Counted from the stretch's first letter, positions 1 through 64,000 are shown. The stretch is 64,000 nucleotides of DNA from Phycisphaerales bacterium (GCA_036392375.1 DASVYC010000054.1:9200-73199), one strand, 5' to 3'. Notes: generated from the letters alone by a model not told the origin. Made by a program: numbers and translations.

Positions 1-88
1 AGCAGTCCACGCAGTGCCCGCACCCTCGCGGCGGATCATCCCCCCTCACTCATTCACCCTTCACCTCATCCCCACCGACGGAGCCACC

Positions 89-577
89 ATGTCCACCACC
101 CTGACGCCCCGCGAAAAGCCCCTTGCCGTCGGCGAGATCGCCCCGAACTTCACCCTCAAGGATCAGAACCGCGCCGACTGGACGCTGAGCGACGCCGTCA
201 AGAAGGGTGACGTGGTTCTGTGCTTCTACCCCCTGGCGTTCACGAGCGTCTGCAGCACCGAGATGAAGTGCGTGAGCGACGAGATGGCGAAGTGGTCGAG
301 CAAGGGTTCGCAGGTCGTCGGCATCTCCTGCGACTCGTTCGCGGTGCAGGCCGAGTGGGCCAAGCAGCTCGGGCTCAAGCAGACCCTGCTCGCCGACATG
401 CACCGCGAGGTGTGCAAGGCCTACGGCCTGTACTGGAAGGACCTCAACGTCTCGCAGCGCGGCACGGTCGTGATCGGCCAGTCGGCCGACGGCGTGGCGA
501 AGGTCAAGTGGACCCAGAACCGCGAGCCGGGCAAGGCGATGAACTTCGAGGAAGTGCTGGCGTGGCTGGCGCGGTGA
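89..577 (+). CDS. peroxiredoxin (AhpC/TSA thioredoxin-fold family)
   Basis: ORF 14..577; in-frame ATG at 89 gives MSTTLTPREKPL. The peroxidatic-Cys motif FYPLAFTSVCSTE is typical of AhpC/TSA peroxiredoxins. Confidence 0.85.
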   Translation: MSTTLTPREKPLAVGEIAPNFTLKDQNRADWTLSDAVKKGDVVLCFYPLAFTSVCSTEMKCVSDEMAKWSSKGSQVVGISCDSFAVQAEWAKQLGLKQTLLADMHREVCKAYGLYWKDLNVSQRGTVVIGQSADGVAKVKWTQNREPGKAMNFEEVLAWLAR

Positions 578-659
578 GCCGCCGACGCAACCGACGATTT
601 CCCCTCCGCGCGGCCCGTCGCCTCGCGGATTCGCTATTGGTCGCGCGTACCCTGCGGGT

Positions 660-2360
660 ATGAGCCGCTTTCCTCTCGTCCTCATCATCCGCGACGGCTG
701 GGGCATGAACCCAAACCCGTCGCACGATTCCTTCAACGCCGTCAAGCTCGCCAAGACGCCGGTCGCCGATCGGCTGATGCGTGAGTATCCCTGGACGCTC
801 ATCAAGACCAGCGGCGAGGACGTGGGCCTGCCCGACGGCACGATGGGCAACAGCGAGGTCGGGCACCAGAACATCGGGGCCGGGCGGGTGGTGCCGCAGG
901 AATCGCTGGTGATGACCAAGGCGTGCGAGACGGGGCTGCACACCAACAAGGCGATCGCGGCGGCGGTGGCGCACGCGAAGCAGAAGAACAGCAACCTGCA
1001 CCTGCTCGGCATCAACTCCGACGCCGGCGTGCACGGGCTGCTCGAGCATCTGTATGCGATTCTCGCGGCCACGAAGACCCTGGGGCTCGATGGATCGCGG
1101 GTGTTCCTGCACATGTTCACCGACGGGCGCGACACCGGGCCGTACACGGGGCTGGGGTTCACCAAGGCGGTGGAAGAGAAGTGCAAGCAGCTCGGCGTGG
1201 GAAGGGTCGCGAGCGTGATGGGTCGGTATTACGCGATGGACCGCGACCACCGCTGGGAGCGGGTGCAGATCGCGTTTGATTGCCTGACTGGACGGGGCCT
1301 GGAAGGCCCCGTCCCGACTGCTGCGTCGGCGGCCGCGGCGATTCAGCACTACTACGACAACCCCTCGGGCGAGACCTTGAAGGGCGACGAGTTCGTCACT
1401 CCCACGGCAGTCGGAACGCCGGAGCAGATCGCGGCGTCGCGCATCAAGGACGGCGATAGCGTCATCTTCTACAACTACCGGGGCGATCGGCCGCGGGAGA
1501 TCTCGGCCGCGTTCGTCTTCCCGGACGACAAGTGGGCGAAGGTGAAGCCCTCGCCGGACTCGGGGAAAAACGGGTTCGACCGTGGCCGCAAGCTCGATCT
1601 GTTCTATGTGACGATGACGGATTACTGGGAGGCGTTGACGCCGTTCGTGTCGGCGGTGGCGTTCCCGAAGCCGCCTCGGATGGTGAACATCGCGGGCGAG
1701 TGGATCAGCAAGCAGACCGGCAAGGCGAGCAACCTGCACCAGTTCCGCTGCGCGGAAACCGAGAAGTACCCGCACGTCACGTTCTTTTTCAACGACTACC
1801 GCGAGGAGCCGTTCCCGGGCGAGACGCGCGAGAACCCGCCGAGCCCGAAGGTGAAGACGTACGACATGAAGCCCGAGATGTCGGCGGAGGAGATCCGCGA
1901 CGCGGTGCTGCGGCGGATCGCGGCCCCGGATTGCGAGGAGCTGATCGTCGTCAACTTCGCCAACGCCGACATGGTCGGGCACACCGGCAGTCTGCCGGCC
2001 GCCGTCAAGGCCTGCGAGACGGTGGACGCCTGCGTGGGCCGGCTCGTCGATGCCACGCTCGCACGGGGCGGGTCGCTGATCGTCACCGCCGACCACGGCA
2101 ACAGCGAGCAGATGTTCGATCCCGCGACCAACGCCCCGCACACGGCCCACACGACCTACGACGTCCCGTTGATCGTCGTGGGTGAGCGGTTCAAGGGCAA
2201 GAAGCTCCGCGGCGACCAGGACGCCTCGGGCTGGTTCAAGCCCGAGGTGCGAGCCAAGAGAGGACGACTGGCCGACATCATGCCGACGGCGTTGGCGATG
2301 ATGGGGCTGCCTCAGCCGACCGAGATGACCGGAACATCGCTTCTGGCTGATGAACGCTGA
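660..2360 (+). CDS. gpmI: 2,3-bisphosphoglycerate-independent phosphoglycerate mutase
   Basis: 566-aa ORF with full-length iPGM-like sequence, including DGWG and MGNSEVGHQNIGAGR motifs and C-terminal ADHGN. Confidence 0.95.
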   Translation: MSRFPLVLIIRDGWGMNPNPSHDSFNAVKLAKTPVADRLMREYPWTLIKTSGEDVGLPDGTMGNSEVGHQNIGAGRVVPQESLVMTKACETGLHTNKAIAAAVAHAKQKNSNLHLLGINSDAGVHGLLEHLYAILAATKTLGLDGSRVFLHMFTDGRDTGPYTGLGFTKAVEEKCKQLGVGRVASVMGRYYAMDRDHRWERVQIAFDCLTGRGLEGPVPTAASAAAAIQHYYDNPSGETLKGDEFVTPTAVGTPEQIAASRIKDGDSVIFYNYRGDRPREISAAFVFPDDKWAKVKPSPDSGKNGFDRGRKLDLFYVTMTDYWEALTPFVSAVAFPKPPRMVNIAGEWISKQTGKASNLHQFRCAETEKYPHVTFFFNDYREEPFPGETRENPPSPKVKTYDMKPEMSAEEIRDAVLRRIAAPDCEELIVVNFANADMVGHTGSLPAAVKACETVDACVGRLVDATLARGGSLIVTADHGNSEQMFDPATNAPHTAHTTYDVPLIVVGERFKGKKLRGDQDASGWFKPEVRAKRGRLADIMPTALAMMGLPQPTEMTGTSLLADER

Positions 2361-2495
2361 CCCGCTGAAATCGGGGGGCTCATCGCGACGGTGCGGTCGC
2401 CGAAGATCCGAAGCGAATGGCAGGACCTGATCGGCATTCCTCTTGCTCCGTGCATCAGCTTCCGATACAAAGGAGGCCTCGGGAAAAGCACGGAG

Positions 2496-4952
2496 ATGAG
2501 TTCCATGGGCGATTCGGTCCTGCGCGGTCGGTGTGGGATGCTTGCGGTCGTGCTGGCGGCGGGTTCGTTAGCGGCCGCGGCTTGGGGACAGCTGACGATC
2601 ACGCAGATCAGCCGCAACCTCGGCGGCGGATCGACTGCCCGGGGCTGGCAGGCGGTGGTCGATCTGACCAGTCCGCGGGTCCGGATCGTGACCACGGCGC
2701 CCTCGCTGACGGCCACCGGTGGCGACTCCCTTCTCATGACCGCGCCGACCTTCCGCACCAACACCGGTGCCCGCGTCGCGATCAACGCGAACTTCTACGG
2801 CACGGTTTCCAGCACGGTCGGTGACATTATCGGGCTGTCAGCGATCAACGGCAACGTCATCTCGCCGGTGCGGCAATTCGGTTCCTTCCCCGATCCGGCG
2901 ATCACCTTCGATCGCAACAAACTCGCAAAGATCGATTACATCACGGCGGCGGATTCGAGCGTCTTCGACGCGGTCGCGGGCGTGGGGCCGAGCAACAGCG
3001 ACAGCGACCCGGGCACGATGCTCGTGATCGACGGCGTGAACACCGGGGCCACGGCGCGGGTGCAGCCGACGACCCGGACCGCGCGAACGGCGGTCGGCAT
3101 CAACCAGGCGGGCACGACGCTCTACATGGTCACGTTCGATGTCGGCGGGACGTCATCGGGCATCAACCTGTCCGAGCTGGGTTCGTACATGATCTCGATC
3201 GGAGCGAGGAGGGCGATCAACCTCGACGGCGGGGGCAGCACGAGCTTCTCGGCGACGCTGGACAACGGGACCGTGGTGCAGAACTCGCCTAGCGGCGGGT
3301 CGTTCCGCGCGGTGGCGAATCACCTTGGTGTGGTGCTCCAGCCCGCGAATGCCGTGTACCGAACGACGCGTCCGATCCGCGGCGCATGGCTGCGGCCGCC
3401 GGGCGGAAACACCGCCAGTTCCACGCCCTCCACCGACGGGTTTCTGACGACCATCTCCGCGCTCGCCCAGGCGGGCATCACCGACGTGTTCCTCGAGACG
3501 CTGTACTGGGGCAAGGACACGGGTCGCAACAACGATCCCAACTTCCCGGCGCGGTTCAACAGCGACTATCTGCAGAGCGCGATCACCCTCGCGGCACGCT
3601 ACGGCATCCGCATCCACGCGTGGTGCGAGACCGGGTATCTCGATTTCGGGGCCAATCCCTCGGCATTCCTCGCCGCCAACCCGGACTTCGTGGTGGACAA
3701 CCGCGATCCGGCGGTGACGATCACCGGCGATCTGGCAAACCAGCGATTCGTGAACCTCGGCAACCCGGGTGTGCGGTCGGCACTCAATGGCTACTTCGGG
3801 CGCTTGGCCACGAACTACAAGGGCCTGTTCGGGATCCAAGCCGATTATCACTTCTTCCCGCTCTCCACCAACGGCTGGGCGCCGTGGTCCTATGACGCGT
3901 GGGCGGTCAACGCGTTCCAGCAGCAGTTCGGGCGCGACCCACGCACGACCTCGAACACCAGCGGCTCGACGTACGACTCGCAGTGGCTGAGCTGGAACCG
4001 CGGCAACGTGACCGAGGCGTTGGTGCAGATACGTAACGCCGTGGACGCGGTGAGCAGCCGCCCGGTCTTCAGCGCGGTCGCATTCGCCGACTGGAACGGC
4101 GTGACCCACACCAGCAAGATGATCGACCTGCCGTCGTGGGGCACGAGCGATGCGGCCGAGCTGTACTTTGTGATGTCGTACTTCACCACCGCCAGCGCCA
4201 TCAATACGGACCTGCAGCGGGCCCAGGCGGCGCTCCCGGGCAAGCGGATCGTGGCGGGACTGGCCAATCTCACCAACCAGACACGCCCGTCGATTCTCGA
4301 TCAGCTCAACACCGCGCGGCTGCGCGGAATCGAGGACTGGTGCTGGTTCGATGCCCCCACTCTCAACAGCAACCCGGCCATGCGGGCCGATATCCGCAAC
4401 TGGATCCTCAACGCCGCCACGCAGCAACGCGGCGACTTCAACGAGGACGGCTGGATCGACGCAATGGACTGGCAGTACTTTCGATCGATCTACAGCGGGA
4501 CGCCGGTGACGGTCGGGAACACGAACCGGCGCCTCGATTACAACGGCGACAACGCGATCAACGAGGCTGACTGGGAGGCGTTCAGGGCCGAGTTCTCGAA
4601 GTTCCGCTTCGGCGAGGACGGCGTCGTCGACCAACGCAGCGTCGAGGCCTTGCAGCAGTGCTTCAACGGGCGCCAGGTGCTCACGGGCGTGTTGCATCTG
4701 TACGATCTCAACGGCGATGGGATCGTTGACTACTCGGACCAACTGCTTCTGCACACGCTGCTGACCGTTGACATCGGGCTCGACCTCGACGTCAACCGCA
4801 GCGGTGGCTTCGATCTCAACGATGTGTACAAGCAGAACCAGTCGCCAATCGACGTCAACCGCGACGGGATCGTGAACGCCAAGGACCTCGAAGACCTTAC
4901 GAACGAATACCTCAAGGACTGGGAGGCCGAGCAATCGGCCGGGCGTCGCTAG
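2496..4952 (+). CDS. secreted multidomain protein: phosphodiester glycosidase (NAGPA-like) + GH-like TIM barrel (GHL10/DUF187-like) + dockerin/EF-hand-type Ca loops
   Basis: ORF 2391..4952; ATG 2496 gives a signal-like N-terminus (MLAVVLAAGSLAAAAWGQ). NAGPA-like AINANFYG and INLDGGGSTSF; GHL10-like VFLETLYWG and IHAWCETGY. Five C-terminal DxNxDGxIxxxD loops (DFNEDGWIDAMD, DYNGDNAINEAD, DLNGDGIVDYSD, DVNRSGGFDLND, DVNRDGIVNAKD). Confidence 0.75.
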   Translation: MSSMGDSVLRGRCGMLAVVLAAGSLAAAAWGQLTITQISRNLGGGSTARGWQAVVDLTSPRVRIVTTAPSLTATGGDSLLMTAPTFRTNTGARVAINANFYGTVSSTVGDIIGLSAINGNVISPVRQFGSFPDPAITFDRNKLAKIDYITAADSSVFDAVAGVGPSNSDSDPGTMLVIDGVNTGATARVQPTTRTARTAVGINQAGTTLYMVTFDVGGTSSGINLSELGSYMISIGARRAINLDGGGSTSFSATLDNGTVVQNSPSGGSFRAVANHLGVVLQPANAVYRTTRPIRGAWLRPPGGNTASSTPSTDGFLTTISALAQAGITDVFLETLYWGKDTGRNNDPNFPARFNSDYLQSAITLAARYGIRIHAWCETGYLDFGANPSAFLAANPDFVVDNRDPAVTITGDLANQRFVNLGNPGVRSALNGYFGRLATNYKGLFGIQADYHFFPLSTNGWAPWSYDAWAVNAFQQQFGRDPRTTSNTSGSTYDSQWLSWNRGNVTEALVQIRNAVDAVSSRPVFSAVAFADWNGVTHTSKMIDLPSWGTSDAAELYFVMSYFTTASAINTDLQRAQAALPGKRIVAGLANLTNQTRPSILDQLNTARLRGIEDWCWFDAPTLNSNPAMRADIRNWILNAATQQRGDFNEDGWIDAMDWQYFRSIYSGTPVTVGNTNRRLDYNGDNAINEADWEAFRAEFSKFRFGEDGVVDQRSVEALQQCFNGRQVLTGVLHLYDLNGDGIVDYSDQLLLHTLLTVDIGLDLDVNRSGGFDLNDVYKQNQSPIDVNRDGIVNAKDLEDLTNEYLKDWEAEQSAGRR

Positions 4953-5070
4953 TCAAGCTGGGCAATCTGGCGTCGCCGCATCGACGCATTGTGTCTGAGA
5001 ATGTCACGGTTTTGGGGAAGGTGCATTGAGCGAGTCGCAGTCTCATCCGATCTGAGCATGGGAGGCACCG

Positions 5071-5400
5071 ATGGCTGAACCGACATCCCCCATGCCGCTG
5101 CGCAGCACGCTCGCGTCCGATCCGGACATGGTGGAGCTGGTGCAGGAGTTCGTGCAAGAACTGCCCAACCGGGCCGCGACGCTGGAGTCACTCCTGACTG
5201 CGTCGTCATTCTCGGACCTGCGTCGCCTGGCTCATCAGCTCAAGGGCGCCGCCGGGGGCTACGGCTTCTCGCCTATCAGCGAGAGCGCCGCCAAGGTTGA
5301 GACAACCCTCCGCGAAGACGTGTCAGGCGAGCAAGTGCAGGTGCTGCGCTCGCAGGTGGAAGAGCTGGTGGGTTTGTGCCGCCGCGCGACAGCGGGATGA
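5071..5400 (+). CDS. Hpt (histidine phosphotransfer) domain protein
   Basis: 109-aa ORF with GGGAGG upstream of the ATG. Carries the Hpt phospho-His motif LAHQLKGAAGGYGF. Confidence 0.8.
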   Translation: MAEPTSPMPLRSTLASDPDMVELVQEFVQELPNRAATLESLLTASSFSDLRRLAHQLKGAAGGYGFSPISESAAKVETTLREDVSGEQVQVLRSQVEELVGLCRRATAG

Positions 5401-5515
5401 CACCTGACGCGTAATCCTGCTCACGAGAACGGGTGGGTCAGCCGAAAACCTAGGCAATTGGAGAGGTCCTGGCGGGCCTCGGTGGGGACTTGATCCGGCC
5501 CGGCGGGAATCTCGG

Positions 5516-6490
5516 ATGACGAGCAGCGCTGACAATACCTCAGGAAGCCGAAGCCGCGTGCTGGTCGTCGATGACTCGCCCGACGTGCACCGTCTGCTGC
5601 GAGCGAGACTCAAGCAGGAAGAGATCGAGATCATTTCGGCCGAATCGGGCGGGGTGGGCCTCGAAGAGGTCGCCAAGCAGCGGCCGTCGCTGGTGCTGCT
5701 CGACCTGGACATGCCCGGGATGGACGGGTTCGAGTTCCTCCGCAAAATGAAGGAAGACGCCGCCACGCACCACATCCCGGTGGTGATCCTCTCGGCGTTG
5801 TCGAATCCGCAGGACAAGGTGGCGGCGTTCGACCTGGGCGCGCACGACTTTGTCACCAAGCCCTTTGAGCTCACGGAGCTGCGGGTGCGCATCCGCGCGG
5901 CCTTGCGCATGAACGCGCTGCTGCAGATGCTGTCGCAGCGAGCCCAGATCGACGGGCTCACGGGTCTGTGGAATCGCGCGTACTTCGATCAGCGTGTGCA
6001 GGACGAGGTGGCGCGTGTGCAGCGTCACCCGGGGCCGCTATCGATCGCGTTCATTGACGCAGACCACTTCAAATCGGTCAACGACACGTTCGGGCATCCG
6101 GCGGGCGATGCGGTGCTGCAGGGCATCGGACGAACGCTGCTGCGGTGCATCCGCCAGACCGACGTGGCGTGCCGCTACGGCGGTGAGGAGTTCGTGCTGA
6201 TCATGCCGGCGACGCCGCCGGCGGATGCACACGCGCTGTGCGACCGCATCCGCTCGACGATCGAGTCGCTGGTTTGGCCGCGTCATCCGGAACGGAAGGT
6301 GACGGTCTCGATGGGCGTGGCGGGCTCGAGCACGGGTGCGGGGCTGACCGCGGCGGCGTGGGTCGAGGCGGCGGACCAGTGCGTGTACAACGCGAAGAAA
6401 TCCGGGCGCAATCGGGTCGTAATGAACGACCTCTCGGCCGGAAAGGTCGCTGCCGCTCCGGCACCGGCGCCGCTGCGCAAGGCGAGCTGA
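5516..6490 (+). CDS. response regulator receiver + GGDEF diguanylate cyclase (PleD-like)
   Basis: N-terminal REC domain (VLVVDDS, LVLLDLDMPGMDG, VTKPF). C-terminal GGDEF domain with active site GGEEF, and an RxxD I-site (RQTD) five residues upstream. Confidence 0.9.
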   Translation: MTSSADNTSGSRSRVLVVDDSPDVHRLLRARLKQEEIEIISAESGGVGLEEVAKQRPSLVLLDLDMPGMDGFEFLRKMKEDAATHHIPVVILSALSNPQDKVAAFDLGAHDFVTKPFELTELRVRIRAALRMNALLQMLSQRAQIDGLTGLWNRAYFDQRVQDEVARVQRHPGPLSIAFIDADHFKSVNDTFGHPAGDAVLQGIGRTLLRCIRQTDVACRYGGEEFVLIMPATPPADAHALCDRIRSTIESLVWPRHPERKVTVSMGVAGSSTGAGLTAAAWVEAADQCVYNAKKSGRNRVVMNDLSAGKVAAAPAPAPLRKAS

Positions 6491-6512
6491 GAACCCCGGA
6501 ACGGGGATCGGA

Positions 6513-7157
6513 TCAGAACGGGAACATGAGCCCGGTGAAGACCATCACGCCGTCGCGTGAGGGGTTGGCGGAATCGCCGTTGATGCGGGCGTTGGAGATG
6601 TGGTGCCAGCGGACGCCGCCCTGAAGGCGCAGGCCGTTGTCGGTGAGTTGGTAGGTGAAGCCGACGCCGGCGCGGGGGAGGAAGTTGAAGCTGGTGCCGC
6701 CGTCGGGGACCTCGCCGCCGGCGCCGAGCAGACCGACTCCGGCCTCGGCGAAGAGCGACCAGGTTTTCTTGTTCACAAAGTGCCAGCGGAAGGCGATCGT
6801 GGCGCTGCCGCCGCCCTGATCTTCGCCGGGCTGATTGAAGTACCAGCCTGCACCCTCGAGAGAGAACTCAAAGTCCTGCACGAGGAAGTAGTTCCACGCG
6901 ACGGAGCCATTGATGTCGGTGGCGGATTGGCTGTCGGTGCGGCAGAAGGCGACGCCGGCGCCGACGGTGATGGCCTGCCAGCCGGGAGAGCCGAAGGCCT
7001 TGACGGCGGGCTTGGCGTCATCCGCGAGCCGCGCGGCGGCGGCAGACATCGAGAACGACGCGGGGGACACGTCGAGCGTGGAACCCTCGGCGAGAGCCGG
7101 GGCGGCGGACGCGAACAGGGAGAGAGCGGCGGCGACGCTAGCAGGAATCCGTTCCAT
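6513..7157 (-). CDS. outer-membrane acyloxyacyl hydrolase / lipid A 3-O-deacylase (PagL family)
   Basis: Real start taken at the ATG ending at 7157 (MERIPASVAAALSLFASAAPALA, a signal peptide). Beta-barrel-like alternating sequence, HHISNA His/Ser motif, C-terminal Phe. The longer ORF up to 7679 is Arg/Pro-rich and treated as an artefact. Confidence 0.72.
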   Translation of the reverse strand: MERIPASVAAALSLFASAAPALAEGSTLDVSPASFSMSAAAARLADDAKPAVKAFGSPGWQAITVGAGVAFCRTDSQSATDINGSVAWNYFLVQDFEFSLEGAGWYFNQPGEDQGGGSATIAFRWHFVNKKTWSLFAEAGVGLLGAGGEVPDGGTSFNFLPRAGVGFTYQLTDNGLRLQGGVRWHHISNARINGDSANPSRDGVMVFTGLMFPF

Positions 7158-7225
7158 GGCAGGAATGTAGCCGATCCGAGCGAGGTCTGCCCGGCCCGTG
7201 GCGGGCGAGGGGTGAGAGGCGGCTC

Positions 7226-7492
7226 GTGCGGCAACAATGCGGCGTGAGCGATCACTCGAACGAACACGATTCGGTGCAGGCCCGCCTGCAGCGGTTGGAA
7301 GAGGCGCAGCTTTACGCCCAGCACGACCACGAAGCCGTGCTCGCGGCGTTGGAGGATCTGTCGCAGCGGTTCGAGACGCTGATGTTGAAGCTGAACCGCC
7401 TGGAATCACGGGTGCAAGAAACGAGCAAGCCATGGGACGAGCCCAGGCCGGGCGATGGGGCGGATGACCAATCTGGCTCAGAGCCTCGCTAG
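7226..7492 (+). CDS. slyX: SlyX-family coiled-coil protein
   Basis: 88-aa ORF with a GTG start. The heptad-rich RLQRLEEAQLYAQHDHEAVLAALEDLSQRFETLMLKLNRLESRV resembles SlyX. Exact start uncertain (alternative GTG at 7244). Confidence 0.55.
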   Translation: MRQQCGVSDHSNEHDSVQARLQRLEEAQLYAQHDHEAVLAALEDLSQRFETLMLKLNRLESRVQETSKPWDEPRPGDGADDQSGSEPR

Positions 7493-8625
7493 TCGTTCCC
7501 CGGCCAGCCCCCGTGCAGGAACTTGCCGTCCTTGTGGAAGACCTCGCCGTCGGCGGCGATGGTGCCGCCGCTGCGGAGGTCGCAGACCATGTCCCAGTGC
7601 AGACCGCTCTCGTTGGTGCTGCCGCTCTCGGGATAACCGGCCCCCACCGCCGCGTGGAACGTGCCACCGATTTTCTCATCGAAGAGCGTGTTGCGGCTGA
7701 ATTCGGTGATGGAGTAGTTGGTGCCGATCGCGATCTCGCCCATCACGCGGGCGCCCGCGTCCTGGTCGAGCATCTTGATCAGGAAGTCTTCGTTCTTCTT
7801 CGCGGAGGCGTCCACGACGCGGCCGCCCTTGAAGACCAAGCGGACGCCTTCGACTTCCTTGCCCTGATAAACGGCGGGGAAGGTGTAGTTCACGTGGCCG
7901 TCGACGCCCTGAGGCCCGGCGAAGACCTCGCCGTCGGGGAAGTTCTCGTGGCCGTCGCAGTTGATCCAGGTGGACTTGGAGACGTTGACCCGCAGGTCGG
8001 TGCCGTCGTGCCCGTTGCGTGCCGGGACTTTGAAGTGGACTTCTTTCTTGCCCTGGAGGAATGCGCGGACGCGTTCCTGTTTCTCGCTGATCTTCTTCCA
8101 CGCGGCCGCGGGGTCGGGGAGATGCAGCAGACCGGCGCGATAGACGAAATCGGCGTACTGCTCGAGGCTCATCTCGGCGTCTTGGGCGCTGGCGTTGGTC
8201 GGGTATTGCGTGCCCGTCCAGCGCAGCTCCTTCTTCGCGGCCCGCTCCATGAAGACCTTCATGAACGGGCGGCGGGCGTTCTGCTGCCTGGCGATCTTCT
8301 CGCTGGGGAATCGCGAGAGGCTCTTAGTGTTGTTCTCCGACCAGAAGGCGATCTGCACGTCGATGCGCCCGATGCGTTCCATGTCGAGTGGATTGAGGAA
8401 CGCGATCTGTTCGTCGCTGCCGTGCGAGAGCATGAGTTCGGCAAGCCGCTCAGATTGGATGACCAGGAAGGGGTGGCCGCCGGCCTTGAGCACGGCGGCG
8501 TATGTCGCCTCGATGGCTGGCCAGGCGTTGTAGTCGCCGCGGATGGCGACGAGGTCGCCCTTTTTGACGCGAGTGGAATAGTTGACGAGGACGTCGGCGA
8601 GCTTGAGGATCCGTGGGTCGTGCAT
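7489..8625 (-). CDS. aminopeptidase, M29 (AmpS/PepS/aminopeptidase T) family
   Basis: 378-aa ORF starting MHDPRILKLADVLVNYSTRVKKGDLV. Full-length resemblance to thermophilic metalloprotease M29 aminopeptidases. Confidence 0.85.
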   Translation of the reverse strand: MHDPRILKLADVLVNYSTRVKKGDLVAIRGDYNAWPAIEATYAAVLKAGGHPFLVIQSERLAELMLSHGSDEQIAFLNPLDMERIGRIDVQIAFWSENNTKSLSRFPSEKIARQQNARRPFMKVFMERAAKKELRWTGTQYPTNASAQDAEMSLEQYADFVYRAGLLHLPDPAAAWKKISEKQERVRAFLQGKKEVHFKVPARNGHDGTDLRVNVSKSTWINCDGHENFPDGEVFAGPQGVDGHVNYTFPAVYQGKEVEGVRLVFKGGRVVDASAKKNEDFLIKMLDQDAGARVMGEIAIGTNYSITEFSRNTLFDEKIGGTFHAAVGAGYPESGSTNESGLHWDMVCDLRSGGTIAADGEVFHKDGKFLHGGWPGND

Positions 8626-8807
8626 GATGAGAGCATACCGAGGGGTGGGGCGTGGGTTTCGGCAGGCTGGGGCTCGGGTGCCACAGGTTGTCTGCTCTGA
8701 GCCAACCCGTGCATAGTGCTCCGATCTTCCTCTTGCGTCATTCGATCACGACGCGTCGACACGTCATGGCACAGAGCGGCCAAGCCGTGGCACCCGGCGC
8801 ATCGGAT

Positions 8808-9689
8808 TCAGGTTTCGCCGCCGCCGCGGAGTCGGGGGGCCTCTGCCCATCGCAGCTTGTGGATCAGCGTGGACCAGTACGACGACTTGCGGTTCTCGAC
8901 GAAGCGTGCGGGGCGGGCGTGCTTGGTGATGCAGATGACGTCGCCCTCGCGGATGAGCGTGTGCACCTGGCCGTCCATAACGAGCGTGGTGCCGCCGCCG
9001 TGGCAGTCGTCGTTGACGCGGGTGACGGCGATCTCAATATCGCTGTCGGCGGGTACGACGATGGGTCGGAAGCTGAGCGAGTGAGCGGCGATGGGCGTGA
9101 GGGCGATGGCGTCGAGACGAGGCGAGACAATGGGCCCGCCGACGGAGAGGTTGTACGCGGTGGAGCCGGTGGAGGTGCTGACGATGAGGCCGTCGCCGCT
9201 GACACGGGGTCCGACGTTGTCGTCGATGAAGATGGCCATGCCGATCATGCGGAAGGGCGGGCCGGCGGTGAGCACGCAGTCGTTGACGGCGAGCGAGGAG
9301 AATCGGACACCTCCGGTGGAATCAACCACCCGGGCCTCGAGCATCGGGAACTCGCGGACGGGGAGCTCGATGCCGGTGAAGATCGCGGAGGCGGCGGTTG
9401 CGAACGCGCCCAGGTCGAACTCGGCCATGAAGCCGAGCTTGCCGAAGTTGATGCCGAGCATCGGCTTGTTGAGGTGCTCGCAGCGTCGGAGCTGGCTGAG
9501 GATGGTGCCGTCGCCACCGAGAACGATGATGAGGTCGGCATTCGACGCGCTGGATGGCAGCGTCTCGATGCCAGCCTCGGCTTCACCAACGAGTGTGCCG
9601 TGCTTCTCGATGAGCGAGCGCACCAAGCCCGACGCTTCGCCGGCCTCGGGCTTGTCGGTGTTGACGATCAGGAACGCTCGGCGGCGCAT
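8808..9689 (-). CDS. nadK: NAD+ kinase
   Basis: 293-aa ORF with the GGDGT motif (IIVLGGDGTIL) and NADK-type C-terminal beta domain. Confidence 0.9.
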   Translation of the reverse strand: MRRRAFLIVNTDKPEAGEASGLVRSLIEKHGTLVGEAEAGIETLPSSASNADLIIVLGGDGTILSQLRRCEHLNKPMLGINFGKLGFMAEFDLGAFATAASAIFTGIELPVREFPMLEARVVDSTGGVRFSSLAVNDCVLTAGPPFRMIGMAIFIDDNVGPRVSGDGLIVSTSTGSTAYNLSVGGPIVSPRLDAIALTPIAAHSLSFRPIVVPADSDIEIAVTRVNDDCHGGGTTLVMDGQVHTLIREGDVICITKHARPARFVENRKSSYWSTLIHKLRWAEAPRLRGGGET

Positions 9690-9709
9690 GGGCGGAGTTT
9701 ATGGTCGCG

Positions 9710-11806
9710 TCATCGCCTGGGTGCCCGCGAGGCGCGGGCGGCACGCATCTGCTCGCCGCTGGGTTCGGTGGGCCCGCCCGCGGCCTTGCTGATCCAGCGG
9801 ATGAGACCGGGCACATCCAACTCGACTTCGGCGAGCTGCTTGGCGCGGCTGTCCTGCAGGATCCACGCGTCGGGCAGGCCGTGGCGGGTGATCTTGGCGT
9901 TGTCGAGGCCCATCTCGGCCGCCGCCTCAACGACAGCGGAGCCGAATCCCCCGATCACGCTGTGGTCCTCAATCGTGAGGATTGGGATGCCGCGGCGGAC
10001 AAGCGAGGCGATGAGGGCGGTGTCCACGGGCTTGGCGAAGCGGGCGTCCCAGACGCCGACGCGGACGACGCCCTGCAGTTTCTCCGCTGCTTCAACGGCG
10101 GTGATGGCGGGCGTGCCGAAGGCGAGGATGGCGACGTCGATCTCGGTGTCGCTTCCCGCGAACTCGGGCGTGAGGCAGCGGGCCTTGCCGAGCTCGAAGG
10201 GCGGGCAGGGCTCGCTCGCGAAGCGGGGGCTGACCGTGTCGCGGGGGTAGCGTGCCGCGGAGAGGCCCGCGTCGTAGTTCCGCATGAACTCGATCGCGGC
10301 CTTGAGGCTGGGCTCGTCGATGGGCGCGACGAGTGCGGCGTTGGGCAGGGTGCGGAGCAGGGCGACATCGCAGAAGCCGTGGTGCACGGCTCCGTCCCCG
10401 CCGACCAGGCCGGCGCGGTCGAGCAGCAGGCGAACGGCCAAGCCTTGCAGCGAGACTTCCTGGAATGCTTGGTCAAACGCTCTCTGCAGGAATGTCGAAT
10501 AGACGGCGAAGAAGGGCTTCCAACCTGTCTTCGCGAGACCGGCCATCATGTCCATGGCGTGGCTCTCGCAGATACCGGTGTCGAAGGCGCGATCAGGGTA
10601 CTTGTTGAGCGACTTGGTGACGCCGGTGCCGTCGGGCATGGCCGCGGTCGCGCAGACGACGCGGAGGTCCTTGTCCATTGTCTCGAGTAAGATGTCGCCG
10701 ATGGCGGCGGTGAACGAGCGGCCCTCGCTCTTGATCTCGACGCGGCAGCCTTCCTTCACCATTTCGCCGTCGGGGTTGGTGACGGTGAACGCGGCGGGCG
10801 AGTGGAAGCGGGTGGTGTCCTTCTCGGCGAACTCGTAGCCCTTGCCCTTGACGGTCTTGACGTGCAAGACCATGGGCTTATCGAAGTCGCGGGCCTCGCG
10901 GAGGAACTCGATGAGCGTCGGAATGTCGTGGCCGTCGATCGGGCCGACGGTGACGAGGCCGAAGTGCTCAAACCAGCCGCCCTCGATCTTGTCGGTGTGG
11001 AAGAGGCTCTTGGCGGCCTCGCCGGCGGCGTGGTAGGCCTCCTTCAGCACGCTGCCGCCGGGAACCTTCTTGAGGGCTTCCTTGGCCTGCTTCTTGAACT
11101 GGCCGTAGGACTGACTGAGGCGCAAACGGTCGAAGTAGGTGGCGAGCGCGCCCTGGGGCTTGCTGATGCTCATGCCGTTGTCATTGAGGACGACGAGGAA
11201 CTGGCGCTTGAGGATGCCGGCGCCGTTGAGGCCTTCCATCGCGACGCCGTTGGCGATCGAGGCGTCACCGATGACGGTGACGACGCGGCGGCCGTCGGGC
11301 TTGGCGGACGGCTCGAAGCCTTCCTTGTTGAGCGTGTCGCCTCGGGCCATGCCGACGGCGGTGGAGATACCGGTGCCGTCATGGCCGACGCGGAAGAGGT
11401 CATACGGCGATTCCGCGGGCTCGGGGAATCCGGCCATGCCCTGACGGGTGCGGAGGTTCTCTAGCAGGCCAAAGCGGCCGGTGAGCAGCTTGTGCGGGTA
11501 ACACTGGTGGCCGACGTCGAAGAGCAGGCGGTCGTGGGCGAAGTCGAAGACGTAGTGCAGAGCGATCGAGAGTTCGACGACGCCCAGGTTGGGGGCGAGG
11601 TGGCCGCCGACCTTGGAGACTTGGTCGTAGATGGCACGCCGGATCTCGGCGGCGAGAACCGGGAGCTGGTCGATCGGCATCTTGCGCACGTCGGCCGGAC
11701 CGGTGAGGGCCGACAGCAACGGAAACGCCGAGGCTGGAGTGATAGGGGCGGGTTTGGAACCGGCAGCGTTGCGCGTGTCTGACATCGTGTCCGTCCGTTC
11801 GCTCAT
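9710..11806 (-). CDS. dxs: 1-deoxy-D-xylulose-5-phosphate synthase
   Basis: 698-aa ORF with a TPP-binding GDG motif (VIGDASIANGVAMEGLN) and transketolase-like pyrimidine-binding and C-terminal domains. Full-length Dxs-like; start could be an internal Met a few codons in. Confidence 0.95.
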   Translation of the reverse strand: MSERTDTMSDTRNAAGSKPAPITPASAFPLLSALTGPADVRKMPIDQLPVLAAEIRRAIYDQVSKVGGHLAPNLGVVELSIALHYVFDFAHDRLLFDVGHQCYPHKLLTGRFGLLENLRTRQGMAGFPEPAESPYDLFRVGHDGTGISTAVGMARGDTLNKEGFEPSAKPDGRRVVTVIGDASIANGVAMEGLNGAGILKRQFLVVLNDNGMSISKPQGALATYFDRLRLSQSYGQFKKQAKEALKKVPGGSVLKEAYHAAGEAAKSLFHTDKIEGGWFEHFGLVTVGPIDGHDIPTLIEFLREARDFDKPMVLHVKTVKGKGYEFAEKDTTRFHSPAAFTVTNPDGEMVKEGCRVEIKSEGRSFTAAIGDILLETMDKDLRVVCATAAMPDGTGVTKSLNKYPDRAFDTGICESHAMDMMAGLAKTGWKPFFAVYSTFLQRAFDQAFQEVSLQGLAVRLLLDRAGLVGGDGAVHHGFCDVALLRTLPNAALVAPIDEPSLKAAIEFMRNYDAGLSAARYPRDTVSPRFASEPCPPFELGKARCLTPEFAGSDTEIDVAILAFGTPAITAVEAAEKLQGVVRVGVWDARFAKPVDTALIASLVRRGIPILTIEDHSVIGGFGSAVVEAAAEMGLDNAKITRHGLPDAWILQDSRAKQLAEVELDVPGLIRWISKAAGGPTEPSGEQMRAARASRAPRR

Positions 11807-12082
11807 CCGTGCCGCGGCGGTGCCAAGCCGCGACCCCCACGAGTTCCCCAGTTCCCGATGATCTTCACCGGGAGCTCTTTGTGCCTACTGAAAACGATAG
11901 GAAGGCAGGGGCAAATCCCTCAGCGAGATCTTGGGGCTCAAACGATGCCGGGGTCTGTTGTGTTCGTCGGAAGATCACGATTCGATGCGAGAGGTGGCGT
12001 TCTCGGGCCCTTCAACGCGGGGAGGCCGCGACCACCGCCAACACACCAACTCACTGCAGAGGGCGCCCGGTTCCTGTCCGAG

Positions 12083-13033
12083 TCACTTGGTGCGGGTCGC
12101 GAGGAAGTCGCACAACGCCCGCAGGGGCTCTGCCGGGGCTCCGAGCGGGGAGAGATGTGCAAGGGACTCTTCACGCAAGCGGCGGATCTCGGCGAGGCAC
12201 TTTTCGAGGCCCGCAGCGCCGCCGCCGAAGGCCAGTGGGTACGTGAGCTTCCCAGCGTCCTTGTCCTTGCCGGTGCGTTTGCCGGTGTGCTCGGCGGACT
12301 GTGTCTCGTCGATGACGTCGTCCACGATCTGGAACATGAGGCCGATGGTCTCGCCGTAACGGGCGAGCGCGGCGCGGCGGGTCTCGACCAGCTTGGTGTC
12401 CACGCCCGAGAGTTCGGCGCACACCGCGCCCATCACGCACGAGGCCCGGATCAAGGCGCCGGTCTTGTGGCGGTGAATCTCCTTCACCTTGAACAGCGGC
12501 TCGAGCCCCGGGGCGGCGCCGGGGATGGTGTCGTAAACCTGACCCACGATCATGCCCGTGGTCGCGGTCATGAGCTCGCGGACCAGGCGGTGGCTGATCG
12601 CCGCGTCGCGCTCGCCGGCGAGCTTGGGATTCACGACGCCGCTGGTGATGGGATCGAACGCCAGCGTCATCATGGCGTCTCCGGCGAGGATGGCCATGGC
12701 TTCACCGGCGTGCTTGTGGAGCGTGGGCTTGCCGCGGCGCAGGTCGTCGTCGTCCATCGCGGGCAGGTCGTCGTGAACGAGGCTGAAGCAGTGGACCAAT
12801 TCAACTGCGACGGCGGCGGCGAGGGCGTCGTGGGGGTCTCCCCCGGCGGCGGCGCACGCGTGACAGGCAAGCACGGGGCGGAGTCGCTTGCCTCCCCCCA
12901 GGAGCGAGTAGGCGATCGCGTCGCGCAGGCGGTCACCGACCTTGAGGGCGGCCACGTAGCGATCGAGCGCCTGCTCGATGGTCGCCATGGGGGCGAAAAT
13001 GTCCGGAGATGCCGTCATCGCCCCGGCCGACAT
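12083..13033 (-). CDS. ispA: polyprenyl (farnesyl/geranylgeranyl) diphosphate synthase
   Basis: Start taken at the ATG ending at 13033 (MSAGAMTASPD), which overlaps the ptsN stop as ATGA. First and second Asp-rich motifs LVHDDLPAMDDDDLRRG and FQIVDDVID. The upstream part of ORF 12083..13477 is Arg/Pro-rich and treated as an artefact. Confidence 0.9.
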   Translation of the reverse strand: MSAGAMTASPDIFAPMATIEQALDRYVAALKVGDRLRDAIAYSLLGGGKRLRPVLACHACAAAGGDPHDALAAAVAVELVHCFSLVHDDLPAMDDDDLRRGKPTLHKHAGEAMAILAGDAMMTLAFDPITSGVVNPKLAGERDAAISHRLVRELMTATTGMIVGQVYDTIPGAAPGLEPLFKVKEIHRHKTGALIRASCVMGAVCAELSGVDTKLVETRRAALARYGETIGLMFQIVDDVIDETQSAEHTGKRTGKDKDAGKLTYPLAFGGGAAGLEKCLAEIRRLREESLAHLSPLGAPAEPLRALCDFLATRTK

Positions 13034-13506
13034 CACACCCGCCCCGGCGTCGCCGCCTGCTGGCTGCGGATGAGGTCGTACACCTCCTGAGGGCTGTTGG
13101 CGGCGTAGAGGCGCTCGCGGAAGGCCTCGGACATCATGAGGCGACTGACCTGAGCCAGGGCCTGGATGTGATCGCTGGTTTTGTCCGGCGGACTGGCGAG
13201 CAGGACGATGAAGCGAACCGGCTGGCGATCGATGGACTCGAACTCCATGGGCGCGGCGGGCTTGCCGATGGCCATGGCGAGCCCGTTGATGCCGGGGCAC
13301 TTGCCGTGGGGGATGGCCAGGCCGTGCCCGATGCCGGTAGTGCGGGTCTGCTCGCGGGTCCAGACGGCGTCCTTGAGGGCGGCGACATCGGAGACGGCGC
13401 CGGCGGCGCCCAAGACGTCGACGAGCTCGTTGATGACGCCACGCTTGTCGGTCGCGACGAGCGGGGCGCGGATGCAATCGAGTCGGAGTATGTCGAGGAG
13501 GTTCAT
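13033..13506 (-). CDS. ptsN: PTS EIIA-type nitrogen regulatory protein (EIIA-Ntr)
   Basis: 157-aa ORF with a PTS_EIIA_2 fold signature and phospho-His region GIGHGLAIPHGK. Confidence 0.85.
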   Translation of the reverse strand: MNLLDILRLDCIRAPLVATDKRGVINELVDVLGAAGAVSDVAALKDAVWTREQTRTTGIGHGLAIPHGKCPGINGLAMAIGKPAAPMEFESIDRQPVRFIVLLASPPDKTSDHIQALAQVSRLMMSEAFRERLYAANSPQEVYDLIRSQQAATPGRV

Positions 13507-13595
13507 GCGCCGGTCACAAGGAGGTACGGTTGGGCCGCGGTCGACAGGGCGGGAGTGTACGCCCGGACCCGCGAGACTTTCCGCCGCGGAAGTGG

Positions 13596-15032
13596 TCAGA
13601 CGGGGGCTCGGCCCACCGCCACGTACGACCCGTCGTTCCAGCCTGCGGGGTCGTCACCGGGTGAGCCCTCGGGCATGGAGCGTCGGTCGACCATGAGCGT
13701 GCAACCCATGGCGCGGGTCATGTGATCGCGCTGGCCCTCGTTCTCCTCGTGTTCGAGGCTGCAGGTCGAGTAGGCCAAGAGACCTCCGGGGCGCAGCAAT
13801 GACCGCCCGGTGGCGAGGATCTCGCGCTGCAACCGGACCAGCTCGTCCAAGGCCTTGGCGTCGAGCCGGTAGCGGGCTCCGACGCGGCGGCTGAGCACGC
13901 CGCTGTTGCTGCAGGGGACATCGAGCAGCACGGCATCCGCGACGCCGACGCCGCCGTCCTGGCAGGCCCGCGGCGCGTGCTGTGCGTGGAGCACGCGGAT
14001 GCGGGGCTCGTTGGCAAAGACGCGTCGGAGTGTGGCGAGGCGATCGTCGTCTACTTCGCACGCGATCACCGTGGCATGCGGGAAGGCGCGGAGGAGTTGG
14101 CGGGTCTTGGTCCCTTGCCCGGCGCACAGGTCGACGACCAGACGCGCGTCGGCGGCGTCGGTCCCACTGGCCTGTGCGACCGTGCGCACGACCTCCGCCG
14201 AGGCCGGGTCCTGCACCCAGATGCCGCAGCGATCGAGGCATGGGGCCAGGGCGGAGCGCTCGCCCCGCCAGACCGATGCGTGCTCCCGCCGATGGGGCGT
14301 GAGGTCGCCGGCGCTCACGGCGTCGGCGAGCGCCGCCGTCGCGGCTTCGGTGTTCACGATGGTCGGCGCGGGGCCGATGCCCTTGAGCGCGACCGCCGCC
14401 GCGGCGTCGAGTCCGAAGGCCTGCACCCACTTGTCGAAGAGCGGCTTGGGGGTGCTGGTGAGGATCGCGATCCGTTTGGCTTCGTCGGGAGGGAGGCACG
14501 GACGCGTGAGCAGCAACGAGCGTCCGTCGGGAAGAGGCACCGCGTCGAGGCGGGTGCGCCAATCGTCGCCCCGCGGGATGCGCTCGGCGCAGAGCTCCGC
14601 GACCCGGCGGAGCACCGCGTTCACGAGACCGCCGGCACCCACCCGAACGCGGGCCTTGGCGATGTGCACGCTCTGATCGATGGCTGCGTGCGGCGGGACC
14701 TTGTCGAGAAGGACCATCTGAGCTGCCCCTACCAGCAGCACGCCCTGCACACCCGGCTCGAGCGATCGAAACGGACGGTCGAGCCCGAGGCCAATGAGAA
14801 ACTCGAGCGTCAGCCATCGGCGCAGCACGGCGTCGTGCATCGCGTGTGCGAACGCGGCGTCGCGCCCTTCGAACTCGTCGAACGAAGCGCTGAGCGGGAG
14901 ATCGGGGAACGACGCGACCATCGACGCCAAAAGGCCGGTGACACGATCGCGCACGGGGTCGATCGGGCCTCGCCCGGCGGGCGGCCGCGAGCCGCGGGCC
15001 GGGCGAAGCTGGGATGGAGGCCGATCAGACAT
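13596..15032 (-). CDS. rsmB: 16S rRNA (cytosine-C5)-methyltransferase, RsmB/Sun family
   Basis: Start taken at the ATG ending at 15032 (MSDRPPSQ). NusB-like N-terminal domain; SAM motif VVDLCAGQGTKT; catalytic region DAVLLDVPCSNSGV and AYSTCSLEHEENE. Confidence 0.85.
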   Translation of the reverse strand: MSDRPPSQLRPARGSRPPAGRGPIDPVRDRVTGLLASMVASFPDLPLSASFDEFEGRDAAFAHAMHDAVLRRWLTLEFLIGLGLDRPFRSLEPGVQGVLLVGAAQMVLLDKVPPHAAIDQSVHIAKARVRVGAGGLVNAVLRRVAELCAERIPRGDDWRTRLDAVPLPDGRSLLLTRPCLPPDEAKRIAILTSTPKPLFDKWVQAFGLDAAAAVALKGIGPAPTIVNTEAATAALADAVSAGDLTPHRREHASVWRGERSALAPCLDRCGIWVQDPASAEVVRTVAQASGTDAADARLVVDLCAGQGTKTRQLLRAFPHATVIACEVDDDRLATLRRVFANEPRIRVLHAQHAPRACQDGGVGVADAVLLDVPCSNSGVLSRRVGARYRLDAKALDELVRLQREILATGRSLLRPGGLLAYSTCSLEHEENEGQRDHMTRAMGCTLMVDRRSMPEGSPGDDPAGWNDGSYVAVGRAPV

Positions 15033-15226
15033 GGGAGCGAGTTTAGTTCGCAAGACGAAGCCGCCGCGGAGCACGGGCCGGGTCTCGCTTGGCTCGTAGA
15101 CTTGCGTGACGCATGTCAGTTCGCGATACCCCAAGCCATTCGTCTCCGCCGCGGTCCCGGCCGCCGGCGCGGATCATCACGAGGATTGTCCCGAGCCGCG
15201 AAGCGGGGCGGGGCTTGCTGGCGGGG

Positions 15227-16759
15227 ATGCGGATCCGCAAAAAGCTCTTCGTTCTGCACACCTTTTTCTCACTGGCGCTCACGCTGATTCTCCTGGTGGC
15301 GATCCGACCGGCGATCGCACGCATCCTCGACAGGGCGGACAGCCAGGCCTCGATGGACTTGCTCTCCACGCTGGTCCCCGAACTTTCGACCGCCCGTACC
15401 ACGCAGGCGCCCAGGGTTGTGGAGTTTCTGCGGACTCGGCCGCACGTGGTGGTGAAGGAAGGCTCGGCGAGCGAACTCGAGATCCCGCGCGAGTTGGCGG
15501 TGAACGCGAGCACCACGCCCGGGCGGGTGCTGGAATTGGAGACTCCGCCCTGGGAAGCATCCGCGGCGGTGTTCGTGACCCCGCCGGGGGCGAGCGAGGG
15601 CCGGTACATCGCGCTCTCCACGTCGAGCCCGGCGGCGCGAACGGCGGTGACAGGGCTCTACATCTTCACGCTCATCGCCCTTCTGGTTGTCTATGCGTTG
15701 GTCGTGGTGGCGCTCGAGATCTTTGTACTGCCTCAGGCGGTGTACGACCCGATCCGGCGTGTGCTCGCGGCCGACCGCGCGGTGCAGGAAAACCGGGCGA
15801 CGGACGAGGAGCTGGTGCCGGAGATCTACATCCCACAGGACGAACTGGGCGAGATCATGCGGTCGCGGAACGACTCGATCCGGGCGCTGCGGCGAAACCA
15901 GCAGGCGCTGAATGAAGCGCTCGGTCAACTCGAAGCCGCGGCCGGCGACCTGAAGAAGAAGAACTACCTGCTTGAGACTGCCCAGCGAAACCTGGCGGAC
16001 GCGGACCGGCTCGCGAGCCTGGGCATGATGTCGGCGGGGATCGCGCACGAACTAAACACGCCTCTGGCGGTAATCAAGGGCAGCGTCGAGCAGATCGCCC
16101 AGGACCCGTCCAAGCCGGTCGAGCCGGCGCGGGCCACGCTGATGCTGCGGGTGGTGCAGCGGCTCGAACGCTTGAGCGAGAGCTTGCTGGACTTTGCCCG
16201 CGTGCGCCCGCCGCGCTCGCGGGAGACGGCGTTGGCCCCGCTGGTGGAAGAGGCGGCGACACTGGTGCGACTGGACCGCTCGATCCGCATGCCGTCGCTT
16301 GAGAATCGCGTGCCACCCGGGCTTGCCACGGTGTGCGACCCCGATCGCATGACGCAGGTGCTGGTGAACCTGATCCGCAACGCGGCGGACGCGATCGCGG
16401 CGACGCCTTCGACGCGGGCGGCTCAGATCGTCGTCGAGGCGGACGAAACCGAGAAAGACGGGCAGCGCTGGGTGAGCCTGCGGATCCGCGACAACGGGCC
16501 GGGGATCAATCCGGCGATCCTGTCGCGGTTGTTTGAGCCGTTCGCGAGCACGCGCCTCGACAGCCGCGGGACGGGGCTGGGTTTGGCGGTCGCCGAGGGC
16601 ATCGTCCGCGAGCACGGCGGGATGCTCTTGGGACGCAACATCGCGGGGCCGGATCAGTCGTCGGTGGGCGCGGTCTTTGAGATACTCCTGCCCCAGGGCA
16701 GCACGCGTGCGGTGGAGGCCGCTTCCGGATACGCTGGCGAGCAGCGATCGTCACCCTGA
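15227..16759 (+). CDS. membrane sensor histidine kinase (HAMP-HisKA-HATPase)
   Basis: ATG at 15227 gives MRIRKKLFVLHTFFSLALTLILLVAI (TM1); a second TM lies around LYIFTLIALLVVYALVVVAL. H-box SAGIAHELNTPL; N and G boxes NLIRNAADA, DNGPGI, GTGLGLAV. Confidence 0.85.
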   Translation: MRIRKKLFVLHTFFSLALTLILLVAIRPAIARILDRADSQASMDLLSTLVPELSTARTTQAPRVVEFLRTRPHVVVKEGSASELEIPRELAVNASTTPGRVLELETPPWEASAAVFVTPPGASEGRYIALSTSSPAARTAVTGLYIFTLIALLVVYALVVVALEIFVLPQAVYDPIRRVLAADRAVQENRATDEELVPEIYIPQDELGEIMRSRNDSIRALRRNQQALNEALGQLEAAAGDLKKKNYLLETAQRNLADADRLASLGMMSAGIAHELNTPLAVIKGSVEQIAQDPSKPVEPARATLMLRVVQRLERLSESLLDFARVRPPRSRETALAPLVEEAATLVRLDRSIRMPSLENRVPPGLATVCDPDRMTQVLVNLIRNAADAIAATPSTRAAQIVVEADETEKDGQRWVSLRIRDNGPGINPAILSRLFEPFASTRLDSRGTGLGLAVAEGIVREHGGMLLGRNIAGPDQSSVGAVFEILLPQGSTRAVEAASGYAGEQRSSP

Positions 16760-16788
16760 TACGACCACGACTCCGCCGTGACACACCA

Positions 16789-17427
16789 ATGACACCCAGC
16801 GAGTCCATCTCTGCTCTGCCAACGCCGCCGCGGCTGTCGATCGTCTGCCTCGACGATGACGAGGATTTCCGGCAGTACATCCGCTCGGTGCTGGAAGCGG
16901 ATGGGCACGACGTGCGGGCGTGCGTGAACTCAGCGGAGTTCTTCAGCGCCTGCGAGCAGCGGCTGCCCGACCTGGTGCTGCTGGACATCAAGATGGGCCG
17001 CGAATCGGGCGAGACGGTTCTGGAAGAGATCCGCAAGCGATGGAGCAAGCTTGCGGTCGTGGTCGTGACCGGGTATCCATCGATGGACTCGATGCGGGAG
17101 ACGTTCAAGCGCGACGTGTTCGACTACTTGGCCAAGCCGTTCTCGCTGACCGAGCTGCGTCGGGTGCTGTCACAGGCGACGGCGACGCTGGGGCTCGGGC
17201 AGCGGCCGCAGGACCGCCTGCGGGCCGAACTCGGCAAGCACATCCGCCTCGCACGCACCCAAAAGGCCTGGACTCTCAAGGAACTCTCCGACGTCAGCGG
17301 GGTGAGCGTGAGCCAACTCAGCTCGATCGAGCGCGGCACGCACCTGCCGAGCCTGGAATCCCTGCTGGCGATCGCCGGGGCGATGGAGTGCAAGCCGAGC
17401 GAGTGGATGTCGGCGGGTGGGTTCTAG
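16789..17427 (+). CDS. response regulator: receiver domain + XRE-type helix-turn-helix
   Basis: REC motifs (IVCLDDDED, LVLLDIKMG, LAKPF), followed by a Cro/C1-type HTH (WTLKELSDVSGVSVSQLSSIERGTHLPSLESLLAIA). Confidence 0.8.
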   Translation: MTPSESISALPTPPRLSIVCLDDDEDFRQYIRSVLEADGHDVRACVNSAEFFSACEQRLPDLVLLDIKMGRESGETVLEEIRKRWSKLAVVVVTGYPSMDSMRETFKRDVFDYLAKPFSLTELRRVLSQATATLGLGQRPQDRLRAELGKHIRLARTQKAWTLKELSDVSGVSVSQLSSIERGTHLPSLESLLAIAGAMECKPSEWMSAGGF

Positions 17428-17583
17428 ATCAATGTGATCATGTCGAGTGCCACTGGCCGGCGGCTTTGGGCCGGGCAGTGCGACGCACGCGCGACGGCCG
17501 GGCACACGAATCAACTGCAGGTGCCCCCGCACTTTCATTGCCCGACCGCCGAGCCGGTTGGGCAGTGGAACCCGATGCGTCCG

Positions 17584-18042
17584 CTAGCTCAGCGAACCTA
17601 TCGCGACGGGGTGACGGAAGAACTGCTCCCACCACTTCGACACTTGCGGCACCCACCCGGCTTCCACCAAAACTTCCACGGACACCGAAGCGCCGCTCGC
17701 GACACCCAAGGGCCGAAGCGTGATCCGCATGACGTAGTGCCCGCGACCGTCGTGCTCGATCTGCAGCGCAAACTCGTGGTCCTCCGACGTCCGCTCCTCC
17801 GAACTGAATCGCTCGTGCCGCTCGATGGGCATGTCGGTCCACGCGGACGCGAGGTGAAAATGCTCCTCCATATGGGCAGCGCGGCCCGATGCCGTCACTA
17901 CGCCCGGAATGTCAACGCCAAACTCGAATGTCGAGCATTCGAGATCGCCTCGGTGATTTGACAGGGTCAGCGTCGCGTAGATGCCCTGCTGTCCGGGGAT
18001 GCACAGCACGCCTTCGGAGTAGCTCGGGCGTCCGTCGTTCAT
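17584..18042 (-). CDS. hypothetical protein (no family recognised)
   Basis: ORF 17584..18075. The internal ATG ending at 18042 (MNDGRPSY) sits 4 nt after the pdhC stop, suggesting co-transcription. Non-repetitive acidic/hydrophobic composition. Confidence 0.45.
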   Translation of the reverse strand: MNDGRPSYSEGVLCIPGQQGIYATLTLSNHRGDLECSTFEFGVDIPGVVTASGRAAHMEEHFHLASAWTDMPIERHERFSSEERTSEDHEFALQIEHDGRGHYVMRITLRPLGVASGASVSVEVLVEAGWVPQVSKWWEQFFRHPVAIGSLS

Positions 18043-18046
18043 CGCA

Positions 18047-19444
18047 TCACACCAGCAGGGTCGCCGGCTTCTCAAGGAGGCTCTTGACCGTCGCGAGGTA
18101 CTGAGCCGCCATCGCGCCGTCGATGACGCGGTGGTCGCTACTCATGGTCATGTTCATCACATGGCCGGGGACGATCTGGTTGTTCTTGACAACGGGCTTC
18201 TGGATCGCGCCGCCGGCGGCGAGGATGGCGACATTGGGCGGGTTGATGATCGCCGTGAAGTTGTCCACGCCGAACATGCCCAGGTTGCTGATGGTGAAGG
18301 TCGAGTCCGACATGTCCTCGACGGAGAGGCCCTTGTTGCGGGCCTTGTCGGCCAGCCGCTTGGTCTCGCCGCTGATCTGGCGGAGGCCCAGCACATCGGC
18401 GTTACGGAGCGTGGCGACGACGAGGCCGCCGCCGCTGCCGTCTTCGGCCACGGGGAGTGCGATCGCGACGCCGACGTTGACCTCGCCGAGGAACTCGATG
18501 GTCTCGTTGCCGGGCGTGCCGACCCACTTCGCGTTCACGTACGGGTGCTGGTGCATCGCCAGAGCACACGCGCGAACGAGGAAGTCGTTGACGCTGAGCT
18601 TGACGCCCTGCGTGCCGAGCTGTTCGTTGAGCTGGGTGCGGAGGGCGACGAGGGCGTCCATGTCGACCTCGACGCTGACTTGGTAGTGCGGGATGGTGGT
18701 CTTGCTCTCGACCAATCGCTTGGCGATGGTCTTACGCATGTTGGAGAGCTGGATCGTGCGGGGCGTGAGCGTTGCACCGACGGACGGCAGGACGGCGGGC
18801 GCGTTGCGGTTCGGCTTGGCGGGCTGCTCGACGCGCGTGGCGAGATCGCGGGCCGAGCCGGCGCCCGACGCCATGCGCCCGGCAACGCTCGTCGCGCCGG
18901 AGCTGATCGCGGCCTCGACATCCTTGCGGATAATGCGGCCCGCGGGGCCGGAGCCCTGCAGTGAGCCGAGATCGACGTTGGATTCCGCGGCGATCTTCTT
19001 GGCCAGTGGGCTCGCGAAGATGCGACCGCCGTTGTTGGGGTGGCTGGTGCCGTTCGAAGCCGGAGCATCGAGCACCGCGACCGAGCCGCCGGAGGCCGGA
19101 GCCTGCGTCGAGGACCCACCGGCCGCGGCGACGGCCTTGGCAGCAGGAGCCGCTGCGGTCGAACCACCCGCGGCGAACTGCGACTTCACCGACGCGATAT
19201 CTTCACTCGCGCCAGCAAGCACGAGTATGACGGTGCCGATCGGGACGTTCTGCCCCTCGGGCACCGGAATGACCGCGACCGTGCCGTCCTCGAAAGACTG
19301 AAGCTCCATCGTGGCCTTGTCGGTCTCGATGTCAGCAAGCGCGTCGCCGCTCTTGACCTTCTGGCCTTCTTTGACGTTCCACTTCACGACCGTCCCGGCC
19401 TGCATGGTGTCGGAGAGACGGGGCATTTCAATCTTGATGGGCAT
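18047..19444 (-). CDS. pdhC: dihydrolipoamide acetyltransferase, E2 component of the pyruvate dehydrogenase complex
   Basis: Lipoyl domain (DALADIETDKATMELQ), Ala/Pro linker, E3-binding domain (ASPLAKKIA), and catalytic domain ending with the DHRVIDG motif. Confidence 0.92.
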   Translation of the reverse strand: MPIKIEMPRLSDTMQAGTVVKWNVKEGQKVKSGDALADIETDKATMELQSFEDGTVAVIPVPEGQNVPIGTVILVLAGASEDIASVKSQFAAGGSTAAAPAAKAVAAAGGSSTQAPASGGSVAVLDAPASNGTSHPNNGGRIFASPLAKKIAAESNVDLGSLQGSGPAGRIIRKDVEAAISSGATSVAGRMASGAGSARDLATRVEQPAKPNRNAPAVLPSVGATLTPRTIQLSNMRKTIAKRLVESKTTIPHYQVSVEVDMDALVALRTQLNEQLGTQGVKLSVNDFLVRACALAMHQHPYVNAKWVGTPGNETIEFLGEVNVGVAIALPVAEDGSGGGLVVATLRNADVLGLRQISGETKRLADKARNKGLSVEDMSDSTFTISNLGMFGVDNFTAIINPPNVAILAAGGAIQKPVVKNNQIVPGHVMNMTMSSDHRVIDGAMAAQYLATVKSLLEKPATLLV

Positions 19445-19462
19445 GGTGCAATCTCTGTCAGT

Positions 19463-20149
19463 TCAGGCGAGGGAAACGGAACGAACGCCGCAAAGGTACG
19501 TCGGGCGCTGACGGGCGGCGGTGAGGGCGTTGCGGTTGGAGAAGGGCCAGTGTTGCAAGACGTCAAACGGCGGATCGATGTGCTGGCGTCTCTCGCGATC
19601 CCAACAAATCTCGTTCGCAATCGCAATCCCGAAGCCCAGCATGATCCACGCGATCGCGACAAGAAATCCGGTTCCAACAAAGCCAGCACACATGAGGATG
19701 ACTGGGGCGATCACTAAAAGCAGCCAAGAGGAAAGCGATAAAAGTCCGATCGCGAGTGATGCATCGTTCGTTGAAGTCGCCTCACTCATTACGGCAGGTT
19801 CTGTGATCCGCGAGGACCGGAGCAGGAGGACGCACTGAGCAACATGTCGCCGCGTCACCCGCGACATGGCGTAACGACCCTTGAGTCTCCCAGAGTAGAA
19901 AACACCGGCGGTGTTCGACGCGGCGTCCCAGATTGCATCGACCAGAACGTCGGACCCGTAGAAACGCGAGATGCGGAAGTAGGAAGCCTCGTGCTCGTCA
20001 ACGGTGATCAAACCCGACGCGAGGTGCCGAAGCGTCTCCGCGTATGCCAGTCTCGCCGGGATGTTGACCTTTGCCTGAGCCACGGGCTCGCCGGTTCCTT
20101 CCGATGTGAGCTTTCTCGCCTTGCTGCTTTGAGCTTTACAGCCTCCCAA
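19463..20149 (-). CDS. hypothetical membrane protein (ORFan between pdhB and pdhC)
   Basis: 228-aa ORF with a soluble N-terminal ~120 aa, then 2-3 hydrophobic helices (LAIGLLSLSSWLLLVIAPVILMCAGFVGTGFLVAIAWIMLGFGIAIA). Locally lower GC (31/60 G+C hand-counted in lines 19681 and 19741). Start uncertain because it overlaps the pdhB stop. Confidence 0.5.
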   Translation of the reverse strand: MGGCKAQSSKARKLTSEGTGEPVAQAKVNIPARLAYAETLRHLASGLITVDEHEASYFRISRFYGSDVLVDAIWDAASNTAGVFYSGRLKGRYAMSRVTRRHVAQCVLLLRSSRITEPAVMSEATSTNDASLAIGLLSLSSWLLLVIAPVILMCAGFVGTGFLVAIAWIMLGFGIAIANEICWDRERRQHIDPPFDVLQHWPFSNRNALTAARQRPTYLCGVRSVSLA

Positions 20150-21173
20150 GGCTGCTCTTCACCGCCGCCATGATCTTGCCCTTGTGCGGCAGATACAGCG
20201 CCTCCAGGTTCTTCGCGTATGGCGTCGGCACGTCCTCGGTGTTCACACGCAGCGGCTGGTGGTCGAGGTAATCAAACCCACGTTCGCAGACCTGGGTCAC
20301 GACTTCCGACGCCACCGAAGCGAAGGGCCAGCACTGGTCCACCACCACGATGCGGCCGGTCTTCTTGATGCTGTCGAGGATCGAGTCGATGTCCAGCGGG
20401 CGGATCGTCCGCATGTCGAGCACGTCGACGTGGATGCCTTCCTTCTTGAGCTCGTCCGCGGCGTCGATGCAGAAGTTCACCGGGCGGCCGAACGACACGA
20501 CGGTGCAGTCGCTGCCCTGGCGGCGCAGCGCGGCCTTGCCGAAGGGAATCGTGTACTCGCCCGCGGCGACATGGCCCTTGTCGCCGAGCATGCGCTCGGA
20601 TTCGAGGAAGAAGGTCGGGTCGTCGTCGCGGATCGCGGTCTTGAGCAGGCCCTTGGCGTCGTAGGCGTTGCTGGGGATGACGATCTTGACGCCGGGGACG
20701 TTGGCGTAGAGGCCTTCGACGCACCAGGAGTGGGTCGAGCCGAGCTGGCCGCCGGCGCCGTCGTTGCCGCGGAAGACGACCGGACAGCCCCACTGCCCAC
20801 CGGACATGTAGAGCATCTTGGGGACGTTGTTCAGGATCTGGTCCGCGGCGACGAGGCTGAAGGACCAGGACATGAACTCGATGATCGGGCGCAGGCCGTA
20901 CATCGCGGCGCCGACCGCGAGGCCGGCGAAGCCGTTCTCGGAGATCGGGGAGTCGATGATGCGCTGGGGCCCGAATTCGTCGAGCATGCCCTGGCTGACC
21001 TTGTACGCGCCGTTGTACTGAGCGACTTCCTCGCCCATCAGGAAGATGCGGTCGTCGCGACGCATCTCTTCGGACATGGCCTCGCGAAGGGCCTCGCGGA
21101 ATTGGATCTCGCGCAGCGATCCGCCGCCCATCGGCTCCAGTCCCATCTCCGGCAACATCAACTCAGCAGGCAT
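20136..21173 (-). CDS. pdhB: pyruvate dehydrogenase E1 component, beta subunit
   Basis: Start taken at the ATG ending at 21173 (MPAELMLPEMG). The transketolase-like pyrimidine-binding and C-terminal domains (IDSPISENGFAGLAVGAA, GSTHSW) are E1-beta-like over their full length. The upstream ORF extension to 21419 is Arg-rich and treated as an artefact. Confidence 0.9.
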   Translation of the reverse strand: MPAELMLPEMGLEPMGGGSLREIQFREALREAMSEEMRRDDRIFLMGEEVAQYNGAYKVSQGMLDEFGPQRIIDSPISENGFAGLAVGAAMYGLRPIIEFMSWSFSLVAADQILNNVPKMLYMSGGQWGCPVVFRGNDGAGGQLGSTHSWCVEGLYANVPGVKIVIPSNAYDAKGLLKTAIRDDDPTFFLESERMLGDKGHVAAGEYTIPFGKAALRRQGSDCTVVSFGRPVNFCIDAADELKKEGIHVDVLDMRTIRPLDIDSILDSIKKTGRIVVVDQCWPFASVASEVVTQVCERGFDYLDHQPLRVNTEDVPTPYAKNLEALYLPHKGKIMAAVKSSLGRL

Positions 21174-21418
21174 GAGGCCATCTCCGGCGGCCGCGCGCCG
21201 GGGCAAGCCGCGGCGGCGTGAGGTCGTCTGTCGATCCCAAGGGCACATGAACCGGCTGCGGCGACACCCAAACGGACGCCTCGCACACCGGACGGGGATT
21301 CTACGCGCCTCCGCGGTGATTGTCGCTTCATGCGGTCGATACGCGGGCCGAGCCCCGCGCCCCACGGTTCGAGCTAGGGACGCCCACCTCTCTTGTTTCA
21401 TCCCCCGCGAAACACGCA

Positions 21419-23737
21419 TCAGGGGCCGGACACAATCGCTTCGAGGCGGGTGCGCTCCGCGGGATCGAGGCGACGCAGCGGGTCGAGTCGCATGTTCGCG
21501 TCGAGTTCAAGAGCCCGCGCGGCCCAACGGCGTGCGGTGTCCGACTGCCCGAGGGACTGCGCGAGGGTTGCCGCGGCGCTGGGGTGCAGCGAGTTCCACG
21601 GATCGAGCGCGGCGGCACGTTCGAGCGCTTGGAGCGCATCGGTACGAAGGGTCGGGTCGCCCCCCAGATCGGCGGCTCCGCGGAGCACATTCGCGAGCCA
21701 GGCCTGGCTCGCGGCGCGACGCAAGGGCAGGGTTGTGGCGTCGGCGGCAATCTGGATCGCTCTCTGGCGAAGGTCGCGCCGCTCGGAGGACTCGGACGTG
21801 TGCAGCGCCGCGAGCTGCAGCGCGACGCGCGATGCGGACTCGCGGGTTTGCGAGTCGGAAGGGGCGGCGGCGATCGCCGCGACCAAGTCTGTCAGACCGC
21901 GTGTCATGCCTTGGAGTCTCAGCTTCGTGATAGCGGCTTTGATGCTGTCGGCGTCGTTCCCGACCGCCGCACCGGTCGCGTCATGCAACTGGCGCAGCAC
22001 CAACGCACGGAAGCCGGGGTCCTGAGCCTCGGTCAGCGCACGGATAAAGGTGGGCGCCTGACCCATAGATGCGGCACCCGAACGCAGCAGCGATTCCCAA
22101 CGGCTGAGCGGGGCGATCCACGCGCTCGCGGCCAGCGCCACCCCGCACAGGGCGAGTCCGGGCGCGGCCCGGACTGCGGCCAACCGCGCGGGCGCGGCAC
22201 GAACCGGATCGGTCGCCCCTGCGAGGCCGACAAGGCATAGCAGGAGGCACGCCGAGCCGCCTTGGACCGGCGTGAGCTCGATCATGCCGTGGGTCATACC
22301 GACCGCGGCGGCTAAGGCCGCGGCGAATCGCACATGGGCGAGCGGTACACGCCGCACGACGTCGGCCGCGATCCAACAGGCGATCAGCAAGCCGCCGACA
22401 CGCACGAGCACGTTGGACGGCGAGGAGATCTCGATCTCGACCCACGATCCGGCGATGGTCACTCCAGCAAGCGTGAGCAGGGCGAGTCGTAGCGGGGTGC
22501 GACATTCGTCAATGGAGGAGTCCGTCGCGTCATCGCGGGCCGCTTCGCCGAGCCGTCTTGTCCCGAGCAACGGGCTCAACAGAAGCACGCTCCAAGCAAG
22601 GCCGCCGATGCCGAGCGTTGCGGCGAAGTCGAAGAAGACGCTGTGCGGGCTTGTGATCTCTTCGGGGTTGAGCGGGCTCTTGGCGAGCAGGTAGGCGTCC
22701 TTGAACCCCGCGGGGCCGACACCCAGCAGCGGGTGCTCGACGAAGATGCGTGCCGCCGCGGCGAGGTACTGGGCACGAAAGAACAACGAGAGCTCACCGA
22801 TCCGCTCGCCGACGATGCCCCGTAGCCCCACCGCCGCGAGGGCGAGCAGCGGCAAGGCGAGCAGCACCCACGGGGCAACGCGCGGCGTGCGTCGCAGCCA
22901 CGGCCAGACCACGATCGCGGCGACACCGAGCGCGGCCGCCGCCCAGCCGCCTTTACTTCCCGCGAAGATGAGGATCGAGACGCCGGAGACGAGAGCCAAC
23001 AGCGTCGCGACGGACACGCGGCGAGCCGTCATCACGAGCGCGATCGATGCCACGGCGGCGCACGCGCCGGCCGTGGCCAGCACATTGGACAGCCCGAGCC
23101 AGCCTGTGCCGGGCGCGTCGTAGAGGCGTCGCTCGAATGCCCTGGCGGCGAAGGAATCGGGCGTCCAGCCCTGAGCCGCGAGCATCGACTCGCGATTGGC
23201 CTTGAACATCTCGATTGTCTGCGGGTTCTCGATCAACACCTGCACGCCGGCCTTGAGGGCCAGGAAGGCGACACCGCCCAGCAGCACGCCCGCGGCGAGC
23301 CTTGCGACGCCCGCGAAGCGCGCCGTCGCGGACAGCGCGACGCACGCACTCATCGCGGCGGCCCAGGAGGCACCGAGCGTCATGTGATCTTGGGCAGCAG
23401 TTGGCGCCAGCCGTGCGTGCCACGCGATAGAGGCCAGCCCGGTGAGCAGCAGCGCCCATCGCCATATAGCGACGCCAACTCCTGCCGCGGCGCACAGAGA
23501 CAGCGTCGCGCCGCTCAGGGCGACGATCGCGATGTCGATCCCCAGGGTGGTCGTGGGTCCGAGGCCGATCACCGGCCCGGCGATGACGGCTGGATCGAGA
23601 TCCCACCCCGGAAACGCCACCGAAGGCGTAGTCGCCTTGAGCATCGCGAGGGCAAGGATGGCGGCGACGAAGACGGCGCTGAGCCGTTCAATGAGTCGTA
23701 AGCGGATCGCCTCGCGATCGATCGCGCCGGTGCTCAC
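21419..23737 (-). CDS. O-antigen ligase/polymerase-like (Wzy_C) polytopic membrane protein with C-terminal TPR region
   Basis: 772-aa ORF with a GTG start overlapping the upstream stop (GTGA). About 12 hydrophobic helices over the first ~450 aa, then a helical-repeat, TPR-like soluble tail. Confidence 0.7.
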   Translation of the reverse strand: MSTGAIDREAIRLRLIERLSAVFVAAILALAMLKATTPSVAFPGWDLDPAVIAGPVIGLGPTTTLGIDIAIVALSGATLSLCAAAGVGVAIWRWALLLTGLASIAWHARLAPTAAQDHMTLGASWAAAMSACVALSATARFAGVARLAAGVLLGGVAFLALKAGVQVLIENPQTIEMFKANRESMLAAQGWTPDSFAARAFERRLYDAPGTGWLGLSNVLATAGACAAVASIALVMTARRVSVATLLALVSGVSILIFAGSKGGWAAAALGVAAIVVWPWLRRTPRVAPWVLLALPLLALAAVGLRGIVGERIGELSLFFRAQYLAAAARIFVEHPLLGVGPAGFKDAYLLAKSPLNPEEITSPHSVFFDFAATLGIGGLAWSVLLLSPLLGTRRLGEAARDDATDSSIDECRTPLRLALLTLAGVTIAGSWVEIEISSPSNVLVRVGGLLIACWIAADVVRRVPLAHVRFAAALAAAVGMTHGMIELTPVQGGSACLLLCLVGLAGATDPVRAAPARLAAVRAAPGLALCGVALAASAWIAPLSRWESLLRSGAASMGQAPTFIRALTEAQDPGFRALVLRQLHDATGAAVGNDADSIKAAITKLRLQGMTRGLTDLVAAIAAAPSDSQTRESASRVALQLAALHTSESSERRDLRQRAIQIAADATTLPLRRAASQAWLANVLRGAADLGGDPTLRTDALQALERAAALDPWNSLHPSAAATLAQSLGQSDTARRWAARALELDANMRLDPLRRLDPAERTRLEAIVSGP

Positions 23738-24885
23738 GTGCCGCCCCCGATCGAACGTTCGGGCAAAGTCGGGGCCATGGAGCCGCGGCTGGCGTACTCA
23801 AGGAACGCGAGCACGCCGAGCATCGCGACGGTCCCGGCACCGATCGCCATTGCCACGGCTGGCTCGCTGCGCGTCAGCGCCAGGCCGGCGATGCCGCTGA
23901 GGACGCCCATGCCCCAGAGCAGGTACACCGCCCCGGCCCTTGACATCCCGCGTCGGACCAGGCGATGAGACGCGTGGTTGAGATCCCCGACCAGGGGCGA
24001 CTTGCCGTTCCAGAGGCGGACCAGCGTGATCACGGTGCAGTCGTAGATCGGCACCGCGAGCACCACGAGCGGCATGAGCACGGCGTGCGCGTGCGAGCCC
24101 TGCGGAGAGCCGGGATCAAAGTAGGTGATCCGAACCGAAGCGAACGCGAGCACGAAGCCGAGAACCAGGCTGCCGCTGTCACCCATGAACAGCTTCGCGC
24201 CGCCCCGCCGCGGGGCGTTGAAGAGCAGGAACCCGAGGCACCCGCCGATGAGCAGCGCCAGGCACCCGGCGATCAGCCATTGCCGCTTCTCTAGCGTGAT
24301 GACCAGCATCGCCCCGGCGGCGATGGCGCTGAGCCCGGCGGAGAGGCCGTCCATGTTGTCGAGGAAATTGATCGCGTTGGTGACGACGATGAACCACGCG
24401 ACGGTGATGAGAATCGACAACCACGGGCCGCCCACGTGGGGGTCGATCAGCGTCAGCAGACGTGTGTCGGTCCACAGGGGCACAGCGATCGCGGGAAGGA
24501 CCTGGAGCACGAGCTTGGGCCACGCGGGAAGGGGCTTGCGGTCGTCCACGAGACCAAGCAGGTGCAGCAGCAGCAGGCTTGTCAGCAAGACGAGGGCCAG
24601 TTCGGCCTTCTGCGTCACAAAGGAAAGGGTGCCCAGGGCGGCGCTCGGAAACACCTGGGGCGTGAACGCCGCGAGCAGCACGACGGCCAGGAGCGGCCCC
24701 GCGATCGCGGCGAAGATGGCGACGCCGCCGGTGTTGGGCACCCGTCGGGGAGCTTCCTTGATCTGGCCGGCCACGCCCCCGCCGTCGAAGGTGCGCATCC
24801 GGTGCCCGATCCCCACCAGCGCGGCGCACAGCGGGGCGCTGATCGCGAACGCCACCGGGATGAGCAGCAGGCACAGGACGAGCAT
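23734..24885 (-). CDS. undecaprenyl-phosphate sugar-1-phosphate transferase (MraY/WecA glycosyltransferase family 4)
   Basis: 383-aa polytopic ORF with family motifs NAINFLDNMDGLSAG and MGDSGS. Confidence 0.85.
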   Translation of the reverse strand: MLVLCLLLIPVAFAISAPLCAALVGIGHRMRTFDGGGVAGQIKEAPRRVPNTGGVAIFAAIAGPLLAVVLLAAFTPQVFPSAALGTLSFVTQKAELALVLLTSLLLLHLLGLVDDRKPLPAWPKLVLQVLPAIAVPLWTDTRLLTLIDPHVGGPWLSILITVAWFIVVTNAINFLDNMDGLSAGLSAIAAGAMLVITLEKRQWLIAGCLALLIGGCLGFLLFNAPRRGGAKLFMGDSGSLVLGFVLAFASVRITYFDPGSPQGSHAHAVLMPLVVLAVPIYDCTVITLVRLWNGKSPLVGDLNHASHRLVRRGMSRAGAVYLLWGMGVLSGIAGLALTRSEPAVAMAIGAGTVAMLGVLAFLEYASRGSMAPTLPERSIGGGT

Positions 24886-24894
24886 GGGAGGAGT

Positions 24895-25650
24895 CTAAGC
24901 GATAGGCCGCGTCGCCGGTCGCTCGCGGAGCACAAGCCACAACACGACCATGATTGTCTGCTGGATCAGGAACATCCACACCAGCCGCAGCGGCCAGGGG
25001 CCTAGCACGTCCATGACGGTGGCGGCTTCGGGCTTCGTGCGGCCCGCGAAGCCGTAGTTCGCGTCGATCGCGATGTTGAGAGGAACGATCGCCGCGGTGT
25101 AGATGACCATTGCCACCGTGACCGTCAGCAGGTCGCGCCCGGTCGCGCGGTAGCGGTGCACGCTCAAGAGGTACGCGGCGGCCATGACGATGGCGAGGTG
25201 TGATCCCCAGAAGAGCCAGAAGTAAGTGTGCGTGTAGCCCACGTGCACGATCGGCGAGACGAACGCCTGTGTCGAGAGACCAATGCCCCAGAAGACCACG
25301 AGCGTGCGGATCCAGCGCACGCTCGTGAGCAGCGCCAGCGGCGCGAGCAGAACGAGCAGATCGCAGAACTGCAGCGGCAGGCTCTTCTGCCAGCTGAAGT
25401 TCGACGGGGCGAGGAAGTACGCCGTGTATCCGATCGCGATCACACCCGTCGAGCCGCCCAGCGCCGAGCAGAAGCGCGACTCGCGGGCAACCTGGCCTTG
25501 CAGGAGCAGGCCACGCCCGACGCCACACACGATGACCACGGCCACAGCACACACCGCGGCGCAGAGCAGGTGAAAAGCCGAGAACTGCGTGAACGTGTCG
25601 CTCCACGCGGCGGACACGACGCTTGGTGCCTCTGCCGCGAGTCCGATCAC
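24895..25650 (-). CDS. TIGR02206/YwaF-family integral membrane protein
   Basis: Matches remembered YwaF-family landmarks SLPLQFCDL, FWGIGLSTQA, NYGF and VLGPWP. Start placed at the GTG ending at 25650, which overlaps the rlmN stop as GTGA. The ORF-track start at 25686 is the alternative. Confidence 0.65.
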   Translation of the reverse strand: MIGLAAEAPSVVSAAWSDTFTQFSAFHLLCAAVCAVAVVIVCGVGRGLLLQGQVARESRFCSALGGSTGVIAIGYTAYFLAPSNFSWQKSLPLQFCDLLVLLAPLALLTSVRWIRTLVVFWGIGLSTQAFVSPIVHVGYTHTYFWLFWGSHLAIVMAAAYLLSVHRYRATGRDLLTVTVAMVIYTAAIVPLNIAIDANYGFAGRTKPEAATVMDVLGPWPLRLVWMFLIQQTIMVVLWLVLRERPATRPIA

Positions 25651-26786
25651 GCCGCACCCGCGGCTTCGTGCCGGAGCTGGCCGCACGCGGCGGCGATGTC
25701 GCGCCCGCGGCTGGCGCGGATGTGGACGTTGATGCTGTGATTCCGCAGGATCTTCTGGAACTCGAGCACGTCGGTGTTCCGAGGGCGCTCGAACTCGATG
25801 CCGTTGACCTCGTTGTAGCGGATGAGGTTGACATTGGCGCGGATGGTCTTGGCGATCTCCGCCAGCCGCTCGGCGTGCTTGGGGCGGTCGTTCACGTCGC
25901 GGAGCAGGGTGTACTCAAGCGTGATCTCGCGACCTGTCTTCTCAAACCACCGCTGACAGGCGGCGAGCAGGTCGTCGATGGTCGTGTACTCCGCCCACGG
26001 GATCAGCTTGCGGCGGATCTCGTCGGTCGGGGCGTGTAACGAGAGGGCGAGCGTCACAGGCAGCTCGAACTCTTCCGCGAGCTTCGTGATCGCCTGCGGC
26101 AGACCGACCGTGGAGATCGTGATCTTGCGGGCGCTGATGCCCAGACCCCACAACGCCGAGATCGTGCGGATCGCGCCCGTCACGTTCTTGAAGTTGCTGA
26201 GCGGCTCGCCCATGCCCATGAACACCACGTTGCTGATGCGGCCGACATCCTGTAGCCGCGACAAACGCCAGACCTGCTCGACGATGCGACCGGATGTGAG
26301 GTTTCCGTCGAGCCCGCCAAGGCCGGAAGCGCAGAAGCGGCACCCGACCGGGCAACCGACCTGGCTCGAGATGCAAGCGGTCTTGCGGGTCTCGGTCGGA
26401 ATCATGACGCATTCAGTCTGACGCGTGCTGTCTTCGTCGATGCGGGGCTGACCGAGGATCGGCAACGCCGCGGTGGGCGCTGGTTGTGGCTCGATGGCCT
26501 GCGCTTCACCGGCGGCGAAGTCACGCCATTGAACGAGCAGCTTCTGCGTGCCGTCCGTGGCGAGTTGGTGACGGAGCGTGTCGCCGGAGAGGAATGTCAT
26601 CTCGGCCGCGAGCATTTCGCGGTCGCGTTTCGAAAGGCTCGTCATCTGCTCGGGATCGCAGATGCCCTTCTCGTAGACCCACTCGAGCATCTGCTGGGCC
26701 CGAAACGCCGGCATCCCCCGCTGCTCACACCACGCGGCGAGAGATTCGGGGGTGAAGTCAAAGATGTGGGTGGCGGGGTGGCGCAC
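25647..26786 (-). CDS. rlmN: 23S rRNA/tRNA (adenine-C2)-methyltransferase, radical SAM
   Basis: 379-aa ORF with radical-SAM cluster CPVGCRFCASG and RlmN-type N-terminal domain and C-terminal Cys. Confidence 0.92.
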   Translation of the reverse strand: MRHPATHIFDFTPESLAAWCEQRGMPAFRAQQMLEWVYEKGICDPEQMTSLSKRDREMLAAEMTFLSGDTLRHQLATDGTQKLLVQWRDFAAGEAQAIEPQPAPTAALPILGQPRIDEDSTRQTECVMIPTETRKTACISSQVGCPVGCRFCASGLGGLDGNLTSGRIVEQVWRLSRLQDVGRISNVVFMGMGEPLSNFKNVTGAIRTISALWGLGISARKITISTVGLPQAITKLAEEFELPVTLALSLHAPTDEIRRKLIPWAEYTTIDDLLAACQRWFEKTGREITLEYTLLRDVNDRPKHAERLAEIAKTIRANVNLIRYNEVNGIEFERPRNTDVLEFQKILRNHSINVHIRASRGRDIAAACGQLRHEAAGAA

Positions 26787-26788
26787 GG

Positions 26789-27829
26789 TTAACTCTTCGC
26801 ACTCACTGTCAGCGCCACCGCACCGTAGAGCTCCTTGGTGACCTTGGGGGTCCCCACGCGGATGCGAGACTGTTCCAGATCCACGCCGCGGGTCTTTCCC
26901 AGCCGCTTGAGCGACACCGGCAGGCCGAACTCGACGTCCTCGTTGAAGATCTCCCGCTGTTCGAGCTCGCCGCCGAAGCGTTGCAACAGCGTGCGGCAGA
27001 GGTCCGCCACGAGGTCTTCGGGCGCCGAGGCACCGGCCGTGATCATCACCGTCTCATTGCCCGTGAACCAGGACCATTCAAGCTCGCTCACATCGTCGAT
27101 GAGTCGAGCCGGCGTGCCGACATTCTGGGAGATCTCGGTGAGGCGCACGCTGTTGGACGAGTTTCGTGAGCCGATCACGATCACAAGGTCGCACTCGGGC
27201 GCGATCTGTCGCACCGCGTGCTGGCGGTTGGTGGTCGCGTAGCAGATGTCGCTGCTGGGGGGTTCCTTGAGCTGCGGGAATCGTTTCTTGAGCGCGGCGA
27301 TGATCACGCCCGCGTCGTCGGTCGAGAGGGTCGTCTGCGTCAGGTACACCAGCTTGGACTCGTCACGCACCGTGAGATGGGCCACTTCCTCGGCGCTCTC
27401 CACTACCGTGACCGCGTCGGGGGCCTCGCCGCGGGTCCCGACCACTTCCTGGTGATTGGCGTGACCGATGAGAAGAATCTGATAGCCCTGGCGAGCGTAA
27501 CGGATGCACTCGGAGTGGACCTTGGTGACAAGCGGGCAAGTGGCGTCGATGGTCTGCAGGCGTCGCCCGCGGGCGAGTTCACGGATCTGGGGGGACACGC
27601 CGTGGGCGCTGAAGACCACGATCCCGCCCTCGGGCACCTCTTCGAGACTCTCCACAAACTCCACGCCCTGCCGCTGAAAGCGGCCGACGACGTGCTTGTT
27701 GTGAACGATCTCGTGGTACACATAGATCTTCTCGCCCGGCAGAAGCGAGATGGTCTGGGCGACGACATCGACCGCCATCTGGACGCCGGCGCAGAAGCCT
27801 CGGGGATTGGCAAGAATCAGTTTCATCAC
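26789..27829 (-). CDS. ispH: 4-hydroxy-3-methylbut-2-enyl diphosphate reductase
   Basis: MMKLILANPRGFCAGVQMAVD N-terminus with three conserved Cys regions. LytB/IspH-like over its full length, with a ~35-aa C-terminal extension. Confidence 0.93.
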   Translation of the reverse strand: MMKLILANPRGFCAGVQMAVDVVAQTISLLPGEKIYVYHEIVHNKHVVGRFQRQGVEFVESLEEVPEGGIVVFSAHGVSPQIRELARGRRLQTIDATCPLVTKVHSECIRYARQGYQILLIGHANHQEVVGTRGEAPDAVTVVESAEEVAHLTVRDESKLVYLTQTTLSTDDAGVIIAALKKRFPQLKEPPSSDICYATTNRQHAVRQIAPECDLVIVIGSRNSSNSVRLTEISQNVGTPARLIDDVSELEWSWFTGNETVMITAGASAPEDLVADLCRTLLQRFGGELEQREIFNEDVEFGLPVSLKRLGKTRGVDLEQSRIRVGTPKVTKELYGAVALTVSAKS

Positions 27830-27918
27830 GGCCCTTCATCGTAGGAATCAGAAGCGACTCAGAACCGCCGGATTCTCTCCCACAGTTGCTCCCAGTGCTC
27901 GCCTCATCGGCTCCATCC

Positions 27919-28860
27919 ATGCACGTCGATCGCACCCAACCTCTTCGCCTACCGACCTCGGCAGCCTCGAGTTCGCAGGAGAACTTCAGCGTGCTCAGCC
28001 CGCTGGTGCCGGCCGACCTGCGGCCGCACTTCCGGGCGGTCTACGACTATTGCCGCTTGATCGACGATCTGGCCGACGATGCGGCCGTGTCCGCGATGAC
28101 CGATCCGGCCGAGTCAGTCACCGAGACGCGTCTGAAGCTGTTGGCCCTGGCCCGGTCGGAGCTGCACGCGGCGGCCCAGGGCTCGGCAACGAACCCGGTG
28201 TTCGCAAAGCTGGGGGACACGATCCGCACCAAGTCGCTGCCGCTCGAGCCGTTCGACGATCTCATCCGCGCGTTCGAACAGGACCAGCGGGTGCACCGAT
28301 ACGACTCGTGGGGCCAGCTTCTCGACTACTGCACCCGCAGCGCGAACCCGGTCGGGCGGATCATACTGATGCTGGATGCTGCGACCCCCGAGCGGGTGGA
28401 TGCCCAACATCTCCGACTCTCCGATCAGGTTTGCACGGCGCTGCAGCTCATCAACTTCTGGCAGGACGTGCGGCGTGACCTTCTCGAGCGGGACCGGATC
28501 TACCTGCCCGCGCAGGAGTTCCCGACCGACGGGCCGCTGGACGCGACGCTGCGCGACTGGATGTCGCGTCCGGACGATCCGGAGGCACGCGTGGCGTACA
28601 TCCGCCTTCTGCGCCCTCTCGTGCGGCGGACCGCGCAGATGTTCGCCGAGAGTGCGGCTCTGCACCGCCAACTCGGCCCGAGGCTCGGCCCGGTGGTCTG
28701 GCTCTTCTGGAAGGGCGGCTCCGAGACGCTCCGCCGCGTCGAGCGTGAGGGATGCACCACGCTTTGGAAGCGTCCTCGGCTGACAGGCATGGAGAAGGGC
28801 TCCTTCGTGCTTCAAGCGATCGTGGGCAAGTGGCTGGGGCGGTGGCGCGGCGGTGCATGA
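27919..28860 (+). CDS. squalene/phytoene synthase family protein (HpnC/HpnD/Sqs-like)
   Basis: ATG 27919 (TTG at 27886 is the alternative). Asp-rich motifs YCRLIDDLADD and NFWQDVRRDL are typical of the trans-isoprenyl diphosphate synthase head-to-head family. Confidence 0.8.
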   Translation: MHVDRTQPLRLPTSAASSSQENFSVLSPLVPADLRPHFRAVYDYCRLIDDLADDAAVSAMTDPAESVTETRLKLLALARSELHAAAQGSATNPVFAKLGDTIRTKSLPLEPFDDLIRAFEQDQRVHRYDSWGQLLDYCTRSANPVGRIILMLDAATPERVDAQHLRLSDQVCTALQLINFWQDVRRDLLERDRIYLPAQEFPTDGPLDATLRDWMSRPDDPEARVAYIRLLRPLVRRTAQMFAESAALHRQLGPRLGPVVWLFWKGGSETLRRVEREGCTTLWKRPRLTGMEKGSFVLQAIVGKWLGRWRGGA

Positions 28861-30065
28861 ATGATCGCGAACACCGCCGCTCGCTGGCGGCTCGGAGGAC
28901 GCACGTGGCGGCTCTTGGACAGATTCTCGATCGGCTCGGTCCGGGTTGGACGCATGTGCTCCAGGCACCGGAGCGACTGCGGCTCCAGATCTGCCTCACG
29001 CCCCTCTCTCGCGCGGGCATGAGTCTCAACGCCCCCACCGAGACCTTTCGAGCGGACGCGGAGTACTTCTACCCCGCCAGCACGGTGAAGCTGCTCGCTG
29101 CGTTGTGCGTGTTGCGACGGGTACGAGCGTTGCGGGCCCAGGGCGGCGCATGGTCTGGGTTCTCGCTCGACACGCCGCTCGCGTTCTTCCCCGAGAACGC
29201 GGAGCCCATCACCGCCGACGACACCAACCTCGAGGGCGGCGAGCTGACGCTCCGCCACTGCATCCGACGGGCTTTGATCGTTTCGGAGAATCCGCCGCAC
29301 AATCGGCTGTACGAGTTCCTTGGGCACGAGGGGATCAACGCCGAGCTTCAAGGGTTAGGCTTCACAGGCTGCGTCATCAACCATCGACTGGACGACGTGC
29401 GCTCGCCGGAGCAGCAGCGCACGACGCCGCGGATCGTGGCGATGCTTCGGGACGGATCCAGGCTGGAGATCCCCCATCGGGTGGGGGCGGTGCTGCCGTA
29501 TCCGAGAGACGTTCGCCAAACTCGGATCGGCTCGGCTTTCTTTCGCGACGGGGTTCGTATCGAAGGACCGATGGACTTCGCGGCCGTCGGCGAGGAGAAG
29601 AACCGCGTGCGGCTGTCCGATCTGCACGCCTTGATCTGTCGCCTCCACCCACGGGGTTCACCCGCGGAGCACGACGCGGCGGCACGAGATCTCCAACTCG
29701 CATCGGAAGACTTGTCGTTCCTGCACGAGTGCATGACGATCCTTCCCCGCGCGAGCGTCAACCCGCGGTACGACGCCGATCAGTACCCCGACGACTACGC
29801 CAAGCCCATGCTCCCGGGTGTGCACGCCGTGGATCCGAACGCTCGGATCACCAACAAGCTCGGTTGGGCCTACGGATTTGTCACCGACACGGGCGTTCTC
29901 TGGAACACGGCCGGAGACGCGTTCGCGCTCAGCTTTTCGTTGTGGGCGTGCGCCGGGGGAGTCCTTGGGAACGACGACTACGAGTACGACAGCGTCGCCA
30001 AGGTCTTCGCCGCCGATCTCGCCCGGGCCGCGGCAGCGCACTTGTGGGAATCGAAGGTTCGATGA
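28857..30065 (+). CDS. class A beta-lactamase-fold serine hydrolase
   Basis: ATG 28857 overlaps the upstream stop as ATGA. SxxK (ASTVK at about residue 75), an SEN motif in the SDN position, and a KLG motif in the KTG position. No signal peptide seen. Confidence 0.65.
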   Translation: MNDREHRRSLAARRTHVAALGQILDRLGPGWTHVLQAPERLRLQICLTPLSRAGMSLNAPTETFRADAEYFYPASTVKLLAALCVLRRVRALRAQGGAWSGFSLDTPLAFFPENAEPITADDTNLEGGELTLRHCIRRALIVSENPPHNRLYEFLGHEGINAELQGLGFTGCVINHRLDDVRSPEQQRTTPRIVAMLRDGSRLEIPHRVGAVLPYPRDVRQTRIGSAFFRDGVRIEGPMDFAAVGEEKNRVRLSDLHALICRLHPRGSPAEHDAAARDLQLASEDLSFLHECMTILPRASVNPRYDADQYPDDYAKPMLPGVHAVDPNARITNKLGWAYGFVTDTGVLWNTAGDAFALSFSLWACAGGVLGNDDYEYDSVAKVFAADLARAAAAHLWESKVR

Positions 30066-30083
30066 GCTCACTCGCCCGCGGAC

Positions 30084-30111
30084 TTGACCGCGGACAGAAG
30101 AGCGTTATCAT
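30084..30111 (+). promoter_or_regulatory. candidate sigma70-type promoter of the his operon (TTGACC-N16-TATCAT)
   Basis: -35 TTGACC (30084-30089) and -10 TATCAT (30106-30111) each match the consensus at 5/6, with a 16-nt spacer. The predicted start falls at or next to the leader GTG at 30118. Confidence 0.45.
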
Positions 30112-30117
30112 CTCTCC

Positions 30118-30174
30118 GTGACCTCGCAGCAGTTCCATCATCACCATCACCACGCCCTGACCAAGGCCGGCTGA
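30118..30174 (+). CDS. hisL: his operon leader peptide (18 codons, 6 consecutive His)
   Basis: GTG ACC TCG CAG CAG TTC CAT CAT CAC CAT CAC CAC GCC CTG ACC AAG GCC GGC TGA. It is too short for the ORF track, lies directly upstream of hisG, and is followed by a terminator. Confidence 0.6.
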   Translation: MTSQQFHHHHHHALTKAG

Positions 30175-30209
30175 TGGTGCGCTGCGAGTAACGTCCAGCA
30201 AATCCAGAC

Positions 30210-30240
30210 GACGCCGGCCTCGTGCCGGCGTCTTGTGTTT
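30210..30240 (+). terminator. attenuator terminator upstream of hisG
   Basis: 9-bp GC stem GACGCCGGC/GCCGGCGTC (30210-30218 and 30224-30232) with loop CTCGT, followed by TTGTGTTT. The left arm can alternatively pair with AGGCCGGC at 30164-30171. Confidence 0.6.
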
Positions 30241-30284
30241 CGGGCCTGAACGGGTCGGGAACGCGGGCGAAGGCCGAGTCCGGC

Positions 30285-31217
30285 ATGGGAGCGATCATGC
30301 CGCAGAATCAAGCCACAGAACTCTCCAAGCAACCCCGCACCACCGATGCGCCGACGGCATCCGCCGACGTGCGGCTGGCCCTGCCCAAGGGCCGCATGCA
30401 GCAGGGCGTGTTCGCGCTGCTCGCGGACGCGGGCATCCACGTCCGCGTGGGCAGCCGAGGCTATCGGCCGCAGATCTCGCTTCCCGGCATCGACGCGAAG
30501 ATCTTGAAGCCTCAGAGCGTGATCGAGATGCTCGCCGCCGGCTCGCGCGATGTCGGTTTTGCGGGCGCCGACTGGGTCCGGGAGCTCAACGCCGATGTGG
30601 TCGAGGTCCTGGACACCGAGCTCGATTCGGTGAAGCTCGTGGCCGCCGCCCCGGCGCCGCTGCTGGTCGAAGGAAAGCTGCCCCAGCGTCCGATCGTTAT
30701 CGCTTCCGAGTACGAGCGCATCACCCGCGGCTGGATCCAGGCCCGCGGCTACGACGCCCGCTTCGTGCGCTCATACGGCGCCACGGAGGTCTTCCCACCC
30801 GAGGACGCGGACTGCATCGTCGACATCGCCGCCAGCGGCGAGACGCTGCGGGCTCAGAACCTCATCGTCTTCGACGAGATCATGCGTTCCTCGACGCGGT
30901 TGTACGCAAGCCGATCCGCCCTGAAGTATCCGACCCGCAAGGCCGCGATTGATCGGCTGGTGCTGCTGCTGGCCTCGGTGCTGGAGGCACGCCGCCGTGT
31001 GATGCTGGAGGTCAACGTCACCCGCGCGGCGCTCGAGAGCGTTGTTTCGGCTCTGCCCTGCATGCGCGAACCGACGATCTCCCCGCTGCACGGCGAGGGC
31101 GGCTACGCGGTCAAGGCCGCCGTGCCTCGAGCGCTGCTCCCAACGCTCATCCCCGAAATCAAGTCCCGCGGCGGCACCGACATCGTCGTCACCCAGCTCT
31201 CGCAGATCATCCCATGA
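30285..31217 (+). CDS. hisG: ATP phosphoribosyltransferase (long form with C-terminal regulatory domain)
   Basis: ATG 30285 (alternative 30297). LALPKGRMQQ N-terminal motif and a HisG C-terminal domain are both present. Confidence 0.9.
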   Translation: MGAIMPQNQATELSKQPRTTDAPTASADVRLALPKGRMQQGVFALLADAGIHVRVGSRGYRPQISLPGIDAKILKPQSVIEMLAAGSRDVGFAGADWVRELNADVVEVLDTELDSVKLVAAAPAPLLVEGKLPQRPIVIASEYERITRGWIQARGYDARFVRSYGATEVFPPEDADCIVDIAASGETLRAQNLIVFDEIMRSSTRLYASRSALKYPTRKAAIDRLVLLLASVLEARRRVMLEVNVTRAALESVVSALPCMREPTISPLHGEGGYAVKAAVPRALLPTLIPEIKSRGGTDIVVTQLSQIIP

Positions 31218-32701
31218 GCACCGCGACCCCAACTCCCGGCGCGCCGACGCTCAGCCCCTATTCCACCCCCACCACCGGGGCGGCGATCGACCTTTTTCTC
31301 GACGCCAACGAGGGACCGGGAGGCTGCGTCGATGTCGCCCGTCTCGCCGCCCTGCTGCCCAGCGATGCGACGCGTCGCTACGCCGGGCCGATCGTGCTCG
31401 AGCAGCAGCTCGGGGCGGTCCTCGGGTTGAACCCCGCACGCGTGCTGGTGACTGCGGGCGGCGACGAGGCGATCGACCGAACGTGCCGAACATTTCTCAC
31501 TCCAGGCCGTGAGCTGATCCTGCCCACGCCCACGTTCGAGATGATCGGCCGCTACGCCCAGCAGGCGGGCGCGACCGTCGCTCCAACGCCGTGGAACCCG
31601 GGGCCGTACCCAGTCGACCGCGTCTTGGAACTGGTGAACCCACGCACCGCGATGATCGCGGTCGTCTCTCCCAACAACCCGACCGGGTCGGTAGCCTCGG
31701 CAAGCGATCTGCGCCGCCTCGCCGAGGCGGCGCCCAATGCCGTCTTACTCGTTGACCTGGCGTACACCGAGTTCGCCGATGAGGACCTGACGCGGGCCGC
31801 GCTTGAGTTGCCAAATGCGGTCGTCATCCGAACGTTCTCGAAGGCTTACGGCCTCGCGGGTCTGCGAGTCGGTTACGCGCTGGGGAGCGAGAACGTGATC
31901 GGGTCGCTGCGAGCTCACGGTTCGCCCTTCCCCGTGTCGACGCTGAGCCTCGCGGTCGCTGCGGAAGCGTTGCGGCGGTCTGCGGATTATCTGCCCGGTG
32001 TGGTGTCGCGGGTGCGCGCGGAACGGAGCGAGCTTGGGGTGCTCCTACGCGAGCTTGGAGCGAACCCGCTGCCTTCGCAGGGCAATTTCATTCTCGCAGA
32101 GTTCGCGGACGCGGATTGGGTGTGGCGAGCATTGGCGAGTCTTGGCATCGGGGTTCGACGATACAAGCCCGGCGTTGGCCTGGACCGCGCGCTACGCATC
32201 ACCTGCCCGGGCGATGCGACATCCTTGACGCGCCTGACACATGGCCTTCAACAGGCGATGCGCCCGGGCACGATTGTCGTCGCTACGGACGATCTGGATG
32301 CTCCCCTGTGGAACGACGCGAACACAACGGCCTTGCGCCGACTCGCTGCGCGCCTACCTGTCGTGCTTGTCACACGTGTTGCGCGAGACAGATGCGAACG
32401 CGAGCTGCGGGACCGCGGCCTCGAAGGCGTGTGCGCGGGTGTGATCGCCGCGGAAGGGCTCGATGATCGGGCCACCGCGGAGGCTCTCACAGGTACGCTC
32501 ACGCGATTACAAGCCGCACCGGGGTGGATGGTGTCCACGTCCCCCGATTTCCTCCCGGCGCCATCAGCCGCATCGCGCCTGATTCCCCTTGGGTGGGTTG
32601 CGCCCGGAACGCTCGGCGGCCAAGGCGCCGAGCAGCTCCGCCGCGCAGGCGCGGCACGCGTTGTCGACTCCCTTCTCTCGCTGGAGGATCTTCTCTCATG
32701 A
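31214..32701 (+). CDS. hisC: histidinol-phosphate aminotransferase with ~150-aa C-terminal HAD-like extension
   Basis: ATGA overlap with hisG. PLP-Lys motif [16 protein letters not shown]. The aminotransferase part ends around residue 345, and the tail contains [17 protein letters not shown] and MVSTSPDF. Confidence 0.88.
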
Positions 32702-33285
32702 CACCCCGCACCGCCACCATCGCACGCAAGACCAACGAGACCACCATCGCTGTCACCATCAACCTCGATGGCACAGGGATCGCCGATGTCCGAACCGGGA
32801 TCGGCTTCCTCGACCATCTGCTCACCGCGTTGACGCGGCACGCGCGGCTCGACGTAACGCTCACGTGTACGGGCGATCTGCACATCGACGATCACCACAC
32901 CGCGGAGGATTGCGCTCTGGCCCTAGGCGCGGCGATCGACAAGGCGCTGGGTGAACGCCGCGCCTTTGCACGCTTTGGTAACGCCTACGCACCCCTCGAC
33001 GAGGCACTCGCGCGGGCCGTCGTGGATCTGTCGGGCAGGCCGTTCTCCGTGGTCGAACTCGGACTGCGCCGCGAGTCGATCGGCGGGCTCTCGTGCGAGA
33101 ACATCCCGCACGTCATCGCCTCGCTTGCGGTCGCGCTCCGTGGCGCGATCCACGTGGATGTGCTGCGGGGCGAGAACGACCACCACCGTGCCGAGGCCGC
33201 GTTCAAGGGGTTGGCGCTGGCGCTCCGCGCGGCGCTGGCACGCACCGCGGACGCTGACGTTCCGAGCACGAAGGGAGTCCTGTGA
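32698..33285 (+). CDS. hisB: imidazoleglycerol-phosphate dehydratase (monofunctional)
   Basis: ATG 32698 overlaps the hisC stop (ATGA). 195 aa, with IGPD motifs DDHHTAED and [10 protein letters not shown]. Confidence 0.92.
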
Positions 33286-33908
33286 GCGGGCCCGAGGTTG
33301 TCATCCTCCGCACCGGGAGCGCGAATCTCGCGTCGGTCTGCGCCGCGTTCGCACGCCTGGGCGCTCGCCCACGGATCACCCAGGACATCGACCTGGCCCG
33401 CAGTGCGCCGTTGCTGGTGCTACCGGGCGTCGGCGCTTTCGGTGCGGCGATGCGCGAGCTGCAACGCTGTGGGCTTGACATCGTCATCCGCGAGCGCGTC
33501 ACCGCCAGCCGCCCCCTGCTCGCGATCTGCCTGGGACTTCAGCTTCTCTGCGAGAGCAGCGAGGAGTCGCCGGGCGTGCGAGGCTTGGGAGTCGTCACCG
33601 GAGCCGTCACGCGGCTTGCATCGGATGTTCGAGTGCCGCAGATGGGCTGGAACCGCGTCGAGCCAACGCCTGAAGCGTCGCTCTTGCGACCGGACTGGAT
33701 GTACTTCGCCAACTCCTTCCGCCTGGAGAGCATCCCCGCAGGTTGGGCGGGCACCCTGACCCGTTACGGCGGGTCGTTCGCTTCGGCTCTTGAGCGCGGC
33801 CCGATCTTGGCGTGTCAGTTTCACCCCGAGCTCTCCGGCGCCGCCGGACTGGCGCTCCTGACCCGCTGGCTCCAGCGTGCAGCCCGATCGGAGGCGATCG
33901 CATGCTGA
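33282..33908 (+). CDS. hisH: imidazole glycerol phosphate synthase, glutamine amidotransferase subunit
   Basis: GTG start overlapping the hisB stop (GTGA). Class I GATase with nucleophile Cys in AICLGLQLL and C-terminal FHPE. Confidence 0.9.
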
Positions 33909-34663
33909 CCCGCCGCATCATCCCCTGCCTCGACGTCCGCAGCGGACGCGTGGTCAAGGGCGTGCGCTTCCAAGGGCTCCGCGACGCCGGCGACCCGGCG
34001 GAGCTCGCCGCCCGATACGAGAGCGAGGGTGCCGACGAGATCACCCTGCTCGACGTCTCGGCAACGCCCGAGGCCCGGGGAGCCGCCGCCGACACCATCG
34101 CCCGCGTTCGACGCGTGCTGTCCATCCCGCTCACCGTTGGCGGCGGCGTGCGCGAGGTCGCTGACGCGGGACGGCTCCTGGACGCGGGGGCCGACAAGGT
34201 GGGCGTCAACACCGCGGCGGTTGCGCGGCCCGCGTTGATCTCGGAGTGCGCCCACCGTTTCGGCGCGCAGTGCGTCGTCGTTGCGATCGATGCCGCGCTC
34301 GCTCCGGGCTCGTCCCACCGGTGGCACGTGCGGGTCCGATCGGGCGAGGAGGCGACTCCGATCGACGCGGTGGAATGGGCCCGGCGTGCAGCAGACCTTG
34401 GCGCCGGCGAGATACTCCTCACCAGTTGGGACCGCGACGGCACGCGCTCGGGGTACGACCTCGCGTTGACACGCGCGGTCGCCAGCGCCGTCCGTATCCC
34501 TGTCATCGCCTCCGGTGGCGCCGCCGGTCCTGAGCACTTGCTCGAGGCTCTGCGCGCCGGTGCCGAAGCGGTGCTCGCGGCCAGCATCTTCCACGACGGT
34601 GAGCACACCGTCGCCAGCATCAAGCAGTTTCTCGCCTCGCGTGGCGTGGAGATCCGACCATGA
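33902..34663 (+). CDS. hisF: imidazole glycerol phosphate synthase, cyclase subunit
   Basis: ATG 33902 gives [12 protein letters not shown], with a 7-nt overlap with hisH. HisF-like (beta/alpha)8 barrel over its full length. Confidence 0.93.
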   Translation: MLTRRIIPCLDVRSGRVVKGVRFQGLRDAGDPAELAARYESEGADEITLLDVSATPEARGAAADTIARVRRVLSIPLTVGGGVREVADAGRLLDAGADKVGVNTAAVARPALISECAHRFGAQCVVVAIDAALAPGSSHRWHVRVRSGEEATPIDAVEWARRAADLGAGEILLTSWDRDGTRSGYDLALTRAVASAVRIPVIASGGAAGPEHLLEALRAGAEAVLAASIFHDGEHTVASIKQFLASRGVEIRP

Positions 34664-35970
34664 TCATTCCTTCGATCGACCTGATGGGCGGGCAGACCGT
34701 GCAGCTTGTGGGCGGGCGCGAGCACGCGCTGGACGCCGGCGACCCCGTGCCGATCGCGGAGCGATTCGCGCTCGCGGGTGACGTTGCCGTGGTGGACCTC
34801 GACGCCGCGATGGGCAAGGGCTCGAACGCCGATCTGGTGCGTCGCCTGCTGCCGCTGGCTCCGTGCCGGGTGGGCGGCGGCATCCGCGACGCCCGCACCG
34901 CGATCGAATGGCTCGATGCCGGTGCCGCCAAGGTGGTCCTCGGCACCGCCGCCCGGCCCGAGGTGCTGCGCGAGCTGCCCCGGGAACGCGTGATCGCCGC
35001 GCTCGACGCTCGCGATGGCGAGGTGGTCGATCACGGATGGCAGAGGGGAACGGGCGAATCGATTCTCGATCGCATGAAGCGCCTCGAAGGACTCGTCGGC
35101 GGCTTCCTCGTGACATTCGTCGAGCGTGAGGGTCGCCTGGGCGGGACCAACATGGACCTCGTGCCCGATCTCGTGCGGGCCGCCTCGGGCGCGAGGGTCA
35201 CGATCGCCGGCGGCGTGACCACCACGCAGGACATCGCCGCGCTCGACGCGCTCGGCGCTGACGCACAAGTCGGGATGGCGCTGTACACCAACCGGCTCGA
35301 CCTTGGCGACTCGATCGCGGCGCCGCTTCGTTCAGACCGGCCCGACGGCCTGTGGCCCACGGTGGTCGTGGACGAACTCGGCACAGCTCTGGGCCTGGCG
35401 TACTCGAGCGCCGAGAGCCTGCGCGAGGCCGTGCGCTCGCGTCGCGGCGTGTACCACTCGCGGCGGCGGGGTCTTTGGATCAAGGGCGAGACCTCGGGCG
35501 ACACCCAGCAACTGCTGCGTGTGGACCTTGATTGCGACCGCGATGCGGTTCGCTTCACGGTCCGCCAGAGCGGGACGGGCTTCTGCCACACCGGAACGAG
35601 CACCTGCTGGGGCCAGGCAACAGGTTTACCCGCTCTTGCGTCCCGCATCGCCGCCCAGGCCGCGGCTCCGACGCCCGGGTCGTACTCGGCGAGGCTGTTG
35701 TCGGATGCCTCGTTGCTCCGCGCCAAGTTGATAGAAGAGGCCGGCGAGCTGGCGGACGCCGCGAGTGCAAGTGACGTCGCGCACGAGGCCGCGGATGTGA
35801 TCTATTTCACGATGGCAGCGATGCAGCGAGCCGGCGTGCGGCTCGCCGACGTTGCGCACGAACTCGACCGGCGGGCGCGGAAGGTCACCCGACGCCCCGG
35901 CAACGCCAAGCCCGCTCCAAACCCCCCGTCAGGCAGCCAGTTATCCAGTAGCCAGGAGGCCTCGTCGTGA
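34660..35970 (+). CDS. hisA: trifunctional fusion: ProFAR isomerase (HisA) + PR-AMP cyclohydrolase (HisI) + PR-ATP pyrophosphatase (HisE)
   Basis: MIIPSIDLMGGQTVQLVGG (HisA, ~240 aa). Then WIKGETSGDTQQLLRVDLDCDRDAVRFTV..GFCHTG (HisI), then SYSARLL..LIEEAGELADA..EAADVIYF (HisE). ATGA overlap with hisF. Confidence 0.88.
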   Translation: MIIPSIDLMGGQTVQLVGGREHALDAGDPVPIAERFALAGDVAVVDLDAAMGKGSNADLVRRLLPLAPCRVGGGIRDARTAIEWLDAGAAKVVLGTAARPEVLRELPRERVIAALDARDGEVVDHGWQRGTGESILDRMKRLEGLVGGFLVTFVEREGRLGGTNMDLVPDLVRAASGARVTIAGGVTTTQDIAALDALGADAQVGMALYTNRLDLGDSIAAPLRSDRPDGLWPTVVVDELGTALGLAYSSAESLREAVRSRRGVYHSRRRGLWIKGETSGDTQQLLRVDLDCDRDAVRFTVRQSGTGFCHTGTSTCWGQATGLPALASRIAAQAAAPTPGSYSARLLSDASLLRAKLIEEAGELADAASASDVAHEAADVIYFTMAAMQRAGVRLADVAHELDRRARKVTRRPGNAKPAPNPPSGSQLSSSQEASS

Positions 35971-37268
35971 GCCATCTCGCCGACCGCTCGCAAGCGACTC
36001 CATCGCAGCCCCTGCTGCGCACGATCCGGCCCGAGGAGTTCCGCATCCGGTGTTTTCGCGCCGTCGATCCGGCCACACTCGCTGCGGCTCGGTCGATCCT
36101 CGATGACATCGATGCGAGGGGAGAGGCCGCGGTGCTCGACCACGCGCAACGCTTGGGTGATCTGCGTGAGGGTGATCGCCACACTTACACCCCCGCCGAT
36201 CTCGCCGCGGCCCGCGACGCATTACCCGCAGAACAACGGGCGTTACTGGAGCGGATCGCCAGCCGCATCTCCGCCTTCGCTGCCGCCCAGCGCGCGTGCA
36301 TGACGGAATTGACCGTGCCGATCGCGGGCGGGGCTGCCGGGCACTCGTGCATCCCCGTGCGTTCGGCGGGCTGCTACGCACCGGGCGGGCGGTTCCCGCT
36401 GCCGTCGTCGGTGCTGATGACCGCCGTGACGGCCCGAGCAGCGGGCGTGCAGAGGGTCGTGGTGGCATCCCCTCGCCCCACCCAGGTCACGCTCGCCGCC
36501 GCGTCGATCGCGGGGGCCGACGCCCTCATCGCGATCGGCGGCGTGCAGGCGATCGGCGCCCTCGCCCGCGGTCTGCTCGCGGCACCTGCGGGCGGGTGCG
36601 ACGTCATCGTCGGGCCAGGGAATCGATGGGTCACCGCGGCCAAACACCTGGTGTCGGGCGAAGTCGGCATCGACATGCTCGCCGGGCCGTCGGAGCTCCT
36701 CGTGCTCGCCGACGCGACCGCAGACCCGGCACTCATCGCCGCCGATCTGCTTGCTCAGGCTGAGCACGACGACGATGCCATCCCGACGCTCGTCACCACC
36801 GATCCGACGCTCCCCGGTCGCGTGGATGCAGCGCTGCGATCGCAGCTCGAATCGCTGCCCACCGCCCCCACCGCTCGAGCCGCGCTCGCCAACGGCTTCG
36901 CGCTCGTCGCGTCCGACCTCGACGAGGCGATCGCGATCGTGGATCGGGCCGCGCCCGAGCATCTGGAGATCCTCACCGAAAGGGCCGATCACGTCGCGTC
37001 CCGCATCACCAACGCCGGCGCGGTCTTCATCGGCCCTCGCTCCGCCGAGGTCCTGGGCGACTACGGCTCAGGCCCCAACCACGTGCTACCCACGGGCGGC
37101 ACGGCACGCTTCCGCGCTGGTTTGTCGGTGTTCACGTTCCTGCGGGCACGCACCTGGCTGCGAATCGACGCCGCAGATGAAGCCCGCACGCTGGCCAGAG
37201 ACGCCGCCGCGCTCGCGCGACTCGAACGTCTCGAGGGACACGCTCGCTCGGCCGAGGCGAGGCTCTAG
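35967..37268 (+). CDS. hisD: histidinol dehydrogenase
   Basis: GTG start overlapping the upstream stop (GTGA). 433 aa, HisD-like over its full length (QAEHD, GDYGSGPNHVLPT motifs). Confidence 0.92.
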   Translation: MSHLADRSQATPSQPLLRTIRPEEFRIRCFRAVDPATLAAARSILDDIDARGEAAVLDHAQRLGDLREGDRHTYTPADLAAARDALPAEQRALLERIASRISAFAAAQRACMTELTVPIAGGAAGHSCIPVRSAGCYAPGGRFPLPSSVLMTAVTARAAGVQRVVVASPRPTQVTLAAASIAGADALIAIGGVQAIGALARGLLAAPAGGCDVIVGPGNRWVTAAKHLVSGEVGIDMLAGPSELLVLADATADPALIAADLLAQAEHDDDAIPTLVTTDPTLPGRVDAALRSQLESLPTAPTARAALANGFALVASDLDEAIAIVDRAAPEHLEILTERADHVASRITNAGAVFIGPRSAEVLGDYGSGPNHVLPTGGTARFRAGLSVFTFLRARTWLRIDAADEARTLARDAAALARLERLEGHARSAEARL

Positions 37269-37380
37269 ACGCACCGTTGCGGAGCCGCGCCAGAGACCGC
37301 GGGCCTTCACCTCGCGTCTCACCCGAGCGTCTCGCCCGAACGTCTCGTGATGTTGCGATGCGGCGCGCTCGCTCCGCGAC

Positions 37381-37413
37381 CAAAAACAAAAAGACCCTGA
37401 GGATCAGGGTCTT
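37381..37413 (-). terminator. rho-independent terminator after tRNA-Asp
   Basis: Perfect 10-bp stem AAGACCCTGA/TCAGGGTCTT (37391-37413) with loop GGA. On the minus strand it is followed by TTTGTTTTTG. Confidence 0.65.
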
Positions 37414-37418
37414 GAGAA

Positions 37419-37492
<74 letters not shown>

Positions 37493-37523
37493 TGCATGTG
37501 TCCGCGGCGTGCCGCGGGTCAGA

Positions 37524-37551
37524 ACAATAGCGCGTTGCCCGGTGTTTTCAA
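37524..37551 (-). promoter_or_regulatory. candidate promoter for tRNA-Asp (TTGAAA-N16-TATTGT)
   Basis: On the minus strand, -35 TTGAAA (37546-37551) and -10 TATTGT (37524-37529). It lies about 30 nt upstream of the mature tRNA 5' end. Confidence 0.3.
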
Positions 37552-37609
37552 CTCAGCCCGCACGCTTTTCGAAGCTCTCGGACGGACCCGCTCAGAAGAT
37601 CCATCGGCC

Positions 37610-37828
37610 TCAGCGGCGATCACCGGCGAGCTTAATCTGCTGGCCCTTCTCGTGCACCGCGAAGGGGTGGCCGCCGTCCGCGGGGGCCACCTTCATCGCT
37701 GCGAAGTACATCACCACGCACGCAGCCGCGAGTGCGACCACCGCGAGGAACGCCAGCACTGTGTACACATCGAGGCCGCTGCCGCGCCGGGATTTGCCGC
37801 CGGGCATCTGCATTCCGAACTGGGACAT
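37610..37828 (-). CDS. small single-pass membrane protein, hypothetical
   Basis: 72-aa ORF with one hydrophobic helix (VYTVLAFLAVVALAAACVVMYFAAM). It sits 36 nt downstream of the coiled-coil gene on the same strand. Confidence 0.45.
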   Translation of the reverse strand: MSQFGMQMPGGKSRRGSGLDVYTVLAFLAVVALAAACVVMYFAAMKVAPADGGHPFAVHEKGQQIKLAGDRR

Positions 37829-37864
37829 GGAACGCTCCTGGAGTCGGGGTACGGTCGTAGCGGA

Positions 37865-38734
37865 TTACTGCAGACGCGAGGCGACCGAGTCGCCAGCCTT
37901 CACCTCGACCTTGCGGCTGAGCGCGTCCACGCGGGCGATCGCGAACCGCAGGTCGGTCTTCACCACGATCAGGTTCGCGACAAAGTCCTTGCCGCGGCTG
38001 ACGAAGAGCTTCTGGTTCTCGCGGATGCGGTCGTTGCTGCCCAGGTTGATCTTGACCAGCGTCGCGCCGGTCGAGGGGTCGCTGCTGACGGTCTCGACGC
38101 TGCCGGTCACCGGAATGCCCGTGTCGACAAACGCGTCGCCGGCGACGCTGCCCGAGACGCTGGACACCACGCCCATCGACGAGCCGCTCTCGCGGGCGAG
38201 GCGAGCCTCCTCGAGCTGCTCACGCAGCGCACGCACGCTCTGGGTCAGCACCTCGTTCTGGCTCTCCAGGTCGCTGATGCGGTCGTCGGACTGCACGGCC
38301 TGCTCGCGGAAACGCAGCTCGTTCTTGCGAAGAGCCGACACCTCGTCGCGGTAGCCGCTGAGCAGCGTCGCCTGGGTCTTCACCGTCTCGCCCAGCTCGG
38401 CGATCTTCAGGGTGATGGCCTGGAGCTCCTGTTCGGCCTTGGCCTTGCCGCGGGTCAGGTCGGCGTTCACGCGCTCGAGCTCTGCGAGCTTGGAGGACGC
38501 GTCGGCGAGGGCCTTGGACAGGTTGTCACGCTCGGTCTGGGCACGCAGACGCTCCTCGCCCGACTGGGCGGCGTTGGACGCCGCGCCGGCGAGGGCGTTC
38601 TGGCTGCGGGCGACCTCCGCGTCGCGATCGGCGAGAATGCGGTCGGTGTTCACCGAGTAAGCGATGACGAGCGCCGACAGGAACAGGCTCAGAACCGCGG
38701 CGAAGATGACAAGGACTTTCGTGAGCGTCGCCAC
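37865..38734 (-). CDS. membrane-anchored coiled-coil protein with C-terminal beta-rich domain, hypothetical
   Basis: GTG start. N-terminal TM (VLVIFAAVLSLFLSALVIAY), ~170 aa of heptad-rich sequence, then a compact C-terminal domain (ATLVKINLGSNDRIRENQKLFV..VKAGDSV). Confidence 0.6.
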   Translation of the reverse strand: MATLTKVLVIFAAVLSLFLSALVIAYSVNTDRILADRDAEVARSQNALAGAASNAAQSGEERLRAQTERDNLSKALADASSKLAELERVNADLTRGKAKAEQELQAITLKIAELGETVKTQATLLSGYRDEVSALRKNELRFREQAVQSDDRISDLESQNEVLTQSVRALREQLEEARLARESGSSMGVVSSVSGSVAGDAFVDTGIPVTGSVETVSSDPSTGATLVKINLGSNDRIRENQKLFVSRGKDFVANLIVVKTDLRFAIARVDALSRKVEVKAGDSVASRLQ

Positions 38735-39036
38735 TCGTGGCTCCTCTGGTAACTCGGGCGGGCTGCGCCGCCCCTGCGTCTCTCGAACCCGGACGCCGCT
38801 TCGGCGACCGTCCGACCTCGGGAGGGCCGAATCATTCGTCCCTCACCGGCCCCAATCAAATCCTGACCCCAAAGGTTTGGCGCGGCCTGCCGCCAGCAGC
38901 CCGCACCACCACTATCCGCTCCGGGGAGCCGCCAAGTTCCATGAACCCGGACACCTCCCGACGACGCGGGTGGATAGAAGTAACCGATTTTCGCGGGGCT
39001 GTCAACCGGCGCCGGGCCGCATGGCTCCCCGGGCAC

Positions 39037-39972
39037 TCATCCCAGCGCCAGGCTGCTCTCCACGCCCAGGCTGGCGTAGATCTCCTTCGTCGCGGTCGAG
39101 CGGTTCAGCGTGTACAGATGCAGGCCCGCGACGCGGTGATCCAGCAGATCGCGACACTGCTCGGTCGCCCAGTGCACGCCCACGCGCCGGGCCGCGGCCT
39201 CATCGCCGTTGGTCCGGTTGAGGGCCCGCATGAGCGGGGCCGGGTAGCGCGCGCCGAGCGCAAGCTCCGCCATCCGCTTCATGCCCGACATCGAAGTGAT
39301 CGGCATGATGCCGGCGACGATCGGGATCGTGATGCCCGCCAACGCGCACCGATCGCGGTAGTCGTAGAAATCGTGGTTGTCGAAAAAGAGCTGCGTGACG
39401 ATGAAGTCCGCGCCCTCATCGACTTTGGCCTTCATGCGCTCGATCTCGAGCACGCGGTTGGGCGTGTCGGGATGGCCTTCGGGGAAGCCCGCCACCGCGA
39501 CCGCGAAGCCGCGGGGATTAGGGTGACGCCCCGAGGCGTTGAACTTCTTGATCGCCCGCACCAGATCCGCGGCGTGCCGGAAGTGCTTGTACGGGTCCTC
39601 CCCGTCCCAGTTCTTGGGAGCGTCGCCGCGGAGCGCCAGGATCTTGGTGATGCCCGCGTCCGCGTACTTCTGCAGGATCGCGTCGATCTGGGCCTCGTCG
39701 TGGCAGACGCATGTCAGGTGCGGCATCGGGTTGAGCGCGGTCTGCGAATTCAGCCGCACTACAAGCTGATGCGTGAGGTCACGCGTCGAGCCGCCCGCGC
39801 CATACGTGACGCTGACAAACGTCGGGTGCAACTTCTCAAGATCGGCGATGTGCTTGAAGAGTTCCTCAGCGCCCTCGGCGGTTTTGGGCGGGAAGAACTC
39901 GAACGAGAACGTGCTCTTGCCCTTGGCGAAGAGGTCGCGGATATCGGTGAGCGAGGTGGCAGCGGGCGTCAT
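39037..39972 (-). CDS. metF: methylenetetrahydrofolate reductase
   Basis: 311-aa ORF with FSFEFFPPKT and SVTYGAGGSTR motifs. MetF-like over its full length. Confidence 0.9.
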   Translation of the reverse strand: MTPAATSLTDIRDLFAKGKSTFSFEFFPPKTAEGAEELFKHIADLEKLHPTFVSVTYGAGGSTRDLTHQLVVRLNSQTALNPMPHLTCVCHDEAQIDAILQKYADAGITKILALRGDAPKNWDGEDPYKHFRHAADLVRAIKKFNASGRHPNPRGFAVAVAGFPEGHPDTPNRVLEIERMKAKVDEGADFIVTQLFFDNHDFYDYRDRCALAGITIPIVAGIMPITSMSGMKRMAELALGARYPAPLMRALNRTNGDEAAARRVGVHWATEQCRDLLDHRVAGLHLYTLNRSTATKEIYASLGVESSLALG

Positions 39973-40078
39973 GCGAGAGTGTCCGTGATGCTCCGTCCGT
40001 GGAGGTTCTGGAAAGACGACGGCGGGCTCTCACCCACCGGCGTTGATGTCTGTTTCGCCGGCTGGAAGCCGGTCTGAT

Positions 40079-41596
<1,518 letters not shown>

Positions 41597-41671
41597 TTCG
41601 ATCCGCTCCTGAGGTGAGAAACTCGAGACACAGTCTGCAGCCCGACGCGGCTCCTCCGCGCCGAGCAGAAT

Positions 41672-42664
41672 TCACTTGCGTTTACTCTTCGCGCTATCAC
41701 CCGCCACCCGCCCCACCGCCACGAACAACCCGGGCCCACGAGCGTCGGGCTCCACCGGAAGTTCCCGGAAACTCATCGGCTCCAATCCCGCGGCGGCGAA
41801 GTGCTGGTGCACCTCTTCCCGCGAGAAACCAAGGTGCTTGTGCCCCATCAGGTGCCGATATTCGGCCCGCTCGTGGCGCAGCATGTCGATCACCAGCACA
41901 CGTCCGGGAATCGGCTCGCGACGCAGGATGCGGGACGCTTCGCGGAGGGGTGCGTCCGGAAGCTCGACATGGTGCAACACCAGCCCGAAGACCGCGATGT
42001 CCACGCTCATCGCCTTGAGCGAGAGGGCCGTGAGATCGCTGGTCACGAAGTCCACGTTGCGGACGCCCTTGAGCCGCTGCCTGGCGGCATCGATCATCGG
42101 GCCCGACTGATCCACCGCGATCACCCGCTGCACGATCGGCGCCAGGAGCTCCGCGACGTTGCCCGTGCCGCAGCCAAGGTCCGCCACCACCCACGGCCCG
42201 GCGAGCAGCTCGAGCAGCGCGTGGGCGGTGAATCGCGTTCCGAAGAGGTCCTGCCGCACCGCGTCCCACTCGCCGGCGACGCGACCGAAGTACGACTGGC
42301 TGTCCGTCCGCCGCTCCGCGAGCACGGCCTCGACTCGGCGGGCGTCTTCCACGGCATCGGCGCGATCGGCATTCGATGGCTGCTCGCGGATCGTGAGCCA
42401 GAGTGCCCGCTCCGCAACCGACAGGTCGTCGAGCACCATGCGGTAGAACGTCGCCGTGCCCTCGCTGCGACGCTCCAGCCACCCCGCGTCCGCCAGCACC
42501 TTCAGGTGTCGGCTGATGGTCGACTGCGGGCTCTGGAAGACCTTGGCGAGCTCGCCCACCGACAACTCGTGCGACTCGAGCACACGCATCACGCGGAGCC
42601 GGGTTCGGTCCGATAGCACGCCGAGGCGATCGGCCATGGAGATGTCTGCGAGCCGCTCTTTCAT
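41672..42664 (-). CDS. sahR: ArsR-family wHTH fused to SAM-methyltransferase-like domain (SahR-like regulator)
   Basis: Start at the ATG ending at 42664 (MKERLADISM). wHTH LSVGELAKVFQSPQSTISRHLKVLADAGWL; MTase motif I VADLGCGTGN. It lies directly upstream of ahcY-metF on the same strand. Confidence 0.72.
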   Translation of the reverse strand: MKERLADISMADRLGVLSDRTRLRVMRVLESHELSVGELAKVFQSPQSTISRHLKVLADAGWLERRSEGTATFYRMVLDDLSVAERALWLTIREQPSNADRADAVEDARRVEAVLAERRTDSQSYFGRVAGEWDAVRQDLFGTRFTAHALLELLAGPWVVADLGCGTGNVAELLAPIVQRVIAVDQSGPMIDAARQRLKGVRNVDFVTSDLTALSLKAMSVDIAVFGLVLHHVELPDAPLREASRILRREPIPGRVLVIDMLRHERAEYRHLMGHKHLGFSREEVHQHFAAAGLEPMSFRELPVEPDARGPGLFVAVGRVAGDSAKSKRK

Positions 42665-42709
42665 CCGTTTATCCGGATGAATGGTAGAAAGGCCCGGCCA
42701 CGGGGTCAA
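42661..42709 (-). promoter_or_regulatory. candidate sahR promoter (TTGACC-N17-TACCAT) with inverted repeat TCATCCG-N6-CGGATGA over the start codon
   Basis: On the minus strand, -35 TTGACC (42704-42709) and -10 TACCAT (42681-42686). The 7-bp-arm palindrome at 42661-42680 covers the predicted +1 region and the ATG. Confidence 0.35.
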
Positions 42710-42737
42710 ACGGTGATTTCTCGCTCGGGGGACCGGC

Positions 42738-43394
42738 TCACTCGGGCTGGAGCACAAAGCTCGGGCCGGGGACCTCGCCCAGTTCGCGGATCCGCTTCTG
42801 GATGTCGGTATTCTTGGGCTCGATGAACATGGCCATCCGCAGGCGGCGGAGCTCGCTGGGCTTGTCGCCGAGCGTGCGGTAGAGATTGGCCAGCTCCATA
42901 TGGGGCTTGATCGACCTCCCGCCATCGAGCTTGGCGGCGGTGATCATTGCCAGCTTGGCCTCGTCCACGTTGCCCAGGATGACCTGGTAGCGCCCAAGGC
43001 GCAGATAATCGCCGCTGCGGCCGCGCTCACGGGCCTCCTTGGTCAGGAACGTGATCAGTTCCTCACGCTCGTTGCAGGCCAGGAGGGCCTCGGCGAGGCC
43101 TGCGGCGTAATCCTCGTTCTCCGGCTTGACCGCGAGGCACTGGATGAACTGCTCGCGGGCGAGCTGGGGCTGATTGAGCTTGAGGTATGTGTTGGCCAGC
43201 GAGTACCGCACGTCCACGCCGTCGGGCTTGCGGGTGATGTATTCCTGATAGTCGGTCAGGGCCGCGTCGTACTCGCCGCGGGCGTAGCTGCGATCGCCCA
43301 ATTCGCGGACGAGGTTCAGATTGCGCTGGGCCTGGCACCCGGCCAGGACGGAGAGACCGATCAGTGAAGCAACAGCGAGCGAGCGGGTAGACAT
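42738..43394 (-). CDS. TPR-repeat lipoprotein
   Basis: Lipobox signal MSTRSLAVASLIGLSVLAGC, followed by several 34-aa TPR-like repeats (YARGEYDAALTDYQEY, LANTYLKLNQPQLAREQF). Confidence 0.7.
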   Translation of the reverse strand: MSTRSLAVASLIGLSVLAGCQAQRNLNLVRELGDRSYARGEYDAALTDYQEYITRKPDGVDVRYSLANTYLKLNQPQLAREQFIQCLAVKPENEDYAAGLAEALLACNEREELITFLTKEARERGRSGDYLRLGRYQVILGNVDEAKLAMITAAKLDGGRSIKPHMELANLYRTLGDKPSELRRLRMAMFIEPKNTDIQKRIRELGEVPGPSFVLQPE

Positions 43395-43468
43395 GGGAAA
43401 CTCCTTGCGGGCAGCCGCAGAGTACGCGATATCGGCACGCAGGGCACGGGCGTTGCAATGTCGGGGGT

Positions 43469-43984
43469 TCAGGCGGAGACCACCACGGTCTCAGGCGTTT
43501 CGTCGATCTTCCACGCCGCGCCGCACTCCGGGCAGACGCGGCAGCGGTCGCTCTCGACCGGGACGCCCTCGAGGGGGTACGAGCAGGCCGGGCACCGGGA
43601 GGCCTCGATCCACCGCGAACGCAGGGCCTCGCGTGCCTCGCCCGCGAGCACCGACAGAGACGTCAGGGAGTTGACCGCGACCAGGATCAGGATCGAGGCG
43701 ACCGGCGTGAACAGGATGAGGAACGCCGCGAACGGCCCGCCGAAACCCAGGAGCCCGAGCATGCACGCGGTGAGCGCGAGCATGATGAGCACCGAGGCCC
43801 CGGCTCGTGAGGCGAGGATGTGCCCCGCCACCGCGAATGTGCCGAGCGCGACCGAGACGAGCGGCCATCGAGCCCCGAGTCGAGCGGGAGCGAACAGGGC
43901 CAGCCGGGCGCGCCGGCCGCGATCGTCGAGGGTGCGGATGCGGAGCACGGAACCTCCGTGGATTCTTCGAAGCCGCGACGGCAT
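43469..43984 (-). CDS. membrane protein with C-terminal CxxC..CxxC zinc ribbon, hypothetical
   Basis: 171-aa ORF with three or four hydrophobic helices. The tail is SRCPACSYPLEG..CRVCPECGAAW. Confidence 0.55.
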   Translation of the reverse strand: MPSRLRRIHGGSVLRIRTLDDRGRRARLALFAPARLGARWPLVSVALGTFAVAGHILASRAGASVLIMLALTACMLGLLGFGGPFAAFLILFTPVASILILVAVNSLTSLSVLAGEAREALRSRWIEASRCPACSYPLEGVPVESDRCRVCPECGAAWKIDETPETVVVSA

Positions 43985-44010
43985 CGGACTCGCGACCGAA
44001 CGCTCTCACC

Positions 44011-44040
44011 AAAGGAAAACCCGCACGCGGAGCGTGCGGG
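44011..44040 (-). terminator. rho-independent terminator after the FG-GAP giant gene
   Basis: 9-bp stem CCCGCACGC/GCGTGCGGG (44020-44040). On the minus strand it is followed by TTTTCCTTT. Confidence 0.7.
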
Positions 44041-44080
44041 TCGGGTGGGTTGGCTTTGAGTCCGAGGCCGAGCGAGCCGC

Positions 44081-47000
44081 TCACTCGCAGAGCAGGCGGT
44101 CGTAGGCGACGGCGAAGATCTGGAAGTCCTCGTCATCGACGATGCCGTCGGCGTTGAGGTCGGCGGGGCAGCCGCCGGGGAGGGAGCCGGAGGCGGCGCT
44201 CATGCCGGGCGCGGAGCAGAAGGCGATGTTGTACGCGCCCACGAAGAGCTCAAAGTCGGAGTCGGCGACCGTGCCGTCGATCGCGAGATCGGCGGCGCAC
44301 GGGGCGCCCAAGGCGCGGATGTTGTTGATGTTGTCGACCGTGCCGGCGATCGAGGCCGAGCGGGTGTAGACGACGTAGCCGTTGGTGTTGAGGCGGCTGC
44401 CGAAGGGGATCACGAGCGAATCGAGGTAAACGACTTCCTTGCCGGCATTGGCGTTGTTGTGGGAGTTGACGAGGTTGACGGTGACGGGCAGCTCGCCGAG
44501 CATGAGTTCGTAGATGGGGAAGGTGCCGGGGACAAAGTAGCGGGTAGCGGCGCCAGCGGGGCCGTAGTCGCGGCTCATGACCTCGAAGGTGTGCATGCCG
44601 GGGCGGCCGTTCATCTGCAGGCTCCCGGAGCGTCCGTCGAAGCGGAGTGCGTCGTTGATCGCGTTGTCGAACCGCCCGCCGATGTCGACGGTGCCGTTCA
44701 TGTTGTAACCGGAGTTCTGCCCGAGGATGAGATCAGACTCGACCCAGAGGCTGGTGGGCAGCGTTAAGCAGCTTGTGCATCCGCCCGGGGCGCCGGGATT
44801 GATGGTGCCGTTGTTGGTGTAGGTGCCGTAGACGCTCAACTGGCTCGTGGTGTTCACCACCGCGTTGGCGTCGATGAGCAGCGAACCGAGGATGGAGGAA
44901 GAGGCGGACACCGTGAGGATGCCCGAGACCCGCATGGCACCGAGCCAGGTGCCGCTGCCGATCATCTTTCCGCCGCCGGTCACGTGAATGGCCGGAGCAG
45001 CGATGTTGACAGCGTTCAGGGTTGCGCCGGTGGAGATCACGAGCGGGCCGCCCGAGTTAAGGGTGGTGTTCCGCAGATTGACGACACCGTCGAGCGTGAT
45101 ACCCGAGGCGGAGCTGATGCGTCCGCCGAGCAGGTCGGAGAGGGAGCCGGTGAAGGCGAGAGGCCCGGTGGAGGTGAGCGCGGCGCCGGCGTCCTGAAGG
45201 ATGACACGTCCGGCGAGGTTGTTCGAGAGCGAGTTCATCGACAGCTCGTGCTTGCCGATGAACAGCGCGCCCGAGCCGCTCTGGCGGATCGAGCCCGCGG
45301 TGATGTCCGAACGGCCCTCGTCGTTGAGGGTGCGGGTGGTGCCGAAGAGATTGACCGAAGCGCCCGGCCCGCTGATCAGGGCCGCGTTGTTGCTCATGTT
45401 GAGCACGGAGTTGGAGTTGAGCGAGATGCTCGACAGGCTGCGGGTGTTGATCCGACGACCGCCGAAGTCCACGCTCGCGTTGCTGAACGCACCTGCGGAG
45501 CCGACGATGGTCTGCCCGTCCGAGGCGCCCGCGAGAATCGACTCGAGCGTCTGGGCCTGCTGCTGGCTGGTCTGGTTCACGGCGGTGATGGTCGTGACGT
45601 CGGGCTGATCAACAACCCAGATCGCGCCCCGGGTGCCGTTGAAGTTGTAGCCGCCGATCACCGCGGTGAAACCCGACATCGAGGCGGTGAAGCCGACGAG
45701 GTCGTTGCCGATCGGCGAGGCGTTGCGGGCGTACTTGCGGGTCTGGACCCACGGGCCCGAGGGGGTGCCGGTGATGGAGGTGAAGCCGTAGAACACGCCC
45801 GCGTCGTTCGCGTTGGCGAGATCGACGAAGGGAGCGCCGACGAAGGCGTTGTTGCCCGAGATCGCGACCGAGTAGCCGAAGATCTCGTCCTTGCGACCGT
45901 CGCTGGCGCTGATCTGGGCGACCTGCGAGAAGTTGCCGTTGGTCTGGCGGGCGAAGATGTAGGCGGTGCCGGCGCTGGACGAGCGGCCGATGGCGCCAGC
46001 GATGATCAGGTCGCCGCTGTTGTGCACGGAGACGCCGAAGAGGTCCTGAGCCTGGCCGCCGTTGGCGTTCAGCTGCTGCAAGAAGCGCCACGAGCCGCCC
46101 TCGCGAACATAGACGTAGGCCGAACCCTGGTTGGCGTTCGCGTTCACCTGACGCCGGTAGGCACCGATCACGAGCACGTCGTTGGTCATCGAGACGGCGA
46201 AACCGAAGTTGTCGTTGGTCGCGGGCGAGTCGTGCGTGAGCTTGGTGATCTGGGTCCAGGTGGTGCCGTTGCGGAGGAACAGGTACACCGAGCCGCAGTT
46301 CACGGCGGCGCCGACGTCGGCGTTTGGTGAACCGATGGCGGCCCAGTCACCGGCGACCGCCACCGCGGCGCCGAAGCTGTCGCCCGCCACCGCGTCCGAG
46401 GCTGTCAGACCCTGCTGCTGGCTCCAGGTCGTGCCCGAGCGCGTGAAGACGTACGCCGCGCCCGCGTCGACCTTGCCCGACACATCGCGTCCGATGGCGC
46501 CGATCACCGCGGTGTTGTTCTGGACCGCGACCGAGCGGCCGAAGAAGTCGCCGGCCGCCGCACCGGTGTGGGTGAGCTTGGCCTGCTCGGAGAACTGCTG
46601 CCCGTTGCGGATCAGCACGTACGCCGAACCCTGCTGAGCGCCGCCGCCCTCGGTGTCCTGGAACGCACCCGAAACGATGGTGTCGCCGTCGATAGCGACC
46701 GAGACGCCGAACAAATCGCCGACGGCGAGCGTACTGACGTTGGGCGTGATGGGACGCGAGAGAGCCGGGTCGTTCTGGATCCACTTGTTGCCGACGCGCG
46801 AGAAGACCCACGCCGTGCCGGCATCGGTCAGAGCGCTGGGCGTGGTCACATCGTCGGCCTGAGCGCCGATGGCCGCGAGGTCGGCGTCGAGCGCGACGCT
46901 CCAGCCGAAGAAGTCGCCCGCGACCGCGTCGGGAGCGGTGAGCACGGCTTCCTGGGTCCAGACGCCGTCCTTGAAACGGAAAGCGAAGGCCACGCCCGCG

Positions 47001-48079
47001 TTGGGGCTGGCGCCGATCGCACGCCCGGTGGCGCCGATCAAGACGGTGTCATCGCCGAGGGCGACCGAGTTGCCCGCGGCGTCGCCGCTGGCCGCGTCGG
47101 ACGCCGCGAGGCGAGTGCCGGAGCTCGACCAGGTCCCGCTGGTGCGGCGGAAGATGTAGACCGAGCCGCGATCGGTACCGCCGATGTCGGACGCGGTCGC
47201 GCCCACGGCAAGGGTATCGCCACGGAGGGCGACCGAGGCGCCGAACGAGGGGGCCGTGTCGGTGCCGATGTCCGGGCTGGTGAAGTTGGTGTCCTCGGTC
47301 CAGACCGTGCCAGCCGCAATCTTGCGCGAATAAAGGAACACGCGTCCCGCGCCCGAGCTCTTGGCCCGGCTGCCGAGGGCGATGGAGTCGCCGCTCACCG
47401 CGACCGCGCCGGGAGCCGCGGTGGTCGGGCCCGAGCCGAGCAGGTCGCTGGCCGCGCCCGTGGAGGCCAGCAGCTTCTGTTGCTGGCTCCAGGTCGAACC
47501 GCTGCGAACAAAGACGTATCCCGCGCCGGCGTCCGAGCCGCCCGCGTTGTCGTCGCTGGGAGCCGAGACGACGATGGTGTCGCCATCGATCGCGACGCCC
47601 TCGCCGAAGAAGTCGCTGGCCGCGCCGTCACCGGCGAGCAGCTTGGCCTGGAACGTCCAGAGGTTGCCGACACGGGTGTACACGAACGCAGCGCCGGCGT
47701 CGGTCGCGGTCTGGTCATCGCTGCGAGCGCCGACGACGATGGTGTCGTTGCTGATCGCGACGGCGCGACCGAACTCGGTCGCGTTGCCGGTCACGGTCGG
47801 GCCCGGGATCTTTTGCTCTTGCGTCCAGCCGCTGCCGTTCCAGCGGTAGATATAGATCGCTCCGTCGGTGTTGGTCACCGAGCCGTTGGCGAGCGGTGCG
47901 CCGACGACCATGACGTCGCCGCTGACGGCGACCGAGTTGCCAAAGAAGCGGCTGGCGGCCGGATCACTGGCGCTGAGCTGCACAGGAGTGCCGAGCTGAG
48001 CCATCGAAAGCGGAGCGGCCAGGGCCAATGCGGCCAGCAGAGCCGAGCGAGTCAGGGTCTTGGGCATAAACGTCCTCAT
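44081..48079 (-). CDS. giant secreted protein: 14 FG-GAP repeats + beta-helix-like repeat region + two Cys-bracketed dockerin-like modules
   Basis: Start at the ATG ending at 48079 (MRTFMPKTLTRSALLAALALAAPLSMAQ, a signal peptide). FG-GAP units of the type DFFGxSVAxxGDTxVxGA appear 14 times. Central Ser/Asn/Gly-rich beta-strand repeats. C-terminal CAADLAIDGTVADSDFELFVGAYNIAFC and CPADLNADGIVDDEDFQIFAVAYDRLLC. Confidence 0.8.
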   Translation of the reverse strand: MRTFMPKTLTRSALLAALALAAPLSMAQLGTPVQLSASDPAASRFFGNSVAVSGDVMVVGAPLANGSVTNTDGAIYIYRWNGSGWTQEQKIPGPTVTGNATEFGRAVAISNDTIVVGARSDDQTATDAGAAFVYTRVGNLWTFQAKLLAGDGAASDFFGEGVAIDGDTIVVSAPSDDNAGGSDAGAGYVFVRSGSTWSQQQKLLASTGAASDLLGSGPTTAAPGAVAVSGDSIALGSRAKSSGAGRVFLYSRKIAAGTVWTEDTNFTSPDIGTDTAPSFGASVALRGDTLAVGATASDIGGTDRGSVYIFRRTSGTWSSSGTRLAASDAASGDAAGNSVALGDDTVLIGATGRAIGASPNAGVAFAFRFKDGVWTQEAVLTAPDAVAGDFFGWSVALDADLAAIGAQADDVTTPSALTDAGTAWVFSRVGNKWIQNDPALSRPITPNVSTLAVGDLFGVSVAIDGDTIVSGAFQDTEGGGAQQGSAYVLIRNGQQFSEQAKLTHTGAAAGDFFGRSVAVQNNTAVIGAIGRDVSGKVDAGAAYVFTRSGTTWSQQQGLTASDAVAGDSFGAAVAVAGDWAAIGSPNADVGAAVNCGSVYLFLRNGTTWTQITKLTHDSPATNDNFGFAVSMTNDVLVIGAYRRQVNANANQGSAYVYVREGGSWRFLQQLNANGGQAQDLFGVSVHNSGDLIIAGAIGRSSSAGTAYIFARQTNGNFSQVAQISASDGRKDEIFGYSVAISGNNAFVGAPFVDLANANDAGVFYGFTSITGTPSGPWVQTRKYARNASPIGNDLVGFTASMSGFTAVIGGYNFNGTRGAIWVVDQPDVTTITAVNQTSQQQAQTLESILAGASDGQTIVGSAGAFSNASVDFGGRRINTRSLSSISLNSNSVLNMSNNAALISGPGASVNLFGTTRTLNDEGRSDITAGSIRQSGSGALFIGKHELSMNSLSNNLAGRVILQDAGAALTSTGPLAFTGSLSDLLGGRISSASGITLDGVVNLRNTTLNSGGPLVISTGATLNAVNIAAPAIHVTGGGKMIGSGTWLGAMRVSGILTVSASSSILGSLLIDANAVVNTTSQLSVYGTYTNNGTINPGAPGGCTSCLTLPTSLWVESDLILGQNSGYNMNGTVDIGGRFDNAINDALRFDGRSGSLQMNGRPGMHTFEVMSRDYGPAGAATRYFVPGTFPIYELMLGELPVTVNLVNSHNNANAGKEVVYLDSLVIPFGSRLNTNGYVVYTRSASIAGTVDNINNIRALGAPCAADLAIDGTVADSDFELFVGAYNIAFCSAPGMSAASGSLPGGCPADLNADGIVDDEDFQIFAVAYDRLLCE
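45600..47960 (-). repeat. 14 tandem FG-GAP coding repeats (~58 aa each) inside the giant gene
   Basis: Units read from the translation run from SRFFGNSVAVSGDVMVVGA to NDLVGFTASMSGFTAVIGG. Fourteen repeats are consistent with two seven-bladed beta-propellers. Confidence 0.7.
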
Positions 48080-48276
48080 GTGGGTTGTGCGACGGGCGGG
48101 GTCTACGGGCGGAAGACTGACCTGCCGCGACTTGATCCAATCAGATGAAAAGGGATGTGTCAAGGGCCTGTGGGGCTTGCAACGCTGCGAAAGCCCAAAC
48201 TACTTCGGCGGGGTTCCGGCAATTTCTGCACGATCCGGGTGGTGGTACCTCTGGGAGGCACAGGGGTGCCCGCGGA

Positions 48277-49104
48277 CTACGTCGGCAGCTCGTCTGGGAG
48301 TTCGTCCAATCCTTCGGTCAGGATGCGCGGGCCGTTCTCGGTGATCAGCACGTCGTGCTCGTGATGGCTGGAGCATGACCCATCAGCCGTGAGAACGGGC
48401 CACTGTCCCTTCGCGGACTTGGTGCGTCCGGTTCCCAAGCCGATCATCGGTTCGACCGCGAGAAGCATGCCGGGAGCGCAGGGCAGGTCACCGTCGGGCC
48501 ATTCCGCGGCGTGCAGCGGCACGGAATTGCTCACGAACGGGGCGTCGTGGAGCTTGCGACCGTAACCGTGACCGCCCAAGCCCCGCACGAGATGAAAGCC
48601 GTAGTCGCGTTCAACACAGGTCTGGACCGCCTTAGCCCAATCGATCAGCCGGCATCCGGGCCGGAGCTGGTCAATCCCACGCCGCAGCGACTCCTTGCCC
48701 GCGTCCATCAGCTTTCGAACCTGGGGTGAAGGCTTGCCGATCGAATAGGACCATGCCGCGTCGCCGATCCAGCCGCGGTAGGCCACCCCGATGTCGATCT
48801 TGATCAGGTCACCCGCGACCAGCGGGCGCGTCAGATACCCCGCGGTGCCGTGGACGATGCACTCGTTCACGCTCAGGCACGCATAGGACGGGAACTTGGG
48901 ATCGCTGAAGCTCTGGCGGTATCCGATGAAGCAGGACTTGGCACCCAGCGTGTCGAGCTGCTTGGCGACAAAGGCGTCAATCTGCGCCAGGGTCTGCCCG
49001 GGACGGACAAACCCGACCAGCGCGCGGTGGACATCGACCACGCGCTGCGCGGCGGCGTACGCACCGTCCACGTCTGCTGCTGTCAAGCGTCCGACACCGC
49101 TCAT
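48277..49104 (-). CDS. map: methionine aminopeptidase, type I
   Basis: Start at the ATG ending at 49104 (MSGVGRLT; alternative 49128). Metal ligands in DIGVAYRGWIGDAAW, GHGYG and HHEHDVLIT. The rest of ORF 48277..50148 is antisense to trpA and is discarded. Confidence 0.9.
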   Translation of the reverse strand: MSGVGRLTAADVDGAYAAAQRVVDVHRALVGFVRPGQTLAQIDAFVAKQLDTLGAKSCFIGYRQSFSDPKFPSYACLSVNECIVHGTAGYLTRPLVAGDLIKIDIGVAYRGWIGDAAWSYSIGKPSPQVRKLMDAGKESLRRGIDQLRPGCRLIDWAKAVQTCVERDYGFHLVRGLGGHGYGRKLHDAPFVSNSVPLHAAEWPDGDLPCAPGMLLAVEPMIGLGTGRTKSAKGQWPVLTADGSCSSHHEHDVLITENGPRILTEGLDELPDELPT

Positions 49105-49245
49105 GAGGGTCCTTGGTCCGGGCATGCAAGCCCACACTGTAGAGCGTTGCCCGCTCGGTTCGCCCGCAGAGTTCTCCACACCCATGCCCGAACCTAGCGA
49201 GCATTCTGGGGTAGAGGCCCGCCCGCGCGAGCGGTATAGTCGCCC

Positions 49246-50064
49246 GTGAATCGCATCGAGGCCATCTTCCACGATCTCCGCCAAGGCGAGCGCAAGGCCC
49301 TCATGCCGTTCATCTGTGGCCAGCACCCTTGCCCCGGCGCCACACCCGGGGTGCTGCACGCCTTGCAGGACGCCGGAGCCTCGATCGTCGAGATCGGGAT
49401 CCCCTTCTCTGACCCAATCGCCGACGGCCCGGTGATCGCCGCTGCCATGCACACGGCCTTGGAGCGCGGCGCTTCGATCGAGGGCCTGTTCGGGGAGATC
49501 GCAGCCGCCCGGTCCAGCCTCCACCTCGGGCTGGTGGCGATGTGCAGCGTCTCCATCCTGCACCGCCTCGCCGCGGGCTCGAACCCGGCCGGTGTCGTGG
49601 CTCGCTTCAAGAATGCCGGCTTTGACGGATTCATCTTCCCCGATCTGCCTTTGGAGGAGTCGGACGGCTGGCGGACCGCGGCACGGGAGGCGGGCCTGAC
49701 CTCGACCTTGCTGATCGCCCCCACCACTCCGGTGGAACGTGCCGAGCACATCGCCAAGGCCTGCAGCGGTTTCATTTACCTTCTGGCCCGGGCTGGGATC
49801 ACGGGCGAGCGGTCGGACCTGCCGGATATCGCCGGACGGGTGCAGAAGGTGCGGAGCATGAGCGACCTGCCGGTGGCGGTGGGCTTCGGCGTTTCGTCGG
49901 CTGAGCACGTGCGGCACGTGGTGGCATCGGCGGACGCGGCGATTGTCGGCAGCGCCCTTGTGCGCCGCATCACCGATGCCGCCAACGGTGCTTCGGACGC
50001 TAACGCGGCCGCCGCACACGTCGCGGGCGAGTTTGGCCGACAACTGGCGGCGGGCCTCGGCTGA
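49246..50064 (+). CDS. trpA: tryptophan synthase alpha chain
   Basis: GTG start; VEIGIPFSDPIADGPVI motif; TrpA-like over its full length. A TATAGT hexamer ends 5 nt before the GTG. Confidence 0.92.
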   Translation: MNRIEAIFHDLRQGERKALMPFICGQHPCPGATPGVLHALQDAGASIVEIGIPFSDPIADGPVIAAAMHTALERGASIEGLFGEIAAARSSLHLGLVAMCSVSILHRLAAGSNPAGVVARFKNAGFDGFIFPDLPLEESDGWRTAAREAGLTSTLLIAPTTPVERAEHIAKACSGFIYLLARAGITGERSDLPDIAGRVQKVRSMSDLPVAVGFGVSSAEHVRHVVASADAAIVGSALVRRITDAANGASDANAAAAHVAGEFGRQLAAGLG

Positions 50065-50388
50065 GCCGTCGCGGCCGAGCCGCGCGTCACGCCCCGAGAA
50101 CCCGCCACAAGCCGCACGCGGTCGGCGAGTCCGGCGAATGGGTGCCAATAATCACGCCCGTAGCAACGCACCGACACGCGACACGCGTGACGCCTCTGTT
50201 CGGGTCCGGCGACTGGTTCGTCCGGACAGCGTTCGTCTTTTTTCGTGACAGCGGAAGACCGATCGACCTCGTACAAAGTCCCACTTCTCGAGGGACGCAC
50301 ACAGGAAATCACCATGCACGCCAGAACGGAATCGCAGCACGATTTGCACCTCGCCAATGGCACCAGCCATAGGCCGGAGACCCTACGG

Positions 50389-52515
<2,127 letters not shown>

Positions 52516-52534
52516 GCACCTTCCGTCCTATTCC

Positions 52535-52570
52535 AAGCCCGCGGGCACACGCCCGCGGGCTTTTTCGTTT
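52535..52570 (+). terminator. rho-independent terminator after glnN
   Basis: 12-bp stem AAGCCCGCGGGC/GCCCGCGGGCTT with loop ACAC, followed by TTTCGTTT. Confidence 0.85.
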
Positions 52571-52657
52571 GGGTCCGGGACCATGCTCCTCGCAACGACT
52601 CGCTGTGGCGCACGACATCAGGTCGCGACACCGCTCCCCGGATACGCTTGCTCCTGC

Positions 52658-52730
52658 GGCCTCGTAGCTCAACGGTTAGAGCAGACGACTCATAATCGTT
52701 TGGTTCTCGGTTCGAATCCGAGCGGGGCCA
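52658..52730 (+). tRNA. tRNA with CAT anticodon (elongator Met or lysidine-modified Ile2)
   Basis: GGCCTCGTAGCTCAACGGTTAGAGCAGACGACTCATAATCGTTTGGTTCTCGGTTCGAATCCGAGCGGGGCCA. The 7-bp acceptor stem has one G-U pair; anticodon loop CTCATAA. It lacks the initiator hallmarks (1-72 mismatch, three G-C pairs in the anticodon stem). Confidence 0.85.
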
Positions 52731-52735
52731 TTCAG

Positions 52736-53242
52736 TCAGGGCCGGGGCTTCCCGAAACGGGATTCCATCCACTGCTGGCGGAACGCCGCGGCCGCTCCGA
52801 ACGGTTCGACACGCTCGCCGCCCGCTCGCCTCCGCGTGGCTTCTGCCGCATCGACCGCGAGCAGCCCGGTACCCATGGGCGTGAAGATCTTGGAGTTGAC
52901 CACGAACCACACGGTCGCGGATGGAGCCCACCGCGGCCGCGCATCCACCGCGAACGCACGCTCCCGCACGACGAGGCCTGGATGCCACCGCTCGTGGTCC
53001 AAGGCGCAGCCGGCGTCGTCGAAGTAGAGCGTCCGAAGCTCGCCGTCGTGCTGCACCAGCATCCGCGCGGCGAAGCGCGAGTCCGCGATCGACATGCCAC
53101 ACTCGGCGCATTCGGCGTCGGCGGGAATCGGCTCAAGTGCTGAGCCGAACGCCGTACCGGTGGAAGCGTCGCGTCCCGGCCCGGGAAGCCACACCGCGAG
53201 CAGCGTCGCGAGGACAATCAGTATCAGGAACGCCTTGTTCAT
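52736..53242 (-). CDS. NosL-like (CxxCGM) putative copper-binding exported protein
   Basis: Signal peptide MNKAFLILIVLATLLAVWL. The motif CAECGMSI followed by FDDAGC resembles the NosL family. Confidence 0.55.
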   Translation of the reverse strand: MNKAFLILIVLATLLAVWLPGPGRDASTGTAFGSALEPIPADAECAECGMSIADSRFAARMLVQHDGELRTLYFDDAGCALDHERWHPGLVVRERAFAVDARPRWAPSATVWFVVNSKIFTPMGTGLLAVDAAEATRRRAGGERVEPFGAAAAFRQQWMESRFGKPRP

Positions 53243-53335
53243 CCTGCACCCTCAATCCTCAGATCCCATACCTCAACCTCATACCGCTTTGCCCCAAAAG
53301 CGAGCAACCCCGCGATCTCTCGCGGGGAGCTGGAA

Positions 53336-53410
53336 TGACCCCATGGGGATTCGAACCCCAGTTTTCAGGATGAGAACCTGACGTCCTGGACCAGGCTAGA
53401 CGATGGGGCC
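53336..53410 (-). tRNA. tRNA-Glu (anticodon CTC)
   Basis: Minus-strand read GGCCCCATCGTCTAGCCTGGTCCAGGACGTCAGGTTCTCATCCTGAAAACTGGGGTTCGAATCCCCATGGGGTCA. Anticodon loop TTCTCAT; close to canonical bacterial tRNA-Glu. Confidence 0.9.
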
Positions 53411-53515
53411 AAGGGCTGCGAAATCGCTCGCGTGCCAGGACGGTCGAGGATAGCGCCGAGACCGGCCCCGGGCAACCCCTTCTGCGTCGGCGTCGGTCGG
53501 GAAGACACCGGTCGT

Positions 53516-54343
53516 TCAGTCTTTCGACGCGATGCCCACCAGCACCACGATGTCGTACAGGGCGTGCACGGCGACGACGATCCCGAACCCACGCACCAGG
53601 AACAGCACGCCGAAGTACAGCCCGGCCACGGTCAGGAAGACGAGCACCTTGAGGTCGGCGGTGCCGCGGGCCCCGGCGATCGAGACGTCGTGGTACAGCG
53701 CGAACGAAACCGCCGAGACCACGCATGCGACCACCGCCGCGGTGCCCTTGTTGAGCCGCAAGACGTCTGCGAGCAACGCGTGAACCGCGGTGATGAGCAC
53801 CAGGCGAAAGACCAGTTCCTCGTACAGGCCGGCACCCACCGAGAGCGTGAGCCGCTCCTGCCAAGCCAGAGCCCGCAGGTCCGACGTGGTCGCGACGCCC
53901 GCCAGCTCGATAAAGCGAGCAGGCTCCTCTGTCCCAAGCGCCGGCCCGAGTCTTCGATCCACGATCAGGCCCAGCACGAGCAGCGGCAGAACCAACGCCG
54001 CAGCTTCCATGGCCATCCCGATGATCACGCCCGGATAGATCCGCCACTTCTCGCGGGTGAAGATGTGCCATGTCAGCAGAACCACCACCAGCGCGACCGC
54101 GGGCAGGTGCAGGCCCGGGGCGCCGAAGGCGTCGAAGAATCGAGTCATAATGGCCCGGGCGCCGACGGTGCGCATCGTGCCGCTGGTGGCGTTCTGGAGG
54201 TACAGCACCGACCCGATCTCGTAGAAGATGATCAGCGGCACCAGGAACACCAGAATGTGCAGCGGGGTAACCGAGAGCCGCCAGTAGCTCTGGTTTTCAG
54301 GGTGCATCTCGATCTTGGCGGCACGGGTCATGGGGTCGAGCAC
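53516..54343 (-). CDS. CPBP-family intramembrane glutamic endopeptidase (CAAX protease/Abi)
   Basis: Polytopic ORF with motif 1 EELVFRLVL, a later FALYH motif and a C-terminal AVHALYD. Start uncertain (GTG 54343 or ATG 54331). Confidence 0.8.
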   Translation of the reverse strand: MLDPMTRAAKIEMHPENQSYWRLSVTPLHILVFLVPLIIFYEIGSVLYLQNATSGTMRTVGARAIMTRFFDAFGAPGLHLPAVALVVVLLTWHIFTREKWRIYPGVIIGMAMEAAALVLPLLVLGLIVDRRLGPALGTEEPARFIELAGVATTSDLRALAWQERLTLSVGAGLYEELVFRLVLITAVHALLADVLRLNKGTAAVVACVVSAVSFALYHDVSIAGARGTADLKVLVFLTVAGLYFGVLFLVRGFGIVVAVHALYDIVVLVGIASKD

Positions 54344-54466
54344 TCATCGGTCCGAGACGCGGGGCCGCCTCAACAGGCGATCGCCGCCGGACGGGAAAGA
54401 ACGGGGACGAAGCCTACACGGATCCGACGGCCCTTGCCAAGCACGCCCGTCATCTCGGCTAGAGGC

Positions 54467-55234
54467 TTACCGCGTCCGGGTCACGTTTCGCTCATGCCCG
54501 GCGTGCCGGCGCAGCTCCCGCAATGCATCTTCGGCGCTCTCGAAGGGCGGGAGGTCGTCCCCGGCTGCCAGGCCGCGGGCCAACCAGTGGTCCAGGGCCG
54601 GATCGAGCTCGGTGACCACCTGCGCGGGTCGGACGCCGATCGAACGTCGGTCCAGACCCGTGAGCACACGGAAGAGCAGCTCAAAGACGCTGAGTAACTC
54701 GCTCTGCAGTTCGTGCTCGGTGATGCGGGCGGCATCGAGGGGCCCGCGCTCGCAGTAGCGAGCGACGCCGTAGAGCTCGATGTGCGAGCGGCCGCCGCGA
54801 TCCACGAGCACGAGGGCCGGGTCGAGCGGGCCGTTGTACACGCGACCGGAGTGGGCGGCGTCAATCGCCGTGAGCAGATGTTCGCCGGCATACACCACTT
54901 CCGCGGGGGTGAGCCTTCCGCCGCGCGAGACAGCGAGGTCGTCGAGCGTGATAAGCCCGCCGACATGCCCCAGGTACGGAGCGATCAGGACGGCCTTGCC
55001 CGCGTCGCTGCGCACCTCTTCGACGGGTTCGACGTGCGGCAGCCGACGGGCAATCAGCTCGTCAACCCCGCCGCTCAGGCGGGATGCCAGCGAGGCAGGC
55101 AGCACGTGAGCCAGCCGCGGCGCCCGCTCGCGGATCGACTCGACCAGCAGCCGCTCCCCAAGAGCGCTCGAGGGCAGGGCCCGCACGACCCGGAAGTCGG
55201 GGACCAGGTTCGGAAAGGTGGGCGTCGCGGACAT
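54467..55234 (-). CDS. protein-kinase-like fold protein lacking catalytic motifs (putative pseudokinase), hypothetical
   Basis: 255-aa ORF with the overall spacing of a kinase C-lobe (LTPAEVVYAGEHLLTAIDAAH..NGPLDPALVLVD..IELYG). No HRD or DFG motifs are present. Confidence 0.4.
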   Translation of the reverse strand: MSATPTFPNLVPDFRVVRALPSSALGERLLVESIRERAPRLAHVLPASLASRLSGGVDELIARRLPHVEPVEEVRSDAGKAVLIAPYLGHVGGLITLDDLAVSRGGRLTPAEVVYAGEHLLTAIDAAHSGRVYNGPLDPALVLVDRGGRSHIELYGVARYCERGPLDAARITEHELQSELLSVFELLFRVLTGLDRRSIGVRPAQVVTELDPALDHWLARGLAAGDDLPPFESAEDALRELRRHAGHERNVTRTR

Positions 55235-55290
55235 GACGGCATCGTACCGACATGACGCGGCCGCGATATGCCCAGCATCGAGCGCGCGGT

Positions 55291-57618
55291 CTAGCGATCC
55301 TTCATCGCCTGAGCGCCGTCCGCGGCACGCTGACCGATGGTCGCGACTTTCAGCACCGCGACCGCGGTCTCGAGCTGCAGGTCGAGGCCCTCGTTGAGCA
55401 GCCTCTCGGGATTGGGACGCTCCTTGGCACCCGGGGTGTCACCGGGCAGGACGTCCGCATCGCGGCGCAGCAGGATCGCCTCGGTCGTCTGCTTGGGCAG
55501 CATCTCCATCGGCAGCGTGGGCGAGATCCCCCACTCATGGGCGCCGGGCTTGCGGTGGATGATGCGGTAGCCGGGGGGCGCGTTGTCGGGGATGGCGTAG
55601 TACTGCATCGTGAGCTTCATGGCGGCGTCGTCGGAGATGCCGAAGACCTTCTGCACGCTGCCTTTGCCGAAGCTGCGTTGGCCCATGATCATGACGTTGA
55701 TGTCACCGTTCTCGCCGTAATGCTGCAGCGTGCCGCTGACGATCTCGCTCGCGGACGCGGATCCCTCGTTGATGAGGACGACCACGGGGGTCTTCGAGAG
55801 TCGAGCGATATTGGATCGCGCCACCTCGGGGCTCTCGGCCCGGCCGCCCGGACCCTGCATCGCTACCAGAACGCCGCTATCGACGAACAGGTTGGCGACC
55901 TGCACCGCCTGGTCGAGATAGCCGCCGGGGTTAAAGCGCAAGTCCATCACCAGCCCCCGGAGGCCTTCCTTCTGCATCTGGTTGACGGCGCGACGGAGCT
56001 CGGAAGCGGTGTTCTCGCTGAACTGCGTGAGCCGCACGTAGCCGATCTGGTTCTCGCGATCGATGAACCAGTCCCACGCGTCCTCGCGGGCGCCGCTGCG
56101 CTTCCAGCCCTTGACCGACACCACGTTGATGAGCTGACGCGCGATGGTCAGCTCGACCTCTTCGTACTTCTTCTCGCCCGCGGGCGCGTCCGCTGCGGCC
56201 ACGAGGGGGCGGTCGAGTGACAAGACGACCTTGGTGCCCTCGGGGCCGGTGATGTTGTCCACCACCTGATCGATGCCCATGCCGTAGGCCGACTTGCCGT
56301 CGATTTTCTTGATGATGTCCCCGGCGCGGATGCCGGCGCGGAACGCGGGCGTGCCTTCGATGGGGCTGACGACCTTGACGTTGGACTGATCGTCGAGCTC
56401 GATCTGGACGCCGATGCCGACAAACTTGCCCTGGGTGTTGCGGTTGAAGCGGCTGAGCTCGTCGGGCCAGATGATGGCGCTGAACTCATCGAGCTGGTCC
56501 ATGGCGCCGTTGCCGAACTCGTGCAGCACGGCCTCGCGGGGCATCTTGACGGTGCGGTCGTTCACCGCGAGCACGCGGGTGAGCAGCGCGTCGATCTCCG
56601 CGAACCCGGGCTCGGTGGCGCGACCGAACATGTTCTTGCGGACCTCGCCCAATCGCTCCTTCTCCGAACGCAGCGACGCCAGCAGCGTCTCGCGCGCGGA
56701 GTCGTTGTCCATGCCGGGGAACGCCTTGTGCAGGTCGTGCGTGCCCACCATGGTCTCGACGGCCCCCAGGCCGCCCGCCAGCAGCGTCCGCATCGGGATC
56801 TGCTCGACGTGATCCGAGGCCCGGGCCAGGGCTCGCACCACCGCTTCCTGGTTCACGCCCTGCAGCTTCTTGTTGAAGTCGTCACCCGTGGGGTTGTAAG
56901 GCGGAAGCCGCTTCTGGTTCTCCGCCTTCAACCGGTCGTTGCGGAGCTCCCACAGCCGCTGCGGCACATACAGGCGAAGCATCGAGAGCCGGCGCGTCTG
57001 GCGCTCCAGATCGCCCTTGTAGCGACCCGATTCCTCGTGCAGGGCGTTGAGCAGGCTGTAGAGCTCGCTGGCCGCGAGCCACTGTGCGCTCGACTCCGCG
57101 GTGCGGGCGGCGGCGTCGACTTCCTGCGTGAGCTGCTTGACCCGTGGGTCCTCGATCACGCTCGCCTTGTCGGGGGTCAGCACCCAGAGCTCGATGGCGC
57201 TGCGCATCGCCTGCGACAAGCGCGTGAGCGTGCGCTCTCCGCCCAATCGCTCGTCAAACTCCTTGTTGACTTCGGCAAGCCGCTCGGCCCGCTTGCCCTC
57301 CCGTTTGGCGAGGTTCTGCTCCAACAGCTTGGCCGCGTCCAGGATCTCGTCGCGATCGCCGCCCGAGAAGCTCTGCGGCGGGTTCTTGATGTAGGCCAAG
57401 AAGTCGTCGAACCGGCCCGACTTGGCGATCCGCCAGCCCCGCGTCGACCAGTCGCTCGTGCTCAGGGCCTCGGCTCGGTCATCCGACTGCGCGACGACCG
57501 CGGCGTGGAGCGGGGTCGTCCATCCCGCCGAGATCATCAGCGCCGCGGCGACCAGGCCGGCTCGAAGCATGCTTGCGGACGAGAATCCACGACCACTCCA
57601 ACGCACGATGTCGACCAC
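55291..57618 (-). CDS. carboxy-terminal processing peptidase (S41) with PDZ domain and long N-terminal helical region
   Basis: PDZ (GIGVQIELD..SPIEGTPAFRAGIRAGDII) and S41 catalytic region (LINEGSASASEIVSG, FGKGSVQ). Start placed at the GTG ending at 57618, preceded by AAGGGAGG; ATG 57570 is the alternative. The ORF-track extension to 57879 is discarded. Confidence 0.85.
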   Translation of the reverse strand: MVDIVRWSGRGFSSASMLRAGLVAAALMISAGWTTPLHAAVVAQSDDRAEALSTSDWSTRGWRIAKSGRFDDFLAYIKNPPQSFSGGDRDEILDAAKLLEQNLAKREGKRAERLAEVNKEFDERLGGERTLTRLSQAMRSAIELWVLTPDKASVIEDPRVKQLTQEVDAAARTAESSAQWLAASELYSLLNALHEESGRYKGDLERQTRRLSMLRLYVPQRLWELRNDRLKAENQKRLPPYNPTGDDFNKKLQGVNQEAVVRALARASDHVEQIPMRTLLAGGLGAVETMVGTHDLHKAFPGMDNDSARETLLASLRSEKERLGEVRKNMFGRATEPGFAEIDALLTRVLAVNDRTVKMPREAVLHEFGNGAMDQLDEFSAIIWPDELSRFNRNTQGKFVGIGVQIELDDQSNVKVVSPIEGTPAFRAGIRAGDIIKKIDGKSAYGMGIDQVVDNITGPEGTKVVLSLDRPLVAAADAPAGEKKYEEVELTIARQLINVVSVKGWKRSGAREDAWDWFIDRENQIGYVRLTQFSENTASELRRAVNQMQKEGLRGLVMDLRFNPGGYLDQAVQVANLFVDSGVLVAMQGPGGRAESPEVARSNIARLSKTPVVVLINEGSASASEIVSGTLQHYGENGDINVMIMGQRSFGKGSVQKVFGISDDAAMKLTMQYYAIPDNAPPGYRIIHRKPGAHEWGISPTLPMEMLPKQTTEAILLRRDADVLPGDTPGAKERPNPERLLNEGLDLQLETAVAVLKVATIGQRAADGAQAMKDR

Positions 57619-57885
57619 GCGACCTCCCTTTAGCCAGACCCATCCGCAGACCGACCGCCACAGCGGTTGTTCGGGACCGACTCCCGCGGCATTCACGCAT
57701 CGGGCCGGCGCGAAGACCGCGTGACCGGTTGCCCGACTTCGCTCCGCGCCGGGAGCATATCGGACCGGCGCGATCGATTCGCACCCAACCCGCGGCATCG
57801 CCGCCAACCTTGGCTTGTACCGACTCCCCGGGTCGTGGGTTCGATTCTCGGAACACCCTTCGCCCCCGCCGCGAGGCACGCCACA

Positions 57886-57923
57886 CCAAAAAACGAACCG
57901 CCCCGGGCGGAAACCCGGGGCGG
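57886..57923 (-). terminator. rho-independent terminator downstream of the PEP-CTERM gene
   Basis: Perfect 10-bp stem CCGCCCCGGG/CCCGGGGCGG (57898-57923). On the minus strand it is followed by TTCGTTTTTTGG. Confidence 0.75.
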
Positions 57924-58113
57924 AGTTTGGTCAGCGAACGAACCGCCAAGAACGTGCTGACCGAGACACGCCAACGCGGCGTGCCCCACGAAGTCTCGAA
58001 TCAGGCCTCTTGATTCGCTCTCGTCATTGTGAACGCGAAGCGGTCAAGACACCCACCAACCTATCACACGCCCGGGGTCCCTTGCAAGGTCCGGGCGTCG
58101 GTTACGCACTGTT

Positions 58114-58839
58114 TCAAGCGCGACGACGACGGGCGGCGACCAAGCCGCCGAGGCCGACGAGGGCCAGAGCGCCGGGAGCCGGGATCGCGGTGGCGTTGAA
58201 CTGCACGTTATCGATGCGGTTGTTGCCGTTGCCGCTGGTGGCGCCGTCGAGGAGCAGGCGAACGTATACGGTGCCCTGGTTGTTGAGGCCCGCGCCGAAG
58301 TTAAAGGTGTAGAGGTTGAAGGAGGTCTGACGCGACTCGTAGGTCGCGAAGTTCGAGAAGTTCACACCGTCGGTCGAGGTCTGGATCGTGTTGGGGCTGG
58401 CGGCCGAGCCGAAGCCGGTGCCGGTGCCGCGACCAGCGAAGGTCATGACCAGATTGCTGTAGCCGCTGGTGCTGATGGCGAACTGCACCCAGCCGCTGTT
58501 GGCGGTGACAGGGTTGGCGTTCTGATTACCGATGGAGCCGACGACCGTGAGGGCGCCGCCGCTGACGTCGCCAAAGAGCGAGTTCAGGGTGTTGCCGGCG
58601 AAGGTGCCAACATGGCCCGTGGGCGTGCTGGTCGCGGTGGTGTTGAAGACGAGCCCGCCGCCGATGGTCAGGGTGCCCGCGCCCGCGTTGACGGCGGTGC
58701 TGTTGAGCACGCCGAGTGTGCCCGAGCCGCTCTGGGCGGTGCTGGCGTTGAAGTTCCAATACGCGAGCAGATCCGCGCTCGCCGTGTTGGCGATCGCCGC
58801 GCCGGCCGCAAGGGCCAACGCCAAATACGCATTCTTCAT
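58114..58839 (-). CDS. PEP-CTERM sorting-domain secreted protein
   Basis: Start at the ATG ending at 58839 (MKNAYLALALAAGAAIANTASA, a signal peptide). The C-terminus is IPAPGALALVGLGGLVAARRRRA, i.e. a PEP-like motif, a TM helix and an Arg cluster. Confidence 0.78.
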   Translation of the reverse strand: MKNAYLALALAAGAAIANTASADLLAYWNFNASTAQSGSGTLGVLNSTAVNAGAGTLTIGGGLVFNTTATSTPTGHVGTFAGNTLNSLFGDVSGGALTVVGSIGNQNANPVTANSGWVQFAISTSGYSNLVMTFAGRGTGTGFGSAASPNTIQTSTDGVNFSNFATYESRQTSFNLYTFNFGAGLNNQGTVYVRLLLDGATSGNGNNRIDNVQFNATAIPAPGALALVGLGGLVAARRRRA

Positions 58840-59009
58840 GATCTCAAATCTCCTATGCAATCTCTCCTCGACGCGCTCGGAAAAGCGCTGCCCCGTCACA
58901 AGGGGCTTGTCTCTCGTGGCAGATAGAATAGCGAGCGGGCACCCGAACGCGACACAAAAAGGGTTTGGATTCCGCGAAGATTTCGGAGCTTCCAGTCGCG
59001 TTCCCGGAC

Positions 59010-59038
59010 TCGAAACCGCCCACCGGAAGGGGTATAGT
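59010..59038 (+). promoter_or_regulatory. candidate promoter for tRNA-Val (TCGAAA-N17-TATAGT)
   Basis: -10 TATAGT (59033-59038) lies 10 nt before the mature tRNA 5' end. -35 TCGAAA (59010-59015). Confidence 0.3.
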
Positions 59039-59048
59039 CGGGGCCTTG

Positions 59049-59122
59049 GGGCGCGTAGCTCAGTTGGCTAGAGCGCGGCTGTCACATAGCCGAGGTCACA
59101 GGTTCGAGCCCTGTCGCGCCCA
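59049..59122 (+). tRNA. tRNA-Val (anticodon CAC)
   Basis: GGGCGCGTAGCTCAGTTGGCTAGAGCGCGGCTGTCACATAGCCGAGGTCACAGGTTCGAGCCCTGTCGCGCCCA. Perfect 7-bp acceptor stem; anticodon loop GTCACAT. Confidence 0.9.
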
Positions 59123-59134
59123 TTCGACCCGTTC

Positions 59135-59163
59135 AAGCCCTGTTTCTCAGGGCTTTTTCTTTT
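59135..59163 (+). terminator. rho-independent terminator after tRNA-Val
   Basis: Stem AAGCCCTG/CAGGGCTT with a 5-nt loop, followed by TTTCTTTT. Confidence 0.75.
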
Positions 59164-59242
59164 GGTCCATCGGCGTTCGCGACACGATCCAAGCTGCAAC
59201 CGGCCGATTCGAGCCGCCATTCGATTGGCCGCGGCTCATCCG

Positions 59243-60619
59243 TCAGGCACCGAGCCGTTGCCGAGCCGCGAGGATGGCCGCCGCCACGGCTTCCGGGCCC
59301 GTGCCGCCAGGGATCTCACGCCGCTTCAGGCCGTTCTCGAGCTTCAGCGATTCGTACACCTCGTGATCCACTCGGGCGTCGATCGACCGCATCTCCGCCA
59401 GCGGCAAGTCCTCAAGGCGTGCCGCCTTCGCGATCGCGTGGCGCACGAGCTTGCCGACCACATCGTGGGCCTCGCGGAAGGGGATGCCCTTGGCCACGAG
59501 GTAGTCCGCCAGTTCGGTCGCGTTGGCGTAGCCGTCGAGCGCGGTGTCGCGGGCCCGAGCTTCACGCACCTTGAGCGTGTCGAGCACTCGTACCAAGACC
59601 CGCAGGCACATCGAGAGCTGCCGCATCGCGTCGATCAGTGGCTCCTTGTCTTCCTGCAGGTCCTTGTTGTACGCGAGGGGGAGACCCTTCACGGTCATCG
59701 ACATGGTGGCGAGCGCACCGAAGATGCGCCCGCACTTGCCGCGGATGAGCTCGCAGGCGTCCGGGTTCTTCTTCTGCGGCATCAGGCTGCTGCCGCTGCT
59801 CACGCTGTCGTGCATCTCGACGACGCCGAACTCCTGGCTGGCGAAGAGAATCAGGTCCTCGGCGAGGCGAGAGAGGTGGATGGCGCAGTTCGAAGCCGCG
59901 GCGAGCGTTTCAATCACGAAGTCACGATCGCTGGTCGCGTCGAGGCTGTTGCGCGTCGGCACGTCGAAGCCGAGGTCCTTGGCGATCTGCTCGCGGTTGA
60001 CCTGATAGGTCGTGCCGGCGAGAGCGCCCGAGCCGAGCGGGCAGACGTTGACGCGTTTGCGGGCATCGGCGAAGCGGGCCGCGTCGCGTTCGAGCATCTC
60101 TTGGTACGCGAGCGCCCAGTGCGCGAAGAGGATCGGCTGGGCCCGCTGCAGGTGGGTGTAGCCCGAAGTCACGACGGTCTTGGTGCGATCGGCGAGGTCA
60201 ATCAGGGCGCGGCGTGCGTCCTTGAGCTCGGCGAACCGGGCATCGATCTCGGCACGAACGTACAACCGGAAATCCGTCGCCACCTGGTCATTGCGGCTAC
60301 GCCCGGTGTGGAGCTTCTTGCCGAGGTCCCCCACCGCTTCGATGAGACGGCGCTCGACCCATGAGTGGATGTCCTCGTCGGAATCGGCGAGGGGAAGGGT
60401 GGGAGTATCTGAGATCTGAGATCTCAAATTTGAGAGCGCTGCGGTGAGGCGTGCCAGCTCGTCAGCGCTCAGCACGCCGGCGCGGTGGATCGCCTTGGCC
60501 CACGCGATCGAGCCGTCGATGTCCTGCAGCGCGAGCGCGGCATCGACCGGCAGCGAGTCGTTGAAGAGCTTGAAGAGCTCGTCGGGCTTGGTTTCGAATC
60601 GACCGCCCCAAAGGGCCAT
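59243..60619 (-). CDS. argH: argininosuccinate lyase
   Basis: Start at the ATG ending at 60619 (MALWGGRFE). Signature GSSLMPQKKNPD. Confidence 0.93.
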   Translation of the reverse strand: MALWGGRFETKPDELFKLFNDSLPVDAALALQDIDGSIAWAKAIHRAGVLSADELARLTAALSNLRSQISDTPTLPLADSDEDIHSWVERRLIEAVGDLGKKLHTGRSRNDQVATDFRLYVRAEIDARFAELKDARRALIDLADRTKTVVTSGYTHLQRAQPILFAHWALAYQEMLERDAARFADARKRVNVCPLGSGALAGTTYQVNREQIAKDLGFDVPTRNSLDATSDRDFVIETLAAASNCAIHLSRLAEDLILFASQEFGVVEMHDSVSSGSSLMPQKKNPDACELIRGKCGRIFGALATMSMTVKGLPLAYNKDLQEDKEPLIDAMRQLSMCLRVLVRVLDTLKVREARARDTALDGYANATELADYLVAKGIPFREAHDVVGKLVRHAIAKAARLEDLPLAEMRSIDARVDHEVYESLKLENGLKRREIPGGTGPEAVAAAILAARQRLGA

Positions 60620-60656
60620 GCGATCACTCCCGTGGCGTCGCCGCGATCGGCAGGTG

Positions 60657-61868
60657 TCAGTGCGCGATCCCGGCCTTCTTGAGCGCCGCAATCCGCTCCG
60701 GCAGGCTCAACAACTTGATAAACCCGCCGGCGTCCTTGTGCTCGTAGATCTCGCCCTTCTCGAAAGTGACGACCTTCTCGGCGTAGAGCGAGTTGGGGCT
60801 CTTGCGCTTGATCGCGGTCGCGGTGCCCTTGTACAGACGCACCACGATCTCGCCGGTCAGGCGCTCGCTGCTCTTCTGGATCGCGGCCCACAGGGTCTCG
60901 CGGTAGGGCGTGAACCAGCGGCCGTTGTAGACCACCTCGCCGAACCACAGAGCCAGGTGCTCCTTGAAATGGCGCGTCTCGCGGTCCTGCACGAGTTCCT
61001 CGATGCCCTTGATCGCTTCGCAGAGGATCGTGCCGCCCGGAGTCTCGTAGATGCCGCGGGACTTCATCCCCACGAGGCGGTTCTCGACGAGATCGACGCG
61101 ACCGACGCCGTGCTTGCCGCCGATGACGTTGAGCTTTTCGATGATCTTCCAGGCGAGCATCTTCTCGCCGTTGAGGGCGACGGGGCGACCGGCCTCGAAC
61201 GACAGCGTCACTTCCTCCGCCTTGTCCGGCGCCTTCTCCGGCGACACGGTGAGCATGAAGCAGTCTTCCGGCGGCGCGTTCCACGGGTCCTCGATGCTGC
61301 CGCCCTCGTGGCTGATGTGCCACAGGTTCCGGTCGCGGCTGTAGATCTTGGTCGCGCTCGCGGTGGTTGGGATGTTCCGTGCCTTCAAGTAGTCCAGCAT
61401 CGCGATGCGGCCGGTCAGCTTCCACTGATCCATGCGCCACGGAGCGATGATCTCCATGTCCGGCGCGAGGGCGGCGTACGCCGATTCGAAGCGGACCTGG
61501 TCGTTGCCCTTGCCGGTGCAGCCGTGGGCGAGGGCGTTGCAGCCGAACTTGCGGCCGGCCTCGACCTGAGCCTTAGCAAGAATCGGACGCGCCATCGCGG
61601 TGCCGAGCAGGTAGCGGCCTTCGTAGATGCAGCCCGCCATGACGGTGGGCATCACGAAGTCGTCCACGAACTCACGCTTGAGGTCGACGACCACGCAGTC
61701 CTTCGCGCCCGAGTCCTTGGCCTTCTTCTCGACGCCGACGAGCTCTTCCTCGCCCTGACCGACGTCTCCAACGACGGCGTAGACCTCGCAAGCCATGTTT
61801 TCTTTCAGCCACGGGATGATGACCGAGGTGTCCAGGCCGCCCGAGTACGCGAGTGCAATCTTCTTCAT
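60657..61868 (-). CDS. argG: argininosuccinate synthase
   Basis: [19 protein letters not shown]-binding motif. 403 aa, ArgG-like over its full length. Confidence 0.95.
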
Positions 61869-61925
61869 CGTGATCTTCTTTCCAACGCCGCGCCCGGCGC
61901 GGGCGTGTGCGATGCGGTCTTCACC

Positions 61926-61975
61926 GATGCCTGATGCTTTAGCCTAGTGCCCGATGCCTAGTGCCAAGTGCCTTC
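61926..61975. repeat. cluster of GATGCC / TAGTGCC / AAGTGCC short repeats in the argF-argG spacer
   Basis: The plus strand reads GATGCCTGATGCTTTAGCCTAGTGCCCGATGCCTAGTGCCAAGTGCCTTCC. This is the reverse-complement flavour of the GGCATC repeats at 62957-62988. Confidence 0.5.
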
Positions 61976-61977
61976 CT

Positions 61978-62961
61978 TTACCCACACAACATATGCACCA
62001 GCAACGCCATCTGCGCGTGCATGCGGTTCTCCGCCTGATCAAAAACCACGGACTCCGTCGCGTCGATCACCTCGTCGGTGACCTCGCTGCCACGGTGGGC
62101 GGGGAGGCAGTGCATGAACAGGGCCCGCTGGCCGCTCGACAAGCCGCGGCTGGCCAGACCCATCAGGTTGGCGTTCACCTGGAAGGGTCGGAAGAGCTCG
62201 CGGACCCGCTCGGTCTCGCGTCCCTGACCCATGCTCACCCAAACGTCGGTGTAGACCGCGTCGTGGCCGGCGATGTCCGCCAGGTCGTGGCTGACCCTGA
62301 TCGTCGAGCCTGACTTGGCCGCGAAGCTGGCGCACTGCTTCATGATCGGCGTGCTCGGGTTGCGGCCGGGGGGCGTGAGCACGGTCACGTGCACGCCGAG
62401 GATCGCGCCCAGTTCCACCAGCGAGTGACAGACGTTGTTGCCGTCGCCGACATACGCCAGGCGGATGTCGTTCCACGCACGCTTGGGGAACTTCTCGCGG
62501 AGAGTCAGGTAGTCGGCCAGCGCCTGGCACGGGTGGTGCAGGTCGCTGAGCGCATTGATCACGGGCACGCGGCTGGCCTCACTCAGGTCTTCGAGGATGG
62601 TCTGCTTGTACACCCGAGCGACGATCGCATCGACCCAGCGTTCGAGGTTGTGGCCGTAGTCGGCGATCGTCTCGCGTTCGCCCAGCCGCTGCTCGCTGTG
62701 ATCGAGGTAGACCGCGTGTCCACCGAGCTTGTGGATGCCGACCTCGAACGACACGCGGGTGCGGAGCGAGGGCTTCTCGAAGAGCATCGCGACGGAGCGG
62801 CCGTCGAGCGCGTTGCGGTACGGTTTCACATCCTTCTTCAACGCCGCGGCGGTTGCAAACAGCGTCTCGACATCTTGGCGCGACAACGCCCCCAGCGACA
62901 ACAGGTCGTGCTCGCGGAGCGAGGTGATGAGCGGGACGATGGGGTGGGGAGTGGAAGGCAT
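61978..62961 (-). CDS. argF: ornithine carbamoyltransferase
   Basis: Motifs FEKPSLRTRVSFE, HPCQALAD and HCLPAHRG. The start is ambiguous: ATG ending at 62961 (MPSTPHP), ATG ending at 62985, or TTG ending at 62988, all inside an 8-bp tandem repeat. Confidence 0.9.
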   Translation of the reverse strand: MPSTPHPIVPLITSLREHDLLSLGALSRQDVETLFATAAALKKDVKPYRNALDGRSVAMLFEKPSLRTRVSFEVGIHKLGGHAVYLDHSEQRLGERETIADYGHNLERWVDAIVARVYKQTILEDLSEASRVPVINALSDLHHPCQALADYLTLREKFPKRAWNDIRLAYVGDGNNVCHSLVELGAILGVHVTVLTPPGRNPSTPIMKQCASFAAKSGSTIRVSHDLADIAGHDAVYTDVWVSMGQGRETERVRELFRPFQVNANLMGLASRGLSSGQRALFMHCLPAHRGSEVTDEVIDATESVVFDQAENRMHAQMALLVHMLCG

Positions 62962-62988
62962 CAAGGCATCCAGGCATCGAGGCATCAA
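62957..62988. repeat. four tandem 8-bp units GGCATCNA (GGCATCAA GGCATCCA GGCATCGA GGCATCAA) at the argF start
   Basis: Read directly from the sequence. On the coding strand it is TTGATGCC TCGATGCC TGGATGCC TTGATGCC, which places ATG triplets in all three frames. Confidence 0.7.
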
Positions 62989-63008
62989 GTGAAGAAACGC
63001 AGGTACGT

Positions 63009-63839
63009 TCAGCGGACGAAGCGTGTGCCGACGCTTTCGCCCTTGGTCCAGCGGATGAGGTGCTCCGGTCGGTCGCCGCTGAGGATGACGACGGGGATGC
63101 CGCTGGCCGCGACGGCGGAGGACGAGCGTGCCTTTGGGATCATGCCGCCGGTGATCTCGCCGCTGGCGATCAGACGCTCCACGTCGGCGTGCGTCAACTG
63201 CGGGATCACCTTGCCGTCCTGGCCCTTCACGCCTTCGACATCCGTGAGCAGCACGAGGGCCGCGGCCTTCAGCACTTTGGCAACGCCCGCGGCGGCGTCG
63301 TCGGCGTTCAGGTTCAGCGGCTCGCCGCGCTCGTCGAGTCCGATCGAGGACAGCACGGGGATGTAGCCGTTCGAGAGCAGCACGCGAGCGAGCTGGCCGT
63401 CCTGTTCTCGCACCACGACCTCACCGACGCGCCCCGGATCGAAGTCGAGACCTTGCATGACGCGCGACTGGACGAGCCCGCCGTCGCCGAGGCACAGACC
63501 GACGGGCTTGCCGCCGGCGCGGAGCAGGCAGCCCACGAGTGATTTGTTCACCGTGCCCGCGAGCACGCCGGTGATCTCGGGGATCTGATCGGTGGGCGTG
63601 ATTCGAAGTCCTTGCTTGCGCTCGGGCTTGATGGCGAGGCGGTCCATCAGCCGGTCCACCGCCTTGCCGCCGCCGTGGAGCAGTACGAGGCCGCCCGGAT
63701 GTGACTTGCCGAGCGCGACCAGCGACGCCCACATTTCCGGTGCGGCGGCCTGGGCCTCGAGCGTCGCGCCGCCGATCTTCACCACCAGCGGGCCGCTGGG
63801 GTTCGCACTCCCCGCGTTGTTGATCGCGGCGATGCTCAC
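63009..63839 (-). CDS. argB: acetylglutamate kinase
   Basis: Start placed at the GTG ending at 63839, overlapping the argC stop as GTGA ([11 protein letters not shown]). Motifs VVKIGG, LLHGGG and GMIPK. Confidence 0.9.
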
Positions 63840-64000
63840 ACTCCGCCTCCCGCGCGCTTGCCGCCGAGCGCCTCGGTCTCGGCGATCCCGAATCGAATGT
63901 TCATGCACTGGATCGCCTGACCCGCGGCACCCTTCACCAAGTTGTCGATGCTGCTGACGGCGATCAAGTGCGAATGCTCGGTGTCGAGGGCCCAGCCGAT
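63836..64000 (-). CDS. argC: N-acetyl-gamma-glutamyl-phosphate reductase, C-terminal fragment (continues beyond the window)
   Basis: Hand translation of the minus strand gives ..[65 protein letters not shown] is the ArgC C-terminal signature. Confidence 0.85.

Follow-up and report, generated by a model that had tools for sequence, protein, structure and literature searches.

A candidate ribosome-mediated transcription attenuator upstream of the his operon in Phycisphaerales and its conservation among related hisG loci

The window analysed here, a 64-kb stretch of DNA from an uncultured Phycisphaerales bacterium, contains a histidine biosynthesis operon whose genes were identified by NCBIfam and Pfam scans (Table 1) and whose stop and start codons overlap, as the initial annotation had described for these seven genes. 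HisG is of the long form with a regulatory C-terminal domain; it is 100% identical to a protein from a Phycisphaerales (Planctomycetota) metagenome-assembled genome (MAG), and its closest relatives belong to Phycisphaerae/Planctomycetota, which bears out the earlier view that the genome is of PVC type. HisC carries a 146-aa C-terminal extension, whose reading as a HAD phosphatase domain was without Pfam support. The start of hisG had been placed at ATG 30285. This codon is present, in frame and four codons upstream of the alternative, but the public annotation uses ATG 30297, which is preceded by a Shine-Dalgarno (SD) sequence, GGGAG, at 30287-30291. The gene upstream of the operon encodes, according to domain scans, a beta-lactamase-fold protein and ends at 30065.

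Reading of the DNA 5' of the operon reveals the elements of a putative attenuator, packed into about 160 bases (Table 1). A short open reading frame (ORF) rich in codons for the operon's own amino acid lies between a promoter and hisG, 111-123 nt upstream of the latter. Its coordinates, sequence and stop codon (TGA, 30172-30174) all agree base by base with those given previously. The frame opens after TGA 30085 and GTG 30118 is its sole start codon, located 6 nt past the -10 hexamer of the promoter and preceded by no SD-like motif in the window. The six His codons are, in order, CAT CAT CAC CAT CAC CAC (three CAT and three CAC), and no other run of at least four CAY codons was found on either strand of the 64 kb. 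The promoter was confirmed both base by base and by a consensus scan, in which it is the only sigma-70-like plus-strand site between 28 and 39 kb; on both strands of this interval, two promoter-like sites were detected versus 0.4 expected.

Table 1. Features of the his operon leader region and the operon in the 64-kb window
Feature	Coordinates	Strand	Basis
Sigma-70-like promoter: -35 TTGACC (30084-30089), 16-nt spacer, -10 TATCAT (30106-30111)	30084..30111	+	10/12 consensus matches
Leader ORF (hisL-like), 18 codons and stop, VTSQQFHHHHHHALTKAG	30118..30174	+	base-by-base reading
Region 1, 5' strand of the 1:2 (anti-antiterminator) helix, codons 2-4 and His codons	30123..30151	+	MFE folds
Six consecutive His codons, candidate sensor of charged tRNA-His	30136..30153	+	only run of >=4 CAY codons in the window
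Region 2: last codons AAG GCC GGC, stop UGA, UGGUGCGCUGCGAG	30164..30188	+	pairs with region 1 or region 3
Region 3: CCA..CG, terminator left arm and first loop bases	30204..30220	+	pairs with region 2 or region 4
Putative intrinsic terminator (attenuator): 9-bp stem, 5-nt loop, T-rich tail	30210..30240	+	hairpin scan, folding -19.3 kcal/mol
his operon: hisG, hisC, hisB, hisH, hisF, hisA-hisIE fusion, hisD	30297..37268	+	NCBIfam and Pfam scans

Between the leader ORF and hisG, the sequence has the form of an intrinsic terminator, composed of a left arm GACGCCGGC (30210-30218), the loop CTCGT (CUCGU in RNA), a right arm GCCGGCGTC (30224-30232; GCCGGCGUC in RNA) and the tail TTGTGTTT (30233-30240), which is also written TTGTGUUU or, as RNA, UUGUGUUU. 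The U-tract is imperfect, with five U among its eight bases (UUGUGUUU). Base-by-base reading, the hairpin scan and folding all agree with the terminator described in the initial annotation as lying 45 nt before hisG; its end is 45-57 nt 5' of the hisG start and does not overlap the SD. About 10 strong hairpin and T-tract sites, this one among them, are present on the two strands of the 64 kb. Those directly 3' of tRNA-Asp and tRNA-Val suggest that intrinsic terminators are in use in this genome. The remaining strong sites mark the 3' ends of genes or tRNAs with one exception, an unexplained promoter-terminator unit before a protease gene, and none of the remaining sites in the 64 kb is accompanied by an amino-acid codon run that would point to another attenuator.

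The RNA from 30118 to 30245 folds to -54.9 kcal/mol and is more stable than all 200 of its dinucleotide shuffles (z = -3.5). In the free, untranslated RNA, the 1:2 helix (30123-30151 with 30167-30188; -30.1 kcal/mol for the isolated hairpin 30118-30192) and the terminator are predicted to form together, at -51.8 kcal/mol in total. Both pairings previously proposed for this helix, 30123-30130 with 30181-30188 and 30142-30149 with 30172-30179, appear in the unconstrained minimum free energy (MFE) structure, in which the His codons CACCAUCA pair with UGAUGGUG; the regulatory codons thus lie in a segment 1 that pairs with segment 2 of the antiterminator. The latter consists of the pairs 30164-30171/30213-30220, 30172-30173/30209-30210 and 30175-30177/30204-30206, takes up the 5' arm of the terminator and is in silico mutually exclusive with it, with modest z-scores. 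For folds with a stalled ribosome, the RNA was masked to 12 nt beyond the A-site. A footprint on either of the first two His codons makes the antiterminator the full-length MFE structure (-34.8 kcal/mol), and in nascent RNA reaching up to the terminator loop, with a ribosome on the His codons, it is favoured at -26.1 versus -19.3 kcal/mol for the terminator. With the ribosome on later His codons, the full-length equilibrium MFE of the window reverts to the terminator, implying that antitermination would have to be kinetic (co-transcriptional), as in the classical model. A footprint at the stop codon, which sits inside the 5' arm of the antiterminator in both the window and the family consensus, leaves the terminator alone to form. 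Constrained folding, which the initial annotation had called for, therefore returns three exclusive states (-30.1, -26.1 and -19.3 kcal/mol), and it does so likewise in 37 relatives. The 8-bp antiterminator proposed there (30164-30171 with 30213-30220) does emerge once the His codons are masked, but its extent is too short for most relatives, and the second antiterminator helix of the window is degenerate compared with the family consensus.

Conservation of the element was examined in 80 species-representative loci around relatives of hisG (62-79% identity), which are the best 80 of at least 579 hisG loci; many of the MAG names cannot be relied on (e.g., an "uncultured Enterobacteriaceae" at 72% GC). 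In a simple scan, about 50 of these best 80 of at least 579 loci had a short ORF containing a His run at 110-220 nt 5' of hisG, the typical peptide being M-x(5-10)-H(4-7)-x(4)-(V/M)AG followed by the stop. The 23.5 kb upstream of hisG contain 36 runs of at least four His codons, compared with four such runs on both strands of the remaining 971 kb, an enrichment of about 370-fold, and runs of at least five occur 19 times upstream of hisG versus none in the remaining sequence of the loci. A covariance model (R1) was built on an alignment of 37 leaders (A2). In the window it has a single match, at 30115-30242 with 94 bits; among the best 80 of at least 579 hisG loci it matches 57 (the 37 seed sequences and about 20 new ones), all of them directly 5' of hisG and on the coding strand, and no further plus-strand match was found in 573 kb of loci. 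Members with interrupted runs or on truncated contigs (L008, L026, L030, L046, L074 and L077) had been missed by the first regular-expression screen, and such members were recovered by the model. The His-run ORF, the terminator and their spacing are thus kept in 57 of the 80 best of at least 579 loci, and absence from relatives, which had been named earlier as a ground for giving up the attenuator reading, is not what the scan of relatives returned. None of the genes upstream of the element in the window was found in any of the 80 loci, in which upstream neighbours are not conserved, whereas hisC, hisB and hisH follow hisG in at least 70 of the 80, indicating that the element belongs to the his operon. 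Other labels under which near-identical copies were observed, in MAGs and genomes, include Acidobacteria (Mor1) and Myxococcota.

The layout shared by the aligned leaders begins with a -35/-10 pair, a start codon, variable N-terminal codons and the His run, continues with commonly six codons ending in GUG/AUG-GCC-GGG (or GGC) and UGA followed by UGGUGCGC, and, after 25-35 variable nt, closes with (A)CCAU, the hairpin CGACGCCGGCC-loop-GGCCGGCGUCG and a T-rich tail. The terminator is conserved at the sequence level (ACGCCGGCC), and the most conserved block outside it is GGCCGG(G/C)UGAUGGUG. By taking the best promoter candidate within 150 nt upstream of each His run in an unbiased search, a TTGAC.. 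/ TA...T pair was found at the equivalent position in 38 related loci, where the background of promoter-like matches is 0.12 per kb. The first in-frame start codon follows the -10 hexamer by 5-10 nt in 33 of these 38 loci, and among 46 loci an SD-like motif was seen before the leader start in 2 but before an in-frame hisG start in 37, in line with the initial statement that the leader GTG has no SD. We infer from this promoter geometry that the leader ORF starts at, or a few nucleotides from, the 5' end of the transcript; given the short distance to the -10 box and the lack of an SD, the leader mRNA is probably leaderless. GUG start codons on leaderless mRNAs are used efficiently in some lineages and poorly in others.

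The competing structures were also evaluated across the relatives. The terminator is formed in 35 of 37 free RNAs and in all 37 when a ribosome is placed at the stop codon, and when the ribosome is stalled, region 2 takes up the terminator's left arm in all 37 loci. On alignment A2, 95% of the terminator is paired and compensatory changes occur at the two basal pairs; its core is invariant and hence carries no covariation information either way. For the antiterminator, 78% of cells are paired compared with 23-57% in slid registers, and eight pairs have double changes. Compensatory examples include L059, with GGUUGGCG opposite CGCCGACC, and the group of L039, L045, L052 and L053, with UGAUGGA opposite CAUCA. 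In the family, the antiterminator comprises two helices (GGCCGG/CCGGCC and UGAUGGU/ACCAUCG) and in most relatives exceeds 8 bp by using the stop codon and the next 3 nt (UGAUGG/CCAUCG). The median duplex energies are -19.0 kcal/mol for regions 1 and 2 (46 loci) and -21.2 kcal/mol for regions 2 and 3. Stalled folds compared with shuffled region 2 gave a median z of -2.2, with 23 of 37 below -2. Per-locus z-scores are in general modest (medians -1.6 to -2.2), since every pairing partner is rich in GC and shuffling discriminates only moderately: region 2 and the left arm are so GC-rich that even a shuffled region 2 binds the arm fairly well, and sequences that are related may outscore their shuffles even where no structure exists. 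When applied to the 37 aligned sequences, RNAalifold recovered the terminator alone. The register of the 1:2 and 2:3 helices differs from locus to locus, and they were therefore tested by named structures, per-sequence constrained folds and duplex energies.

The pattern of variation shows signs of a leader selected as RNA and not as peptide. There is free variation in the residues before the His run, in the length of the peptide and in the number of His codons; conservation is seen instead at the third positions of the final codons (GCC GGG/GGC) and in the untranslated sequence that follows the stop. Of 46 leaders, 38 end in UGA, and the distance most often seen from the last His codon to the stop is six codons (23 of 46). 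Moreover, G-UGA-UGGUG is the exact complement of CAC-CAU-CAC, which accounts for a CAU share of 57% among leader His codons, versus 15-17% in hisG and neighbouring genes. Region 2 is accordingly under a triple constraint, since it ends the coding sequence and is complementary to both the His codons and the terminator arm, and this plausibly explains the conservation of the terminator sequence, the UGA stop and the CAU bias.

Taken together, the three-state folds, the conservation and the geometry of the leader support the ribosome-stalling, hisL-like attenuation suggested by the initial annotation, and we consider it likely, with a probability of roughly 0.85, that the his operon element is a classical ribosome-mediated transcription attenuator. 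In the proposed mechanism, for which we infer the 5' and 3' ends of the transcript, its termination and its response to histidine, transcription would start at or a few nucleotides from GTG 30118 and the 18-codon ORF would be translated from a leaderless mRNA. When histidine is plentiful, the ribosome would pass the six His codons and reach UGA 30172, inside region 2, where it would cover the 5' arm of the antiterminator (30164-30177); the terminator (30210-30232) and its U-rich tail could then form, and transcription would end about 45-57 nt before hisG. When charged tRNA-His is scarce, the ribosome would stall within the His run and occupy region 1, leaving region 2 free to take the left arm of the terminator once region 3 has been made, so that the polymerase would read into hisGCBHF(A-IE)D. 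If no ribosome is present, regions 1 and 2 would pair (CACCAUCA with UGAUGGUG) and the terminator would form by default.

Because the U-tract is imperfect, one rival explanation remains live, namely that the leader senses histidine by stalling and that its output runs through Rho, RNA stability or translation of hisG, not through intrinsic termination. The tract is weak in several relatives (L017, L025, L050, L054 and L070) as well, leaderless short-ORF attenuators acting on ribosome-binding sites are known (10.1101/834739), and some actinobacterial leaders are without a clear terminator (PMC8079986). However, the hairpin ends clear of the SD of hisG, most of the 57 loci, at a GC content of 60-70%, nevertheless have a T-rich tail after the stem, and the same hairpin and T-tract design is found 3' of tRNA genes in this genome, all of which makes such an output improbable.

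It is still less probable, to a degree that we regard as very slight, that the short ORF encodes a functional His-rich micropeptide (e.g., for metal binding) unrelated to the control of hisG. The unit does possess a promoter and a terminator of its own, and the C-terminal ..(V/M)AG residues are conserved, but these residues are encoded by exactly the stretch of RNA that pairs with the terminator arm, synonymous positions and bases after the stop are conserved while the length, His number and residues before the run vary, and the ORF was found nowhere but immediately 5' of hisG, irrespective of the gene upstream. The remaining alternative, in which the His codons are incidental and the structure is either a riboregulator binding a protein, tRNA or metabolite (T-box or riboswitch) or the terminator of the upstream gene, is largely refuted and is the least probable of all. 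T-box(His) elements do control his genes in Firmicutes and Actinobacteria (PMC9413887), and the hairpin lies 145 nt after the stop codon of the beta-lactamase-like gene. On the other hand, no T-box was matched around the element even at permissive E-values, and neither T-box nor any other regulatory Rfam family reached its threshold in the window and 12 related loci; the matches were four tRNAs and a sub-threshold Thr_leader, the sole one of leader type (20 bits versus a gathering score of 55, E = 0.61). A strong promoter separates the upstream gene from the hairpin, and the element is kept in related loci, where that gene is found in 0 of 80. The enrichment of His runs upstream of hisG likewise argues against incidental codons.

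The attenuator reading invites comparison with known leaders. Enterobacterial hisL likewise consists of a short ORF with a His run directly 5' of hisG, in which the position of the ribosome chooses between terminator and antiterminator and an intrinsic terminator precedes the first structural gene. The E. coli his leader peptide is MTRVQFKHHHHHHHPD, with Phe just before the His run, and Phe occupies the same place in the Phycisphaerales leader. However, the two have no detectable homology in sequence or structure: RF00514 (His_leader) gave no match at E<=10 in 29500-30800 and none at the gathering score in the window and 12 related loci. The Salmonella his attenuator follows a six-segment A-F scheme and that of trp has four segments. 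With its four segments (1:2, 2:3 and 3:4), the Phycisphaerales element is trp-like and unlike Salmonella his. It further differs from hisL in having no SD, in a start 5-10 nt past the -10 box and in its high-GC planctomycetal host.

Leaderless leader peptides have been mapped in Streptomyces lividans, where trpL1, leuL2 and ilvL are followed by Rho-independent terminators and have transcription start sites (TSSs) determined by RNA-seq (PMC8079986), and leader attenuators in actinobacteria had been predicted by comparative analysis (PMC1262725). They resemble the present family in their high-GC hosts, their leaderless start and the hairpins and U-rich terminator before biosynthesis genes. The two groups belong to different phyla and their sequences are unrelated; the S. 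lividans leaders sense Trp, Leu, Ile/Val, Thr, Ala and Met, with no His leader listed (PMC8079986), and their TSSs were mapped, whereas the leaderless start in Phycisphaerales is predicted from promoter geometry alone. Leaderless polycysteine short ORFs in mycobacteria, which regulate translation (10.1101/834739), likewise have a run of cognate codons on which a stalled ribosome remodels the downstream RNA, but the competing structure in Phycisphaerales is a hairpin and U-tract terminator well away from the SD of hisG. Given these two precedents, the leaderless feature is not new in kind. Lineage-specific His attenuators were described in 2022 in the Bacillus cereus group, Peptostreptococcaceae and Erysipelotrichales (PMC9413887), in addition to the hisS/hisZ leaders of Firmicutes (PMC2965389). 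They contain three to five consecutive His codons with a terminator and an antiterminator, were found by comparative genomics and are likewise unmatched by RF00514; yet they come from low-GC hosts, have unrelated sequences and are without evidence of leaderless initiation, while the Phycisphaerales family is distinguished by an unusually conserved terminator core (ACGCCGGCC) and the stop-codon block G-UGA-UGGUG.

Ribosome-mediated attenuation itself is an old, textbook mechanism; in this respect the Phycisphaerales element is mechanistically ordinary and the understanding of attenuation is unchanged by it. Leader-peptide systems were long thought to be confined to Proteobacteria and Actinobacteria and were later found in Firmicutes (PMC2965389). 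The present family would extend amino-acid attenuation beyond Proteobacteria, Actinobacteria and some Firmicutes (PMC2965389, PMC9413887). Our search of the literature on attenuation, leader peptides and leaderless mRNAs in Planctomycetes, with most subscription journals outside its reach, found nothing relevant, and both this his attenuator sequence family and its presence in Planctomycetota appear to be undescribed. We suggest tentatively, at somewhat short of even odds, that no leader-peptide attenuator family of Planctomycetota was recognised before this one, which would be leaderless, of the His type and conserved across Phycisphaerales, and would imply both transcription-translation coupling and transfer of a cassette between phyla. 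The element defines a candidate RNA family that is not in current Rfam, so that an 18-codon gene and its regulatory site have been missed by annotators in hundreds of MAGs, and it offers a clean natural case of triple constraint on one RNA segment.

The cell biology of Planctomycetota has long been argued to keep the nucleoid apart from ribosomes. Since attenuation needs translation close behind transcription, conservation of the element may serve as indirect genomic evidence that the two processes are coupled in Phycisphaerae, and also that intrinsic terminators function and translation can start on leaderless mRNAs in this class. If the tentative reading of a leaderless attenuator family is true, a pioneer ribosome would be tightly coupled to RNA polymerase from the first transcribed nucleotide, and the near-identical copies under other phylum labels would further mean that the his operon and its attenuator have moved jointly between phyla as a self-regulating cassette.

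Among hisG loci related to that in the window (L001-L080), the ACGCCGGCC terminator core and the leader family, i.e., the His leader-peptide attenuator composed of a short ORF with a His run and a terminator, were found 5' of hisG genes that are 62-70% identical, in records named for several phyla. Examples include 'Acidobacteria bacterium Mor1' (L075, CP011806.1), records named 'Myxococcales/Polyangia' (L026, L030, L050, and L057), and marine records named 'Gammaproteobacteria/Acidobacteria' (L045, L052, and L053). The name 'uncultured Enterobacteriaceae' belongs to one 72% GC contig.

In the leader of the window and those of many relatives (L005, L010, L012, L017, L021, L022, and L067), the codon directly 5' of the His run is UUC (Phe). 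The E. coli hisL peptide reads ..QFKHHHHHHH, which the leaders in the window and these relatives resemble in having Phe before the His run. This codon may be there by coincidence, because RNA pairing constrains it, or because it affects stalling.

Features of the window considered in this part
Feature	Position	Strand	Remark
Phe codon of leader	30133-30135		
hisC	31214-32701	plus	HisC, 495 aa; C-terminal part about 32260-32698
hisA-hisI-hisE fusion	34660-35970	plus	one ORF: HisA (His_biosynth), HisI (PRA-CH), HisE (PRA-PH)
Mechanical ORF	37277-38752	plus	overlaps tRNA-Asp
High-GC3 ORF	37865-38734	minus	opposite the mechanical ORF
tRNA-Asp	37419-37492	minus	with hairpin and T-tract, 37391-37492
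S41 C-terminal processing protease gene	55291-57879		
Promoter-terminator unit	58050-57890	minus	TTGACC promoter-like box; 11-bp terminator stem, 57923-57898
tRNA-Val	59049-59122	plus	with hairpin and T-tract, 59049-59155

Within the operon, hisF lies upstream of the hisA fusion gene. The HisC aminotransferase domain stops at about residue 349; beyond it, the final ~146 residues match no Pfam or NCBIfam family. Because no histidinol-phosphate phosphatase could be recognised among the his operon genes, it is conceivable that this extension is a fused phosphatase. The hisC-to-hisB spacing in related loci falls into two classes (about 1040 or about 1700 nt), and the length of the extension is therefore variable among them. 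A 12-residue stretch of the C-terminal part bears a faint likeness to HAD motif I.

Elsewhere in the window, hairpins with T-tracts within 6-13 nt 3' of both tRNA genes suggest that canonical intrinsic terminators are present in this genome. The minus-strand unit carries a very strong terminator (its stem plus UUCGUUUUU) about 130 nt beyond the promoter-like box, and the S41 protease gene starts 19 nt past the end of this terminator. The unit has neither an Rfam match nor a codon run; it may represent a small RNA or a 5' regulatory element, or it may serve as terminator for the upstream PEP-CTERM gene. Given its overlap with tRNA-Asp and the lack of any family match, the mechanical ORF is probably not a gene.

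The distribution of the leader family over these records has two readings: co-transfer of the his operon with its attenuator between phyla, or wrong names on many of the MAGs.
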